Positions 1-60,190 of a stretch of DNA of 60,190 nt are shown here, piece by piece. The stretch covers positions 1 to 60,190 of the IMG/VR virus record IMGVR_UViG_3300046786_000688, one strand, 5' to 3'. The stretch's first letter is position 1, and each line of letters opens with the position of its first letter. The stretch comes from a virus (Duplodnaviria > Caudoviricetes). The notes under the pieces were generated by a model that was not told the origin of the DNA, made no database searches, and saw only the letters and a program-made list of their open reading frames with translations. The translations under genes were made by a program, and so were the position numbers.

Positions 1-129
1 ATGAGGTCTACGATACACCCAAGGATCAAAAGGTTTCTCAGTTGGAATCGGTTGTCCTTGAAGTTTCTCAGTTACCTCTGGGGGGTAGCCTTCTACAACA
101 GTCATTGCAGGAGGAGGATTGGGCTCGCC
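1..129. repeat. Terminal direct repeat, left copy (circularisation overlap)
   Basis: 4-129 is identical to 60065-60190; 1-129 matches 60062-60190 with one mismatch at position 3 (g vs t). Confidence 0.95.
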
Positions 130-210
130 CATAAAATCAGAGCCCTGAATCCCTGCTTTGTACTTAGCTACATTTGCGGATTCAGAATACTTTTGAATGC
201 CATCTGCCAT
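1..210 (-). CDS. 73-aa Pro-rich hypothetical protein spanning the circular junction (finishes at 60061-60050)
   Basis: Hand translation: ATG at 210 preceded by AGGA, MADGIQKYSESANVAKYKAG...PFDPWVYRRPNGKM, TAA at 60052-60050. Not in the supplied ORF track. Confidence 0.75.
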   Translation of the reverse strand, partial: MADGIQKYSESANVAKYKAGIQGSDFMGEPNPPPAMTVVEGYPPEVTEKLQGQPIPTEKPFDPWVYRRPH

Positions 211-306
211 ATAAATCCTATAGGAAAAACAAGTGCCTTGTATGCTTATATGCTAAAGTAAATTCTATCCCCTGGAAAGCCCTATTTCCTATATAAGTGC
301 TTGACA

Positions 307-768
307 TCAGCCAGTAAAATAACACCAAAAAATAGTATCAAATCCTGCACTTCCTGGGTCTAAAGCCTCTCCAGCTAAAGCTGCCGCAACGCCTGTTGGA
401 AACCCTGGAGTAGCTGCTTCAATCTTGGTCCATCCGGTAGGAGCAGTGCCGTCTTCTGATGTAAACCGCTCAATCTGAATATGTACTGAATCGTTAATCG
501 GATAGATTGGAATCCACGCCCCAGCGCTGAACACATAAATTCCAACGAAGCTTCCAGCGTTATTAAAACGAAACCAGATGCTAGTAGTCTGGGAATCGTT
601 CGGTTGGGTGTTAGATACAATCACATTGGATATGCTGGATGCTGGAATCTCTACTCCAAGAATAGTTGTGAGCTGCTGCACAAACTCAGCGACACTCTCA
701 AAGCAGAACAAGTCAGGTAGACTTGTTACAACCAGATTTCCAGTTACTACGTTCGTAGGGTTTGGCAT
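307..768 (-). CDS. Hypothetical virion/tail protein
   Basis: 153 aa, overlaps the end of the tail tubular gene; within the structural operon. Confidence 0.55.
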   Translation of the reverse strand: MPNPTNVVTGNLVVTSLPDLFCFESVAEFVQQLTTILGVEIPASSISNVIVSNTQPNDSQTTSIWFRFNNAGSFVGIYVFSAGAWIPIYPINDSVHIQIERFTSEDGTAPTGWTKIEAATPGFPTGVAAALAGEALDPGSAGFDTIFWCYFTG

Positions 769-2648
769 GATTCAAATGGTCCTATGGCCCAATTACTAGC
801 GTTATCTGCGCAATCCACACAAAGTGGGACTGAGTTTAAATTTAAAGATGTACAGATAGTTTCAATCTGGTTCTGTGGGGTAACTTTAGCATTGATAACG
901 TAGTCCTGCAGCTCCCAGAATATGCCTGTAAAAGTAAACTTAAGTTGCACTTCTCTCAGATTTCCATATTTAAGCAGTGATACCTGGTCACAGAAGTTAA
1001 ACTCTTTAGGAGTACCCATTAAAAGATTTTTAAAGTTATGCGGAGCATGCCCGTTAAGTAAGCAGTTATCCGGCATTACGCAGCTTCGCCAAGGAGCGTC
1101 ATGACTGAACGTTCCCCATTCAACAAACCTCGTCCCGTGTGAAGGCTTAAACTTCACATTCATCGAGAAATCTCCTCTTATCTCCTGCAGATTCATCATC
1201 AAAGAGTAGAGGTCTTTATTCTGATCTACGCTTTTAAAGTCATGCTCTCTTGTATAAAGCATCGACGTAATCTGCCTGATATTGCCTTTTGAATCTGTAT
1301 CGTAAGTCTTTTCTGGCAGCACCTCGTACAGCTCATTTCTAGAGCCTTCATCTTTGGATATTATAAAAAATCGATTATTGATAGTTACAAAGTCCATTGG
1401 ACGGCACCCTGTCCAGAGACCCTCCCAAGCAACAACTCCTTCTTGTCTGATAGTTGCTATATTATCGGTACTTAACGATACAAAGCCTCCAAACGCCACA
1501 TCGTATATTGGTCTACGTCTTGTATCAAAAGCCCGTACTCTGTACGGGTTAGCAGTAACAAAAATCTTATTCTTAAAATAACCAAGAGCTGAGTACTGTA
1601 CTAGTGCTTGATCCCAGTACTTAAGCCAGTTCGAAACTTCTCTAGATATAGGAACTCTTGACCATTTATTCTGCTCATTTCTAGACATTGCTGCAGAACG
1701 AACTTGCCCATCGGTAGATAAGAAAAATAAATCAGAGTTCACATTAATTACAGCACGAGGTCCAGCAATCCCTGCATTATTAACAAACAGAGATGCAAAC
1801 TGCGTAGGCTGTCCTGATGGCTGCCACTGAGAACGTGGGAGCTGAGATTGTACAGAAAATACCTGGTTCTTTGTTCCAATAATTAAGGGACCAATGCCAG
1901 TTGATGTATCAGTCTGCTGCAAGAAAGTCATTGCCGTAATCTCATTGGCCTGACTATTCGCGTAGTTCGTAGGAAGCTGAAACACTTGAGCTAAGAACGC
2001 AGCAGCTGGTGCTAGAACTTCCTCGAAAGTAATAGGAGCATCAGGAGTAGCGTTGTTGCCGACAGGATCTCCTGCAGTATATTCATTGCCTGCATTCCCA
2101 ATAAATAAACGGTTTTGATTGAACGCTCCGATTGTAGATATAGGAACTTCGTATTTAGTGGCGTCAGACCTTCGGGCCGTTATTCCGTCAAAGATTACTG
2201 GCCTATTTGGATAATCAAATATAACTAAAAAGTTCCCAGCAGGAGACCAATTAAGTCTAGGAGTTGTCTCGTTTAAAGTCCCACCACCTTGCACTGGAAC
2301 AACTGTGGCAGTTAGGTTCGCTTCATCTACCAGGTATATAACCCCAGAGATGACAATCATCACATAGTTTTGGCCGCCAAAAGAATACGGAATAAATGCC
2401 TGAAATCTTCCTTGATAGAATATTTCCTCATAAGGAACTGTGACATTCGATATCTGATCAGTAACTCCCCCAGATGGAAAAGTTATTTTTCTTTTTGCTA
2501 CAGACCACCGAGGACCAGGAACACCATCTGTTAACGAGACGTTAACAGCCGCTGCAAAAAATCCTGGAGCAATTTTTGCAGGAATCTTTGAAGCGTCTTG
2601 ACCGCTTACAAATTGAGATTCTCCGTCTTTAAGAAGATCGTCTGCCAC
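747..2648 (-). CDS. Putative tail tubular/nozzle protein (T7 gp12 / P22 gp10-like)
   Basis: 633 aa, beta-rich with propeller-like segments (QNRLFIG, SDLFFLSTDG, PISREV); Cys-rich C-terminus; podovirus tail context. Confidence 0.6.
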   Translation of the reverse strand: MADDLLKDGESQFVSGQDASKIPAKIAPGFFAAAVNVSLTDGVPGPRWSVAKRKITFPSGGVTDQISNVTVPYEEIFYQGRFQAFIPYSFGGQNYVMIVISGVIYLVDEANLTATVVPVQGGGTLNETTPRLNWSPAGNFLVIFDYPNRPVIFDGITARRSDATKYEVPISTIGAFNQNRLFIGNAGNEYTAGDPVGNNATPDAPITFEEVLAPAAAFLAQVFQLPTNYANSQANEITAMTFLQQTDTSTGIGPLIIGTKNQVFSVQSQLPRSQWQPSGQPTQFASLFVNNAGIAGPRAVINVNSDLFFLSTDGQVRSAAMSRNEQNKWSRVPISREVSNWLKYWDQALVQYSALGYFKNKIFVTANPYRVRAFDTRRRPIYDVAFGGFVSLSTDNIATIRQEGVVAWEGLWTGCRPMDFVTINNRFFIISKDEGSRNELYEVLPEKTYDTDSKGNIRQITSMLYTREHDFKSVDQNKDLYSLMMNLQEIRGDFSMNVKFKPSHGTRFVEWGTFSHDAPWRSCVMPDNCLLNGHAPHNFKNLLMGTPKEFNFCDQVSLLKYGNLREVQLKFTFTGIFWELQDYVINAKVTPQNQIETICTSLNLNSVPLCVDCADNASNWAIGPFESCQTLRT

Positions 2649-2652
2649 ACAG

Positions 2653-4251
2653 TTATACCGCTACTCCTAGATAGGACATGTTCACTGACGCATCATAATC
2701 CATCGACATGCCATCTGCTATTTCAGTGTAAGCTAGAAAGCCTCTAAACTGAAATGTAGTGCTGGTAGCAGCTGCGATAGTGAAAGTCTGCGTGTGATTA
2801 ATTGTTCTAACCAATTCTCCTTCTCCAGAGAATCCAACAAACAAATCTTCAAGATGAGTCACAACCGCACCAACTGGAGGAGCTCCTACGTTAGTAAGAA
2901 TACGCATCTCAAACACTGCTTGGGCTGTTCCAGTTAGATCCTGAGTATCTGCTACAAAATTAAACTCCGTAGTAACTGTCACATGCATCGTCTTACTTGA
3001 CGTGTTATTCAGCGTGTAAGACTGTATAGCAGTCTGATCCGAAGCATTAGCGGTAAACGTGCCCGATATAGCACCTACATCTCCAGTAGTTAAATCTATA
3101 ATCAATGTGTCTGACAGCTCGTTGATCTGATTCTGTAGATCTTCACAGCAGTCAATTGGACAGATAACGGTGCCAATAGGCATAGTCTCATCTGCTGCAG
3201 GAAGAGGCACTAAGAAGAAATTAATATGAGTGCCATCTGGCAGTCCATTTATCTCGCCTCTATCTGTCCTATTTCCAATTCTAATTATATCTCCACTTTG
3301 GAATATCGTTGAGTCATCAACAGCAACGTTATTATACTGCAGTGTTCCAGTAATAATATTTAAAGCTGCTGTCGTGGTGGCGCATTCAGTGACCCCTAAT
3401 GGCCGGTATTCAGCAGTCACTAAATCTGGATCAACTAGAGTAGCTACGTACCCTTCAGCTGCCCCGTTTAGCGGCGTTACAACTGCCGAATCTCCTCCGG
3501 CGCAAACAAGTACTGTTCCTTGAGAAACTGCGTCTCTGCCGCAAGGATTTACAGAAATAACTGACAAGCAATACTGATAATTTCCGTTTGAATCTTTTGC
3601 GATAACTGAAGTTCCAGGAGTGATTCCTTCTCCTTGATTACATATGGTAACGATATTGTTTGGCTTAATTTCTTGCAGAAAATAAAATCCGCTACCAATC
3701 TGTACAGTATCTCCAGCAGTCAATCCTGATGTAGCAGTTAGAGTTATATCAATGCAATCATCGACATCGGGCGCAGTAAAATCAATTTCAACGCAAACGT
3801 TACTATCGTCAGTACAATCACAAGGGGGGTCCGATACAATAAAGTCAGTGCAAGCTGGTACACTTGTACCTACTGCAGCATTGCCTTCATTGCAGTTATT
3901 TTGAACTGTGACTTCCCCGTTTGCTGCGTCAAAAGAAACTATCTCAAAGTAACCATACTCAGACGCCCAAAGGTACGCTCCAGGTTCTACTGATTTTAGT
4001 CCGGCAACACTAAGAACTGCAGTCTCTCCGCATGCTGGAATATTCCAAGTATTATCGACTTTTACTGTCGTATAGAACTGTTGAATCGTAATTTTCTTTG
4101 TATGATCTTCTGCGCAAACAGGGGCACACTGATAGTACGGAACTGGCGTAGAAGGAACAGGAGTGCAGCAGCCTTGACTAGGGCAGTTAGAAGAAGGACT
4201 AGATGATCTGCAACCACAAGGATAGCTAGAGCCACAAGTTGTACATGCCAT
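2653..4251 (-). CDS. Cys-rich repeat-containing virion/fibre-like protein (paralog A)
   Basis: 532 aa starting MACTTCGS; homologous to 4271-5590. Confidence 0.6.
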   Translation of the reverse strand: MACTTCGSSYPCGCRSSSPSSNCPSQGCCTPVPSTPVPYYQCAPVCAEDHTKKITIQQFYTTVKVDNTWNIPACGETAVLSVAGLKSVEPGAYLWASEYGYFEIVSFDAANGEVTVQNNCNEGNAAVGTSVPACTDFIVSDPPCDCTDDSNVCVEIDFTAPDVDDCIDITLTATSGLTAGDTVQIGSGFYFLQEIKPNNIVTICNQGEGITPGTSVIAKDSNGNYQYCLSVISVNPCGRDAVSQGTVLVCAGGDSAVVTPLNGAAEGYVATLVDPDLVTAEYRPLGVTECATTTAALNIITGTLQYNNVAVDDSTIFQSGDIIRIGNRTDRGEINGLPDGTHINFFLVPLPAADETMPIGTVICPIDCCEDLQNQINELSDTLIIDLTTGDVGAISGTFTANASDQTAIQSYTLNNTSSKTMHVTVTTEFNFVADTQDLTGTAQAVFEMRILTNVGAPPVGAVVTHLEDLFVGFSGEGELVRTINHTQTFTIAAATSTTFQFRGFLAYTEIADGMSMDYDASVNMSYLGVAV

Positions 4252-4270
4252 AACAAACTCTCACTAAAAC

Positions 4271-5590
4271 TTACACAAATTCTAAAGCCGTTACCTTGGC
4301 AGCTAAAGTCCCTAAAAGAGTATTAAGTGCCCCAGCTCCCCCTGTAACCTGTTTTAATACATAGCCAGTTATATCAATGGTATAAGAAGTTAAAGGTGGA
4401 ATCTCTACCTGATCATCAGCTCCCGCTGCGCCGTGTTGCAACTGATAACTAGCATCAGAAGGCACGTAAGGGCAGATAATAGATGAGGTAACTTCATCAG
4501 CAAATGTACCACCATCTGCTACATATTCACTTCGAACGGTCCATTTGAATTTATCAGTCACGCCGGTTACAACGTTTCCTGCAGCAGAAAAAGCTATATC
4601 GATAATAACTTTTAACGCTTTAGTTGGATGAGGGTTATACACGTTCATTGTAGGAAGAGTGAGCGTCGAGTTAAAGCTGACTCCGCTCAAAGTGTCAGGC
4701 GTCATCGAAGTTATAAGAAGATTCTCAAACGCTAAAACTTTACCAAGAATATCAATCTCTGCTGCTTCGCAGCAGTCAATCGGACAAACTAAAGTTCCAG
4801 TTAAGAAAGACGTATTGCTTCCAGGCACAGGACCAAAAGTAATATCAATATGAGTTCCGTCTGGAGCTGCATCAACAACTGCTCTCAAGGTTGAGTTGCC
4901 AAAGCGAATAATATCCCCAACTGTGAAAATTGATGAGTCAGCTACTGGAACATTTGTGTAGATTGCAGTTCCAGAGAGTACGCTTAAACCAGAAGTTAGA
5001 GTTGTACAATCAGCTTCTCCTAAAGGACGATAGGCAGCTTCAGGAGGGTTTCCATTATCTGTCGCAGTAAGCACGTATCCTTTTGCTGCGCTTGTTAGTA
5101 TCGAAGATGTCGCAGGGTCTCCTCCGCATACTACAACATTTCCTTCATCCACTTCGCCCAGGCTGCATAGGTCTGAACTTGAGCCAGGAGGCGCAGTAAC
5201 TATAAAATCAGAACATGCAGCCACTATCGTTCCAGGCTCAGCATTGCCCTCATTACAATTATTCTTAACAGTGATTACACACGTTTCAGTATCGTATGCA
5301 GTAATCTCAAAGTAACCGTAGTCAGCAGACCAAAGATACGAGCCAACCTCAATCGCTCTTAATCCGTATACACTTAAAAGTGCGGTCTCGTCGCACTCAG
5401 GAATAGCCCACGCATTATTAGGTTTAATTGTTGAGTACATCTGCAAGACTAGAGATGTTCTATTTCCACAGGCTCTAGCCTGATTAAGATACGTAAGAGG
5501 TACAGCTTGCACGAGAGCTCCGTAGCATGAAGAAGTGCTGCAGTTGCAGGTGCAGCGACTACCAGAACTGCCGCATACTGTACAAGACAT
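4271..5590 (-). CDS. Cys-rich repeat-containing virion/fibre-like protein (paralog B)
   Basis: 439 aa starting MSCTVCGS; shares YGYFEI, NNCNEGNA and CPIDCCE with paralog A. Confidence 0.6.
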   Translation of the reverse strand: MSCTVCGSSGSRCTCNCSTSSCYGALVQAVPLTYLNQARACGNRTSLVLQMYSTIKPNNAWAIPECDETALLSVYGLRAIEVGSYLWSADYGYFEITAYDTETCVITVKNNCNEGNAEPGTIVAACSDFIVTAPPGSSSDLCSLGEVDEGNVVVCGGDPATSSILTSAAKGYVLTATDNGNPPEAAYRPLGEADCTTLTSGLSVLSGTAIYTNVPVADSSIFTVGDIIRFGNSTLRAVVDAAPDGTHIDITFGPVPGSNTSFLTGTLVCPIDCCEAAEIDILGKVLAFENLLITSMTPDTLSGVSFNSTLTLPTMNVYNPHPTKALKVIIDIAFSAAGNVVTGVTDKFKWTVRSEYVADGGTFADEVTSSIICPYVPSDASYQLQHGAAGADDQVEIPPLTSYTIDITGYVLKQVTGGAGALNTLLGTLAAKVTALEFV

Positions 5591-5660
5591 AAAAATACCT
5601 CAAAGCTATTATAATGGTATTAGAGGGTTATAGGCCATATTCAAATTCATCCTTTATACT

Positions 5661-6965
5661 TCATGGTGTAGGAGCAATATACGTTACAACCCCTGTGTGA
5701 ACTCCATTTCCTGCTATTATCCCAGCAGACTTAACTAGCTTCATTGCAATACGATCCCCTGCTGAATAAGCTACGCTGTTTACAGTATCGTTTGCAGTCG
5801 TTTGAGCCGCTCCTGATATCGTGGCTGTAATAGCTGTATCAGCTGTATTTTTTCTAACAGTAAAAGCTACTGACACCCCTCCTCCTAAAGCACTAACAAT
5901 ATCCAGATACATTGATCGAACAGTGCTGGCCTGCATGAGCTGCTCTCTATTGGTCTCTGTCGCATTAATAGTCCCAGTTACACCTCCAGCTACTCCCTGG
6001 TACTGAGTACTGCTTGATGTGCCTAGCGCTGTAGACCCAAACAGCTGCACTGACTCTCCGTTTGTAGTCGGCAAAAACCTAACTCCCCAACGCAAATTAA
6101 TAGGATCAACCGTACCTGTTTGAGTAACTTCTATGCCTACTAAATCTCCAGCACTAAACGAGACACTATTAGCTAAATCAGTCGCTGTCGTATTTGGATC
6201 GGTAAGAGTTGCTGTTAGAGCAGTACTACTTCCGTTCTTTAGCAAAGTCACCGTTACGGTTCCAGAGCCAGCCGAGTTATCGGCATCGATATATAGATGG
6301 TCTATCACGCCTGAAGTAGGCATAGCTGCTTGAGTATTCGCCGCGCTATTGCTTCCAATAGATACTGCTTGAACTGGAAAGTAGAAAGGAGTCGTAGCTG
6401 TCAATGTACTACTAGTGGCTCCTAAAATAAGAGATTCTCCAGCAGACGATCCAGTAAATAAAAGACTATTCTGAAAGTAAGTGGTGAGCAGATCGGGGCT
6501 ATTTGGGTCACTCTCAAGAGAGATTGTATCTCCTGCAGCAATAGCAACTGTGTGAACTGTGTCGTTACAGGTAGCTAAAGTAGTTCCAACGGCACAAGTT
6601 ATTCCTGTAGCGCTTCCATTTTTAAATACTGTAAAAGTATAGTTTCCGGTCGTGTTGGTACTATTTAAACGGATATATAGGTTTTTAAGCGTCCCAGAGA
6701 TTGGCATTACAAGCCGTTTCTCTGTCTCCGTAAGACTCCAAGCTGTAGTTCCTCCGTAGCTCTGAGGAATTATATACTGGGTATTAGCTGCTGATACCTG
6801 GTTATTAGCGCCAAAAATAAGCGGAGTAGACATTAGACCGCTAGGAGTAGCTGCGCTTAGTTGAGAAGCAAGAAAAAACCCATCGCGTGTAGATTGCGCT
6901 AATACAGAATGACTAACCGCTATTAACAGTAGTAAAACTAATATATTTTTAAAAATTCTAAACAT
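5661..6965 (-). CDS. Signal-peptide-bearing beta-rich protein with three internal repeats
   Basis: N-terminus MFRIFKNILVLLLLIAVSHSVLA-Q; three ~130-aa repeats containing KNG/KNT and V-x-x-x-AGD. Confidence 0.65.
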   Translation of the reverse strand: MFRIFKNILVLLLLIAVSHSVLAQSTRDGFFLASQLSAATPSGLMSTPLIFGANNQVSAANTQYIIPQSYGGTTAWSLTETEKRLVMPISGTLKNLYIRLNSTNTTGNYTFTVFKNGSATGITCAVGTTLATCNDTVHTVAIAAGDTISLESDPNSPDLLTTYFQNSLLFTGSSAGESLILGATSSTLTATTPFYFPVQAVSIGSNSAANTQAAMPTSGVIDHLYIDADNSAGSGTVTVTLLKNGSSTALTATLTDPNTTATDLANSVSFSAGDLVGIEVTQTGTVDPINLRWGVRFLPTTNGESVQLFGSTALGTSSSTQYQGVAGGVTGTINATETNREQLMQASTVRSMYLDIVSALGGGVSVAFTVRKNTADTAITATISGAAQTTANDTVNSVAYSAGDRIAMKLVKSAGIIAGNGVHTGVVTYIAPTP

Positions 6966-6966
6966 A

Positions 6967-7656
6967 TCAGTAATAGTAAAGTTTAATACTTATGCATCCA
7001 GTAGATATAGTCACAGAATCTTCAGCAGAAGCAGTTACATAAAATCCAACACCAAAATTAATCGCAAGCACGTCCGAGACAGTAATAGCAAAGCCACTTA
7101 AACTGCTTGGGCTTCCTAGTGTTATAGGCGCTGGAGAAGAGCTGATAGGTACATTGTCAGTTATAGTACTACCATACGGTACTCCTCCAACATGTATATA
7201 CCAGCTAAAATCAAAGTTAGTTGCACTTCCAGGTATTGTATCTACACAATCTACTAGCAGTACTTCTAATCCTACTAAAGTTTCAGACCCAGTAAGAGTA
7301 GAGCTAAAATTAAAATCAGTTAACTCTACAGTGTTTGACTGCTGTAACGGTACTAACTCGACAGTACCGCCATTAGACCCAGTACAGCTTTTGTAGTTAC
7401 TTATATCTGCCCAGGGAGCGTCTCCTGGCCCAGCTTTTTCGTCTGCAACAGAAGGCAGTTCCTCGACAACGCTGGGTATAGGAGTGACAGTTGGAGTAGA
7501 AGTCTCCTTTACTCCAGCATTTAATACGCTTTTAATGAAATACCCGTCCCTGTTCCCAGGCTCTGAGAACAAGATAACAGGATGTATAATTGTGAATAGG
7601 CTTATTATTAAAAAGCACAGACAATAAAACACTCTTACTGTCTGTGGTTTATACAT
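6967..7656 (-). CDS. Beta-rich protein with N-terminal hydrophobic signal/anchor
   Basis: Hydrophobic N-terminus, S/T/P linker, beta-sandwich-like C-terminal domain. Confidence 0.55.
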   Translation of the reverse strand: MYKPQTVRVFYCLCFLIISLFTIIHPVILFSEPGNRDGYFIKSVLNAGVKETSTPTVTPIPSVVEELPSVADEKAGPGDAPWADISNYKSCTGSNGGTVELVPLQQSNTVELTDFNFSSTLTGSETLVGLEVLLVDCVDTIPGSATNFDFSWYIHVGGVPYGSTITDNVPISSSPAPITLGSPSSLSGFAITVSDVLAINFGVGFYVTASAEDSVTISTGCISIKLYYY

Positions 7657-7667
7657 ATCACCTAGAA

Positions 7668-9080
7668 TTAAAGTACAGAGATATATCCATTAGCACAGCA
7701 AGTAGTTGCAGTAGCAGTTGTTGCCATCAGAAAATTCAATGCAGTATTTGAAGTACCTCTTAACGGCGTAGTAAACGTCTGCCCCCAAACTCCAACACCT
7801 GCGAGAGAAGAGCTGCTTATACCTCCAACCCATATTGCAGTAGTTCCATCTCTAATCTGAAACGACGAAGCAACGTTTGCGGTATTAAAACAAGAAATTG
7901 ATGTCACATAGATACGGTTTGACGCTACTGCAGCTTTAATTGCAACATCAGAAGTTCCGGTATTGGAGCTTGAACATGATTGCCAGGTTTCTCCTGGAGG
8001 GGCTCCGGTAGTGATAACACGACCGTTGCCGTCAGTTTTCCCCCAAGTATAATCTCCTGAGTTACTTGTGTTTGTCGTTAAAGCATCTTCTCTAACAAAA
8101 CCAGCAGCAACAACTGGCTGTCCATCAGATGACGCTCCATCTTCTACCTTAAACATTGTTGAAGTTCCACCGTCTCCGAGCAATGTCCAAAGCTGACCAC
8201 GAGCACTCACGCTAAGCGGAGAATAATCAAGATCTGTTGTCGTCAGTACAATATTGGAATCATTTCTAACCCCAAGATTCATCACTCCAGTATCCCCGCT
8301 CCCTGCAGCAGCATCTTCTGCCTTAAGCAGACTTCCTGCGTCACTTACCTGCAGCGAGCGTTTAAGATCGACTAAGTACGCACCATTGGTTCCATGCGCT
8401 CCACCAACATAATCGCCTTCAGCAGCAAGAGTTGTGGCGTTAGTGTTAGCGACCCCTAATCCAAAAACTCCTGTATCTCCCGACGTATGAGCAGAGTCTT
8501 CAGCTTTACCTAGATTTGCAGCGGCAGTTCCGGGAAGAATATTATTGATTGCGGTATAAATAAGGCCGTTTTTTGCAATCAGAGTGACAGGTAAACTTCC
8601 AGTACCAGCTCCAAATACTAAAATCCTTACGTACAAAGCTCCTTCGCATGGTACTTTTAATACTTCCTGTCCAGCGAATGTAATATTATTAGAAGATACT
8701 GTAGGGCTAATCGTTGTCGATCCAGCAGTAGTTACATAGTAGTAAGCGTTGGCCCAAGTAACTCCATCCACAGATGTTTGAGGGAGGATGCTTCCAGTCT
8801 GTGCTGTTCTTGTATACCTGATTGTAACACTGGTGTACCCGTCAGCTAAAATACTAACTGCAGAGTTAGTATCAGTCATGTCTAAGTTACCAGCGACATA
8901 TTTATCGGCGTTATTAAACGCTCGACCAAAGCTGGTACTAGCTTGCGGCATTCTGCCTAAGTTCGTGTTCTGCAGCGTCGTTGCAGCATTATCGTTACGC
9001 TGGAAATCCGTAACGCTTTGCGCATGAGCAGTTGCGACAAAACCCAATAAGCAAAGAGTTTTAAGAATATTCTTAAGCAT
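7668..9080 (-). CDS. Signal-peptide-bearing fibre-like protein with three K(A/V)ED repeats
   Basis: Likely start ATG 9080 with GAGG upstream; MLKNILKTLCLLGFVATAHA-Q; repeats KAEDxAxxSGDTGV...DY. Confidence 0.65.
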   Translation of the reverse strand: MLKNILKTLCLLGFVATAHAQSVTDFQRNDNAATTLQNTNLGRMPQASTSFGRAFNNADKYVAGNLDMTDTNSAVSILADGYTSVTIRYTRTAQTGSILPQTSVDGVTWANAYYYVTTAGSTTISPTVSSNNITFAGQEVLKVPCEGALYVRILVFGAGTGSLPVTLIAKNGLIYTAINNILPGTAAANLGKAEDSAHTSGDTGVFGLGVANTNATTLAAEGDYVGGAHGTNGAYLVDLKRSLQVSDAGSLLKAEDAAAGSGDTGVMNLGVRNDSNIVLTTTDLDYSPLSVSARGQLWTLLGDGGTSTMFKVEDGASSDGQPVVAAGFVREDALTTNTSNSGDYTWGKTDGNGRVITTGAPPGETWQSCSSSNTGTSDVAIKAAVASNRIYVTSISCFNTANVASSFQIRDGTTAIWVGGISSSSLAGVGVWGQTFTTPLRGTSNTALNFLMATTATATTCCANGYISVL

Positions 9081-9504
9081 AATAATAAGCCTCAAAAATA
9101 ACACTACCAAGAGACGGCGCAGCTACGTACTTAGCATACACATCAGTAGCTACAGTTATGTTCGCACCATCAAAATCAATCACCTTATAAGTATTTGCTA
9201 AAACCCTATAGTTTTCATCGGAGTTATTAAAACTTATCGCGTAGTCACCATCCGAGTTGTTTGTAATCACGAGATGGCTAATCTTTAACTGAGCATCCAC
9301 CAAACCTAGAGCCTGATAAGCGTTCGTGAAAAACGTATAAGCTTTCACTTCATCAGGAAGTGGAACAGGCTCTGCTCCACCTGGACCAGGAAGAGCTCCT
9401 AGAATCTGGCACAGCACACGGATAACCGCCTGCATGAACCAGTCTTTGTTCATATTTCCAGGAATGCATCCTTCGCAAGGTTCGCATGAATTTGGTGCAG
9501 CCAT
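9073..9504 (-). CDS. Hypothetical virion protein with Cys-rich N-terminus
   Basis: Starts MAAPNSCEPCEGC; stop overlaps the next gene's start. Confidence 0.55.
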   Translation of the reverse strand: MAAPNSCEPCEGCIPGNMNKDWFMQAVIRVLCQILGALPGPGGAEPVPLPDEVKAYTFFTNAYQALGLVDAQLKISHLVITNNSDGDYAISFNNSDENYRVLANTYKVIDFDGANITVATDVYAKYVAAPSLGSVIFEAYYYA

Positions 9505-9511
9505 AAATTTC

Positions 9512-9835
9512 CTACTCTGGGTCAAACTCTAAATGAAAATGCTCGTTAACTTTGGTATCTCCCTCAAGGATAAAATCAAAGTTTTCGCCTAAAGCATCTT
9601 GGCAATCAAAAAGGATTTTCGCTTTGGTCACGGCATCACTAATGTGTTTACTCCGAATATCCAAAGCTAGTCCTTTATAGTGAAGGCTCCCAACCATATG
9701 CTTACCGCCTGTGCCTTCAGTTATTACAAGCTCGTATTTATACCTATCAAAAACCGCTTTAACGCACATAAGCCCCAAGACTATTTCTGGGCGCAGACCA
9801 TCAATCTTCACTCCAGGCTTAAGGCTTATGTCCAT
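9512..9835 (-). CDS. Peptidase M15 / DD-peptidase-fold protein, candidate endolysin
   Basis: SLHYKGLALDIR (H-x6-D) and HFHLE zinc-ligand motifs. Confidence 0.7.
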   Translation of the reverse strand: MDISLKPGVKIDGLRPEIVLGLMCVKAVFDRYKYELVITEGTGGKHMVGSLHYKGLALDIRSKHISDAVTKAKILFDCQDALGENFDFILEGDTKVNEHFHLEFDPE

Positions 9836-9838
9836 TCT

Positions 9839-10153
9839 CTAAAGACCGCTCCCTACTTCAAGAACTACATACCTATAAATAGAAGTATCAGATGCAGTAG
9901 CTGCTACAGTAAATCCAGTTCCAGCAGTAAGAGTCTTAACTGTCGGAATTGCACCTACTGTTCCACCTACAGTTTTAAGTCCAAAAAGAATTACTGAATC
10001 TGCTCCAACTTGTGCGTTAGCTACAGAAACTGGAGTTGCTCCGTTTGCAGTAAATTCTCCGACAGACTTTAACGAATAGTTAAATACGTCAGGAATAATT
10101 TCAGGCAACGGCCTAGTTGGGTCATCCCACAACGGTTTTCCAAGTCTACTCAT
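9839..10153 (-). CDS. Small beta-rich virion protein
   Basis: AGGAG SD before ATG 10153; GTGFTVAATASDTSIYRY fibre-tip-like segment. Confidence 0.55.
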   Translation of the reverse strand: MSRLGKPLWDDPTRPLPEIIPDVFNYSLKSVGEFTANGATPVSVANAQVGADSVILFGLKTVGGTVGAIPTVKTLTAGTGFTVAATASDTSIYRYVVLEVGSGL

Positions 10154-10173
10154 AAACAAACTCCTAAATAAAA

Positions 10174-10437
10174 TTACTGTTGATTACCGTTTCTTGCTCC
10201 AAGTTTTTCTGCTTCTAATCCAGCTAAAATATCTGCAGCTGTAATTTCTTGTGCATTTGCTTTCTCTTCTTCAGATGGGCCTACACCTTTGTTTTTTAAC
10301 TGATTAATTACAGCTACGATTCCATCATGCGCTTGCGCAAGTCTCATCCCCTGAAAAGGCCCAACAACTTGCAGCTGCGATAAATGCTGCAAAATCGCAC
10401 TCAAGGTTTTAATTTCATTTTCAAAATGGTTAGTCAT
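10174..10437 (-). CDS. Small helical protein, possible fibre chaperone
   Basis: Immediately downstream of the fibre gene; helical composition. Confidence 0.4.
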   Translation of the reverse strand: MTNHFENEIKTLSAILQHLSQLQVVGPFQGMRLAQAHDGIVAVINQLKNKGVGPSEEEKANAQEITAADILAGLEAEKLGARNGNQQ

Positions 10438-10438
10438 A

Positions 10439-12064
10439 TTATTTCCATGCGGGTATATAAAGTTGCGAAGCATCCGACTTAGTAAACTTAAGCCAAGTAT
10501 TAACTGCGCCTGGAGTTACTGCTGGGCAATTACCTGCCCCAAAAGCAGCAGACCCGGCACCAGTAGTTTCATTAGCTGCTACAGTCGTTAATTGTCCGTT
10601 ACTCTGTATAGCTAATCCAACTACACCAGAGCTCTTAAATTGAATCTGCCCTCCAGCATCAATACTTAGTGGAGTATTTGGAGTTATAAAAGTATCTGCA
10701 TACACACGTCGCCAAACACGAGTGGAGCTTCCTAGATCGTAAGTAATAGTAGTAGCTGGTACGAGCATGCCGGTAGAAAGAAGTTCGGCTCGAAGAGTAT
10801 TATTTGAATAAAAGTCTATCTGTCCTGTGCTCGAATTTAGTGAAAGGTTTAATCCGATAGCTTTTACGACCTGCGTAAATAGCGTATTTAGAATAAAACT
10901 GGGAGATCCAATATTATAGGTATTGTTGATAACTGGAACTAAATCTCCGGCTGATACTAAATTCCATCGCTGGATATTATTACTATAGAAATCAATACCA
11001 ACAGCAGCGCCTGCAGTGAGGGCAAGATTTACGCCAGTTGCTTTTACACTTTCAGTGTGAACAGTACTAAATAATTTAGTAGTACTACCTAAGTCATACG
11101 TATTATCAACATTCGGATATAAAGCCCCAGTAGTACTATCGAGCAGTAACACTAAAGCGTTATTGCTATAAAAGTGTATTGACCTTCCAGTGCTTCCTCG
11201 AAGCACTAAGTCACCCGTCTCTGCAGCAACTTGTCTGGTATAAGCGACTCTAAAATTATTAGTTGTATTACCTAAATCGTAAGTATTATTAGCTGCAGGC
11301 GATAGATGCCCAGAAGAACTTAGCGTTAGCTTATTAGTAGTTCCGGCATTAAAAGAAATATTCCCAAGAGTGCTGAGCGTTAAATTGCCTGCTCCAGGAT
11401 TATTAACTACCGCAGTATAAACTGTATTCCACCTATGAGTTGGGTCTCCTAATGTATAAGAAAGATCAACATGAGGGAGAAAATCGTAGTCAACATCTTC
11501 TGGAATATACAGGCCGTCGCCTAGCGCTTGAATAATATTATCTGCAGTGGCAGATAAAATTACGTCTCCCGTAATACATCCACCACCGTCAAACCCTAAC
11601 GAAAGAGTTGCGGAATCTGTGAAGCAAGCAATTGGACCGGCAGTAAACGTATATCTGCAGCCATGCTGCGAAACAAACGTTGCGTTCCCGCTTTCTGGAT
11701 CAAAGCTAAACGATACTTCGTTTCCTACTAAATCCTCGACCCACTGCGAGCCACAATCTTTACAAAAGATTCCAGAGATATCATCGCTGGTAAGCGCGTA
11801 CTCAGGGTCAGTCAGTAAGTTCTCATCATACGAGACTACATAGCGGTAACTCTCAATCGTTCCGCATGCCCCGACATTTTTAATACACGAGATTAACGTG
11901 CCTTCAATCGTATGAAGTTCAAAAGGCGTACTGCCTTCATCGCCATCCGGGCAATCAAAGGGAGCTAGTAATGCTGGGTCATTTAAACAGAGAATAACAG
12001 CAGGGGAAGTATCGCAGCAGCACGAGACGGCTGAACTAGATGTAAATGCGACTGTTTTTGTCAC
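10439..12064 (-). CDS. Tail fibre/whisker-like protein with five P-x-x-x-x-TY-x-LG repeats
   Basis: Five ~58-aa repeats such as LYPNVDNTYDLGSTTKLF; Cys-rich N-terminus; C-terminal WL...YIPAW. Confidence 0.7.
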   Translation of the reverse strand: MTKTVAFTSSSAVSCCCDTSPAVILCLNDPALLAPFDCPDGDEGSTPFELHTIEGTLISCIKNVGACGTIESYRYVVSYDENLLTDPEYALTSDDISGIFCKDCGSQWVEDLVGNEVSFSFDPESGNATFVSQHGCRYTFTAGPIACFTDSATLSLGFDGGGCITGDVILSATADNIIQALGDGLYIPEDVDYDFLPHVDLSYTLGDPTHRWNTVYTAVVNNPGAGNLTLSTLGNISFNAGTTNKLTLSSSGHLSPAANNTYDLGNTTNNFRVAYTRQVAAETGDLVLRGSTGRSIHFYSNNALVLLLDSTTGALYPNVDNTYDLGSTTKLFSTVHTESVKATGVNLALTAGAAVGIDFYSNNIQRWNLVSAGDLVPVINNTYNIGSPSFILNTLFTQVVKAIGLNLSLNSSTGQIDFYSNNTLRAELLSTGMLVPATTITYDLGSSTRVWRRVYADTFITPNTPLSIDAGGQIQFKSSGVVGLAIQSNGQLTTVAANETTGAGSAAFGAGNCPAVTPGAVNTWLKFTKSDASQLYIPAWK

Positions 12065-12089
12065 GACCCGCTTTTTCCATAAGAGATAA

Positions 12090-12117
12090 GTGAGGCAGGG
12101 ATTTCTCCCTGCCCCAC
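12090..12117 (-). terminator. Hairpin/terminator after the capsid gene
   Basis: Minus RNA GUGGGGCAGGG-AGAAAU-CCCUGCCUCAC followed by UUAUCUCUU. Confidence 0.7.
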
Positions 12118-12130
12118 AGTCTTTACATTA

Positions 12131-13990
12131 TTATGTTTCGCACTGCGTGTATGTCGGACCACCACAAGCTGGGCAGCTTGCATCGGTCGCTGTCGGTACG
12201 CATATCGAGACAACTCCACCTACGTTATCGCAGAAGGCAGTTCCACCGATATCAACAATCCAGAGATTGTTGGTCATATCGACGCTTACTACAGTGGCGC
12301 TCTGAGTAGTGCCATCTCCGTAGTATACAGTGACAGTATCTGCAGCGGTGTCAGCTTTGATTGGTTCTGCAAGATACAGATCCAATCTAGTTGCATCAGT
12401 GCAGTTCACTGAGTAGCTCAACACGCTTGACGAACATGCCAAGAGGTTCGAGCAGAAGATACTGGTGAAGTGATCACATGTTCCCAAGTCAGTTCCCTCC
12501 GGGAAAGTTACTTCAACTGCAGTACCATCAGCGGCTGCGTCTACAACAGTACCAACAATGAATCCACCAGCATCGACACCGAAGTTAATCGTGTCGCTTG
12601 CGACTGGAACTGGGTCAAGCGGTACGCTCAACACAAGTACAGTGTTTCCACTGATTGGATTGGTTGTTGCGCTCAAGATTAACGGACATGGACATAGCAC
12701 ATCAGGTACCTCGTTATCGCAATCAACAGGTGTTGGAGGACAAGCAGCTTCTGGCAACCACATAGCAGTTAATCCAACCTTTGGTCTTTCAACAAGAATA
12801 CCAAACATTGATTCGCTGTACTGCGGTGCAAGACCGATAGTTGCAGCGGTCACGAACTGACCAACTCTGCGCATCGGGTCTTCCATCGTCATTGGGTTCA
12901 CCCACTGCCATGAGTTCATGAATGCGTACTCAGGGCCGAATGAGGTGTTTTCACCAAGCGTAGTTGCCGTTGGCATATACTTAATCTTGAACGGATACTT
13001 ACCATGAATCGCAACTTCTTCATGAGTTGCAATCGATGGGTTCTCGTAGTTCGGATTAAATGCCGTATACGAACCAACCTGCAGAGGCACGTTAGTTTCG
13101 AACGGAAGGACTTCAATCCAGTCAGCGATGTCAGTGTCGTATCTGAACCTACGTGGGTACAGAATCGGAACCGGCAAGAACATCGAGCGAATCGTGGACA
13201 TGAAGTTATACTTCGTGACCAAATCATTCGATAGACCGGAGAAACGTACGTCTTGGCGTAGCGTTGGGTCATCCCTGTAAAGTCTCTGCTGCAACTGTGC
13301 GGAGCAGACAAGAGCGAACAACGGCGAACCATCGGTTACGTCAAACGGAATAGCGTCAGGAAGTCTGCGCATAAACTCGTAGAAGAACTCAAGCAATTCC
13401 ATGTTCAACATGGAAACTCGTGCCGTTCCAAGAGGACGATAAATATATGGGTTTGCAGTATTTGGTCTTGGACCAGTTGAGTCCACCAAGTACTTCTTTA
13501 AGAGCATCGTGAAGTAGTTAAACCCGATGTTCATTTCCTTAAAGAAGTTAATCTGCATGAACAGGTTCTGCACAGTCTGTGCAAAAATCTGCTCAAAGTG
13601 TGCAGTCGTTTGAATCTCTTTTACGCAGTAAGGCATGGAGCGAAAGTCTCGTTCCATGAGCTGCATAATCTTGGTCTCAATTCCTGTACCACCAAAGGTC
13701 GTCCAGTTGTATCCACAGCCTGGGCCTTCGCAAGGAGTACAGCCTGTGTTGTTACCAAGCATCTTCCACTTATCAAATCCGCGCTCAATCGGAGGCATTT
13801 CACCTCGGATAACGAGCTGCTGCTCAGTGGTACCTTGTCCACGAGCAAACTCTTCGAGCTGGTACATATCTCGTACCCAGTTCGGGATTTTGATTGTCTT
13901 GTTAAAGATTTGCTTAGCGATTGCAGGAGGAGCAGCTAGAAATGCTTCCTGCACTTCTGCTTGCGACAGTACACAACTAGGACTTGCCAT
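12131..13990 (-). CDS. Major capsid protein with Cys-rich C-terminal extension
   Basis: Position after portal and scaffold, followed by a terminator; ~400-aa core plus ~200-aa extension. Confidence 0.7.
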   Translation of the reverse strand: MASPSCVLSQAEVQEAFLAAPPAIAKQIFNKTIKIPNWVRDMYQLEEFARGQGTTEQQLVIRGEMPPIERGFDKWKMLGNNTGCTPCEGPGCGYNWTTFGGTGIETKIMQLMERDFRSMPYCVKEIQTTAHFEQIFAQTVQNLFMQINFFKEMNIGFNYFTMLLKKYLVDSTGPRPNTANPYIYRPLGTARVSMLNMELLEFFYEFMRRLPDAIPFDVTDGSPLFALVCSAQLQQRLYRDDPTLRQDVRFSGLSNDLVTKYNFMSTIRSMFLPVPILYPRRFRYDTDIADWIEVLPFETNVPLQVGSYTAFNPNYENPSIATHEEVAIHGKYPFKIKYMPTATTLGENTSFGPEYAFMNSWQWVNPMTMEDPMRRVGQFVTAATIGLAPQYSESMFGILVERPKVGLTAMWLPEAACPPTPVDCDNEVPDVLCPCPLILSATTNPISGNTVLVLSVPLDPVPVASDTINFGVDAGGFIVGTVVDAAADGTAVEVTFPEGTDLGTCDHFTSIFCSNLLACSSSVLSYSVNCTDATRLDLYLAEPIKADTAADTVTVYYGDGTTQSATVVSVDMTNNLWIVDIGGTAFCDNVGGVVSICVPTATDASCPACGGPTYTQCET

Positions 13991-14002
13991 AAAAGAAACT
14001 CT

Positions 14003-14098
14003 CTAAGAAAAGTAGAAAAACGAGCAATAAACGTGCGAATTAACTCCACCATAGGAGTCGCACAGCTTTTATTATTTTTGTTTCCTACAAGTTCCTAG
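14003..14098 (-). promoter_or_regulatory. Long structured 5' leader of the capsid gene
   Basis: Nested stems CUAGGAA/UUCUUAG, GUAGGAAAC/GUUUUUCUAC, UAAUAAA/UUUAUUG, GUGCGA/UCGCAC, CUCC/GGAG. Confidence 0.6.
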
Positions 14099-14188
14099 CG
14101 TTTCACCGGAGCCTAAACCCGTTAGTTGGCACTTGCATGTATTTACTTAACCGGAAAATACAGTCCCGTATCTCTAAGTTTATGCAGG

Positions 14189-15604
14189 TTATCGACGCTT
14201 TGACAATATGCTTTGTGTGATACTCTTTGCCTCATCCTCTGGAGTCAGCGACTTTTGCGGAGCGACAGCCGCACTACTTGGCACTCCTCCTCCCACATTT
14301 GGACGAATTATTCCGCTATATCTTTGAGTACCTTCTTCAAGCTCTTTAATATGTTGCAGCGCATTATTCCTAGTTGTAACTGCGACTCCCGTAGCATGAG
14401 CCTGCAGAAACGCCGATGCTAAAGCGTTAAGCGTAGCCTCTGGAATATCTTTAGCTCCAGCATCAGCAAGCTGTTTTACTAATGCTTGAAAGTCTTGAAC
14501 GGCCTGCGAAAGTATCGGATTAACAAATCTTGCGTTAAATTCTGGATCATTATCTCTAGGAATCAGCTCAGGGATTTTCCCTTCATTCCTAATTCTTCCA
14601 AGCGTATTCGCCCAAGAGCTCTTTGCAGACTCGTATATTTGCACCTTTCTCTGTGCTTCCTGAGCAGTTCTTACCTGCTCACCCTCTGCCATAATCTCTG
14701 CCAAAATCTTAGCTGGAGCATTCTCCGCTTCTTTCGCCTGAGTAGCTAAGTCTTTGACATTATTAAGAATTCCTTTAACTTCAAGCGCTCCAATTCCGTC
14801 AAAGCTTTCGGACAAAAATTCATTCAATTCTCTTTCGCTTTTGCTGTTAACGGCCTTATCAATAAGCTCGTCATGCACTTCTGCAGGAATCTCATACTCT
14901 TTAAAGATAGTCTTAAGCCGGTTCTTTTTCTCTTCTAAAGGCTTAACAAACTTTTCCTGATACTCAGGAGACTTCTTTAAATCAACAAGCTGCTCATAGC
15001 GCTTAAGACGTTGAATTTCCCGCTCTCTTTCTTCTATAGCCTGGGGCGTAGCCTTGCCCGTATCAAGCTCTTCAAGCCTTTTTTTCGCATCAAGAAGCTC
15101 TTGCTCCTTTTGCTTTAAGGTTTTTCTGGTGTCTTTAAACTTTCCTTGGAGGGCTCTAAAAGCTTCTCTTGCCGGGGCGTCAGTAGGTTCTTGAAGAAGC
15201 GGGTCACTTTCTGCATCGCTGTCAGCTTGGGCTGCTGGATCTGTAGCTCCGTCAGGCTTTGCGTCTGCACCAAAGCTTGGGGCTGGCTCTGCGCTGTCAG
15301 CTCCTTTATTTTGCGGTTCGTTCTTATTGCCTGCTGCGTTACTTTGGCCTGCTCCGGGCGTCTCTTTTGCGACACTGCTCTGCGGCGTATTGGCTTGCTC
15401 ATGTGCTGTCTTTGCCTCATTAAATATATCTTGAGGAGATTTAGCCGGAGCCTGAACTCCAGGTATCTCAGAGTTCTTTCTAATAAAGTCTAAAGGAGAT
15501 TCTCCTGGCTGAGAAGGCATTAAATCCAAGTTGCCAGCAGGCAATATCTTACTGCTATCAGAGGGACTTTTTAATACCTGCGTCTGCTGGGGCAGAACCG
15601 CCAT
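14189..15604 (-). CDS. Capsid scaffolding protein (start uncertain)
   Basis: Disordered P/A/Q/E-rich N-terminus, coiled-coil core, located between portal and capsid genes. Confidence 0.65.
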   Translation of the reverse strand: MAVLPQQTQVLKSPSDSSKILPAGNLDLMPSQPGESPLDFIRKNSEIPGVQAPAKSPQDIFNEAKTAHEQANTPQSSVAKETPGAGQSNAAGNKNEPQNKGADSAEPAPSFGADAKPDGATDPAAQADSDAESDPLLQEPTDAPAREAFRALQGKFKDTRKTLKQKEQELLDAKKRLEELDTGKATPQAIEEREREIQRLKRYEQLVDLKKSPEYQEKFVKPLEEKKNRLKTIFKEYEIPAEVHDELIDKAVNSKSERELNEFLSESFDGIGALEVKGILNNVKDLATQAKEAENAPAKILAEIMAEGEQVRTAQEAQRKVQIYESAKSSWANTLGRIRNEGKIPELIPRDNDPEFNARFVNPILSQAVQDFQALVKQLADAGAKDIPEATLNALASAFLQAHATGVAVTTRNNALQHIKELEEGTQRYSGIIRPNVGGGVPSSAAVAPQKSLTPEDEAKSITQSILSKRR

Positions 15605-16004
15605 TGACTGGCTTTGCGGTTGTGAACTGCTTGTAGTCGGGCTTCCTTCCGTTCCTGATTGCATCGGCTTCTTCCTTAGTTAAAGTTCCTTTTTGTATCG
15701 CGTACTCGATACCGTTAAAATCCATTCGAGGAACAGAAACGCCACGTTCCTGCTCCATATAGAGCTCTTTAAAATTGACTAGCACTTCCAAAGAATCGAG
15801 TGCCCCCGCTGAATACGCGCCCGATAACGCCATCGATTCCTGCTGACTATTCCCATGCAAAATAATCTTTGGACGATATGCAAGCTTTAGAATCTCTAAA
15901 ACTCCAGAGCGTTGCAGCAGCTCAATTCCTTGAGCGTACATAGATAAAGCTTGCCCATTCGCAGCAAGCTCTTTGATCATTTTTTCTTGTATCTTTTCTA
16001 GCAT
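15558..16004 (-). CDS. Hypothetical head-module protein
   Basis: 148 aa between portal and scaffold. Confidence 0.55.
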   Translation of the reverse strand: MLEKIQEKMIKELAANGQALSMYAQGIELLQRSGVLEILKLAYRPKIILHGNSQQESMALSGAYSAGALDSLEVLVNFKELYMEQERGVSVPRMDFNGIEYAIQKGTLTKEEADAIRNGRKPDYKQFTTAKPVNGGSAPADAGIKKSL

Positions 16005-16025
16005 TGTGTGGTTTGCTTTGAAGAA

Positions 16026-18470
16026 TTATATGTTCGGTTCTATATCATAAGGCGCAGGAGTAATTCCATTTAACTGCGTTAATTGGCTTCTAGCCTCTTC
16101 TAAAGGCATATTCTCTACAGCTTTATCCTGTTCTGCAATACTTTTATTTTGAGCCTCAAGCCTTACTTTTAGCCTATTAGTATCTGCATCCAGAGTAACC
16201 TTTTCCTTCATGATATCCGCTCTAGTCTTATTGGCTTCATCAGCACGTTGCAATTGAGAAGATATCTTCATGTCAGCACGTTTCTCCGCATTGACCGCTT
16301 TCATCGTAGCTAGTTGCTCATCCGTCATTGCCTGCTGAGTCTGCTGTTGCTGCTCTTGCTCTTTCTTAATCTGCGCTTGCAGCTGAGCTCCAGCATTCTT
16401 TCTATTTAACCTTGCATAATCAGATAGCTGGTCCCAAGGCTTTTTCATCTGCTTAATAAAATCTTGCTCAAATATATTTTGAGCCATCGCCTGCCAGTGC
16501 TCCATCATATGCGGAATAAGAACAGAGAATATCTTATCCGCTTCAATTGCATTAGTTTGCTGCTGCTGGATAGCTTGAATCGTCAATTCACCCAGCGCCA
16601 TGTGCGTGACAAAATGCGCTTCATGCTCATTATCCAGTGAGAATACAGGCGATTTCGCCATCTGCATCACGGCATTCTCAACACCAGCTAATGACGCACC
16701 ACCTCTAGACTCGTCTTTAGTCATCGAATCGCCAAGGAATGTTTCGATATATTCAGGTCCAAAATCAGCAATCACTGCCATACGCTGAAACGCCAACCGG
16801 CCTTTAGGACCAAGGCTTGAAACCATCGGCGCAAAATCTTGTAGCGCCATTTTAATTCCCACTAACGAGCCATCGCCTGCAGCACGAGCAGCTTTAACTT
16901 TCACATACGGCGGTAGCTGGTTACGCTTAACGCCTTTAGTCGCAAAGAAAATCTCAGGAACTCCGTCATTTATACAAAGCTCTTTCCAGCGCATCACCTG
17001 GTCATGGCCTGGATTTCCAGATTTAGAGTGATACATCTTAGTGGTCATGTTTCTAACCACGTTATCAAACTGCGTATAAAAATGAGCGATAACGTTTTTA
17101 AGAACTCCAAACTCTTTATAGTCTCTAGCTCTTGCGTCAGAAGGTGCGAGCGATCCTTGAGACTTATCCGGCATCATCGGGTCATCGCCAGAGTTTATCA
17201 GATTATTTTTAATCTTCGCGCTCGTGTACTGCGAAGCAGCAATCACTTGAGAGATATTTTCTCCAAGCTGGTTTCTTACAACTGTAGCAGTTCCAATATC
17301 CGTTGGAACTCCAGGGTATATACGAATCTGGCCTACATCTTTTGCGCCGGTTGGAACCGTTTGAATCAACAACGTGGCCGACATCTTAGCCATATCAATG
17401 ACCGAGCAATCAAGCTGCATCGTTGCCTGCGCTGCAGAATATATCTTATGCCCCAGTCCTAAATTCGAATGAATCGTAAATTCACCGGGAGACATGGTGA
17501 ATATCGTAACTCCCTCATCCATTGACTCATACTGCCGGTCAGCTTTGAATACGAACTCATTAAAATCAAAATACGGATGGAAAATATAGTGCGTAATCTT
17601 TCCATCGTATTCTTGAGAAAACATCGAAACGAGCTTGATATTATCAGTAAACGTTTGGTTATAAGTCGTATCACCATTTTGAATATGACGCTGAATATCC
17701 ATCGCGTCATATATTTGAAAGTTCTGCTTTGTCGCATCGTTTGCAGTAAACAAAAGCAGTTGCGCCAGTGCATCTTTATCCCAAGGAGTAGCCCCTGCAG
17801 GCTTATCCTTAATCTGCATATAGACTTCCATCAGATACTGCGCAGTGAATATTGATTCAACGCATACGCAAGTAACCAGCGAGATATCCGTTTGCGCTTG
17901 GTCTTGCACAAAAAATCTAGAGAGCTCCACAGTCTTCCAGCGCCAGTCATGCTCATCCGGCCATAAAGCCACAGACACGCCAAGCTTCACTAACTGCCCC
18001 GTTAGCGTATTAAATACGACATTAAACGAAGGCCATTCACGCACCACAGTTGTCCAGTGCCTTGACATAATCTCTCCCCACTTTGCTGCATCAGGGATTG
18101 GCACATCCGGTGCGGGGGAGATTAGTTCAAAGTTCACTAGGTACTGCGAAGAGTTTACCAGGTTCCAAAGAGCCAAAGCTTCTTGTTCATAAAATGAACG
18201 AGCTTCCAAATTATTAAAATTTGCAATATGCGATAACCTTGCCGCTGCTAAATCCGTAGGTGAATACGGAGGGTTTCCTGCAATTAGTCCCTCGATATGC
18301 GCATACAATTCAATACGTGGAAGATGCTCTAAGCGATATTGAAAATATATCGCTTTCGCTGCAGGGACAGTCATTATGATATTTTCTGGTGCATCAAGCA
18401 CCCCAGGAGCTGGAGAAGTTATCTGCCCACGAATAAAGTTTGTAGGAGAAAATCCTGGTTCATTTGCCAT
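16026..18470 (-). CDS. Portal protein
   Basis: 814 aa, Q-rich coiled-coil C-terminal barrel, DNEHEAH motif, head-module position. Confidence 0.75.
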   Translation of the reverse strand: MANEPGFSPTNFIRGQITSPAPGVLDAPENIIMTVPAAKAIYFQYRLEHLPRIELYAHIEGLIAGNPPYSPTDLAAARLSHIANFNNLEARSFYEQEALALWNLVNSSQYLVNFELISPAPDVPIPDAAKWGEIMSRHWTTVVREWPSFNVVFNTLTGQLVKLGVSVALWPDEHDWRWKTVELSRFFVQDQAQTDISLVTCVCVESIFTAQYLMEVYMQIKDKPAGATPWDKDALAQLLLFTANDATKQNFQIYDAMDIQRHIQNGDTTYNQTFTDNIKLVSMFSQEYDGKITHYIFHPYFDFNEFVFKADRQYESMDEGVTIFTMSPGEFTIHSNLGLGHKIYSAAQATMQLDCSVIDMAKMSATLLIQTVPTGAKDVGQIRIYPGVPTDIGTATVVRNQLGENISQVIAASQYTSAKIKNNLINSGDDPMMPDKSQGSLAPSDARARDYKEFGVLKNVIAHFYTQFDNVVRNMTTKMYHSKSGNPGHDQVMRWKELCINDGVPEIFFATKGVKRNQLPPYVKVKAARAAGDGSLVGIKMALQDFAPMVSSLGPKGRLAFQRMAVIADFGPEYIETFLGDSMTKDESRGGASLAGVENAVMQMAKSPVFSLDNEHEAHFVTHMALGELTIQAIQQQQTNAIEADKIFSVLIPHMMEHWQAMAQNIFEQDFIKQMKKPWDQLSDYARLNRKNAGAQLQAQIKKEQEQQQQTQQAMTDEQLATMKAVNAEKRADMKISSQLQRADEANKTRADIMKEKVTLDADTNRLKVRLEAQNKSIAEQDKAVENMPLEEARSQLTQLNGITPAPYDIEPNI

Positions 18471-18476
18471 AATGAG

Positions 18477-19049
18477 TTACTTCCCTTTTTGCCAGCAGAA
18501 AGAGGGAAGTTTATTATCCTCTTTCTTGGAAAGCTCAAACGGCGGGGGAGACCATACCTTAGCTTTAAGACAGCAGCTGCAAATATTACAGTTACCTAAA
18601 GCGTCGTGGTCGGCGGTCTTCTTTCCTCCAGTCGCTGCCTCGGCAATAGAATCCGACCACTCAATAAACTTATTCCTGTCAGGGAATACATTGTGGGGGC
18701 AATTCTTGCATATGGCAGCGCGTTTATCAGCTTCCTCTTGGCTAACCATTCTATGGTATAAGAGATTTTTAAGAAGCGATACTCCCCCTTTAATATACTG
18801 AATAACGTTTCGCTTCAGGGGTTCTGCACTTGGCTCGCATACCCCAGTATTTGTTGGAAGCATACAGTTATAGTGAACAACCACATCTTCTAGATACTCT
18901 AAAGGCTCTAGGTCATTTTGCTCCCTATACGTTCTGATATGGGAGCAGATACCTTTTAACGTTGTAGCTTGAAATTTAAATTTTGTGTCAGGGTCTACGA
19001 ACAGGTATTTCTGAAATCCTAAGAATGGCTTTGGTCGTCTAAGAATCAT
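18477..19049 (-). CDS. Cys-rich putative zinc-binding protein
   Basis: RAAICKNCPHN...CNICSCCLKAKV...FCW; likely ATG at 19049. Confidence 0.6.
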   Translation of the reverse strand: MILRRPKPFLGFQKYLFVDPDTKFKFQATTLKGICSHIRTYREQNDLEPLEYLEDVVVHYNCMLPTNTGVCEPSAEPLKRNVIQYIKGGVSLLKNLLYHRMVSQEEADKRAAICKNCPHNVFPDRNKFIEWSDSIAEAATGGKKTADHDALGNCNICSCCLKAKVWSPPPFELSKKEDNKLPSFCWQKGK

Positions 19050-19093
19050 ATGTGTGGTATGCAAAAGCTTTCTTTGCAAATATACTACAGGCA

Positions 19094-21016
19094 ATGACAC
19101 AGGAATGGCTAGAGCTAATCAAGAAAGAGGGATGGGAGCTTTCTAGGGATGACGGAACCACAAAAGTAATCGTCGAGGGAGAAGCATATAAACTAAATCA
19201 CCCAGCTGCCATTCACTTAAAAAGATACCGCACATCCGAAAACCCAGACGTTAAATACAAACATCTCGTAGCTGCGCACCATTACTGTTGGCCCAAAGAT
19301 GTTAAAACCTGGCATTACTGGACAGAGCGTAGGTTCTACGAACACTGCGCCGGTTGGAATTATATGGGTTGGGCAGGGGGAGCTTCGACCACCAAGAGCT
19401 ACGACGCAGCCAAATTGGCTTTGTTATTTTGGCTTGCAAACCCCAAAAAACGCGGCGTCATCGTCGCCTCCACCACGTTGGAGTCAATGGAGGCGAGAGT
19501 TTGGGGATACATGACGACGCTATTAAAAAAACTCGAAGTTCCATTCGCGTATAAATACTACGGCGGCAAGCCTCCAAAACTATTATACCCAGCAGAAAAA
19601 CAAGCCGATGATAGCGGCAATAGAATCAAAGATACCATTCACGGCATCTTCGCCGTCGCTGCAAGGCAGGGAGAGGATGACTCAGCAATCAGCACCTGGA
19701 TTGGCCGCCATCCAGAAGAAGCCTTGCTTGTAATTCTCGATGAATGCACCGACTTAAATCTTGGCATAACCAAATCGTTTATTAACCTTGACGCCAATGA
19801 AAAGCCTTTTCAATTAATCGGCATAGGAAACTCTAACTCCTGGTACGATCTTCACGGCATTCTTTGCACTCCAAAAGACCCAAAGAAAGTTCTAGACCCA
19901 ATGAAGGATATTAAATGGGAAACTACACAGAGAAACGGGGTAGCTCTCTACTTTGGCCCCTACGAATCTCCAGCGATATTCGAAAAAGACCCAACAAAGA
20001 AAAAGCTTCTCTCCGCGTTTCTTCCCACAGAGAAATCAATCGAGGATAAGAAAACTCAATACGGAGAGCACAACGAATCCTTTTGGCGTTTCGGTTTAGG
20101 CTTTTGGAAAAGCAAAGCAGGCGATAATACGATTATCACCGAAGAGCTCTTAAAACTTGGCAATGCTTTCGAAAAGCCTGAATGGTTAGGGCTTGACCCT
20201 TTAGCATACGTAGGCGGTCTTGATATCGCCTTTAGCACAGGGGGCGATGAGTGCATCCTTCAGCTAGGTTTACTTGGGCAAACTACAGACGGGCGTATCG
20301 TACTTGATTTTAAAGGCGAATCCTTGCAGTTTCGAATCCCCATAGTTGCAAACAGCAAAGAGTACGCAGAGATTCAGATTGCAAAGAAAGCGTTAGAGAT
20401 AATGCGCAGGTACGGCATGTCGCTTGGAAACCTTGCAATCGATGCCACAGGGCAGGGACGTGCAATGGGAGGGACGTTACTTTTACAAGACGGGGGAGGG
20501 GGGCGAGGACCGATTAAGATATACAACGTCCGACACGGCGTACAGGAGGTAAATAGTTTTGAAGTTACCGTTAAAACTCCTTTAGACCTTTGGAACACTC
20601 TTAAATCTTTTGTCGAAGCAGGGAGTGTCAGGGGTGTGGGCCAGATTGCAGCGCAGCAATTAAAAACTCGAATGCTGGTACGCGATGAGAAAACCGGCAA
20701 AGTTAAACTTGAAACCAAGAAAGATTATAAGAAGCGCATGCAAGGAATTGCCCCAGCGCTTGCGCATTCCCCAGATGAAGCAGATGCGCATTGCTTATGC
20801 CTTCAAGCAGCGATAATTAACTTTGGTTTCTTTGAGGGCCAGGTAAAGCCGATACGCTCCTTATCCAATCATGAAGGCAGCGATAAGTACGCAGCATGGA
20901 AAGCTCAAGTCGAGAATCGCAAAGCGGCTCATCAACAGCCAATTGTGGCTGGTATTCCCTCTGCAACATTCACAGGTAATCTTTACGATTTAGTGAAGAA
21001 TAGAAAAAGCTGGTAA
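19094..21016 (+). CDS. terL: Terminase large subunit
   Basis: Walker A-like GGASTTKS, Walker B VILDE, coupling IGN, nuclease motifs GLDIA, IDATG, SPDEAD. Confidence 0.85.
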   Translation: MTQEWLELIKKEGWELSRDDGTTKVIVEGEAYKLNHPAAIHLKRYRTSENPDVKYKHLVAAHHYCWPKDVKTWHYWTERRFYEHCAGWNYMGWAGGASTTKSYDAAKLALLFWLANPKKRGVIVASTTLESMEARVWGYMTTLLKKLEVPFAYKYYGGKPPKLLYPAEKQADDSGNRIKDTIHGIFAVAARQGEDDSAISTWIGRHPEEALLVILDECTDLNLGITKSFINLDANEKPFQLIGIGNSNSWYDLHGILCTPKDPKKVLDPMKDIKWETTQRNGVALYFGPYESPAIFEKDPTKKKLLSAFLPTEKSIEDKKTQYGEHNESFWRFGLGFWKSKAGDNTIITEELLKLGNAFEKPEWLGLDPLAYVGGLDIAFSTGGDECILQLGLLGQTTDGRIVLDFKGESLQFRIPIVANSKEYAEIQIAKKALEIMRRYGMSLGNLAIDATGQGRAMGGTLLLQDGGGGRGPIKIYNVRHGVQEVNSFEVTVKTPLDLWNTLKSFVEAGSVRGVGQIAAQQLKTRMLVRDEKTGKVKLETKKDYKKRMQGIAPALAHSPDEADAHCLCLQAAIINFGFFEGQVKPIRSLSNHEGSDKYAAWKAQVENRKAAHQQPIVAGIPSATFTGNLYDLVKNRKSW

Positions 21017-21065
21017 AAAAACGGGGCATTCGTCGGCCAACCACTAAGCGTAAGAGATGCCCCGT
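21015..21065. terminator. Inverted repeat between convergent genes
   Basis: acggggcat (21021-21029) / atgccccgt (21057-21065) with an A-run on the left; the loop is long (27 nt). Confidence 0.45.
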
Positions 21066-21104
21066 CTGCACTAAAACCAGGAAAAGTTCTTATGCAATTA
21101 AAGC

Positions 21105-21353
21105 TTAGTCAGGAAATTTAAGCTTTAGCAAGCGGTTTTTAGCTCTTCTAAACGAAGCTAATACACAGTCAGGATGAATCATGACCTTCTCAGTAACTGG
21201 ATCAATAAATCCATGCACAACTTTTGATCGCTTCACATATGTCGCTACGCTTCCAACTCTAGGAAAAAGAGATTTGAACTGATCCTCTGGTATGTATCTT
21301 GATATCGGCAGATGTCTTAGTTGAAACACAGTAGCGATATAATCTTCAATCAT
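21105..21353 (-). CDS. Hypothetical protein
   Basis: Likely ATG 21353 overlapping the end of the upstream gene. Confidence 0.5.
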   Translation of the reverse strand: MIEDYIATVFQLRHLPISRYIPEDQFKSLFPRVGSVATYVKRSKVVHGFIDPVTEKVMIHPDCVLASFRRAKNRLLKLKFPD

Positions 21354-21663
21354 CGGGATATACGATATTCCCTTTAAGGGTCTGACGAGCAGTAGTGCCA
21401 TATGGATGCCCCATTATCTCCGAGCGAAGCTTAATCAGTTTCTCCACTTGATTGATAAGCGCAAGCGCTTTGCCAAAAGAGTTAGCTTTACCCCACAGTC
21501 CATGTACAACAGCCAGCATTGTATTATACGCCTGAATATTCGCCTTAAGCGTATCATCCTGGTTATGCCGAAATTCTAAAGGCAGGGGGGCAGGTATGTT
21601 TATGCTGCTTGGAACGATTGAGGGTAAAGAGGTTTCCTTTTCTTGCTCGTCTTCTGTGGTCAT
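21346..21663 (-). CDS. Hypothetical protein, possible small terminase
   Basis: 105 aa, helical, near terL; function inferred from position only. Confidence 0.4.
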   Translation of the reverse strand: MTTEDEQEKETSLPSIVPSSINIPAPLPLEFRHNQDDTLKANIQAYNTMLAVVHGLWGKANSFGKALALINQVEKLIKLRSEIMGHPYGTTARQTLKGNIVYPDD

Positions 21664-21670
21664 GGGTGGA

Positions 21671-22210
21671 TTATAACTTTAATATCTTTTTGATAAAAGC
21701 TACTACTTTGCGCTCTAACTCGTAGTTCCCTTTTACTTTCCAAGCTAGACGTATCAATTCTGCATGCTCTGATGCCATGTGTTCTTCCTGTGATGAATAC
21801 AAAATAAGATTGTTAATATCATTGTCTGCCCTGTTCCGATTAATATGGTGTACGCACTCTCCTTTAATCAAAGCCCTGTTTAAATGTTTTTCCATTACTA
21901 AAACGTGCTCTGCTACATATCCATCTTGGTTTGCTAAAAGATGTCCTGGCCGGTGAATGTATCGATAACCTTTACTAAGATAAGGAGCTCTTCCTTGCTC
22001 TTTAGTAGTCATCTCTCTACCTATTCTTTTATTATCTGCCGCAGCTTTTTTATATGCTTGCAGCGATTTAGCTTCTATTTCTATTACGGTTCTCGTTCTC
22101 AGTAAGCGCTTTCTGCCTACAAGGCGTCCATCTTCAACGCACTGCAGTACGTGATTTCTAGAGCAGCCTAGAGCGAGAGAAGCTTCATGTGTCGTTACGT
22201 ATGTGGCCAT
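21671..22210 (-). CDS. HTH plus HNH endonuclease
   Basis: N-terminal excisionase-like HTH; YVAEHVLVME...VHHINRNRADNDINNL HNH motif. Confidence 0.8.
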   Translation of the reverse strand: MATYVTTHEASLALGCSRNHVLQCVEDGRLVGRKRLLRTRTVIEIEAKSLQAYKKAAADNKRIGREMTTKEQGRAPYLSKGYRYIHRPGHLLANQDGYVAEHVLVMEKHLNRALIKGECVHHINRNRADNDINNLILYSSQEEHMASEHAELIRLAWKVKGNYELERKVVAFIKKILKL

Positions 22211-22550
22211 ATGGGATTCCTTATATAGTTCACGAGACTCTTACCAGGGATTTAAAGGCGTGGCAAGGGAGCTTGTGGAATCGATGCTACGTAGTAGACA
22301 CACGCGACGGGGGCGGCTCGTTTTATCGTCTCCCGATCACGCATTTATAAATAAGAGAGTACCCATTTTATTATTTAAAATAGCGTGATCTGTAAATTAT
22401 CGACATAACTTTACATCCTGAGAACTCCAGAACTAAGTAACTAAACACCAGAACGATTAAAACATGCGGATATGATCGGACCATTCGAGCGGCAAAATAG
22501 TTTAAGGCGAATCGATGGAAGCTTATTCAGCATCTTTAACAAAATAATAT

Positions 22551-22579
22551 TTGCAAGAATATTAATATTGTGATGTAAT
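22551..22579 (+). promoter_or_regulatory. Sigma70-like early promoter
   Basis: TTGCAA-17 bp-TGTAAT with AT-rich upstream tract, ahead of the first plus-strand gene. Confidence 0.6.
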
Positions 22580-22656
22580 GAGAAAAATTCAGGGAATATT
22601 CAATATTCCCAATGTGTTTACATGTAGTTAGTTGTCACAATTTAACTAAGGTAGGT

Positions 22657-22923
22657 ATGAAAACATTTGAAAAGCGAATCATCCTAAACAAACTAAGTCA
22701 TAATGGAATTATTCTAGACGATAATCTCCAATGCACTCGTGGAAACTATCGCCTATCCGTAAAGCCTAATGGGGTTAGGGATAGTGTACTGACTCTATGG
22801 TATATCGTGATCGATAATCTTAAAGACCCTAGTGATCCGACTACTGACTATTTCACCAGTTACTATCCGACCACAATTAATGCAGCAATTCGGGCGATGT
22901 TTCCAGATCACAGCAACGAATAG
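22657..22923 (+). CDS. Hypothetical early protein
   Basis: ATG 22657 after AAGGTAGG. Confidence 0.55.
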   Translation: MKTFEKRIILNKLSHNGIILDDNLQCTRGNYRLSVKPNGVRDSVLTLWYIVIDNLKDPSDPTTDYFTSYYPTTINAAIRAMFPDHSNE

Positions 22924-22943
22924 ACAGCTCATTAGGGGAAAAT

Positions 22944-24215
22944 ATGACAATCAATACTCTTACTACTTTTCAGGCTTGCAATTGTGGCCAACATGCATTC
23001 ATCCAATTGACTTGTAATTATTGCAAGCAAAATACTTGTCACGCTCATTTAACTACAATCGACAACGAACGATTATGTACTAATTGCATGTCACAGGTAG
23101 TAGGAGAATGTGAAGAGTGCAATGAAATTCATATCTTAAGACAAGATACACCGAATCAGAAAATATGCATTCAATGTTCTGAAGATTATCTCCAATGTGA
23201 TCGATGTGGTGAATACCATGATCCTGTAGATATTCACTCCGATGATTCGATTGTATTATGCGATCACTGTTACGATAACTATTATTTTACATGCGAATCA
23301 TGCTCATCAATATGCCATACCGATCAAATGAGATCGTTAAACTGCGATGACAGCGCATGTTATTGCGAATCCTGTGCGGATTCTCATCATGAATACTGCG
23401 AAGAGTGTAACGGCACAGGCAATGCCGAAACATTGGCAGATCATGCGAACCAATTAAGGAATAACGGCGCGTCTGCGATTCTCGATTATCATCCCGATAT
23501 CGAGCTCGAACCAATTCAGCACTATATTGATGACTCCTCCCGTATGATCGGCATTGAACTCGAAATTGAGCATAAAAGATTGTCTAACATGTCCGATACT
23601 TGCCGCTATTTAGGCAAGGAATTATCAGGGAAAGTGATTTTAACTCACGACGGATCACTAAGTATTACAGGGTATGAGATCGTTACCGTTCCTATGACTT
23701 ATCACGCATATAAGCATGTCGAATGGCATAAAATACTTCCAGAATTATCAAAACTTGGCGCGATATCTCACGATAGTGAGAATTGCGGATTACATATTCA
23801 TCTCAGTAACGAATGGTTTTATTATAACAACGATCAAAAGGTTATCGATGTCACCAAACGATATCAAATCCTATTTTGTAAACTTCAAGGATTATTAATT
23901 CGATTCTCACGGCGCAATGATGACCAAATCTCGCGGTATTGTGCTTTTAACATTGGATCATCTTCAAGGTATTCAGCAGTAAACTTAACAAATTCGAACA
24001 CGGTAGAAATTAGACTTTGGCGAGGTACGCTTAAACCTGATTCGTTCAATGCATGTATTGATATGACGTTCGCAATTCTAGACTTTACCTATGCGCATTC
24101 ATGCGCGCATTTATGGCACTATACCCAAGTAAACAGGGTATTTAAAACTTGGCTCAAAACATCTCGTTATCACAAGCTAGTAAAATATTTAATCGATATG
24201 GGAGTAACAATATAA
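22944..24215 (+). CDS. Putative amidoligase (COOH-NH2 ligase) with N-terminal CxxC array
   Basis: IGIELEIE, HDGSL, GYEIVT, CGLHIH, RYSAVN, TVEIRLWRGTL motifs. Confidence 0.8.
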   Translation: MTINTLTTFQACNCGQHAFIQLTCNYCKQNTCHAHLTTIDNERLCTNCMSQVVGECEECNEIHILRQDTPNQKICIQCSEDYLQCDRCGEYHDPVDIHSDDSIVLCDHCYDNYYFTCESCSSICHTDQMRSLNCDDSACYCESCADSHHEYCEECNGTGNAETLADHANQLRNNGASAILDYHPDIELEPIQHYIDDSSRMIGIELEIEHKRLSNMSDTCRYLGKELSGKVILTHDGSLSITGYEIVTVPMTYHAYKHVEWHKILPELSKLGAISHDSENCGLHIHLSNEWFYYNNDQKVIDVTKRYQILFCKLQGLLIRFSRRNDDQISRYCAFNIGSSSRYSAVNLTNSNTVEIRLWRGTLKPDSFNACIDMTFAILDFTYAHSCAHLWHYTQVNRVFKTWLKTSRYHKLVKYLIDMGVTI

Positions 24216-24823
24216 TGTGCGTAATCGTTTATAAACCTAAGAATAAAATAATTTCAGAGAATACAATTCTTAAAATGTGGGAAAGTAACCCGCATGGGGC
24301 TGGATTAGTGGTTATCTCTAAAGATAAACACACCATATCCAAAGGGTATTTTACTCCCGAATTACTACTGCAGGATTTAGAATCCTTGCAAAATTGCTCA
24401 TTGGCTCTACATTTCAGATACGCGACTCACGGCGCGATAACTGAGAGACAATGCCATCCTTTTATATTGTCCAATGATATTACTACCGCGTCAGAAGTAT
24501 TCATTGAAACGTCACAGCCTATATTGATGCATAATGGCGTAATCAATGGGTTCGGGAATAACAAAATCTCCGATACATTGGACTATGTGACTAATGTTTT
24601 GGCTCATATCCCATGCATTAAAGCACGAAAGAAACTACTGCATTCTACGGGCTCAAAATACCTATTGATTGAAGATAGTAAAATTCATTTTATAGGCAAG
24701 TTTGACAGTTATCACGGGCTGCAGGTCTCGAATACTTACTGGGATGACTCGCTATTTTACCCTGAAAACTCCTCCAATCCGACTACAAAAAACTATAACT
24801 TTTCAAAATACTTTAAGGATTAA
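24215..24823 (+). CDS. Class II glutamine amidotransferase (Ntn hydrolase)
   Basis: N-terminal M-C; NPHGAG, HFRYATHG, CHPF, MHNG, SDT; TAATG coupling to the amidoligase. Confidence 0.85.
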   Translation: MCVIVYKPKNKIISENTILKMWESNPHGAGLVVISKDKHTISKGYFTPELLLQDLESLQNCSLALHFRYATHGAITERQCHPFILSNDITTASEVFIETSQPILMHNGVINGFGNNKISDTLDYVTNVLAHIPCIKARKKLLHSTGSKYLLIEDSKIHFIGKFDSYHGLQVSNTYWDDSLFYPENSSNPTTKNYNFSKYFKD

Positions 24824-24828
24824 ACGCC

Positions 24829-25092
24829 ATGCGATTAAATACACTACAAGGAAAGTCATCTTTCACACTAACGACACCTAAACATGAATTACTATTCTCT
24901 CACGGCGCATTGATTGCCGTACGAGTGAAAAGCTCTACAGGTCAATCTTGCGTAGTCTACTGCAAAAAAATCCTATCCCGTGACGCTACGCAAAATCACT
25001 TAAAGCTCTTCATTCAAGAGACCGATGAAATTAAAACCATGCCTAATTCATGGTTTAATGAGCTCGATATTGATTTAGTTGTTAAACATTAA
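24829..25092 (+). CDS. Hypothetical early protein
   Basis: ORF with AAGGA SD, tightly packed. Confidence 0.55.
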   Translation: MRLNTLQGKSSFTLTTPKHELLFSHGALIAVRVKSSTGQSCVVYCKKILSRDATQNHLKLFIQETDEIKTMPNSWFNELDIDLVVKH

Positions 25093-25102
25093 AAGGAGAA
25101 CC

Positions 25103-25543
25103 ATGTATAAAAACCACACCGATGAATCACCACAGTTTGATGATTCTGAAGAAACAAAACGCAAAGAGGCTTTAGACTTTCATCGTAGGGTAAAACTGCA
25201 GCGTAAAGCACTCGGCTTGCCTGACTTGCACCACTATGATTTAGAGCAATACGTGCAAGTTTTAATTAATGGCGCGACCGTGTTTCACGTTCTAGCCACA
25301 ATGCAATGCAGTGATCGAATTGATTTAGTCGATTCATGCGATAACGGAAGCAATCCAGCATGCGATGCGCTTGAGCTCAAATTCAAGCAATTCACAAAAC
25401 AATATTTAGGGCTAGAGCTCCTCACGTCTGGTGATCCTCGCGGGGCAGTATGGAAAATTCCATGTGACCGTGAAATTGCTAATACTTGGGAAGCGAATAG
25501 CTTCTACGTTCCAAGCTCCGACTCTGCTTATTTTAGCTTTTAA
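25103..25543 (+). CDS. Hypothetical early protein
   Basis: AAGGAG SD before ATG 25103. Confidence 0.6.
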   Translation: MYKNHTDESPQFDDSEETKRKEALDFHRRVKLQRKALGLPDLHHYDLEQYVQVLINGATVFHVLATMQCSDRIDLVDSCDNGSNPACDALELKFKQFTKQYLGLELLTSGDPRGAVWKIPCDREIANTWEANSFYVPSSDSAYFSF

Positions 25544-25621
25544 CTTTACCGCATAAGCTCTTAAGCCTATTACCTTATAGGCTTATGAGCTCCTATGCGC
25601 CTTTTAAAGGCATTTATTTAT

Positions 25622-25834
25622 ATGAAACGCTCCATACCTACCGAAAAACCTTTTGATACCTATAAGCATTGGATACAGGCCGAACGTGCAGGATTTTGGA
25701 CCAATACTCTCACGGGCGAATCATCGATCTGGCATCCAATGGCCGTAGAAATTGCAGCACCATTATACAGCAAAGCCTCTAAATGGTGCCGCGATGCTGC
25801 AGACTCACATAACAAACGAGCAAAGGAGAAATAA
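25622..25834 (+). CDS. Hypothetical early protein
   Basis: ORF in packed plus-strand array; start uncertain (25595 or 25622). Confidence 0.5.
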   Translation: MKRSIPTEKPFDTYKHWIQAERAGFWTNTLTGESSIWHPMAVEIAAPLYSKASKWCRDAADSHNKRAKEK

Positions 25835-25837
25835 TAT

Positions 25838-25972
25838 ATGACAGTCGAGAAAACTTTTCAGGGCTATAGAATCAGCACCATGCATGCAGGTTACTTAGTT
25901 TCGCGTCTCTATATTGGCTACTCAAGAAAAGAGGCAATCCAACAATTTAAGCTTTACATTAAAGGAAAATGA
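25838..25972 (+). CDS. 44-aa hypothetical protein
   Basis: Hand translation MTVEKTFQGYRIS...YIGYSRKEAIQQFKLYIKGK; AAGGAG upstream. Confidence 0.6.
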   Translation: MTVEKTFQGYRISTMHAGYLVSRLYIGYSRKEAIQQFKLYIKGK

Positions 25973-25975
25973 CCT

Positions 25976-26227
25976 ATGGCTACGATTGACGAACTAATAA
26001 AAACACCGAGCGACCTTAAGTTTTGGCATCTGGAAAAACATCCAGATAGTCATTTCTTTGATCGCAAAACTCTACAGTTTTTCGGTGACACAATGGCAAA
26101 CTATGGCCTGAAGAAACATTCAAAGTACTATGAGCTTTTACGCAAGAGACCAGTAAAGCATGGTCTATTTAAATCTCATTTCTTTGACCGTTCGACACTA
26201 GAACATGTCACCAATCCAGTGTTTTAA
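25976..26227 (+). CDS. Hypothetical early protein
   Basis: HFFDRKTLQFFG motif; AAGGA SD. Confidence 0.6.
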   Translation: MATIDELIKTPSDLKFWHLEKHPDSHFFDRKTLQFFGDTMANYGLKKHSKYYELLRKRPVKHGLFKSHFFDRSTLEHVTNPVF

Positions 26228-26474
26228 CTATTTTCTATTGACTCATTTATTCAAATGATTTAATAGCAAAACGGTAAAACCTTATTATAGAAATAGCTAC
26301 TTTTGTCATCCGATTGTCACTGAGTAACCCTCATGGCAGTCGGATTTTCACATATTGGGCTCGCCACTCCCCCATTCTTCAAAGTTGCCCAGCCAAAAAC
26401 TTCAAACCCAAAAATCCCCATTTTCCCTGTTTTGTTCTATTCTTTAAAACACACCTATCCCAAAATGCTCAGGG

Positions 26475-26806
26475 TGTGCCATCGATCACCCCTTTTGTGC
26501 CATCCAAAAAATAGATGGCACAGGTCAATGGCACAGCAAAATAGCTAACTCTTTCAATACTTTAAGGCACATTTTTTACCTTCCTGAGCTCGTGTGCCAT
26601 CGATTTCTATATACTTCCCCTATGTACATGTGTGTGTGTACCCACACATACCACCATACACACAGCCTCATTACCCCTATATAAATTTTATTCATTTAAT
26701 CTTTAAAATAGATGGCCCAGATGGCACACTTTTAATATAACTATATGGTTTTTTTGAAAAAATTAAGGGTGTGCCATGCTCGGCCATCTACTTTTTTAAT
26801 GGCACA
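26475..26806. repeat. Iteron cluster, probable replication origin
   Basis: TGTGCCAT/ATGGCACA in both orientations near 26475, 26496, 26514, 26527, 26593, 26720, 26770 and 26798, plus degenerate copies; AT-rich tract; directly downstream of the primase-helicase. Confidence 0.75.
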
Positions 26807-26825
26807 CCCACCTGTTCTACTCTAG

Positions 26826-29666
26826 CTAAAGCTGTTCTATTAAATTATTGCCTACCGAGCCTTTAAGCTTCTCTGGATCGTACTTCAGCAGCATGTAAAA
26901 TCCCCGCTCCTGTTGCCCTCCCCCACATCGTCGCCTATCTCCTTTGGCTCGCGTCACTGCTCGAAGCTCCGCTCCAAACACTCGCAAACTTACTGGGCAT
27001 GTACGAATCCCCTTAGAAACAAGCGTCATTCTGAAATGCTCGTACAGCTCCGCAGTGCTATGAAAATTCTCTTCTTGCAGTGCAATATCTGCCGCAAACA
27101 TCTGCCCGATAGTATTCTCAATCACAAAATTATCATCTTTATACTCTTGCAACGCTTCAACTGACGCCTGTGGAAGCACCAATTTTCCTCTCTTTTTCCA
27201 GCGTCTATAGCCCTCAATTGCCCAGTTCAAGATTCCGCTCAATTCCCGCTCAATCATGTCATCAATCGCGTTTGAGCTCTCTGTCGTAGGGTCAAACCTC
27301 TGTGCATAAGGAATCATGCAAAGCCTGCGCAGTAATCCATAATTTTCATATTGAGGCTTAGGCACCGCATTCAATCCAAGATGCACCTTTGCCCTGTTGT
27401 TAATCTCTCTGCTTTGCTCGTATTCAGCTCTGGCCCGAACTTTCTTTCCTGTGAGATTTTTAACCGTAGCTTCACTCCACCTGTCGGTAACTTCCAGGTC
27501 ATCAAGAATCATCAAGCGCTTGCCCTCAATCTTTGCCGCGACACGTTCAAACGGCTTTGCAAACTTCTTATCGCTAAAACTCATGTCATCCGGTGCTAGA
27601 GTGGCCGCGTACGTGCCCATTAAAGCCGCCAGGGCGCTCAATAGCTTCGATTTTCCATTCGCCCCTGTACCGCAGTGGCAAAATATCACCTGCTCATCAA
27701 TTAGCCCCTGTAGCGAGTACCCAAACACCTCCTGCATAAATTCAACCTGCTCTCGGTCATCCGAATACACCTGCATCAAAAACCTCTCCCAGCCCTCGCA
27801 TTTAGCCCCAGGCTCAAATTTCACCTTCGCCATACACTGTTGATAGTCTTCACTGCTAACTGGCCTCAGAAGCCCGTTTTGAAGGTTTAATAACCCATTC
27901 TGAACATGCAGCAGGTCATGTTTGGCATCGAAAAAATCCCTGTCCACTTCCTTAACATTGTTTGATTTCTTTACCAGTCCTACTATATCCTTGATTTTAT
28001 TAGCGGATTCAAACTTCGCCACTGCTTTCTTAAAAAGCATATCGCTAAAGCCCTCTTTGTCGCAGCAATAGCATCTCAAAAACGTCTCATCCTCTCTCAA
28101 ATCATACAGAACGCATTTAATCATCCTGTATATTTCCTGGCCTCCGCTACCTCCTTGTGTGCGCACATCCTGATTGCGCCACACCAAAAGCTCCTCATTA
28201 AACGCCCAAATATTACCTGCCGATCTCACCAAGCTCTTACCAAAGCGCTGTAGCACCCTGGCCGTGAGCCCTAAATCGGAAAATGAATTCCCTGCCAGCC
28301 AGGGGTCCGAAAAATCATATTGAAAAGCTTCCACTGCCTCGGCTGCTGTCCCATTAACGCCACTGCTCGCATGCCCATTAAGCTTGTCCAAAGCCGCCTG
28401 GGAAACTTTGATTTCTTCTGCAGGCTCTTCAACCGGCTGTTCCTCCCCATCTGGCTCATCGTCATCAACCTCTACTGTCTCTACTGCTGCCACTTCTTCA
28501 ACAATAACTTCTGGCTCTGCTGTCGCTGCCTCTTCCTGCTTCTCTTCCATATCGCCAAGGCGCTTATCAAATTTTATTTTTTTACTCTCCCATGCCTTTA
28601 CACCATGCGAAAAAGCGCTATTTATCACGCTCTCAAGCTCCTTTTCTCCCAGTGCTCCAGCTGGATTCTCTGCAGCAAAAGCTTGATTAATCTCTGCTGC
28701 TAAAGCGCAAGCTTGTACGTATGTGGGAGCTTTCTTTCCTGGCACGAACCGGCCAGTGAAGCGCTTTAGTGCATAGTACAAAAATGTATTCCTGCCCTCA
28801 GTGGCAAGCTCTTTAAAAGATTTTTTGTTCAAGCTCTTCTTGTTTGTCTTTTGCTTGGACTCCTTGATTGCCCCTGGGTTTGAATAAAGCTCCAAGCTTT
28901 CACTGAGCTTTTTTCTGCCCTCTTTTCTAGCTTTCTCTGCCTCTGCATAAGCTGTCTCAACGAACGAAAACGCTGGTAAATCAAGCTCTTTTTGACTTAA
29001 TTTTGCGCTCCAGGGACAGGTTTCGTTATTGATTCGATGCAGGGTAGGGAGCCATGCACTGCCTGGAGTACCTGTTTTTGTATATCTTGATATGCCTGGA
29101 ACCCTCAGAGTTTTTGTTACCTGATCTAGGTTCAAGTCGCCGGATAAATAGAAGCCAAAAGCGAGTTGTAAACGCTTCCATTGCCATAAAGAAAAGCCTG
29201 AATCGAGCCGCCAATAGCAGTGAAACTTTCCAGTGCCTGGTTCGCTCGATTGAACAACTGCATGGGGGTAAAGCGCTAAAGCTGCATCTAGCTTTTCCTG
29301 GGGTACGCCGTCTAAATCTACTGCTAAAACGCGGCAGGATTCGATGTTATTGCTTTTTCGTCCGAGTAAATTCGTGCGGTTTAGGGTTATATGCATTGAG
29401 ATATTTATCGGGTCTTTTCCCTGCTGAATATAACTACTCTGCAGATTGCCAAGCTTTTCTAGGCAATCATGGACTTTTCCATGAAACGTTCCTGCATCGG
29501 GCACTGCGCATTTATCTGCATCATCCAGGAATGCAACGGTAAAGATTTCCTCTGGGTCATCGGAGAAGATGCGGAAGAACTCGTAAATTGTATCTTTATG
29601 AAGCAGTGGCAGGTTTGACGAAGTGGCAGGGACAGCAGAGGTTTGCTCTGTGGTGGTTAGTTGCAT
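26826..29666 (-). CDS. Primase (RepB/AEP-like)-PriCT-D5/SF3 helicase fusion
   Basis: LAVDLD, FHCYW, LRVPG primase motifs; EGRN; Walker A GTGANGKS; LRRLCMIPY. Confidence 0.85.
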   Translation of the reverse strand: MQLTTTEQTSAVPATSSNLPLLHKDTIYEFFRIFSDDPEEIFTVAFLDDADKCAVPDAGTFHGKVHDCLEKLGNLQSSYIQQGKDPINISMHITLNRTNLLGRKSNNIESCRVLAVDLDGVPQEKLDAALALYPHAVVQSSEPGTGKFHCYWRLDSGFSLWQWKRLQLAFGFYLSGDLNLDQVTKTLRVPGISRYTKTGTPGSAWLPTLHRINNETCPWSAKLSQKELDLPAFSFVETAYAEAEKARKEGRKKLSESLELYSNPGAIKESKQKTNKKSLNKKSFKELATEGRNTFLYYALKRFTGRFVPGKKAPTYVQACALAAEINQAFAAENPAGALGEKELESVINSAFSHGVKAWESKKIKFDKRLGDMEEKQEEAATAEPEVIVEEVAAVETVEVDDDEPDGEEQPVEEPAEEIKVSQAALDKLNGHASSGVNGTAAEAVEAFQYDFSDPWLAGNSFSDLGLTARVLQRFGKSLVRSAGNIWAFNEELLVWRNQDVRTQGGSGGQEIYRMIKCVLYDLREDETFLRCYCCDKEGFSDMLFKKAVAKFESANKIKDIVGLVKKSNNVKEVDRDFFDAKHDLLHVQNGLLNLQNGLLRPVSSEDYQQCMAKVKFEPGAKCEGWERFLMQVYSDDREQVEFMQEVFGYSLQGLIDEQVIFCHCGTGANGKSKLLSALAALMGTYAATLAPDDMSFSDKKFAKPFERVAAKIEGKRLMILDDLEVTDRWSEATVKNLTGKKVRARAEYEQSREINNRAKVHLGLNAVPKPQYENYGLLRRLCMIPYAQRFDPTTESSNAIDDMIERELSGILNWAIEGYRRWKKRGKLVLPQASVEALQEYKDDNFVIENTIGQMFAADIALQEENFHSTAELYEHFRMTLVSKGIRTCPVSLRVFGAELRAVTRAKGDRRRCGGGQQERGFYMLLKYDPEKLKGSVGNNLIEQL

Positions 29667-29755
29667 AAAATATTATTTTGTGAGAAAGTTAATACCGAAC
29701 TTAGCGCGTACCGATTAATATGGATTAGCTCCTCTCTTTTTGGCAACTAAAAATA

Positions 29756-31144
29756 ATGAATCATTCGGAAAAAGTTTTCCTGACCGACCAAGCTTCCCCG
29801 CTTCTGCCTCCTCCACACAAGCTAAAGCCTTTTCAACTCGAAGCAATTTCTAAAATGGTGCAATTCCTGGAAAGCTCAAACGGCGTATACAACGCAGCGG
29901 AGATGGGACTAGGTAAATCTATTATGTCTATTGCAACCGCTAACTTTTTTAAGTGGCAGCGTGTAGTTATCTTATGCCCCGCTGTGATGCGGCTTGTATG
30001 GGAAAAAGAAATTAAGCGTTTCTCTCTCGCCTGTTCCCCTATCGTGCATGTAATAGAGAGCTCCAAGGACTTCAAAGCGCAAAAGATAGAAGCTGCAAAC
30101 TTCGTTGTATGTTCTTATGATTTAGCTGCTACCGAAAATGGATTAAAGCACTTAATTCCCTATCGAGCTCAAGCGCTTATTTGCGATGAATCGCACCTGC
30201 TAAAGACCCGAAAGACAAAGCGTACTAAAGCTGTGCTTGGAAAATTGCTGCCCCAGATTCCTAAAGTGATTGCACTGTCGGGTACGCCGATTACAACGTG
30301 CATTACGGACCTGTATACATGGGCGAATGCATTGGCCCCAAAAGATTTTACGAACTTTTATGTATTCGCGAATAAATATGCGGAGCAAACACGGACGCCG
30401 TTTGGGATTAAGTATCACGGGATACGAAACGAAGAAGAATTGCGCAGTAAAATTCGCTCTAAATTCTTTATTCGATATTTAAAAGCTGAAGTATTGCCCG
30501 AACTACCGGAAAAGCAGTGGATAGAAATCCCTTTGCCTGAATCGTGCGCTGTTAAGTCATTGCCGCAAGTGAACAGAGAGCAAATGGAAGCTGCAGCTTT
30601 GCAGATGGCAGCGTATTTAGAGAGCCCTGAGAATAATCCAATGCCAATGGCGCAGCAGTTAATTGTAAAATCGATTCGCCAAGCGCAAGGGATAGCGAAA
30701 GTCGAGCCTGTGAGCATGTATATAGAGAATTTATTGGAGCAAGAAATTCCTCTGGTCGTGTTTGCGTATCATACCAGTGTTATCCGCATGCTTGCGGAGA
30801 AATTAAAAGCGTATAAGCCGGTTATAATTCAAGGGGAAACACCCGCCGCTGAAAGAATGAAAGCTGTAGAGAGCTTTCAAGCAGGAGAAACTAATTTATT
30901 TATTGGGCAGTACCTGGCGTCAGGACACGGAGTTACACTAACTAGAAGCTCTAATGCGATTTTAGCGGAGCTTGATTACAGCCCTGCTACAATCTCGCAG
31001 GCTATAAGTCGAATACATAGAATAACTCAAACAAATTCAGTGAACATTTTTTATTTTGTAGTTGACGGTTCTATAGAAAACAGGATAGTTTCGGTTTTGG
31101 TTGAGAAAACAAAATCTTTTGAAAAGGCTTTAGCATCAAACTGA
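29756..31144 (+). CDS. SNF2-family helicase
   Basis: EMGLGKS, ICDESH, LSGTP, GVTLT, QAISRIHRI. Confidence 0.9.
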   Translation: MNHSEKVFLTDQASPLLPPPHKLKPFQLEAISKMVQFLESSNGVYNAAEMGLGKSIMSIATANFFKWQRVVILCPAVMRLVWEKEIKRFSLACSPIVHVIESSKDFKAQKIEAANFVVCSYDLAATENGLKHLIPYRAQALICDESHLLKTRKTKRTKAVLGKLLPQIPKVIALSGTPITTCITDLYTWANALAPKDFTNFYVFANKYAEQTRTPFGIKYHGIRNEEELRSKIRSKFFIRYLKAEVLPELPEKQWIEIPLPESCAVKSLPQVNREQMEAAALQMAAYLESPENNPMPMAQQLIVKSIRQAQGIAKVEPVSMYIENLLEQEIPLVVFAYHTSVIRMLAEKLKAYKPVIIQGETPAAERMKAVESFQAGETNLFIGQYLASGHGVTLTRSSNAILAELDYSPATISQAISRIHRITQTNSVNIFYFVVDGSIENRIVSVLVEKTKSFEKALASN

Positions 31145-31222
31145 AAGCTTTTCGAAAATAAAACTAAAGCTCTTCTCGATTCGGTTCGAAAGAGCATGAG
31201 GAAATTATAAAAGGAGAAACAA

Positions 31223-31420
31223 ATGAATCAACCACGGTTAAATATCAAAGCTCTCCTGAGCTTACCTACGGAACTAATCGCAGAGAAATTAATTGATAAG
31301 CTTGCAGTTGAAGCTGCAAGGTTGCAGCAAAAGCCCACGTATAAATGGGACGCTGAAGACAGGGCAAATGCAAGGCATCTGCGCCAAGCTGCAGCGCTGC
31401 TTATTAATGGGAAAGCATAA
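31223..31420 (+). CDS. Hypothetical protein
   Basis: AAGGAG SD. Confidence 0.6.
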   Translation: MNQPRLNIKALLSLPTELIAEKLIDKLAVEAARLQQKPTYKWDAEDRANARHLRQAAALLINGKA

Positions 31421-31479
31421 TAAAGGTTTTAACTTTGAAGAGAATTCCCTCTTCAATTTAATTGGGAAAGGTTAGGCAT

Positions 31480-31707
31480 ATGTATAAGGTTGAAGAAATA
31501 CTGAACTGGTTGTTGGTAATGGTGCTTAGTGGACTAGCAATTTTTTGGTTGTGTAGTTCACTGACTGGGTGCGGGAGCACTAGAGGATGGAACGTAAGCT
31601 TTGGAGTTAATCCGGTAAGTGCCGTGAGTAATCACCAGAGCTTAAATACCTTGGAGTCAAACTATGTCAGTAAAGGAGACCCGTCGAATGCTGCTCAAAC
31701 TAAATAA
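31480..31707 (+). CDS. Putative lipoprotein
   Basis: Hydrophobic stretch followed by lipobox LTGC. Confidence 0.6.
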   Translation: MYKVEEILNWLLVMVLSGLAIFWLCSSLTGCGSTRGWNVSFGVNPVSAVSNHQSLNTLESNYVSKGDPSNAAQTK

Positions 31708-31900
31708 GGTAAGCAGCTTAATTGAAGCTGGGAAGGATATCTTGATTGCTTGGATGGTTTTGATGTCGATATGGGGAATGTTCGCTGGCATCTGGGCATA
31801 TAATGCACTCAAGAGATCCGATATTCGAATTGATTATATGACAGGGACGTTTACTGTCAGTGAAGAAAGACCACTATTAGTAAAGGAGCGGGGGCGCTAA
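31664..31900 (+). CDS. Single-pass membrane protein
   Basis: ILIAWMVLMSIWGMFAGIWAY transmembrane segment; start may be 31688 after AAGGAG. Confidence 0.55.
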   Translation: MSVKETRRMLLKLNKVSSLIEAGKDILIAWMVLMSIWGMFAGIWAYNALKRSDIRIDYMTGTFTVSEERPLLVKERGR

Positions 31901-31913
31901 GCCCCCGTTATTT
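31889..31913 (+). terminator. Intrinsic terminator
   Basis: CGGGGGC-GCTAA-GCCCCCG followed by TTATTT. Confidence 0.6.
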
Positions 31914-31915
31914 AA

Positions 31916-32110
31916 ATGAAGTATATGTTTATTTGTTTACTGTCTGTATCGGCCTGTGCGCCCACAAAAAAGTGCTTGGAGTATAAAGCCGATATCTGCG
32001 CAGTTGAAACTCAAGTGCGCTTTGTACCAGGGCAAGGAGGGACTTTTATCCCTGATGTACAACCTGGGTATACATATAGCTGTAATAAGTGTGTGCGTTA
32101 TGCGAACTAA
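31916..32110 (+). CDS. Putative small Cys-rich lipoprotein
   Basis: MKYMFICLLSVSA-C lipobox-like; four more Cys downstream. Confidence 0.55.
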   Translation: MKYMFICLLSVSACAPTKKCLEYKADICAVETQVRFVPGQGGTFIPDVQPGYTYSCNKCVRYAN

Positions 32111-32750
32111 GAAAGCGTTATTATTAACTCTTGCCTCTGGGTTACTCGCTGCAGTAAGCGCTAGAGCTCAAACTCTTCGCATAGTAGAAGTTGATGGACC
32201 GCGCATGATGTCGCATAGAGAAGTTGAACAAACTTATCGCTGCGCCTCTAAGTATTTCAAAAAAGTTGGTATTAATTTCCGAGTTAAATACGCAAAGCTT
32301 AGCCCAAATCCTTGCTACGTATCTCATACGTTAAGAACTCGAAGTTCGGAGCTTAATTGCTTATCAATCTTTAGCCCCAATCGCAGAAAGACTTTGAACT
32401 ATTTTATTACTGAGCCGTTCTTTGAAACGCATTCGAATGGGACTCAAACTGCTTGGATTGCAGGACTCGCAAAGCTTTGCGGTAATACATCAACCGGCAA
32501 TGGTTCAGCTAGAAGTTTAATCAATGGGCAATCAAGTGCTTCACGGATTGAGCACTCCGGTGCAATCATGGCGCATGAGGTGATGCATAATATGTGCGCT
32601 ACTCACTATCCAAGCAGTGTTCAAGAGCCAAGCATTCCAAACATTATGAATCCTGCTGCTACTATCTTTGCTGCGGATTATGGATGCGAAATACCAGTGC
32701 TAAGAACAACGAAGCGACAAGTTAAAAGATGGTACGCAAAGAATAGGTGA
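32100..32750 (+). CDS. Secreted metzincin-like zinc metalloprotease
   Basis: Signal peptide MRTKKALLLTLASGLLAAVSARA; HEVMHNMCATH; downstream NIM Met-turn. Confidence 0.7.
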   Translation: MRTKKALLLTLASGLLAAVSARAQTLRIVEVDGPRMMSHREVEQTYRCASKYFKKVGINFRVKYAKLSPNPCYVSHTLRTRSSELNCLSIFSPNRRKTLNYFITEPFFETHSNGTQTAWIAGLAKLCGNTSTGNGSARSLINGQSSASRIEHSGAIMAHEVMHNMCATHYPSSVQEPSIPNIMNPAATIFAADYGCEIPVLRTTKRQVKRWYAKNR

Positions 32751-32757
32751 GCGGGAT

Positions 32758-34403
32758 ATGAGTCGAACAATTGGAGATGAAACACGCGACAGGTGCTTGC
32801 GGTACATTAAGGAGCGAGTAGGTCGTATAGATCCAACCGATCCGATTTGTCAGCAACTCTCTGGAGTGATGAGTGGCATAGGAACAATGGACAATCGAAT
32901 CGAGCAGCTTGAATTTGAGAACCGCAAATTGAAGGAAGAGATTAAGAAGCTAACCGCCCGCGCCAGCGAGAAGGAGGGGTGATGGTTGAATATGTGACGG
33001 TGACATGCGCTAGTCACGCACCAGAATATATCTTTGAAATTGCACTAAGCGATCTGGAGATGGATAGGCTTAAGAGAGAGTATTTGCTTTGTGGCTTAGT
33101 TAGCTTCCCTAAAAATAAGTACAAGTTCTTGAATGATCTAAGAGATGTACTGACAGAAGAGATTTTAGCACATCTAGAAAAACTGGAGCCAACCCCATGA
33201 CTGACGAGAAGAAGCCGGATGGGTGGGTGCGAGTGGTAGATCGGCTCCCCGATAAAGACGAAAGAGAATCGTGCGAGTGGTGGCACAAGGATGAGGAGCG
33301 TACGTATTCTGGCAGGTACGAAAGCTATGACGGTCAACGAATTTGGGTGGGAGTAACCTACGAATGGGAGTGTGCAATTTCAATTAGGGAGTTTTCGCAC
33401 TGGCGCATTGTGATTCCACCAATCAAGGAGGGCGAGGAGTGAGTGAGGAGAAGAGTATAGAGCAGCGCTTGTATGAAGCCTTATTTGTGCCAGGCTACGG
33501 GAATCGATTGGCATTTGAGGATTCCAATAAAGTTCATGCGCTATTTGAAATAGCAAAAGTTATTCTAGCTGAATGTGACAAGCGCATTCTCGCCGCCGCT
33601 GAGGAGTACGCTAAGGGGGAGAAATGAGCTACACATGCCAACACTGCAAGGGAGTTTTTGAGTCGGGTTGGTCTGATGATGAGGCACTAAAGGAGATGAA
33701 AGAAAACTTTGGCCCTGATCTAGCTAAGGATGATTGCGTTATTGTTTGTGATGATTGTTACAACGCCATTATGGGATGGGCTAAAGAGAAACACATTCCG
33801 CTTCGAGAGGGTGAAACAAAATGACCGCGCCGAAGTTGGGGGAGAAAATGTACCGCTCTATGACTACTGACGATTTCTATGATGAGTGCTGGTTTGACGA
33901 GGCTAGCAAAGACGAGATGAAAAGCGTCGAGCCCGTCCACGTCTTCACGCCGGAGGAGTTGAGGAAACTGGTGGCGAAGTGCTACACGGACGGCGTAAGG
34001 ATGCAGGGTGGCTTAGCGCTTTCGGTATCGCAGGAAGAACTTAATGAGATGTTTAAGGAGCTAGGGTTATGAAGCTTCTCTGCTGGTTAGGATGGCATAA
34101 GAGAAGATTCGCTATGTGCGGAGGTTTTCAAACGCATGTAGTTGAATGCGCCAGATGTAGAAAAGTTTTTACTGTTTGGGGAGAATGGTTATGAGCAAAA
34201 TAGATGAAATGCGAGATGCTTGGATAGTACAGACATCTCAACCCCTTTGTGTAACTCCACCGCATACAAAATTCTTTTTCGAGTTCCCAATGGTGTGTGG
34301 ATATATAGAAGAACTACACAATGAGACCCCACACACCATAGTTCTTAAAGCCACCAAAGAAGGACATATAGTAGTGACATTATTGGAGTCCGAAAAGAAA
34401 TAA
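32758..34403 (+). CDS. Array of small hypothetical genes (32758-32982, 32979-33200, 33197-33442, 33439-33627, 33624-33824, 33821-34072, 34069-34194, 34191-34403)
   Basis: Consecutive 4-nt start/stop overlaps and strong SDs; 33197 resembles DUF551-type proteins; 33624 and 34069 have CxxC motifs. Confidence 0.65.
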
Positions 34404-34423
34404 CCATTAAAGGAGATACATTT

Positions 34424-34567
34424 ATGATTCACATTTTATTTTACCTATCATGCGGTTTGCCGCCGTTGCCTCCGCTGCCACCTCTTGGATGTAGAGAGAT
34501 GCAGCCCGTGTGCATATGCACTGAAGACGATGAATGCCGCTGGGAATTTATATGTGTGGGAGCATAA
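34424..34567 (+). CDS. 47-aa Cys/Pro-rich microprotein
   Basis: Hand translation MIHILFYLSCGLPPLPPLPPLGCREMQPVCICTEDDECRWEFICVGA; AAGGAG SD. Confidence 0.65.
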   Translation: MIHILFYLSCGLPPLPPLPPLGCREMQPVCICTEDDECRWEFICVGA

Positions 34568-34568
34568 T

Positions 34569-34655
34569 ATGGAGTTAACGCAAGAAATCGTCACTGCATT
34601 CTCTGAAGTGTGCCAGTGGATAGCAATTTTAATCATTGCAACGGGAAAGAAATGA
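34569..34655 (+). CDS. 28-aa hydrophobic peptide
   Basis: MELTQEIVTAFSEVCQWIAILIIATGKK; ATGA overlap with the methylase start. Confidence 0.45.
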   Translation: MELTQEIVTAFSEVCQWIAILIIATGKK

Positions 34656-35116
34656 GCAAAAACGATGAATGGGGCACACCTCAGTGGCTGTTCGATGCTT
34701 TAAATGCCGAATTTAAATTTGAATTGGATGTGGCAGCTTCTCCTAAGAATCATAAATGTGGTGACTTTTTTACCATTTATACTAATGGGCTTGCTCGTAG
34801 CTGGACCGTATCGAACTGGTGCAATCCTCCGTATTCAAATCAAATGCCTTGGGCAGTTAAAGCTGTACAAGAGGCAGCAAAAGGAAGAAGAACTGTGATG
34901 CTCGCTATGTGCGATGTATCTACAGAGTTTTTTAAATACTGTTTCTATCATGCGTGGGAGATACGGCTGCTTACTCACCGGATAACGTTCGAGGGAGCAA
35001 AGTCTACGCCAAGGTTTGCTTCAATGATTGTTGTGTTTGACCGGCCTAAATGGGCGTATGGCTTGCATGCGCATGCAAATGTTTTAATCGCTGATTATAA
35101 AGGATTTAAGAAATGA
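34652..35116 (+). CDS. Phage DNA N6-adenine methyltransferase
   Basis: DEWGTPQWLF, FELDVAAS, WCNPPYS motifs. Confidence 0.85.
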   Translation: MSKNDEWGTPQWLFDALNAEFKFELDVAASPKNHKCGDFFTIYTNGLARSWTVSNWCNPPYSNQMPWAVKAVQEAAKGRRTVMLAMCDVSTEFFKYCFYHAWEIRLLTHRITFEGAKSTPRFASMIVVFDRPKWAYGLHAHANVLIADYKGFKK

Positions 35117-35496
35117 AAGTCTTAGAAATTATTGCTGAATGTATTCTTTTATTCTTATTTGCAGCTATCGTCGGAGCCTATCTTTTTGTAACTTTTAGTC
35201 CCGCAGATACAATTTCTTCCGCACCCCAAAAAACAAGCGTTACTTCTTTTGACGCTACTGCCGTAGCTGGAGTGCCTGTAGATTCGTTAGCCCCTGGGAA
35301 AGGTGTCATGGCTTTAGGAGTGAATACTGCTAATGACTATACACTGCTTGCAGTTGATGCAGTTGGAAAGCTCGTTATGACCTGTCCGACTTGTCCTAAT
35401 AAATTCTGCAAAGAGTTCGCTTGTAAAATGGAGATTAACTCAGAAGGTGGGAGCATGCTTTTAAAGGAGTGTATATGCAAGACAGAGAACAAATAG
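35113..35496 (+). CDS. Membrane-anchored protein with a fibre-repeat-like segment
   Basis: N-terminal TM; GVMALGV...DYTLLAVDAVGKL; Cys-rich tail. Confidence 0.55.
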   Translation: MKVLEIIAECILLFLFAAIVGAYLFVTFSPADTISSAPQKTSVTSFDATAVAGVPVDSLAPGKGVMALGVNTANDYTLLAVDAVGKLVMTCPTCPNKFCKEFACKMEINSEGGSMLLKECICKTENK

Positions 35497-35771
35497 CTGA
35501 ACCGGACGAAGTAGAAAAGATATGGCAAGACTTTTGGCTACTGCTGGTAACAGACCCCGATGGGTGTTTGAATATCAGAAAGCTTAAAGAGGAGCTCGCT
35601 GATTATCATTTTGTGATGCAGCAAGTCCGAAAGGTGTATGACCATATTACAGGTGGAAAGCTCTCAAAGCCTACATATTTTGCAGAAGTTGTAATTGAAG
35701 AAGCTGATGCGCATTATGAAGAGATGTACACCGAAGAAGTGAAAGATTTTAAGTTCAAAAATGAAGAATAA
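35469..35771 (+). CDS. Hypothetical protein
   Basis: Acidic helical ORF in operon. Confidence 0.55.
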   Translation: MYMQDREQIAEPDEVEKIWQDFWLLLVTDPDGCLNIRKLKEELADYHFVMQQVRKVYDHITGGKLSKPTYFAEVVIEEADAHYEEMYTEEVKDFKFKNEE

Positions 35772-35811
35772 GTCTTTCCAATAAAATATTTTTTAGTTAA
35801 AACTAACCCCT

Positions 35812-36192
35812 ATGGCACCTCAATTTCCGTTTAAACCGTTATCGAATCAGGTAGTCGTATTGCCTGACCCATTACCAACTCGCTCTGGCATGATTCATCT
35901 ACCAGAAACTGCAATGCAGTCGCGCCAAACCAAAACCGGCACAGTTGTACGTGTCGGTATGGGAAAGCAAACAGTGAAAGGCGTAATCCCGATACAGCTT
36001 AATGTTGGAGATAAGGTGGTCTTTGGAGAATTTGCTGGAGTGTCTTTTACTATTGGTACTAAGGGCTACTTAGTCATGCGCGAGGATGAGATTACGGGCG
36101 TGATTGAGCCAGCCTATATGCCGATGGAACAGGAGCAAGAGTTAAACGACCCAGAGATTTTTAAAAAGAACGCAAAGGATGTTTTAAATTAA
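35812..36192 (+). CDS. groES: Co-chaperonin GroES
   Basis: FKPLSNQVVV, SGMIHLPETA mobile loop, GTVVRVGMG, VGDKVVFGEFAG, YLVMREDEI. Confidence 0.9.
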   Translation: MAPQFPFKPLSNQVVVLPDPLPTRSGMIHLPETAMQSRQTKTGTVVRVGMGKQTVKGVIPIQLNVGDKVVFGEFAGVSFTIGTKGYLVMREDEITGVIEPAYMPMEQEQELNDPEIFKKNAKDVLN

Positions 36193-36202
36193 TAGGAATT
36201 TT

Positions 36203-36526
36203 ATGACTTGTTGCAACGCAAATAAGGTAACGCTTGAAGAGATTGAAGGTCTGATTTCGACTAGAGAGTTTTTCACTCTAGGAAAAAAGACCACTGTATG
36301 CCTGCTCACTTTAAATAATGGCTTTGAAGTAATCGGCACTGCCGCTTGTGTGAAAGCTGAAGACTATAACCAAGAGATTGGTGCAAAGTTTGCGTACCAA
36401 CGTGCTGTAGATAAGATTTGGGAAGTCGAAGGGTACTATAGACAAAAGCTTTCTAGTTGCTGCGCTGAGAGCGAAGCCGCTGCGCCTAAAGCAGAGATGA
36501 CTCTTAACACTACTGACCCTACGTAA
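36203..36526 (+). CDS. Phage protein of N4 gp49 / Sf6 gp66 type
   Basis: TTVCLLTLNNGFEVIGTAACV...EIGAKFAY...KIWEVEGY. Confidence 0.75.
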   Translation: MTCCNANKVTLEEIEGLISTREFFTLGKKTTVCLLTLNNGFEVIGTAACVKAEDYNQEIGAKFAYQRAVDKIWEVEGYYRQKLSSCCAESEAAAPKAEMTLNTTDPT

Positions 36527-36527
36527 T

Positions 36528-36929
36528 ATGGCCTCGTTACAGCATATGGTCTCTTTAATTGAGATGAACCAGTATCCTTTTGCATGTGGAGTTTGCTTGA
36601 ATCGGTTTTTGACGGAAAAAGAGGCCGATCATTGCCGAAGCTCCCATGCAATTTCTGTGGCTCCTAGTATAGAGGATACGTTAAAGGAACGCGGTAAAAG
36701 GTATGGAGAGTTTGAGGGACATGCAGAAATCTCTCAAGCTCTCCAATCCGTAATGCGAGCCGCTGAGAAGTGGGAGAAACTGAAGCCGGACCAGAAAGAA
36801 GCTCTCACAATGATAGCTCATAAGATTGGTCGGATACTAAATGGCGATCCAGATTATCACGACTCATGGCATGACATCGTTGGGTATACAAAACTTGTAG
36901 CAGATAGAATCTTAAAAGAATCAAAATGA
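36528..36929 (+). CDS. DUF6378-like phage protein
   Basis: TLKERGKRYG, MIAHKIGRILNGDPDYHDSWHDIVGY. Confidence 0.7.
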   Translation: MASLQHMVSLIEMNQYPFACGVCLNRFLTEKEADHCRSSHAISVAPSIEDTLKERGKRYGEFEGHAEISQALQSVMRAAEKWEKLKPDQKEALTMIAHKIGRILNGDPDYHDSWHDIVGYTKLVADRILKESK

Positions 36930-38119
36930 CCGAACAAAACCACGGAACAAGAGCTCATTCAAAGCTTGGAGGCTCAAGTGCTCACAGATGGACTAACTGC
37001 CCAGGTAGTGTGTTCTATCTTGACGAGCTTCCAGAGCAGCCGCCAAGTGAGGCATCAATCGAGGGCACACTCGCGCATGAGATAGCAGAGATAAAGCTTG
37101 ATGCATTTTTGCAGCGTAAAATCTCTGGAGAAGAGGTAGAGATTTTTTACAAAGAAGATATCACCGATGAAATGAAAGACGGCGCAGACTTTTATTGCGC
37201 TTCCATTTGGAATGAGCTCCTAGAGGGCGCAGTAACAGGTAAAGCCTATGGTCTGGAGGAACGGTTTACAATTGACGAGCATCTCGATATGGGAGGTATC
37301 GTTGATTTTTGGGCTGTCTATATTGACGACCGAGCTAAGAGGTGTGGAGTTGTTGGAGATTATAAGTTTGGGTTCACTCCTGTCGTTGCTAAAGACAACG
37401 CCCAATTAGCTTTCTACGCTGTCGCTTTGCGTAAAGAAATGCAACGCGCAGGAAAAGATTTAGATATCGTATACGGCGCTATCATTCAGCCTCGTACAGC
37501 AACTCCTTTTCAAAAAGTTAAGTTCACTGCAAAGCAGCTTGATGTATGGGAGAAAAAGTTCTTTCAATCTGCAGAGCTTATTTTTGTAGAGAAAAAGCCA
37601 AAGTTTAAAGTCGGCGATTGGTGCAAGTTCTGCCAAGCAAAGGCTATCTGCAAAGAATATACAACGAAGCTTAAAGGTACTACTGCACTAAAACTAATCG
37701 ACCCAGAGGATGTGAAGCTCCCAGTGCCAGAGACTATGAGCAAAGAGTCACTGGTAAAAGTACTGCAGCATTACGATACGTTAAAAGACTTTATCGATGC
37801 TTGCTACAGCTACGTACTCGCTCAAATGAAGACCGGCAAGAAATTTCCTGGCCTTAAAATGGTTGAAGGAAAGAGCCGCAGGAAGTGGGCCGAGGATGAT
37901 CAAGCTATAATTAAAGGGCTCGTTAAGCATGGCATAAAGCCCACTGAGGAGAAGCTAAAAAACCTCACTACAATTGAGAAAGAGTTAGCAAAGATTTACG
38001 ACAAAGAAACCGCAACGGAAATTCTAGCTGTTCATGTAGAAAAAACTGTACCGAGTATCTCTGTTGTAAACGAGAGTGACCCACGGCCTGCCGTGAAGAA
38101 CTTGGTAGATATGCTATAA
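36926..38119 (+). CDS. Cas4-like PD-(D/E)xK exonuclease (DUF2800-type)
   Basis: SSAHRWTNCPGS, GTLAHE, DYKFG, QLAFYA, WCKFC...C. Confidence 0.85.
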   Translation: MTEQNHGTRAHSKLGGSSAHRWTNCPGSVFYLDELPEQPPSEASIEGTLAHEIAEIKLDAFLQRKISGEEVEIFYKEDITDEMKDGADFYCASIWNELLEGAVTGKAYGLEERFTIDEHLDMGGIVDFWAVYIDDRAKRCGVVGDYKFGFTPVVAKDNAQLAFYAVALRKEMQRAGKDLDIVYGAIIQPRTATPFQKVKFTAKQLDVWEKKFFQSAELIFVEKKPKFKVGDWCKFCQAKAICKEYTTKLKGTTALKLIDPEDVKLPVPETMSKESLVKVLQHYDTLKDFIDACYSYVLAQMKTGKKFPGLKMVEGKSRRKWAEDDQAIIKGLVKHGIKPTEEKLKNLTTIEKELAKIYDKETATEILAVHVEKTVPSISVVNESDPRPAVKNLVDML

Positions 38120-38137
38120 ACTATAAGGAAATATAAA

Positions 38138-38851
38138 ATGACCAATAAAAAGTATTATAAACATCCCTCATACGGGACTACCTATGGAGAGAGCGTACCG
38201 ACACCACAAGGAAGGTTCGCTTGGCCCTATTTAACCAAGCCAAAAGATCCACCAAAGGGGAAAGATGGTACAGCTGGAAATGCTAGGTACGAGATTGTTC
38301 TTGTGATGCCAAAGAATAATCCAAAAGTTCAAACCTTTCTTGACTATATCAAGACTGAAACAACCGAGATGCTAAAGACCTTTAATGAGGGCTCGAAAGC
38401 AAAGATTGCAATCGATACGTACCTGCAGGACGGAGATAACTATGATGCAGAGAAGTATCCATACTATGTTGGAGCATGGGTATTAGTTGCACGTAACGTT
38501 AAGCTCCCAACGATTGTTGATGATGCCAAGGGCGAAATCGAGCCAGGTAGCATCAAAGGTGGTATGATTGGAAAGCTAATGGTGACTCCTTTAATTACTT
38601 CACATGGGCTGTCGTATAAGCTTGAAGTCGTGCAGTTCTTAAAGGACGACGGCACTCGTTTCGCAGGTGGTAGTGGAAGAGATATGTCAGCACTGCTAAA
38701 TGCTCTGGATGATGAGGACTCAGCCGATGCTGCAGAAGAGGAAACTGAAGTAGAGGAAACTCCAGCCGCTGCCGCAGCTCCTGCACCTAAAGCTCCAGTA
38801 GCGAAAGCTGCTGCGCAAAAAGGAAAGGCTGCAGCTCTAGCGAGACTGTAA
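38138..38851 (+). CDS. ssDNA-binding protein (DUF2815 / T7 gp2.5-like)
   Basis: GRFAWPYL, LQDGD, VQFLKDD, acidic C-terminal region; lies between nuclease and polymerase genes. Confidence 0.75.
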   Translation: MTNKKYYKHPSYGTTYGESVPTPQGRFAWPYLTKPKDPPKGKDGTAGNARYEIVLVMPKNNPKVQTFLDYIKTETTEMLKTFNEGSKAKIAIDTYLQDGDNYDAEKYPYYVGAWVLVARNVKLPTIVDDAKGEIEPGSIKGGMIGKLMVTPLITSHGLSYKLEVVQFLKDDGTRFAGGSGRDMSALLNALDDEDSADAAEEETEVEETPAAAAAPAPKAPVAKAAAQKGKAAALARL

Positions 38852-38891
38852 AGATTTCTCCTTGATGTAAACACATAACCCAGTAAGTTTT

Positions 38892-38918
38892 TGCGGCTTT
38901 TCTTACAAAAAAGCCGCA
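38892..38918. terminator. Hairpin upstream of the DNA polymerase gene
   Basis: tgcggctttt / aaaagccgca 10-bp stem. Confidence 0.5.
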
Positions 38919-38925
38919 TCTTAAA

Positions 38926-40752
38926 ATGAAACCATACTTCAAAGTTAAGTTCCAAACCACTGAATACGATGCTGCTTATATTACTGAATACAGTGCAGCA
39001 ATTCTTGCGCTAAATAACTTATCCGGCGCTTCATTAATCGGTATTGATACCGAGACAAAACCTAAGCCTGAGTATAGGCATGATCCTCAAGCAGGGCTCT
39101 CTGCTCATTTAGGAGAGATATCCTTAGTCCAGATGTTTGACGGCACGAATGCGTACGTAATCGACATGGAAAAAGTCGGTAAAGAGTTTGTGCATATGCT
39201 GGTGCGATTTTTAGAACGAGAAAGATTCGTTGCACATTACGCGCTATTTGACCTGCAATTCTTTATGCAGCTTGGCGTAAAGACAATGAACATCGGCTGC
39301 ACTCAGATACTAACCAGGCTTTTATATCACGCAATGTACCCAACAGATGACGGGCTATCTGCAAAGCTTGCCGATGTCATCAAGATATTTTTTAAAGAGG
39401 ACATAGTTAAGACCCTGCAGACTTCAGACTGGGGAGCAGAGCTTACGTTTGAACAGGTAGAATACGCAGCACTGGACGCTGTGGCCGTGTATAAACTTGC
39501 CGAGAAGCTCGTTAAAGGTCTTAACAAGTTTGGGCTAGAGCGAATCTATAAGCTCACCAGGGAAGCGCAGTTTCCTATAGCTGCCATGCAGATAAACGGT
39601 TTTAAGTTCAATGTCGAGCGGCATAAGACTTTAATCCAGCAATGGAGAAACGATTTATACGAAGCTAGAAAAGAGCTCGTTGAGCTGACCGGCATGCAAA
39701 GCTTTAACAGTCACAGCATCGCTGAATGGTTAGAGAAAAATTTAACTGCAGAGCAGCTAGAGATTTGGCCTCGCACTGAATCGGGAAAGCTTGCTACAGA
39801 TGCGCATGTATTCGCTGACTTCTCATACCTACCAATCGTAAAGCCTTTCTCGAAGTTTCAAAAAGCGCAAAAGCTTACTCAGACCTACGGCCAGCCGCTG
39901 GTAAATATGATTAACGAAGCCACCGGCAGGCTGCATCCAAGGTTTAATCTTTGCGGTGCAAGGACTGGAAGGCTTAGCTGCAGTCAGCCAAACCTGCAGC
40001 AAGCGCCACGAGATAAAGATTTTCGCTCCTGCTTTATTCCAGATAAAGAAAATATGCTGGTTAGAGCAGACTTTAATCAGATAGAAATTCGAGTCGCTGC
40101 TGAGCTTTCCCGCGATGAGATGATGCTAAAAGCCTATCGAGAGGGCATCGATATCCATGCGCTTACTGCAAGCCAGGTATCAAAAAAGAAACTAACAGAG
40201 GTCACAGATGCCGAGCGGCAGATGGCAAAGGCTATTAACTTTGGATTCATGTTCGGTCTTGGCGCAAAGAAGTTCGCTCACTACGCAAAAAAGTCATACA
40301 AGGTAGAAGTCACGGAAGAGCAAGCTTATGACGCAGTAGATACGTTTAGGACTACTTACGAAGGCTATCGAGAGTGGCAGCTTAAGCAGTCAGAAGCCGC
40401 AGGTAAGAGCATGGCAGTTAGAACACCATGCGGGAAGCTCCGAATGCTTCACACGGATAACTGCTACGGCGCATCGATGAATACGCCTGTCCAGGGAGGC
40501 GCTGCAGAGTGCATGCTGTATTCCTTGGTGTTTCTATATCACGCAATCATTGGAGCCCCAGAGCTTGGGGCAAAGATAGTGAACTGCGTACACGATGAAA
40601 TTATCGTTGAATGCCCTGAAGAGAACGTAGGAGCTGTCTCAAAGCTAGTGGAGCTTTGCATGACAGATGGGTTTTTAGCTGTGTTTCCTCAAGGTATAAC
40701 TAGAGGAATTGTTGCTGTGTCCCACGGAAGAAATTGGAGCGATGCAAAGTAG
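38926..40752 (+). CDS. polA: DNA polymerase, family A, with 3'-5' exonuclease
   Basis: DTET, FDLQF, YAALDA exo motifs; TGRLSC, DFNQIE, KAINFG, HDE. Confidence 0.95.
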   Translation: MKPYFKVKFQTTEYDAAYITEYSAAILALNNLSGASLIGIDTETKPKPEYRHDPQAGLSAHLGEISLVQMFDGTNAYVIDMEKVGKEFVHMLVRFLERERFVAHYALFDLQFFMQLGVKTMNIGCTQILTRLLYHAMYPTDDGLSAKLADVIKIFFKEDIVKTLQTSDWGAELTFEQVEYAALDAVAVYKLAEKLVKGLNKFGLERIYKLTREAQFPIAAMQINGFKFNVERHKTLIQQWRNDLYEARKELVELTGMQSFNSHSIAEWLEKNLTAEQLEIWPRTESGKLATDAHVFADFSYLPIVKPFSKFQKAQKLTQTYGQPLVNMINEATGRLHPRFNLCGARTGRLSCSQPNLQQAPRDKDFRSCFIPDKENMLVRADFNQIEIRVAAELSRDEMMLKAYREGIDIHALTASQVSKKKLTEVTDAERQMAKAINFGFMFGLGAKKFAHYAKKSYKVEVTEEQAYDAVDTFRTTYEGYREWQLKQSEAAGKSMAVRTPCGKLRMLHTDNCYGASMNTPVQGGAAECMLYSLVFLYHAIIGAPELGAKIVNCVHDEIIVECPEENVGAVSKLVELCMTDGFLAVFPQGITRGIVAVSHGRNWSDAK

Positions 40753-40754
40753 TG

Positions 40755-40783
40755 TTTACAGAACAAAATTTTATTGTTAAGCT
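40755..40783 (+). promoter_or_regulatory. Possible sigma70-like promoter
   Basis: TTTACA-17 bp-TAAGCT with TGn extension. Confidence 0.35.
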
Positions 40784-40786
40784 TTA

Positions 40787-41002
40787 ATGATGCTGCTTTC
40801 AACTAGAAGATTTAAAGATACTCAGTGCAAGAAGCGCTTCACGCAGCGCACTTGGAAAGAGAAACTTCTATTTTGGAAAGACTATTATTACTATGTGCTG
40901 GTTGAAATAACACCAGACAGCCCGGAGTACGCTACTGCCCCATTTCAGGAGGTAATTTATGTAGATACTGGGCCATTAAAAAGCGAGTTGTATTTACAAT
41001 GA
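40787..41002 (+). CDS. Hypothetical protein
   Basis: ATGA overlap with the next gene. Confidence 0.5.
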   Translation: MMLLSTRRFKDTQCKKRFTQRTWKEKLLFWKDYYYYVLVEITPDSPEYATAPFQEVIYVDTGPLKSELYLQ

Positions 41003-41394
41003 AAAAGAAAAGTTCGACGCTTGATGTATCTGTATTCGATTATCGCGGAGGAACACGTTTTAAAAAGCCGCTTAAAACTGGAACCTCAATTCTGCTTCGA
41101 TATATCTGGCTGCAGCATGGAGGAGTAGATGCTGTAGGACGTATTTTTGAAATGCAGAGTCAGCACTTTGTGAACTGGCAAAGAGCAGGAAAAGTTCCAC
41201 TAAAAAACGTAGGAAAGATTGCGCGAAAGTTAAAGATTAATAAGTACGCGCTTAACTATGACGGAGTGTTTGAGCTTTTAGGAGCTGGTCCGTCATGGGA
41301 GGAAGTAGTAAATCTTGTTGTTAAAGACGAGAAAGCCGCAAAAACTATTTTAAAAGCTACGCCACCTGAGCACTTTAAAGGAGACCCTTTATGA
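40999..41394 (+). CDS. Cro/CI-like HTH protein
   Basis: GGVDAVGRIFEMQSQHFVNWQRAGKVP resembles Cro-type HTH. Confidence 0.5.
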   Translation: MKKKSSTLDVSVFDYRGGTRFKKPLKTGTSILLRYIWLQHGGVDAVGRIFEMQSQHFVNWQRAGKVPLKNVGKIARKLKINKYALNYDGVFELLGAGPSWEEVVNLVVKDEKAAKTILKATPPEHFKGDPL

Positions 41395-42446
41395 TTAAAG
41401 CTCTAGACTATAAAGCTATTGGTAATTACGAAAAAGTCGTACTCGAAGAACATCCTAATGGTTGGGGCGCTGGAGGGTTTGTAAACTTATCAGGATTCAA
41501 GCCCAGTATCGGATCGATAGATAAGCTTTTAGATACGGGTCGTTGCCCATTATTCCGCTATGATCTTACATGGTCCGATAAGAATCATGTATACGACTCT
41601 AGTTTTCGCAGAGTTGTTAAGGCTAGAGCACAAGCAATCAAACCTATAGTTGAAACTCATCCAAACCTAAAGCACTTCGTGAATCCAGTAACGGAGCACA
41701 AGCTTAAAGAAAGAGAATGGCTTGTTTTTGCGGATATTGTAGAACAGGTACTTGGAGAGTCAGTTGAAATTGTAAATGTTCCTTTAGTTCGCTCAGGATT
41801 TGTTTCTAAAAAATATTTAAACGAATACCACGGCGAAGAGAAGACACCACGTACAGGAGGAAGGTACTGTTTCTCTGCAGATGGAACAAGTTTACATGAC
41901 CTGTTTGTTAAGCAGTTTCTAGCCGCATATTCTGAGGCTGTATACTTCATGGGCTGGATACCGCAGTTCAATGGCAACAGAAAAGTTGGAGAGTCGGACC
42001 CTAGACCTAATCGTATATACTGGCCAACCAACAAGCAGATGGATGCTCTAATTTATATTTTAAATAATATTGATGGGAGTGGACGCTTTCCTAGATACTG
42101 TATCGGAAAGAGTGTAAGCGATCAGGCTAAAGGACATAAAGTTCCTGTTGATAAAGACTGCAAGCCTGTGTTTCTTGCGGAACTACCGGCCAAAATAAAT
42201 GCTAAAAAGATCGTACTCAAAGCTGCAAACGGGCAAACAATTGCAACATCTCGTGATCGTATGTCGTGGGACGATGAAGCTAACCACAAGCAGATTGGCT
42301 GGCGCTGGTACTTTAATGAATGGGGAATGGATATCTCAGCAAAAGCCAGACGCTTACAAGACGGCGTAGGTGGTGGATGGGTTATAGCCGATGGTAAACG
42401 AATAGCTGTTTGGGATTTAGCTTTTAGGGCTGGAAAACAGCGATGA
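41391..42446 (+). CDS. Hypothetical 351-aa protein heading the glycan-enzyme cluster
   Basis: Long ORF coupled by ATGA overlaps; no family recognised. Confidence 0.6.
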   Translation: MIKALDYKAIGNYEKVVLEEHPNGWGAGGFVNLSGFKPSIGSIDKLLDTGRCPLFRYDLTWSDKNHVYDSSFRRVVKARAQAIKPIVETHPNLKHFVNPVTEHKLKEREWLVFADIVEQVLGESVEIVNVPLVRSGFVSKKYLNEYHGEEKTPRTGGRYCFSADGTSLHDLFVKQFLAAYSEAVYFMGWIPQFNGNRKVGESDPRPNRIYWPTNKQMDALIYILNNIDGSGRFPRYCIGKSVSDQAKGHKVPVDKDCKPVFLAELPAKINAKKIVLKAANGQTIATSRDRMSWDDEANHKQIGWRWYFNEWGMDISAKARRLQDGVGGGWVIADGKRIAVWDLAFRAGKQR

Positions 42447-43267
42447 TGTACAACCTATCTGCATGCGCCATTGCGCGAAACGAGGGACGATATATCCAGG
42501 AGTGGATAGAGTTTCATCTGCTCCAAGGATTTGAGCATTTCTATATTTATAATAACCAAAGCGTTGATGATACGGTTGCAAAGCTTGATCCATATGTTCG
42601 AGCAGGAGTTGTCACTCTTATAGACTGGCCGGTTAATCCTCCTCAGTTTAAAGCGTATAACGACTGCCTGCATAACTATGGAAAGCAGACTAGCTGGATG
42701 GGCTTTTTTGATATCGATGAATTTATGTATAGCCCGACTGTAGCGGGAGTACAGAAAGCTATTCAACAAGCTCTTAAGCGTACACAGCAAAGAGTTGGAG
42801 GTATAGCTGCACATTGGCTGCTGTTTGGGGCAAACGGACATGAAAAGTATACGGACCAGCTCGTTATTGAACGATTTAACAAGCGCCAAAAGAACGTAAA
42901 TCATCATGTAAAATCCATTGTGCGGCCTGATGTTACGATAGGTGTAGGCCATAATCCGCACTACTTTGTATTTAAGCCTGGATACATCGCTATCGATGAA
43001 AACGGAAAGCGTTTAGCAGACATGTACGGTATTACCGAAAAAGGCAGCGCAGGAATATTTAGAGTCGCTCACTTTCATGTAAAATCTAAAGAAGAATTCT
43101 TTAAGCGAAAGAGAGAAAGCCCTGACCCAGGACACGGCAGAGGCTACACCGATGAGAAAATCGCTGAGATGTTTCAGGTGCATAATGTTAACGAGGTAAT
43201 AGATTTAAGCTTGCAGCGGTATGCAAATATCATTCGACGTAATCTTGAAGCAAGGAAACTACTCTAA
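42443..43267 (+). CDS. Glycosyltransferase (GT-A fold; GT92/GT2-like)
   Basis: CAIARNEGRYIQEWIEFH, HFYIYNNQSVD, FFDIDEF, HVKSIV. Confidence 0.85.
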   Translation: MMYNLSACAIARNEGRYIQEWIEFHLLQGFEHFYIYNNQSVDDTVAKLDPYVRAGVVTLIDWPVNPPQFKAYNDCLHNYGKQTSWMGFFDIDEFMYSPTVAGVQKAIQQALKRTQQRVGGIAAHWLLFGANGHEKYTDQLVIERFNKRQKNVNHHVKSIVRPDVTIGVGHNPHYFVFKPGYIAIDENGKRLADMYGITEKGSAGIFRVAHFHVKSKEEFFKRKRESPDPGHGRGYTDEKIAEMFQVHNVNEVIDLSLQRYANIIRRNLEARKLL

Positions 43268-44169
43268 TGGCATCTACTTATAGAGGAATGCAGTGCGCCC
43301 CTCTTCCTGCTGTGCAGGATGTTGAAGACCTGCTTTCTTGGAAAGCTAATATCATTCGGTATCAGATAACAGGAAATCCAGATTTCATTGGCCCAACTGA
43401 GCAAGATTATATTGACTGGGTTAATATCCATCTAGATTATCTGGAAGAATCAATTCTCCCAATGCTCGCTGCGAGAGCCAAAGTCATTATCGACCTGCAT
43501 ACTCCTCCATACGGATATGAAGCCAACGGTACAGCTAAAATATTTGCAAGCCGTCCAGATGGTAGAACTCTTTTGTACGATATGTGGCGAGAAGTGGCGC
43601 ATAGGTTTAAGCATCAACCGGCTGTGTTTGGTTATGACCTGTTGAACGAGCCTGCCGGAAGTACCGCGCACGTAGCAGACTTTATGAAAAAAGCTGCCGA
43701 TGCGATTCGAGCTATCGATAAAGATAAGCGCATATTAATTACCTGTCCTCGTAGTATCCCTTCAAACTTTGCTAAGACTTACTTTAGAAAAAATGATTCA
43801 AGATGCCTGTATGTTTTGCATATGTATTCTCCTTTACCTATTACTCATCAAGGGATAGGAGGACGGCCTTCACCTAAAGCTTATCCTACGCCAAGATATA
43901 ATTATGCTTGGATGTTAAAAGCTTTAAAGCCCGTACTAGATTTTCAAAAAAAGAATAGAGCTCGCATCTGTATGAATGAGTTTTCTATTTCTGGTTTTGC
44001 TACTGGAGAAAGCAGGCTTGCGTACTTAAAAGACGTAATCAAGATAGCTGAAAAGTTTAACTGGCAGTGGTGTTATCACGCATGGAGAGAACATCCAGTA
44101 TGGTCTGCGGAGAATGACGAAGGAGTAACAGCGCTGTTTAAAAAGTATTTTAACAAGAATAAGGTATAA
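43267..44169 (+). CDS. Glycoside hydrolase family 5 (clan GH-A)
   Basis: IIDLH, YDLLNEP (acid/base), HMY, MNEF (nucleophile), WCYH. Confidence 0.85.
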   Translation: MASTYRGMQCAPLPAVQDVEDLLSWKANIIRYQITGNPDFIGPTEQDYIDWVNIHLDYLEESILPMLAARAKVIIDLHTPPYGYEANGTAKIFASRPDGRTLLYDMWREVAHRFKHQPAVFGYDLLNEPAGSTAHVADFMKKAADAIRAIDKDKRILITCPRSIPSNFAKTYFRKNDSRCLYVLHMYSPLPITHQGIGGRPSPKAYPTPRYNYAWMLKALKPVLDFQKKNRARICMNEFSISGFATGESRLAYLKDVIKIAEKFNWQWCYHAWREHPVWSAENDEGVTALFKKYFNKNKV

Positions 44170-44171
44170 GT

Positions 44172-45206
44172 ATGTCCGATAAAATCACGCTAATCACCTG
44201 CACTGGTGGCCGTCCTGAAGCTTTCGAGCTATGCCAAAAATACATGGAAGCTCAAACCGTTCAACCGGACCAGTGGATTGTGGTACATGATATGATAACA
44301 AAAGCGCAGGCAAAGGAGCTTCAAGCGTCTTACCCACAGTTAGAGCTTTATGCTGGCCCTCGTACATGGAAACCAGGGCTCAATACTCAGCGCTTTAATA
44401 TGGAAGAAGCTCTAAAACATGTAGAAGGTGATATCGTTTTATTTATTGAAGACGATGATTTCTATGCACCAGAATATATAGAGACAATGGTTAAGCTCCT
44501 TCAGGGCGAAACATTGATCGCAGGACTATCCAATAACAAGTACTACAACCTAGCTATTCCTGGCTGGAAGGAGATGGGTAACTACAGGCACTCATCGCTT
44601 TGCACTACTGCAGTTAGAAAAGCTTTACTTCCGATGGTTCAAGCGGCTGTAGATTCAGGGGAGCTGTATTTTGATATGCACCTTTGGGCATCGGCATTAG
44701 CTTCAAAGACTCCTATGATGCTTAAAGCCAATAGCACAGTTAGTGTTGGAATTAAGGGACTCCCAGGAAAAGCTGGGATTGGAGCAGGGCATAGATTTTC
44801 AGGTTTCGCAATCGATCCTAACCTGTTAAAGTTAAAAGAGTGGCTGCAAGAAGGCGCACAAACGTATATGCCTTATATCAAGAAGTTCTCAGATTTACCT
44901 GCCGCTGTTCAAGCTGCTCCTGCAAAACCTGCAGCAAAGACAGTTGTTAAACCGATACAAGCTCCAACTCCTGCAGCTAAAACTGCTCCAATAAAAGCTA
45001 AAACTCCTGTGAACGTACCAGTCAATACTGTGCGTCCACAGAATATTAAGCCTCCAATGGGTGTGCCTGCAGCGGCACAGAGCCAAAGAGCTGCAATGGC
45101 AATGCTTCCACAGTCTCCTGGAATGAATCCGCAAAGTGCTGAGCTTACTCAATCAGTAAATACGTACCCTACTGGAGAAAGGTCTCAGGGAGAGATTTTT
45201 AAATAA
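44172..45206 (+). CDS. Glycosyltransferase (GT2-like) with low-complexity C-terminal tail
   Basis: TLITCT..RPE, QWIVVHD, FIEDDDFY; P/A/K/Q-rich tail. Confidence 0.8.
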   Translation: MSDKITLITCTGGRPEAFELCQKYMEAQTVQPDQWIVVHDMITKAQAKELQASYPQLELYAGPRTWKPGLNTQRFNMEEALKHVEGDIVLFIEDDDFYAPEYIETMVKLLQGETLIAGLSNNKYYNLAIPGWKEMGNYRHSSLCTTAVRKALLPMVQAAVDSGELYFDMHLWASALASKTPMMLKANSTVSVGIKGLPGKAGIGAGHRFSGFAIDPNLLKLKEWLQEGAQTYMPYIKKFSDLPAAVQAAPAKPAAKTVVKPIQAPTPAAKTAPIKAKTPVNVPVNTVRPQNIKPPMGVPAAAQSQRAAMAMLPQSPGMNPQSAELTQSVNTYPTGERSQGEIFK

Positions 45207-45213
45207 GTAACTT

Positions 45214-45366
45214 ATGCCATTAACGCCTAAAGGAAATAAAATACTTAAGCAGATGCTTAAGCATTACGGTTCCAAGAAGAAAGCCGAGCAGGTTTTCTAT
45301 GCCTCCATCAATGAGGGAAAGATTAAAGGCGCAGAAAAAACCAAAAAGCGGAAGAAAAAGAAGTGA
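45214..45366 (+). CDS. 50-aa basic microprotein
   Basis: Hand translation MPLTPKGNKILKQMLKHYGSKKKAEQVFYASINEGKIKGAEKTKKRKKKK; GTGA overlap with the next gene. Confidence 0.7.
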   Translation: MPLTPKGNKILKQMLKHYGSKKKAEQVFYASINEGKIKGAEKTKKRKKKK

Positions 45367-45779
45367 AAGCCGACCCCTGTATAAAGTATATAAACTTTCA
45401 GGGGGAATCGATTCACCTCGTTAAGGACATGCACGATGGTCTTTGGCGTTCTTCAGATGGGTCCATCTGGGCATTCGCTGATGATACATTCTCTTTGGAT
45501 AGAAAAGTGCGCCCTGGCGTAGGCTTTTTCTCGTGGCGCAAATGGTGGCCCTGGTATAACGAGCTCACCGATGCAGTAAGAACCCATGATTACGTTTACT
45601 CTTCTCCTGCATATCAAGCATTCAATACCCGACAAGAAGCAGATGCACTTTTAGAAAGCCACGTTAATGCGATGGCAGATACTATTAACAGCACAGGATT
45701 AAGGATACTTGCTAAGCCGTTTAGAAAATTAGCTGAATGGTTTGGTGGCAAGTACTGGGAAAATGAAACCACCAGATAA
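45363..45779 (+). CDS. DUF1353-like protein
   Basis: AVRTHDYVY...TRQEADALL motif. Confidence 0.5.
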   Translation: MKADPCIKYINFQGESIHLVKDMHDGLWRSSDGSIWAFADDTFSLDRKVRPGVGFFSWRKWWPWYNELTDAVRTHDYVYSSPAYQAFNTRQEADALLESHVNAMADTINSTGLRILAKPFRKLAEWFGGKYWENETTR

Positions 45780-45918
45780 CGAGGAAGGCAAAGGTAGTAT
45801 GGGAGCCAAAAGGTGAAGCCACCTAGAGGATACAACCGGCCACACAAGGAGTGTGTCGTCGGCCCTGAAAATTCCATAATGGTTTTGTGCCCCCAGAACC
45901 CTTCCTTCCTCGTTTTTT
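45778..45918 (+). ncRNA. Candidate structured RNA, unclassified
   Basis: Five or more nested helices filling the intergenic gap; G-U pairs favour the plus strand; U-run after the closing stem. Confidence 0.6.
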
Positions 45919-45934
45919 ATGACAGGAGAATTGT

Positions 45935-46051
45935 ATGGAAAAAATGATAAATAAAATGATAGGAAAAGCTCAAGCTAAAATGGCAGGCAAAAAGAAGATG
46001 GTAAAGAAAGCTGCCAAGAAAGCTGGAAAGAAAAAGAAAGGTTGCGCGTAA
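45935..46051 (+). CDS. 38-aa Lys-rich microprotein
   Basis: AGGAG SD; MEKMINKMIGKAQAKMAGKKKMVKKAAKKAGKKKKGCA. Confidence 0.65.
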   Translation: MEKMINKMIGKAQAKMAGKKKMVKKAAKKAGKKKKGCA

Positions 46052-46071
46052 TCTTTTAAAAGGAGCGTGAT

Positions 46072-46407
46072 ATGTTAAGTTTTTTGTTTCGATCTCAAGG
46101 AGCTAAGAGGCAGGTAGCTGCTATTCTATCTGTGCTTTTAGGCTTTGCAGAAGTTATTCCAGGGGCTGCTGGGGCGATTAGTGCCATTCAATGGGCTGCT
46201 GGAGTATTCGGAGTCACTGGTTTAGTCCATGCAGCAGGAGCTCAAACGCTTCTAAAGCATAGGCTGGCTGGTATAACTGCTGTACTTACGACGTTAATAG
46301 CTGTTGCACATTTTGTGCCATCATTAGCTCCGCTAATTGGGCCAATGCAACATCTAGCTTCGATTTTAGGGGCTGCTGCTGTTGGAAGTAACCTCTCAAA
46401 ATCTTGA
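46072..46407 (+). CDS. Multi-pass membrane protein, holin-like
   Basis: AAGGAG SD; several hydrophobic segments in two similar halves. Confidence 0.55.
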   Translation: MLSFLFRSQGAKRQVAAILSVLLGFAEVIPGAAGAISAIQWAAGVFGVTGLVHAAGAQTLLKHRLAGITAVLTTLIAVAHFVPSLAPLIGPMQHLASILGAAAVGSNLSKS

Positions 46408-46462
46408 TAACAAGGAACATTTTATAGAATCAAAGGTAGGTGAGATAGCATCTCACCTACTT

Positions 46463-46843
46463 ATGAGCATGAATAAACCACATATGCTTGCACTACAAAT
46501 AACATCCCAAACACAAACCGATTACTCCCCTTCTTATATCCCTGAGAAGGGGCTTTTAGCTGGTGTCCTAGAACGAGCTGTACGCGATTTAGGACTGTCT
46601 GGCTGCTATACAGACAGACGAACTGCCATAGAATGGTTTAAAAAAGCTGATAAGCTAAGAGAAGACCAGATGCAGGAGGGCTTTACCTATATGTACGTAG
46701 CCCATAATCTGGGGCTTTCTAAGTGGCAGATGGACCATATCAGGCGCTTAGTAGACCAGGCTATACTTTATCAAGACAATCTAAAGAAGAAGAAAGGAAC
46801 TCCCGATGTACGACTATTTCCTGGGAATCGACCCCGGCCTTGA
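46463..46843 (+). CDS. Uncharacterised helical protein (PEKxLLxxVLERAVxD motif)
   Basis: PEKGLLAGVLERAVRDL...AIEWF...FTYMYVAHNLGL; start uncertain. Confidence 0.55.
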   Translation: MSMNKPHMLALQITSQTQTDYSPSYIPEKGLLAGVLERAVRDLGLSGCYTDRRTAIEWFKKADKLREDQMQEGFTYMYVAHNLGLSKWQMDHIRRLVDQAILYQDNLKKKKGTPDVRLFPGNRPRP

Positions 46844-47321
46844 TGGTGCCTGCGTACTCCTGTGTAACTCTGGGGAAGTGAAAGAGCATTATAAGCTTCC
46901 ATCTTTAGTAGTGCAGGACAATAAAAGAAAGCTCCATGCATACGGCCTATACCTGTGGTTAAGGCAGATATTTCAGTGCTACCCAAAAACTCTTGTTTGC
47001 ATTGAAAAGATTAACGGTTCTCCAGGGCAAGGAGCGACTTCAATATTTGCGATGGGCCACGGCGCAGGACAGATAGAGGCTTGTGTAGCTATCGCTGGAT
47101 TTCCATACGAGTTTGTTGGGCCGCAGAAATGGAAGAATAGATTCCTGTCGGGAAGCAAAAAAGAAAAAGATGCGTCCGTACAAAAAGCTTTAGAGCTTTT
47201 TCCTGGAAGTCGTGATTGGATAATTGGTCCTAAAGGTGGAAGAGACCATAACCTAGCCGATGCGCTGTTCATTGCGGAGTACGCTAGGAGCTTTAATCTC
47301 CGAGAATCACCTGCCGTTTAA
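46806..47321 (+). CDS. RuvC-like Holliday junction resolvase
   Basis: LGIDPG, VCIEK, PQKWK, ADALFIA. Confidence 0.8.
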   Translation: MYDYFLGIDPGLDGACVLLCNSGEVKEHYKLPSLVVQDNKRKLHAYGLYLWLRQIFQCYPKTLVCIEKINGSPGQGATSIFAMGHGAGQIEACVAIAGFPYEFVGPQKWKNRFLSGSKKEKDASVQKALELFPGSRDWIIGPKGGRDHNLADALFIAEYARSFNLRESPAV

Positions 47322-50300
47322 TCTTAGAACGGATAGCAATGATTTCATCTTTAAGAGCTTTCTGAATTGCTTCGCTATATTCTTTATCACCGTATCGTTT
47401 AGCATACTCCTCAACAACCTTTCTTATCTGTGGACCGGCTCTTTCTATAACTAAATATCTTTCATCGGGGGTAAGTACGTCAGCAAACGCTGGTCCTAAG
47501 TTCTCTGTTCTTTCGGTTTTAATACGCTTTGGAGTTGTAGCAACTGTGGTTCCAAAGTCTGGAATCGTGTAGCCTTTTGAGCCTAAGAATTTCCAAGCTG
47601 GATCGTCTTTAGCTGTCGTTACAAATCTCTCCAATAACCCTCCAGAAGGAAGAGGCTCACCAAAAGCATTTAGTGCTGGCCTTGTTCCCATGCTTTGTAC
47701 AAAAGGAATGCCCTTTACTAAGCGAGAGTAAAAGTCAGCAGATGTATCAACTGGGTCATCTACCAGCCTGGATATCATCTTTAAAGTTCCAGCTGCAGGT
47801 ACAAATCCTTTTACTGGGTTAAGCAGCACTGTATCTATAAGCGCTCTCTTACTTGGGTAGCCTTCGCTATTCTTTCCTTGAATGGCGTTTACGAAGTCTC
47901 CTAGAGACTTTAGGAAAGAGTTACTAACGAAAGCTTCTCCTGCGCCACCAAGCAGTATTCCAATCGCATCTACTCCCGATGATTTTTCAAAACTTGGGTT
48001 ATAGCGCATCTCATCAAAGATAGCTCCCATTCCACCAAGTAATATGCCTAATGGTGTATCTCGATAATTATAATAAGTATCACCGATTTTAATTGAGTAA
48101 GGCTTGCCTCCAGCAGCTTTCCACTGTGCAAATTTATTATAGTTTTCTGGTCCTTCGCCGTAGATAGCAAACGCTGGGTCTTTATCGTTAAGAAACTGCA
48201 TACCGATACTGTATACAGTTCCAGATAGGGCAGAACCTATTATGAATTTTCCAGCTATATTTCTGCGCTCCAGTGCAGAGAATCCTGGGGCTTTAGTAGC
48301 TCGGTATAGTCCTACCGGAGTATAGTCTAAACTGGCATTTAAAATATTGCCTGCGACATTCATGAATGGGAAGTAATATCTAAATGGTTGAATTTTTTTA
48401 TCTGTAAATGGAACGCTCACTTCAAAGCTGGACAGCTTTTGAATGCCTTCTATTATTAATCCTGCAACACCTTCAGGTTTATTAGAGAAAGTATTTCTAG
48501 ACGCAAACAGCTGGCTTTCAGTACGAATAGACTCTGGACGATTTGCTTCTAAGATTTCCCAAGCACGTTGCCTGATAGCTCTTTCTGAAGCTTGTTTAGG
48601 TAGTGCTTCTTTAACATAGCTCGCTTCTTCTTTAGCTTTAGCATACGCATTATCCCAGTGCTCACTTGCGTTATACAAAGTATCTGCTACGTACTTTTGA
48701 AGGTCAGCATCTTTTAGCCCTTTCTTTAGCCCTTCATCGTACGCAGCAAGCTTTGCCATTCCTTCTTGCGATGTTTTATAGAAAAACGCATCAACGGCTG
48801 ATAGCGCTCTAAACACGTAACCAACATTATTAAGCCCTATTTTCTTCATCCAAGCAGGAGCAGCTTCTACGTAGTCTTTCTTCCCTTGACCGACAGCGGT
48901 ATTTAGAAATTTATCAGCAGTAGGTTTATAGGTTTTAATTCCTTGAAGCTCTAGCATCGCAGCGTCAAAGCCCTGCTTAGTTGCCCCATTAACCATTCCC
49001 TGAAGAAATGCACCGGCATCAAATTTTCCAGCTGGAATTGCAGTTGTTGCGTACGAAGCAAAGCTTCCAATCAAAGCTGAAGTGTTTCCAATTATATTTG
49101 CAATCTGAGTGGATACGTCACTTAAGATATTAGCTTGCCACAAGCTATACCAAGTGTCAGAACGTGCAGCTCCTACCTTATTTAAAGCCTCATCCCGTAT
49201 CTTAAAAGCCTCTGCTAATACATTCTGCTGGAAACTTCCTCCAGTCTTTTTTGCTACGTTAAAGAGCTCTTTAATCTGCTCTTCTTGCTTTTCAGTAAGA
49301 GCAGCTTCTGCCCCTTCTTGGCTACGCTTTAAGTCTGACAAGTCGTCAGTTATTTTTTCTTCTTCAGCTTTAAGTTTCTTTATCTCTTTAGTTCTATCAT
49401 CGCTCTCAGGACGCGCTTCTTCGGCTTTAATTTTATCTTTAATACGAGATAGAGATGCTTCTTTTCTAGTAAGCTGCTCTTCTGGGACTCCTAGTTCTTT
49501 AGCTTTCTTCGCTGTAGCAGTCGCTCTTAGTTTTTTCTTTGTGCCAAGAATAAACGTTGTAGGGTCAAACTGCGCCCACATCTTAGCTGCTTCAATACCT
49601 TGACCACCAGAGTTTAATTGCCTAGACCTTTTATCTGCAAGCTCAATAGCTAAGTCTGCATACTGCCTAGCAGCTCCCATATCTCCAGCTTTCTTAGCTG
49701 CCTTAACTGCGGAATTGAGCCCTTCAATAACGTACTGAGTGGCTGCAGTATTTTCCGCTGATACGTAGGTATCAGGACGAGCTAAGAGCTCCGTGACAGC
49801 TTTTTCAAATCCACCGTAGTAATCAATAAAGTCTCTAGCCAACTGTGAAGTACGTTCATGCGACTGCGGAAAATAAAGAAGCTCGTTATCTCCAGAAAAT
49901 CCTTCACGAATAGTTTCATCGAGAGCGGGACTCAAACGTAGCCTCTCTCCAGTCTTCATCTCTTTTAGCTTACCGGCGTATTGAGCACCTACTGTGCTTC
50001 CTTCTTGTGCAGCAGCTGGGATTTCTGCAGACGCTCTTGCTGCTGGCACAGAAGGCTCTGTCGTTTCTTGTCGCACAGGAATACTTGCAGCCTCTGTTGT
50101 TCGTAGCTGCTGAACTGGCCCTTTACCTTCAGCAACAGCTTGCGCATCAGCATAATAAGCTTTTCCATTGCCAAGAAGCTCCCCTTGCTTATTAAATACA
50201 AACCACTTCTGCCCAGCAGGATAGATATAGTTATCTTTAGCCCTTACACCGATAGTGAAATCTAGAACCGGCTTAGCTTCAGCCATTAACTGCTCTGCAG

Positions 50301-52866
50301 ATTTTTCTTTAGCAGCAAGTATCTTACCGTCTTTTGGCTTCTCAACAGTTTTAGCTATTTCTTTTTCCTGCGCGGCTTGAAGCTCTTTAATTATAGCTTT
50401 TCTCTTTCGCAGAAGATTTTTTAAATTGCGCTCTTTAGCCTTGATGTCGTTAGCATACGTATCTCTTGATGCATTTTTAAGTTTAGAATTAAGTACATCG
50501 AGCCGATCTTGCGTTTCTCCAATATGCTCGTACAGCTTCCACTTTTGGTCAGCTGTATCATCAAAAGTTTGAAGAGCTGCTCGTGCGTCTTCAAGCTCTG
50601 CAAATGCAACTTTCTTTAAAATAGAATCTGTTTGGTCATCTAAAACTTTCTTACGCTCAGTAACCGCTCTTTCAAGAGCTCTTCTCTCGTCTATTAATCC
50701 AAGTGTTTCTTTATCAGCTCTTATAGTTTGGTTATGGAGTTTAGCTTTAAGTGTCGCTCTTTCTCTTTCTAGTGCAGTTATAGAATTAGGGCTTTCGTCA
50801 AAAGCTAATGATTTATTTAAATCCCCTATCAGTTTATCAATAGATACTAGCTCTTCAGAATCAACTGGTACGTATGTTTCTCTTTTAACTACATTTACGC
50901 CGTCGCCTTCAGGAACGATATCTACTGCATAGGTAGGAAGTAAATTCTCTGGAATGCTATCTGCTTGCTCAGTTGAAAGCTTAAGCGCTGTATCGTCTGA
51001 CTTTTGAAAGTCTTCAAGCATTCCTACAAGAGCTCCCTGCTCTTCAGGAGTACCTTTAGATATCTTTACCTCAAAACCATCAATAGGTTCTTTTGCTTTA
51101 GGAACTGTTTCTTCTGTAGCAGGTAGTTTAGTCGGAGTTCCAGGAGTAGTATCTACTTCAATTGGTTGAGGCTTAGCTCCTGCGGCACCTAGAGTTGCAA
51201 GAGTGCCGCTGGCTAAAGCACCAGCTCCTAGAGATATATACGCACGTCCATTGTCAAAAGGCTGGCCTGTTTGCGATATCTCTCCTGCTTGCATTACTGC
51301 ATCAGAAGCAACGTTTGTTACTCCTCCAACTGCAGCGTTTCTAGCGAATACCTGTCCAAGGTATTTAGCCTTATTAAAATCGCTCATCTTGCTGATTGCA
51401 GGATTTGCCCACTTAGCTACAACTGCATACTCTCCAGCAGCTCCTATAGCGGCAGCAGGAAGAGATAAAAAAGCTGCAGTATATGCTTTGCCGGAATCTT
51501 TAGTTTGATCATACACAGTACGAAAACTTTCATTCGCCATCGTTAATGTGTTAGCCCCAAGCAGCGTACTTTTAATAGCTGTAGCTCCGAATCCAGCTAT
51601 TTTTAAAGCTGCGCCTCCTGCTATGAACGCTCCGATTTGCCCGGTAATTTGTGCTGCCTGACTTTGCCAACGAGGAATAGGTGTATTATCTGGGTTAAGC
51701 TTTAAATATCCGTTCTCATCTGTTTCGTACAAATAATCATTGGCTGGTTTCCCTAAGTACTCTGGCAGGTCTTGAATCGTATTAGCAGTCTCTTCATACC
51801 CAAGAAGTCTAGGGGCTGCAGCTATTACGCTTGCTCCACCTGCAGCAGCGCCTTTAAGTACATCTCTAGCAAGATTAGCTCCCTGATTAGCAGCCCATCC
51901 TAAAGCTGTACGATTACGAGCAGTATAGGCTGACTGCTCAGTTTCAACTGCGGCATCTAAAGCTTCTGTGAACTGGTTTCCTAGAAAAGAAGGATTAATT
52001 TTATCGTTAATAAGGCGCTGTGATACTTCTTCACGCCAAGCTCGAAGAGCTTTATCGTTGTCTTCTCCTGGTTCTAAAAATGGAGCAGGTCCAATAATCT
52101 CAGCGTAGTTTGGTCTTTCTTCTGGAGAAGCCGCATCGATGTAATTAGTGATTACATCTTGAACTATTTTATCTGCTTCATTTCCCCAGAACTTTGAAGA
52201 GTACACATCTTTAATTGCTTGTGCTTTTTCAGCCAATGATAGGTCTTCAAACTCTGGTGCAGCAGTTAGTGTGAGCAGTGCATCAGCAAACCCTTGTGAG
52301 TTATTTGGAAGACTTTCCACATCTATCTGAGGAAGCTTAGACTCCGTACCTTGTTGCGTCTCTTCTGAAAGATTTCCAGTGACTTTATCTACATAATTTT
52401 TAGTTTCACTTGGCAGGTACGGCTGGATATCCTCAAAGGAATTTCCATACTTCTTTAAAAGCTTATCAACATTTCCTTGCCCATAGTTATATGCAGCAAG
52501 AGTAAGCTCCGTGTCTCCTTGGTATTTATCGCTTAAGTCTCTAAGCTCTGCAGTACCTAGAATTTTATTCTGCTCTGCGTTGTACGGATCGTATTCCCCT
52601 TCGAGTCCTAGCTTTTTAAACTGCGCTTCACCTGTCGCATCCATCAACTGCATCAAGCCTTTAGCTCCAACAGGAGAAGTAGCATAAGACTTGCCTGCAC
52701 TTTCTGCTTGAATAACAGCATCAACTAAAGCAGGAGATACACCAAAGGCAGCCTCTTCCTGTTGAATAGGTTCAGGAGGGGCGAGTTCTGATTCCAATGA
52801 ATCCGGCCCAAACGGGTCTAGAATGCTTGGGTCTTCAGTCTCGTTATCGTCAAGGGGTTGCTCCAC
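47293..52866 (-). CDS. Large internal virion (ejection) protein with N-terminal lytic transglycosylase
   Basis: VIQAES, SPVGAKGLMQLM, LAAYNYG, ETKNYV SLT motifs; 1857 aa, mostly helical. Confidence 0.85.
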   Translation of the reverse strand: MEQPLDDNETEDPSILDPFGPDSLESELAPPEPIQQEEAAFGVSPALVDAVIQAESAGKSYATSPVGAKGLMQLMDATGEAQFKKLGLEGEYDPYNAEQNKILGTAELRDLSDKYQGDTELTLAAYNYGQGNVDKLLKKYGNSFEDIQPYLPSETKNYVDKVTGNLSEETQQGTESKLPQIDVESLPNNSQGFADALLTLTAAPEFEDLSLAEKAQAIKDVYSSKFWGNEADKIVQDVITNYIDAASPEERPNYAEIIGPAPFLEPGEDNDKALRAWREEVSQRLINDKINPSFLGNQFTEALDAAVETEQSAYTARNRTALGWAANQGANLARDVLKGAAAGGASVIAAAPRLLGYEETANTIQDLPEYLGKPANDYLYETDENGYLKLNPDNTPIPRWQSQAAQITGQIGAFIAGGAALKIAGFGATAIKSTLLGANTLTMANESFRTVYDQTKDSGKAYTAAFLSLPAAAIGAAGEYAVVAKWANPAISKMSDFNKAKYLGQVFARNAAVGGVTNVASDAVMQAGEISQTGQPFDNGRAYISLGAGALASGTLATLGAAGAKPQPIEVDTTPGTPTKLPATEETVPKAKEPIDGFEVKISKGTPEEQGALVGMLEDFQKSDDTALKLSTEQADSIPENLLPTYAVDIVPEGDGVNVVKRETYVPVDSEELVSIDKLIGDLNKSLAFDESPNSITALERERATLKAKLHNQTIRADKETLGLIDERRALERAVTERKKVLDDQTDSILKKVAFAELEDARAALQTFDDTADQKWKLYEHIGETQDRLDVLNSKLKNASRDTYANDIKAKERNLKNLLRKRKAIIKELQAAQEKEIAKTVEKPKDGKILAAKEKSAEQLMAEAKPVLDFTIGVRAKDNYIYPAGQKWFVFNKQGELLGNGKAYYADAQAVAEGKGPVQQLRTTEAASIPVRQETTEPSVPAARASAEIPAAAQEGSTVGAQYAGKLKEMKTGERLRLSPALDETIREGFSGDNELLYFPQSHERTSQLARDFIDYYGGFEKAVTELLARPDTYVSAENTAATQYVIEGLNSAVKAAKKAGDMGAARQYADLAIELADKRSRQLNSGGQGIEAAKMWAQFDPTTFILGTKKKLRATATAKKAKELGVPEEQLTRKEASLSRIKDKIKAEEARPESDDRTKEIKKLKAEEEKITDDLSDLKRSQEGAEAALTEKQEEQIKELFNVAKKTGGSFQQNVLAEAFKIRDEALNKVGAARSDTWYSLWQANILSDVSTQIANIIGNTSALIGSFASYATTAIPAGKFDAGAFLQGMVNGATKQGFDAAMLELQGIKTYKPTADKFLNTAVGQGKKDYVEAAPAWMKKIGLNNVGYVFRALSAVDAFFYKTSQEGMAKLAAYDEGLKKGLKDADLQKYVADTLYNASEHWDNAYAKAKEEASYVKEALPKQASERAIRQRAWEILEANRPESIRTESQLFASRNTFSNKPEGVAGLIIEGIQKLSSFEVSVPFTDKKIQPFRYYFPFMNVAGNILNASLDYTPVGLYRATKAPGFSALERRNIAGKFIIGSALSGTVYSIGMQFLNDKDPAFAIYGEGPENYNKFAQWKAAGGKPYSIKIGDTYYNYRDTPLGILLGGMGAIFDEMRYNPSFEKSSGVDAIGILLGGAGEAFVSNSFLKSLGDFVNAIQGKNSEGYPSKRALIDTVLLNPVKGFVPAAGTLKMISRLVDDPVDTSADFYSRLVKGIPFVQSMGTRPALNAFGEPLPSGGLLERFVTTAKDDPAWKFLGSKGYTIPDFGTTVATTPKRIKTERTENLGPAFADVLTPDERYLVIERAGPQIRKVVEEYAKRYGDKEYSEAIQKALKDEIIAIRSKIKRQVILGD

Positions 52867-54361
52867 CTGCTATTGCCGTCAAATATGTTGAAGTTGCTTT
52901 TGTTGCTTGTACTGCTCTCTGTTTACTATTACGTGCAGCTGTAATCTCTGCAATAGTTTTAGTCGTATACGCTGCAAGCTGTGCTTCAAGCGCTTGCTGT
53001 CTTTTTACAAAATATAAGTCTTTTGGAGTTACAACGGAGAAAGCTTGCAATGTCTCCTTTGGTATTCTCATACCTGTAGTTCTGCCAAGAGACACAGCTA
53101 AATCTTTCATCTTTTGTGTATTATAAGCTTCTACATATGCTTCTGAGTTTTGAGCTTGTATCGTAGGATTAGTATCAAACTCTGCATCAGTGATAGCTCT
53201 AGCAGTAGAGTTAACAGTACGGTTTAAGTCTAACTGTGCAAGAGGAGTAATAGCTCCTTCAGGCGACATAGCAAGCGACATCACTTTCTCATTTAAAGCT
53301 ACAACAGCTGGTTTAACTGTAGAGAACACAGGATCACTAAGTTTTAAAACTTCTTTAACTCTGTCTTCAGGGGTTGCAACTTTTGGCTGAACTTGTGCCT
53401 GCTGGGGCTGTACTGACTGCTGCTTAGCACTTGGAACCTTATCTGCTGCAGTTTTAGCAAAGCCACCACGTTGAAAGTTTGCTTCGTACTTATATCCATT
53501 AAAGAGCTGATTAACTTCTTTAGGAGCATCAGGAAATATAATTGTACCGTCTGGCGTGATGATGTCGTACTTGCCTAGTGGCTGGTCCTGTCTATCGTAA
53601 GGAAGCGGAATAAACTGACCGTTATTACTTTTAAGTAACGCAGTTCCGGCTGTATTTTTTTGATACTTTCCAGACTCAACAATTTTGGTTTGATAAGGAA
53701 CATCGGTTGGCAGAATACCTAGCTGATTAGATACCGCAGCAACTGTTGGGTCATTCATTAATGACTGCTGAACTTTATCAAAGTTCTGCTGTCTCTGTAT
53801 CGCAAACTTCTGCCAAGGGTCAGCAGCAGTAGATTTTTTTAATATTGTTCCAACGCTATTACGAGTAGTTGGGTCTAATCCGTTATTAGGATTTATGTAG
53901 ACTCCCTGCAGGGCAGCTTGAAATGTTTTTGGGTCTTGGTTGAATACATCCTGGTACTGCCCTCCCAACACCATTTGAGCTTGGGTCGCTGGGTCAGCCT
54001 GGCTGTATGCTTGCTCAAATTCTTGCTTTCTTTTTCTAGAATTAAGCTCTGCAGTAACCTTACTGTTCTCATTCTCAAGTTTTGCTACAAGCGTATCATC
54101 GGCAAGTTCTTTAGTTTTTTGAGCAGTATCAAGCTGTAAAGCTCGAATCTCGTTCATCTGCTCTGCTTGCTCAATCTGCAAAGATTTCTGTCTTATTTCT
54201 TGGCCGGTTTGGTATCCCTTAATCCCGCCTTCAATAATAGCAGTTGCAGTAGTAGGTAAGTTCTGACCGGCTTTGATACCAGCAAGAGCAGCGTCTCCAA
54301 ATAGAGAGGTGCTAATTACTGGTCCTTGCATGCCCCGTGTGAAATCGTATTGCTCAGCCAT
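52850..54361 (-). CDS. Internal virion (ejection) protein
   Basis: Q/A-rich helical protein between two other large virion genes. Confidence 0.6.
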   Translation of the reverse strand: MAEQYDFTRGMQGPVISTSLFGDAALAGIKAGQNLPTTATAIIEGGIKGYQTGQEIRQKSLQIEQAEQMNEIRALQLDTAQKTKELADDTLVAKLENENSKVTAELNSRKRKQEFEQAYSQADPATQAQMVLGGQYQDVFNQDPKTFQAALQGVYINPNNGLDPTTRNSVGTILKKSTAADPWQKFAIQRQQNFDKVQQSLMNDPTVAAVSNQLGILPTDVPYQTKIVESGKYQKNTAGTALLKSNNGQFIPLPYDRQDQPLGKYDIITPDGTIIFPDAPKEVNQLFNGYKYEANFQRGGFAKTAADKVPSAKQQSVQPQQAQVQPKVATPEDRVKEVLKLSDPVFSTVKPAVVALNEKVMSLAMSPEGAITPLAQLDLNRTVNSTARAITDAEFDTNPTIQAQNSEAYVEAYNTQKMKDLAVSLGRTTGMRIPKETLQAFSVVTPKDLYFVKRQQALEAQLAAYTTKTIAEITAARNSKQRAVQATKATSTYLTAIAGGATP

Positions 54362-54367
54362 AAATCC

Positions 54368-57300
54368 TTAGTTCCGATTTGGCCTCCAGCCTTCAATTCC
54401 TTTTTTCTTATTTGCTTCGATTACTTCCTGCTTTCCTAAAAACTTGAAAGCATTTCTATCGTAGTTCTTTTTAGGTGCAGCTGGTTTTCCTTCACCAGCA
54501 GCGACTCTGCGCTGAGCCTCTTGCACTAACGCTGGAGTTTTTCTCTTTTCTGATACAGTATTAATAGTTCTTCCCTTATCTGCTCCAGGAATATTTCGTG
54601 GGTCAAAATCCGTACGGCCTGTGGTCTCCATCGTAACTCTCTGAGGCTTTGGCTTATCTGCTTCTTGATGCGCAACCTCGACTCCACGCTGCCTGCCGTT
54701 CATTAGCTTTTGCGCTGTCTCGTAGCCGTTATTATCGTACATCATGTTTGCAGCTTGCTGCATTTGAACAGCATCAATCTGGCTAATCCGGCCCTGCTTT
54801 AATAGCTCCACAGACAGCCCATATGCATCAGCTTTAGACTTGATTCCAGCCTTTGCGTACATAGCTCTTTGATTCTGCATCACAGTATCGAAGTTTTCTT
54901 TGGTGAGCTTTTGCCCAAAGCCAAGCTTCCCAAGCCCTGCATTTCCTAGTTGGTTTCCTAACTGGTCTACAGCTTTCTCGGCACCGCCGCCTACCATTCT
55001 AGCTAGACCAATGCCTGCCATTCCAGAGATATAATCAAGGTCATTGGTATAATCTACATCCCATGAATTTAGTTTTCTCTTTTTGCCTACAGCTAAATCC
55101 GGGTTAGTAAAATCGTGCTGACCACCATGCCCATCGATACCGATATTCGCAGTTGAGCCGTCAGGTAGTTCTATCTTGTACTCGCCGTTAACTAGGCCGT
55201 TTTCTTTAAAATGACTTCGTACAGAATCTCTTGCGCCCTGGTCTTTAGACTTTCCTACTTGTACTGCATTACCTATAACCGACGTTGCGATAATTGCGGC
55301 GGCAGTATACGGATTAGAATATCCAAGCATTGAAAGGCCAGTCACAATAGAAGCGCCTCCAAGTCCTCCTTGAACTGCACCTCTAGTTCCTCCTTGGCCC
55401 CAGCCATCAGCAACGGCTTTTGCACCAAGAGCTACTCCTGCAACACCGCCTGCAGTACCAAGAACATTTGCAACTGAAGAGCCTTCTTTTAATAGTCCAA
55501 GTTCTTTTGCAATTCCTGCCATCTGAGATGCACTACCTGCAGCGCCTGCAACTTTTTGAATTGTGGAGTACTGATCCCAGTTATCGATTAAGTTGTATGC
55601 GTTGTACCCAGCACCAAGAAGACTTAAAGCCTGTCCAACATTTATTCCAGGATCAACTAGCTTTCCTGCAGCGTCGTAGGTAGCTTCGATAATTGGTTGA
55701 GCTCCCAGGTCGTATCCAGTACCAAATTTAAATCCTTGGATTCCAAGATTTGCAAGACCTAGCCCCTTTTGGGTGTTGCTCATCCTGTCCCAGTTATTGA
55801 ACATGTTATAAGCAGTAAACGCTGCAGCAACTCCAGCTCTATTATCTGGGTTCTCTACCTGGCTCAAAGCTAAAGGATAGCCGAACCTGTTTAAGATCAT
55901 ATTGGTAAAAGCTTTGGTGTCGCCATTCTGGTGCGCACGATTTAGATTATCTATAAATGCAACGTCACTTGCGATTGCTCCAATCTTATCCAGCGCAGAA
56001 GAATCTTTAGAAGTGAGCACACCTAATGGGTCCAAAACCTTCTTTAAAGTATCGGACACCCCGGAACCAGCTTTTACATTATTTGAGTTATAGAGAGCTT
56101 TCGACACGTAAACAGGATTGCCGCTGTTATCGACTCCAGCCTGAACCATCCCGTTTGATGGAGTATTGGAAATACCTGCAGACTGCAGTACGCCGTTTGC
56201 TGCTTTCGCCATGCCTTGAATCTGTGCAGCGCTTTTTCCGTCGAAAGTCTTAAGCGGAATTCCTGTACTACTGGAAAAACTCTTTAAGCTTGCTTGAAGC
56301 TCAGGAGCAAGACGAGCCGATTGCGTTGTATAAGTGTTGTCTCCATTCTCATCGACTGTCCAGCTCTCCGGCGGTCTAGGAGGAGGTACAACTTCGTCCT
56401 GTCCAGGCGCAGGTTCTAGTGTTTGGGTTGGAGAAGGAGCAGCTACTTCGTTTGGAGCGTATATAGTTCCACCACTAGAATCTGTTCCAACTGGTGTATA
56501 GTTTGGAGGCGGCTCACTTCCAGGAGGGACAACTACCTGTCCTGCTCCTGGACTAGTTCCTGTACCGCCTGGTGATGTCTCAGGAGTTGGGGTCTTACTC
56601 TCGTCGCCACCAGTGATACCGAAAAACTCTGCTAAATCTCCGATTATTCCTGCTACGTTCCCATTACCGAATAACGTGCCGATCAAACCAGCAATAGCAC
56701 TAATCTGCCCAGAGTTTTGTGCCTGTCCAAGATAATTCTTGAATATATCTTGGTACTGTTGCTGCTGCTGCAACGCAAGTTGTGCATTAATATCTAGCTG
56801 ATTCGCTGCAGACACTGCGTTAGCGTAAGCAGCATCATAGTTAAATCTAGAAAGTGCAAAGTTATTAGCACTCGTTGCATTAAACTGGTTATTCTGAAGA
56901 GTGTTGGAAGCATTAAACTGCCGGTTCTGCTGCTCTAAGTTTGTTGAAAACTGCTGTTGCTGAACTTCAGTTTGCAGCGCATTTGTAGGGCTCACGGTAG
57001 TGAGCTCATTCATTCTGTTAAACTCTTGATTGATAAGTGCTGCAGGACTGATCGATGGGTTCACATTAATCTGTGAACCGGCATTAGAATACTCAGTAGG
57101 AGCAAGAAACAGATTTGCCTGCTGGGTCAGGTTACTTGAAAGAAGTCTATCCCCGTATTCAGAAACCTTGAGCCGCTCTTCTGCAGAAAGCAGGTCCGAT
57201 GCTTTCCTTGCCGCAGAGCTCTCGACTCCAAAACCTCCGGCAGCAGCACGATCCGCTGCAGCAGACCTCATTGATACTTCTAAAGCTCTATCTTCTATAC

Positions 57301-58036
57301 TGGAAGGAAGTCGTCCTTCTGCTAGAGTTGCAGCTCTGTCGCGCTGCGCATTCATATCGCCACGCGCAGTTGGAAGCGTAGCGTCTACCTGTTGGGTACG
57401 CTGCATCTGATTAAAGATATTATCAATCGCAGTTTCGCTACGCTTTAACGCAGAAGCTGCTGGAACAAATCCTCTTAGAGCCGCAAGCTCTGTATCAAGA
57501 GTATCGAGAGCTAAACCTTTTGATAAGTCATAATTTTTAAGCATCTCTCCGCGATTAAATTCGCCAAAAGATTTAGCGAACTCCATCACGTCAGTGAATT
57601 TATACGGAGCAGTCTGTATTGGATCGTACTGAGAAAACGTAGGATTAGGAAACATTCCACCGATGTACCCAGGGTACGAACCAAAATCTCCCATCTGCCC
57701 AGGTTCAAAGTTTGCTGGACCACCTGTGCCTCCAACAGCGCCTTTCATGCTTTCGGAAAGCGAGCCTATGTCTCCACCACGGTACGAATAGTTGGTGTTT
57801 CCTAACTGCTGCTCTTTACCGCCGTAACGAAGAGTTGCTCCTTCTTGTCCGAGAACATCGTTGTCAAATACCCATTGATAACCTTCGTGACCGTAGAATA
57901 CTCCTCCACGCTGGTCGGCTGGAACACCAGTAATAACTCTTCCGTCTGCAAGAGTGATGGTCGGTGCATCGTACTTGTTCGGACTTAAAAGTACTGGCCC
58001 CTTTCTTGTGCTCGGTTTGTAGACTACGCCAGCCAT
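54368..58036 (-). CDS. Internal virion (ejection) protein
   Basis: 1222 aa with Q/N-rich helices, Pro-rich linker and Gly/Ala-rich hydrophobic segments. Confidence 0.6.
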   Translation of the reverse strand: MAGVVYKPSTRKGPVLLSPNKYDAPTITLADGRVITGVPADQRGGVFYGHEGYQWVFDNDVLGQEGATLRYGGKEQQLGNTNYSYRGGDIGSLSESMKGAVGGTGGPANFEPGQMGDFGSYPGYIGGMFPNPTFSQYDPIQTAPYKFTDVMEFAKSFGEFNRGEMLKNYDLSKGLALDTLDTELAALRGFVPAASALKRSETAIDNIFNQMQRTQQVDATLPTARGDMNAQRDRAATLAEGRLPSSIEDRALEVSMRSAAADRAAAGGFGVESSAARKASDLLSAEERLKVSEYGDRLLSSNLTQQANLFLAPTEYSNAGSQINVNPSISPAALINQEFNRMNELTTVSPTNALQTEVQQQQFSTNLEQQNRQFNASNTLQNNQFNATSANNFALSRFNYDAAYANAVSAANQLDINAQLALQQQQQYQDIFKNYLGQAQNSGQISAIAGLIGTLFGNGNVAGIIGDLAEFFGITGGDESKTPTPETSPGGTGTSPGAGQVVVPPGSEPPPNYTPVGTDSSGGTIYAPNEVAAPSPTQTLEPAPGQDEVVPPPRPPESWTVDENGDNTYTTQSARLAPELQASLKSFSSSTGIPLKTFDGKSAAQIQGMAKAANGVLQSAGISNTPSNGMVQAGVDNSGNPVYVSKALYNSNNVKAGSGVSDTLKKVLDPLGVLTSKDSSALDKIGAIASDVAFIDNLNRAHQNGDTKAFTNMILNRFGYPLALSQVENPDNRAGVAAAFTAYNMFNNWDRMSNTQKGLGLANLGIQGFKFGTGYDLGAQPIIEATYDAAGKLVDPGINVGQALSLLGAGYNAYNLIDNWDQYSTIQKVAGAAGSASQMAGIAKELGLLKEGSSVANVLGTAGGVAGVALGAKAVADGWGQGGTRGAVQGGLGGASIVTGLSMLGYSNPYTAAAIIATSVIGNAVQVGKSKDQGARDSVRSHFKENGLVNGEYKIELPDGSTANIGIDGHGGQHDFTNPDLAVGKKRKLNSWDVDYTNDLDYISGMAGIGLARMVGGGAEKAVDQLGNQLGNAGLGKLGFGQKLTKENFDTVMQNQRAMYAKAGIKSKADAYGLSVELLKQGRISQIDAVQMQQAANMMYDNNGYETAQKLMNGRQRGVEVAHQEADKPKPQRVTMETTGRTDFDPRNIPGADKGRTINTVSEKRKTPALVQEAQRRVAAGEGKPAAPKKNYDRNAFKFLGKQEVIEANKKKGIEGWRPNRN

Positions 58037-58037
58037 A

Positions 58038-58415
58038 TCAGTACTGCCTTACCAATTCTCTAATCCATTCAGCTTTTTCACCGATAAGTAAAAATACAAG
58101 CACAGTGAGTAAGCTTAAAATTATTGCACCAAAAACTCGGTACAAAGTTGCATGACTTTTACTGACCTGAGCGAACATGCTTTTAACAGTTTCTACTGGA
58201 ATATGTTCTTTTCCAATAGCGGCTTCTAGGATTTTTTGATTACTGGTTTCAATCTTATCTGCCAGTAAATCAATCGCTATACCCATTCTTGGAAGACACT
58301 CTGAGTTTTGAACTAAAGTTCTCATATCTTTCCTAAGTTCGTGTAAGTTTTCTGCCAGCTCTGCACGATATAAAGTCCAATTATCACCTGCAGGGCACTT
58401 AAAGTTCTCCGACAT
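58038..58415 (-). CDS. C-terminally anchored membrane protein
   Basis: Coiled-coil region followed by TM segment VFGAIILSLLTVLVFLLIG. Confidence 0.55.
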   Translation of the reverse strand: MSENFKCPAGDNWTLYRAELAENLHELRKDMRTLVQNSECLPRMGIAIDLLADKIETSNQKILEAAIGKEHIPVETVKSMFAQVSKSHATLYRVFGAIILSLLTVLVFLLIGEKAEWIRELVRQY

Positions 58416-58436
58416 AACCTTTCCTAAGTTAAGTTA

Positions 58437-59435
58437 TTACCACCAAAAGCCCCGACGTAGCCCACCACCAATTATATTGGATATAGACCCACCGGATGTT
58501 GGTAAGAAAACCTCTATAGGATTCCCGTTTTTTATTTTTTTATGCGAATTTTCTTTATCAATAACACTCTCCAACGCTTTGCCTTTAGCCGCTGCTAAGT
58601 CAGGAGCATTGTTATAGTGCGCATTCACATACTGTCCAGCGAGATTAAGCGCTAGAATATTATCAAACGGGATCAGGTCATTGTCAGCGTACGCTTCCTT
58701 TAGTCGTACACGCCCAAGAATGGAAACCTTAGCATTACAAGTACGCCAGCAGCTTTCTGTTAATTGAAAACGCCTGTACTGTGGAACCTCTTCGAGCGGC
58801 GAATAATCAGCTAAAAAGCCTTTAGTACCTTCTGCAGGATTAACCCAATAGGCTTGCACATAGCCTTTAGTTTTAGATTTAACAACGGCATCGATTCTGG
58901 CAAACATTGCGTTCGTTACTGTCAAGTATCCTTTACGGATAGAAACATATTCACCAGATACCTGCTCACCGTTATGTACAGTGAAAATTTCTCTACCTGT
59001 AGCATCGATACCTTTAACTACTACGTGTGCGCCTTCGTCTTCTTGGCAGGTTCCAATAACACCAAAACGTGCTCCTGCTGACGGGATATTATAAATAGTT
59101 GGATAGTAATTAGGATCTTCGATTAATGCAGTACCGGCAGGCTGACAATCTTCTAGGTACTTTGTCTGATGAAACTCAAACCATCTATCCCAAACAGTTC
59201 CAATGCGATTATCGATTTTAACTTTAAGCGGGGTCTCTAGCTCGTAAGGAAGTGTGATACATCCTTGCTGCGCACAAAAACAAAACTTGTGCTCGTTTCC
59301 GTATTCGCCGGAAATTAGTAAGTACTCAAGGACTTCTCTAACGAATTGATCGACTTCTGGATTAGTGGCGCAGGCTCCACCAGTGCCTACATACCTGGAA
59401 AGTATTTCTTTAGCGCGGCTCCATAAAATTGCCAT
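58437..59435 (-). CDS. Putative head-tail adaptor / tail tubular protein A
   Basis: 332 aa; CITLPYELE segment; upstream of the ejection-protein genes. Confidence 0.5.
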   Translation of the reverse strand: MAILWSRAKEILSRYVGTGGACATNPEVDQFVREVLEYLLISGEYGNEHKFCFCAQQGCITLPYELETPLKVKIDNRIGTVWDRWFEFHQTKYLEDCQPAGTALIEDPNYYPTIYNIPSAGARFGVIGTCQEDEGAHVVVKGIDATGREIFTVHNGEQVSGEYVSIRKGYLTVTNAMFARIDAVVKSKTKGYVQAYWVNPAEGTKGFLADYSPLEEVPQYRRFQLTESCWRTCNAKVSILGRVRLKEAYADNDLIPFDNILALNLAGQYVNAHYNNAPDLAAAKGKALESVIDKENSHKKIKNGNPIEVFLPTSGGSISNIIGGGLRRGFWW

Positions 59436-59455
59436 TGGAGAAAACCATCCTTAAA

Positions 59456-59761
59456 TTAATTCTCCCCGATACCTGGGGTATCGACTACGACAACATCTTC
59501 AGGCTGTGGAAGAGTATTAGGAACCGGCATCTCTCCAAACGAGCCATCTTTAATAACTGCAATCGGTGTGCCAGTTGCATGGTCTACTGGAATGTTCTGT
59601 TCTGGTACGGCAATAGGAGCTTCCTGCTGCGCTTGCACTGTTACAGTGGGCTTAGGGTCAATCATCTTCACAGGAGTTCTCCTTCTACCTACACGTTGAA
59701 ACCGAGTACGGGCGCGGTTCATGCCAGCACGATACTTCTGACCGCATGTAGCGCAACCCAT
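59456..59761 (-). CDS. Small protein with MGCATCG N-terminus and basic/Pro-rich tail
   Basis: ORF in the structural operon. Confidence 0.6.
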   Translation of the reverse strand: MGCATCGQKYRAGMNRARTRFQRVGRRRTPVKMIDPKPTVTVQAQQEAPIAVPEQNIPVDHATGTPIAVIKDGSFGEMPVPNTLPQPEDVVVVDTPGIGEN

Positions 59762-59783
59762 ACTCGGCTCATTACTTTATAAG

Positions 59784-60020
59784 TTATACGGGCAAACAGA
59801 CGCCGTACGACTTGATGAAAGTATCCTTCTCGTTCAATCCATGCGCAGTCATACGCTTGGTCTGAAGAGCTTCTCCGCTTGGGAAAGTGTACTGCTGACC
59901 ATTCGCAAACCAGATTCCGTAATTATAAAACGGAAGTGGAATAGCAGCATACTCACCAGTCTCACCATCGAGAATGGCTTGTTTACCAAGGTTACATAGG
60001 GGCAATAAAACAACACTCAT
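59784..60020 (-). CDS. Hypothetical protein
   Basis: AAGGA SD; 78 aa. Confidence 0.55.
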   Translation of the reverse strand: MSVVLLPLCNLGKQAILDGETGEYAAIPLPFYNYGIWFANGQQYTFPSGEALQTKRMTAHGLNEKDTFIKSYGVCLPV

Positions 60021-60061
60021 ATGGCGTTCCTTTATAAAAATCTAATCAATTACATCTTTCC

Positions 60062-60190
60062 ATTAGGTCTACGATACACCCAAGGATCAAAAGGTTTCTC
60101 AGTTGGAATCGGTTGTCCTTGAAGTTTCTCAGTTACCTCTGGGGGGTAGCCTTCTACAACAGTCATTGCAGGAGGAGGATTGGGCTCGCC
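60062..60190. repeat. Terminal direct repeat, right copy
   Basis: Matches 1-129 with a single mismatch. Confidence 0.95.

Follow-up and report, generated by a model that had tools for sequence, protein, structure and literature searches.

Is the gap between two neighboring genes of an environmental phage, a gap which extends from a TAA stop codon at 45,777-79 to an ATG at 45,935, simply a spacer, or does it instead specify a structured RNA? If the latter, then on which strand would that RNA lie, does it have relatives, and what might it do? Coordinates here refer to the ‘window’, i.e., the whole stretch of DNA that was analyzed, which is an IMG/VR virus record that, at 60,190 bases, is complete or nearly so (98%). 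An original prediction, made from the DNA letters, had proposed a novel, multi-branched RNA as filling this gap. I use here the term ‘element’ to describe that domain as it is now modeled, that is, over a length of ~137 nt (45,778-45,914).

The Phage and the Locus

DNA near-identical to that of the window is present in freshwater metagenome runs. Among 50,697 GenBank phage records, there is no DNA match to the window, nor do GenBank phages supply a protein match for either of the genes flanking the gap. The family A DNA polymerase displays at most 28% identity, over 95% of the query, with the best-ranked GenBank hit being to a Pseudanabaena phage. As judged from these comparisons, this is a phage lineage that is remote from all cultured phages and which has no cultured member.

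The plus strand carries all of the genes found from ~29.7 to 47.3 kb, a block which includes those for a helicase, an exonuclease, an SSB-like protein, the DNA polymerase, and a RuvC-like resolvase, along with three glycosyl-transferase/hydrolase genes. The immediate neighbors of the gap are as follows:

45,363-45,779, plus strand: upstream gene of 138 aa, as taken from the list of open reading frames, with its TAA stop overlapping the first bases of helix P1
45,935-46,051, plus strand: downstream, Lys-rich ORF of 38 aa, with AGGAG at 45,924-28
46,072-46,407, plus strand: membrane-like ORF of 111 aa, 3' of the Lys-rich ORF
after the membrane-like ORF, plus strand: an ORF of 153 aa and then the RuvC-like resolvase gene (46,806-47,321)

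The 138-aa upstream protein has six relatives at E ≤ 0.001, with the window's own protein counted among them, and Pfam as well as PHROG searches with it were without hits. In the ESM Atlas, the clusters closest to it are those of DUF1353 (score 0.92), and its AlphaFold model is weak (pLDDT 65.7), such that its description as DUF1353-like is a lead only. The motifs DGLWR, GVG, HD.xYSS, and WEN are invariant in the six sequences. Structural neighbors include phospholipase A2-like families, which again, at that pLDDT of 65.7, is a lead only. The DUF1353-like gene plus the predicted RNA are flanked by two very Lys-rich micro-ORFs, i.e., 45,214-45,366 (50 aa) and 45,935-46,051 (38 aa), neither of which matched a family.

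Two further observations concern transcription in this phage. The RuvC-like gene (plus strand, ending at 47,321) converges on the gene of a 1857-aa virion protein (minus strand, ending at 47,293), the latter protein possessing a lytic transglycosylase-like N-terminus. These genes overlap by 29 bases (47,293-47,321), and a terminator consequently would have no space in which to separate the two blocks of transcription. In addition, sigma-70-like promoter matches per 20-kb third of the window number 27, 26, and 22 versus 34.9, 38.9, and 30.8 in shuffles. As these are fewer than in the shuffles, there is a hint that promoters of the host or of the phage depart from the consensus for E. coli.

A Fold That Exceeds Chance

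The gap folds better than do shuffled versions of itself. The plus strand has a minimum free energy of -51.1 kcal/mol (z -3.92), with 0/200 shuffles as good. The minus strand, at -59.3 kcal/mol (z -4.91), also was equaled by none of 200 shuffles. Among 2402 windows of 150 nt, as regressed on GC content, the element ranks 29th on the plus strand and 2nd on the minus strand. The fold of the gap is therefore beyond chance, yet energy alone neither makes it unique nor assigns it to a strand.

Other regions also stand out in terms of folding. The strongest plus-strand fold of the window is found at 31,860-32,030 (z -4.15 versus shuffles), where a 9-bp GC hairpin followed by UAUUU (31,887-31,909) is terminator-like and lies in the gap before the ORF at 31,956-32,750. 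The most stable 150-nt minus-strand window, 44,951-45,100 (-67.7 kcal/mol, GC-regressed z -4.8), falls within the Ala/Pro-rich C-terminal part of a glycosyltransferase gene (44,172-45,206), and its fold probably is an effect of composition. Positions 26,290-26,826, which on either strand have a high rank in the fold scan, make up an AT-rich, divergent gap beside a primase-helicase gene (26,826-29,666, minus strand). Within that gap there are two direct and two inverted copies of a motif of 14-16 nt, AAATAGATGGCACA..., along with a second repeat, GGGTGTGCCAT, at 26,472 and 26,767. The gap is a candidate for an operator or an origin.

Conservation in a Distant Relative

The element occurs a second time, with gene order unchanged, in one other IMG/VR record, here called L002 (and reached also as L003, L010, L011, and L023). 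In that record a 134-aa homologue of the upstream protein is followed by a 160-nt gap and then by a 42-aa Lys-rich ORF, a 111-aa membrane-like ORF, a 130-aa ORF, and a RuvC-like gene. The five flanking proteins are 53-72% identical between the window and L002, and the third codon positions of their genes are 39-50% identical, which is near saturation. The two Lys-rich micro-ORFs are kept as well (L002 positions 2422-2580 and 3142-3270, at 72% and 53% identity).

The gap itself is identical at 104 of 154 aligned columns (68%), with 8 gap columns that derive from six separate indels, of which five are 1 nt and one is 3 nt. An overlapping ORF of 44 aa (45,813-45,947) was considered and rejected, as the ORF beginning with the same GTG in L002 yields an unrelated peptide and as there are six frame-breaking indels. 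Given these indels and unrelated translations, and given an identity of 68% versus the 39-50% of third codon positions, the gap is under purifying selection and is not protein-coding. Read-through of the upstream stop codon also was rejected, with an in-frame UAG found five codons on.

Is it then the structure which is conserved? A covariance model that was built from the window alone, using the model structure, matches L002 at 89.3 bits (E 1e-19), and plus strands of the window and of L002, when folded separately, arrive at the same helices with high pair probabilities. In an alignment that was fitted to the structure, each of the 45 pairs is maintained in the window as well as in L002, such that 90/90 cells are standard pairs, and 11 of the 45 are changed on both sides (three in P1, two in P2, five in P4, and one in P5). 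This result was reached by 0/500 column shuffles, while sliding partners by 1-3 columns, as a control, gave 44-51% paired cells with 0-5 double changes. These pair counts are inflated, as the structure to which the alignment was fitted had been curated with both sequences in view. The independent sequences also number only two. With an unfitted MAFFT alignment, RNAalifold nonetheless finds, on the plus strand, 7 double changes in 31 pairs. Compensatory changes, which had been suggested as a check on the RNA, consequently are seen by either route (11/45 fitted, 7/31 unfitted).

Closer relatives supply variation of another kind. Contigs from two runs, X5 and X6, which consist of near-identical DNA, differ by six substitutions within 45,778-45,918, namely at 45,794, 45,817, 45,818, 45,848, 45,850, and 45,851. 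All six are at positions which are unpaired in the model, with unpaired positions making up 36% of the element. As a distant relative keeps the fold through matching base changes, the gap probably contains a real RNA element, that is, a conserved, RNA-level structure which is known from two lineages.

Searches for additional lineages were made in several ways. The window-only covariance model found nothing credible in 17 other loci, including L009 as well as L004 through L008, where a DUF1353-like gene is present, without the element downstream. DNA patterns, exact and gapped, recovered from IMG/VR only the contig of L002 plus three chance matches within coding regions. Among GTDB genomes there were eight pattern stretches, none of which the covariance model matched at the place of the pattern. 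Scans anchored on proteins returned the L002 contig as the sole locus with the element. In a search of whole records, the element was found in 1 of 4, and it is single copy per record, which rules out a repeat element.

Architecture of the Element

As modeled, the element is closed by helix P1 together with P1b. Past an internal loop, in which bases are conserved, comes the long-range helix P2, and this is topped by a junction from which P3, P4, and P5 extend. The parts of the element are as follows:

45,778-45,788, plus strand: 5' strand of P1, AACGAGGAAGG, purine-rich, pairing with 45,904-45,914 (probability 0.97)
45,791-45,793, plus strand: 5' strand of P1b, AAG, pairing with CUU at 45,901-45,903; invariant in both sequences and so uninformative
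45,794-45,799, plus strand: junction J1/2, GUAGUA, unpaired and conserved (AUAGUA in L002)
45,800-45,811, plus strand: 5' strand of P2, UGGGAGCCAAAA, long-range and bulged, pairing with 45,883-45,895
45,812-45,823, plus strand: P3 hairpin, GGUG-AAGC-CACC, stacking on P2, with the stem invariant
45,827-45,829, plus strand: 5' strand of the P4 base, AGG, pairing with CCU at 45,864-45,866
45,836-45,862, plus strand: P4 hairpin, CCGGC.ACACA-AGGAG-UGUGU.GUCGG
45,874-45,882, plus strand: P5 mini-hairpin, CCA-UAA-UGG (CCU-UAA-AGG in L002)
45,883-45,895, plus strand: 3' strand of P2, UUUUGUGCCCCCA, overlapping an alternative hairpin of the original prediction (45,881-45,900)
45,896-45,900, plus strand: junction J2/1, GAACC, unpaired and conserved, identical in L002
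45,901-45,914, plus strand: 3' strands of P1b (CUU) and of P1 (CCUUCCUCGUU), pyrimidine-rich
45,913-45,918, plus strand: U-run, UUUUUU, with its first two bases within P1 (tail AUUUUA in L002)

Three of the 11 pairs of P1 are changed on both sides in L002, where this helix has 12 bp with a bulge and then 3-4 U, versus 11 bp and then UUUU(UU) in the window. P2 is predicted independently in the two sequences, with pair probabilities of 0.72-0.99, and two of its pairs are doubly changed, with GGG/CCC of the window replaced by GAC/GUC. The loop of P3 differs both in L002, where it is 7 nt, and in run X6 (45,817 and 45,818). The base of P4 is weak in the window (probability 0.14) and strong in L002 (0.88, with 5 bp there). 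The sequence of P4 itself is almost wholly replaced in L002 and its hairpin retained, with five of ten pairs doubly changed and one singly changed, and loop positions 45,848, 45,850, and 45,851 are variable in runs X5 and X6. In P5, one of three pairs is doubly changed, from A-U to U-A, with probabilities of 0.52 and 0.67.

This architecture shares much with that first proposed. The sequence and coordinates were as originally described, all 45 of 45 pairs of five helices are standard, and the model has an energy of -45.8 kcal/mol. The closing stem along with the hairpins at 45,812-23 and 45,836-62 are upheld by L002. The inner stem, UAUGGGA/UUCCAUA, is not, with four of its seven pairs broken there. 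The originally proposed 3' hairpin, GGUUUUG/CAGAACC (45,881-45,900), is identical in both sequences and excludes the covarying P2; as it does not vary between the window and L002, it is uninformative. The conformer that contains this hairpin is less stable than the P2 conformer, by 3.1 kcal/mol in the window and by 3.6 kcal/mol in L002, a difference that is compatible with a switch without being evidence for one. That the hairpin may serve as an alternative conformer is, that is, a conjecture. Pairing of the 3' hairpin's loop with 45,800-03, as a pseudoknot, was rejected by reasoning, as its strands would have no linker.

Which Strand?

Energy gives no answer as to strand, with the window's minus-strand fold being the more stable, by 8 kcal/mol. 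The original prediction had appealed instead to G-U pairs, these as pointing to a plus-strand RNA. G-U pairs in P4 of both the window and L002 indeed would be C-A on the minus strand. The minus strand of the window, however, gains two G-U pairs of its own. As each strand thus has wobbles that would be A-C on the other, such pairs discriminate in favor of neither strand.

Other considerations are in support of the plus strand. A U-run following P1 is found only there (UUUUUU in the window, AUUUUA in L002), and all of the neighboring genes share that orientation. For L002, furthermore, the minus-strand optimum has another fold, and the probability of the mirrored helices is 0.33-0.44. A plus-strand RNA domain, as based on these sequence features, is the best reading.

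What then of a DNA-level or minus-strand element, e.g., a cruciform or single-stranded DNA signal that would function in replication, recombination, or packaging, or instead an antisense RNA? Compensatory changes cannot separate DNA from RNA, RNAalifold on the minus strand gives 9 double changes in 42 pairs, and it is the minus strand of the window which folds better (z -4.9, rank 2 of 2402). Standing against this, and leaving it quite unlikely, are the differing L002 minus-strand optimum, the noted C-A mismatches in P4, and the absence of minus-strand genes (~29.7-47.3 kb) as well as of a minus-strand U-run. Regarding a replication origin at the element in particular, this was rejected, with the 26.3-26.8 kb region, next to the primase gene, being the better origin or operator candidate.

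Comparison with Known RNAs

At gathering scores, Rfam 15 has no matches anywhere in the 60,190 bases, and ARAGORN finds no tRNA or tmRNA in the window, as is consistent with the initial failure to recognize a known RNA. A permissive Rfam search (E ≤ 10) gave, as best local scores, 19.8, 19.1, and 13 bits versus cut-offs of 50, 49, and 70, and none of these weak hits is common to L002 and the window. The element, as judged by such comparison, matches no described RNA family in Rfam 15, and is an unclassified motif.

One of the weak hits involves Mu-gpT-DE (RF03012), at 19.1 bits versus the gathering score of 49. Members of that family are located downstream of Mu gpT-like genes and have a conserved CCCUG/CAGG stem, which encloses the stretch ahead of the next start. 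That match covers 45,863-45,937 (CCCUGA ... GACAGGAGA ... AUG) and takes in the downstream ribosome-binding site (RBS). It was rejected, as L002 gives no such hit, as the CCCUG/CAGG pairing is lost in L002 (the 3' CAGG partner is missing), and as the upstream gene is DUF1353-like rather than encoding a Mu gpT-like head protein. Also rejected was a hammerhead-like CUGA...GAAA, which is not conserved and is without an Rfam hit.

The original prediction had drawn attention as well to GGA motifs, in likeness to CsrA/RsmA sites, and to the possibility of a protein sponge. Known CsrA sponges carry many GGAs, most of them in hairpin loops or in single-stranded spacers. Four GGA motifs are present, one of these in a loop, since the P4 loop of the window is AGGAG, and this loop in environmental variants likewise has a GGA, though displaced by one base. 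The other GGAs of the window are within helices. Enrichment is not seen, however, with four versus 2.46 +/- 1.37 expected from mononucleotide shuffles (21% of which have at least four) and three versus 2.25 expected in L002. Nor is the loop GGA found in L002, where the P4 loop is AUGAC, and Rfam supplies no match to a Csr or Rsm family. A CsrA/RsmA-type sponge is, on this basis, highly improbable.

Riboswitch aptamers supply another comparison. Those for SAM-I, yybP-ykoY, and cobalamin are P1-closed, multi-helix junctions. The element is similar in terms of its own P1-closed junction, its conserved junction bases, its covarying stems, and its location as a leader ahead of a U-run plus RBS. Covarying helices in combination with conserved junction bases, i.e., the features looked for in a riboswitch, are found here for two sequences, as 11 double changes in 45 pairs along with the conserved junction blocks GUAGUA, GAACC, UAA, and GCCCUG. 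The likeness is a putative one. The element differs in lacking an Rfam match even at E ≤ 10, and its downstream genes are for a Lys-rich peptide and a membrane protein rather than for metabolism or transport.

The element could nevertheless belong to a new class of regulatory RNA in phages, as the aptamer-like core of such an RNA, or instead could be a new trans-acting, ribonucleoprotein RNA, though this is rather doubtful. As an aptamer, its P1-closed junction would serve to bind a factor from phage or host, whether a small molecule or one of the adjacent Lys-rich peptides. That factor would favor P1 over the alternative 3' hairpin, in that way gating read-through or translation into the cluster of membrane protein and resolvase genes.

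Possible Function Between Two Cistrons

A tentative reading, plausible if short of an even chance, is that the element is a cis-acting, intercistronic domain of the plus-strand RNA, serving as a boundary or as a regulatory element. Under this reading the domain would act in cis on a polycistronic transcript, with the closing helix P1 clamping the upstream stop codon to the U-run just ahead of the next RBS. In its folded state, P1 would give rise to an intrinsic-terminator-like or an exonuclease-blocking 3' end, thereby setting the amount of transcript or translation that reaches the Lys-rich peptide, the membrane protein, and the RuvC-like resolvase. P1, by contrast, would be melted by a ribosome that terminates at the upstream stop. 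Conservation of bases in the junctions and loops is suggestive also of a bound partner, protein or small molecule, that may tune P1.

Placement of the element is what gives rise to these suggestions. The upstream stop codon overlaps P1, the U-run is 16-20 nt ahead of the next start codon, and in both genomes the RBS lies just past the tail, within 10 nt (AGGAG in the window, AAAGGUG in L002). As with intrinsic terminators and attenuators, a GC-rich closing helix, here of 11 bp, is present on the coding strand where a gene ends, with a U-run directly after it. Differing from these, the helix closes a branched and conserved domain rather than a small loop, and such a branched, 115-nt insert within a terminator stem is unusual. 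The U-run of L002 is also weak (3-4 U). A simple terminator scan does not flag the element, as its stem encloses 115 nt and so fails the loop criterion, and hairpin-plus-U terminators are, genome-wide, no commoner than in shuffles. Because the scan does not flag the site and such sites are no commoner than in shuffles, termination by the element is a conjecture.

Processing provides a further point of comparison. RNase III processing signals of T7-type phages, as well as rRNA processing stems, are comparable rods. P1, P1b, and P2 together make up an irregular rod of ~25 bp, with an internal loop, which is found between two cistrons. The element differs in having a branched and conserved apex, and the likeness is one of predicted fold.

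The same placement might be explained in terms of translation. That is, the element could be a translational operator or a coupling device for the downstream Lys-rich ORF. As an operator, the basic peptide or some other phage protein would repress via this leader (cf. ribosomal-protein leaders and T4 translational operators). As a coupling device, P1 would bring the upstream stop beside the downstream start, such that terminating ribosomes would re-initiate. The element is directly 5' of the RBS in both genomes, P1 juxtaposes stop and start regions, and the downstream product is highly basic, all as might be expected. The RBS, however, is outside of every conserved helix, with a predicted accessibility of ~0.5-0.6 in both genomes, and the RBS-masking CCCUG/CAGG pairing of the window is missing from L002, which makes control of this sort unlikely.

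Alternatively, the RNA might function away from its transcript, as a stable, trans-acting phage ncRNA, i.e., as a scaffold, a decoy, or a ribonucleoprotein component, for instance in association with the neighboring Lys-rich peptides. Its 3' end would be formed by termination at the U-run and its 5' end by initiation or processing at the foot of P1. Consistent with this are ends which lie in a long closing helix that is followed by U's, as is the case for many stand-alone small RNAs, junction and loop bases which are conserved beyond the needs of a mere hairpin, and the two Lys-rich micro-ORFs that flank the locus. Less consistent is that a promoter-like site was not found upstream on the plus strand and that the 5' end would coincide with the stop of a gene that is translated. 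The element also is single copy, no RNA run is among those listed for the locus, and neither phi29 pRNA, 6S, Y RNA, nor any other family in Rfam resembles it. A trans-acting role for this domain is thus on the doubtful side.

Significance

Structured RNAs of phages are mostly uncharacterized. Fremin, Bhatt, and Kyrpides (2023) described 10,006 candidate structured RNAs of viruses and phages from IMG/VR, a catalogue that includes terminators as well as putative cis-regulators upstream of genes (PMC10690425). The element is like those candidates in being a structure from IMG/VR contigs which is intergenic, is conserved, and covaries (PMC10690425). It differs in that it is found in two IMG/VR records, whereas the pipeline of Fremin et al. 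kept models matching at least three unique regions (PMC10690425).

At present, then, the element is one candidate among thousands, and is known from two lineages. What it offers is a clear architecture, compensatory changes, and conservation at the level of coding positions. Should it be found to gate the genes downstream, or to bind a factor, then it would represent a new class of regulatory RNA and, at ~140 nt, would be a compact object for testing.
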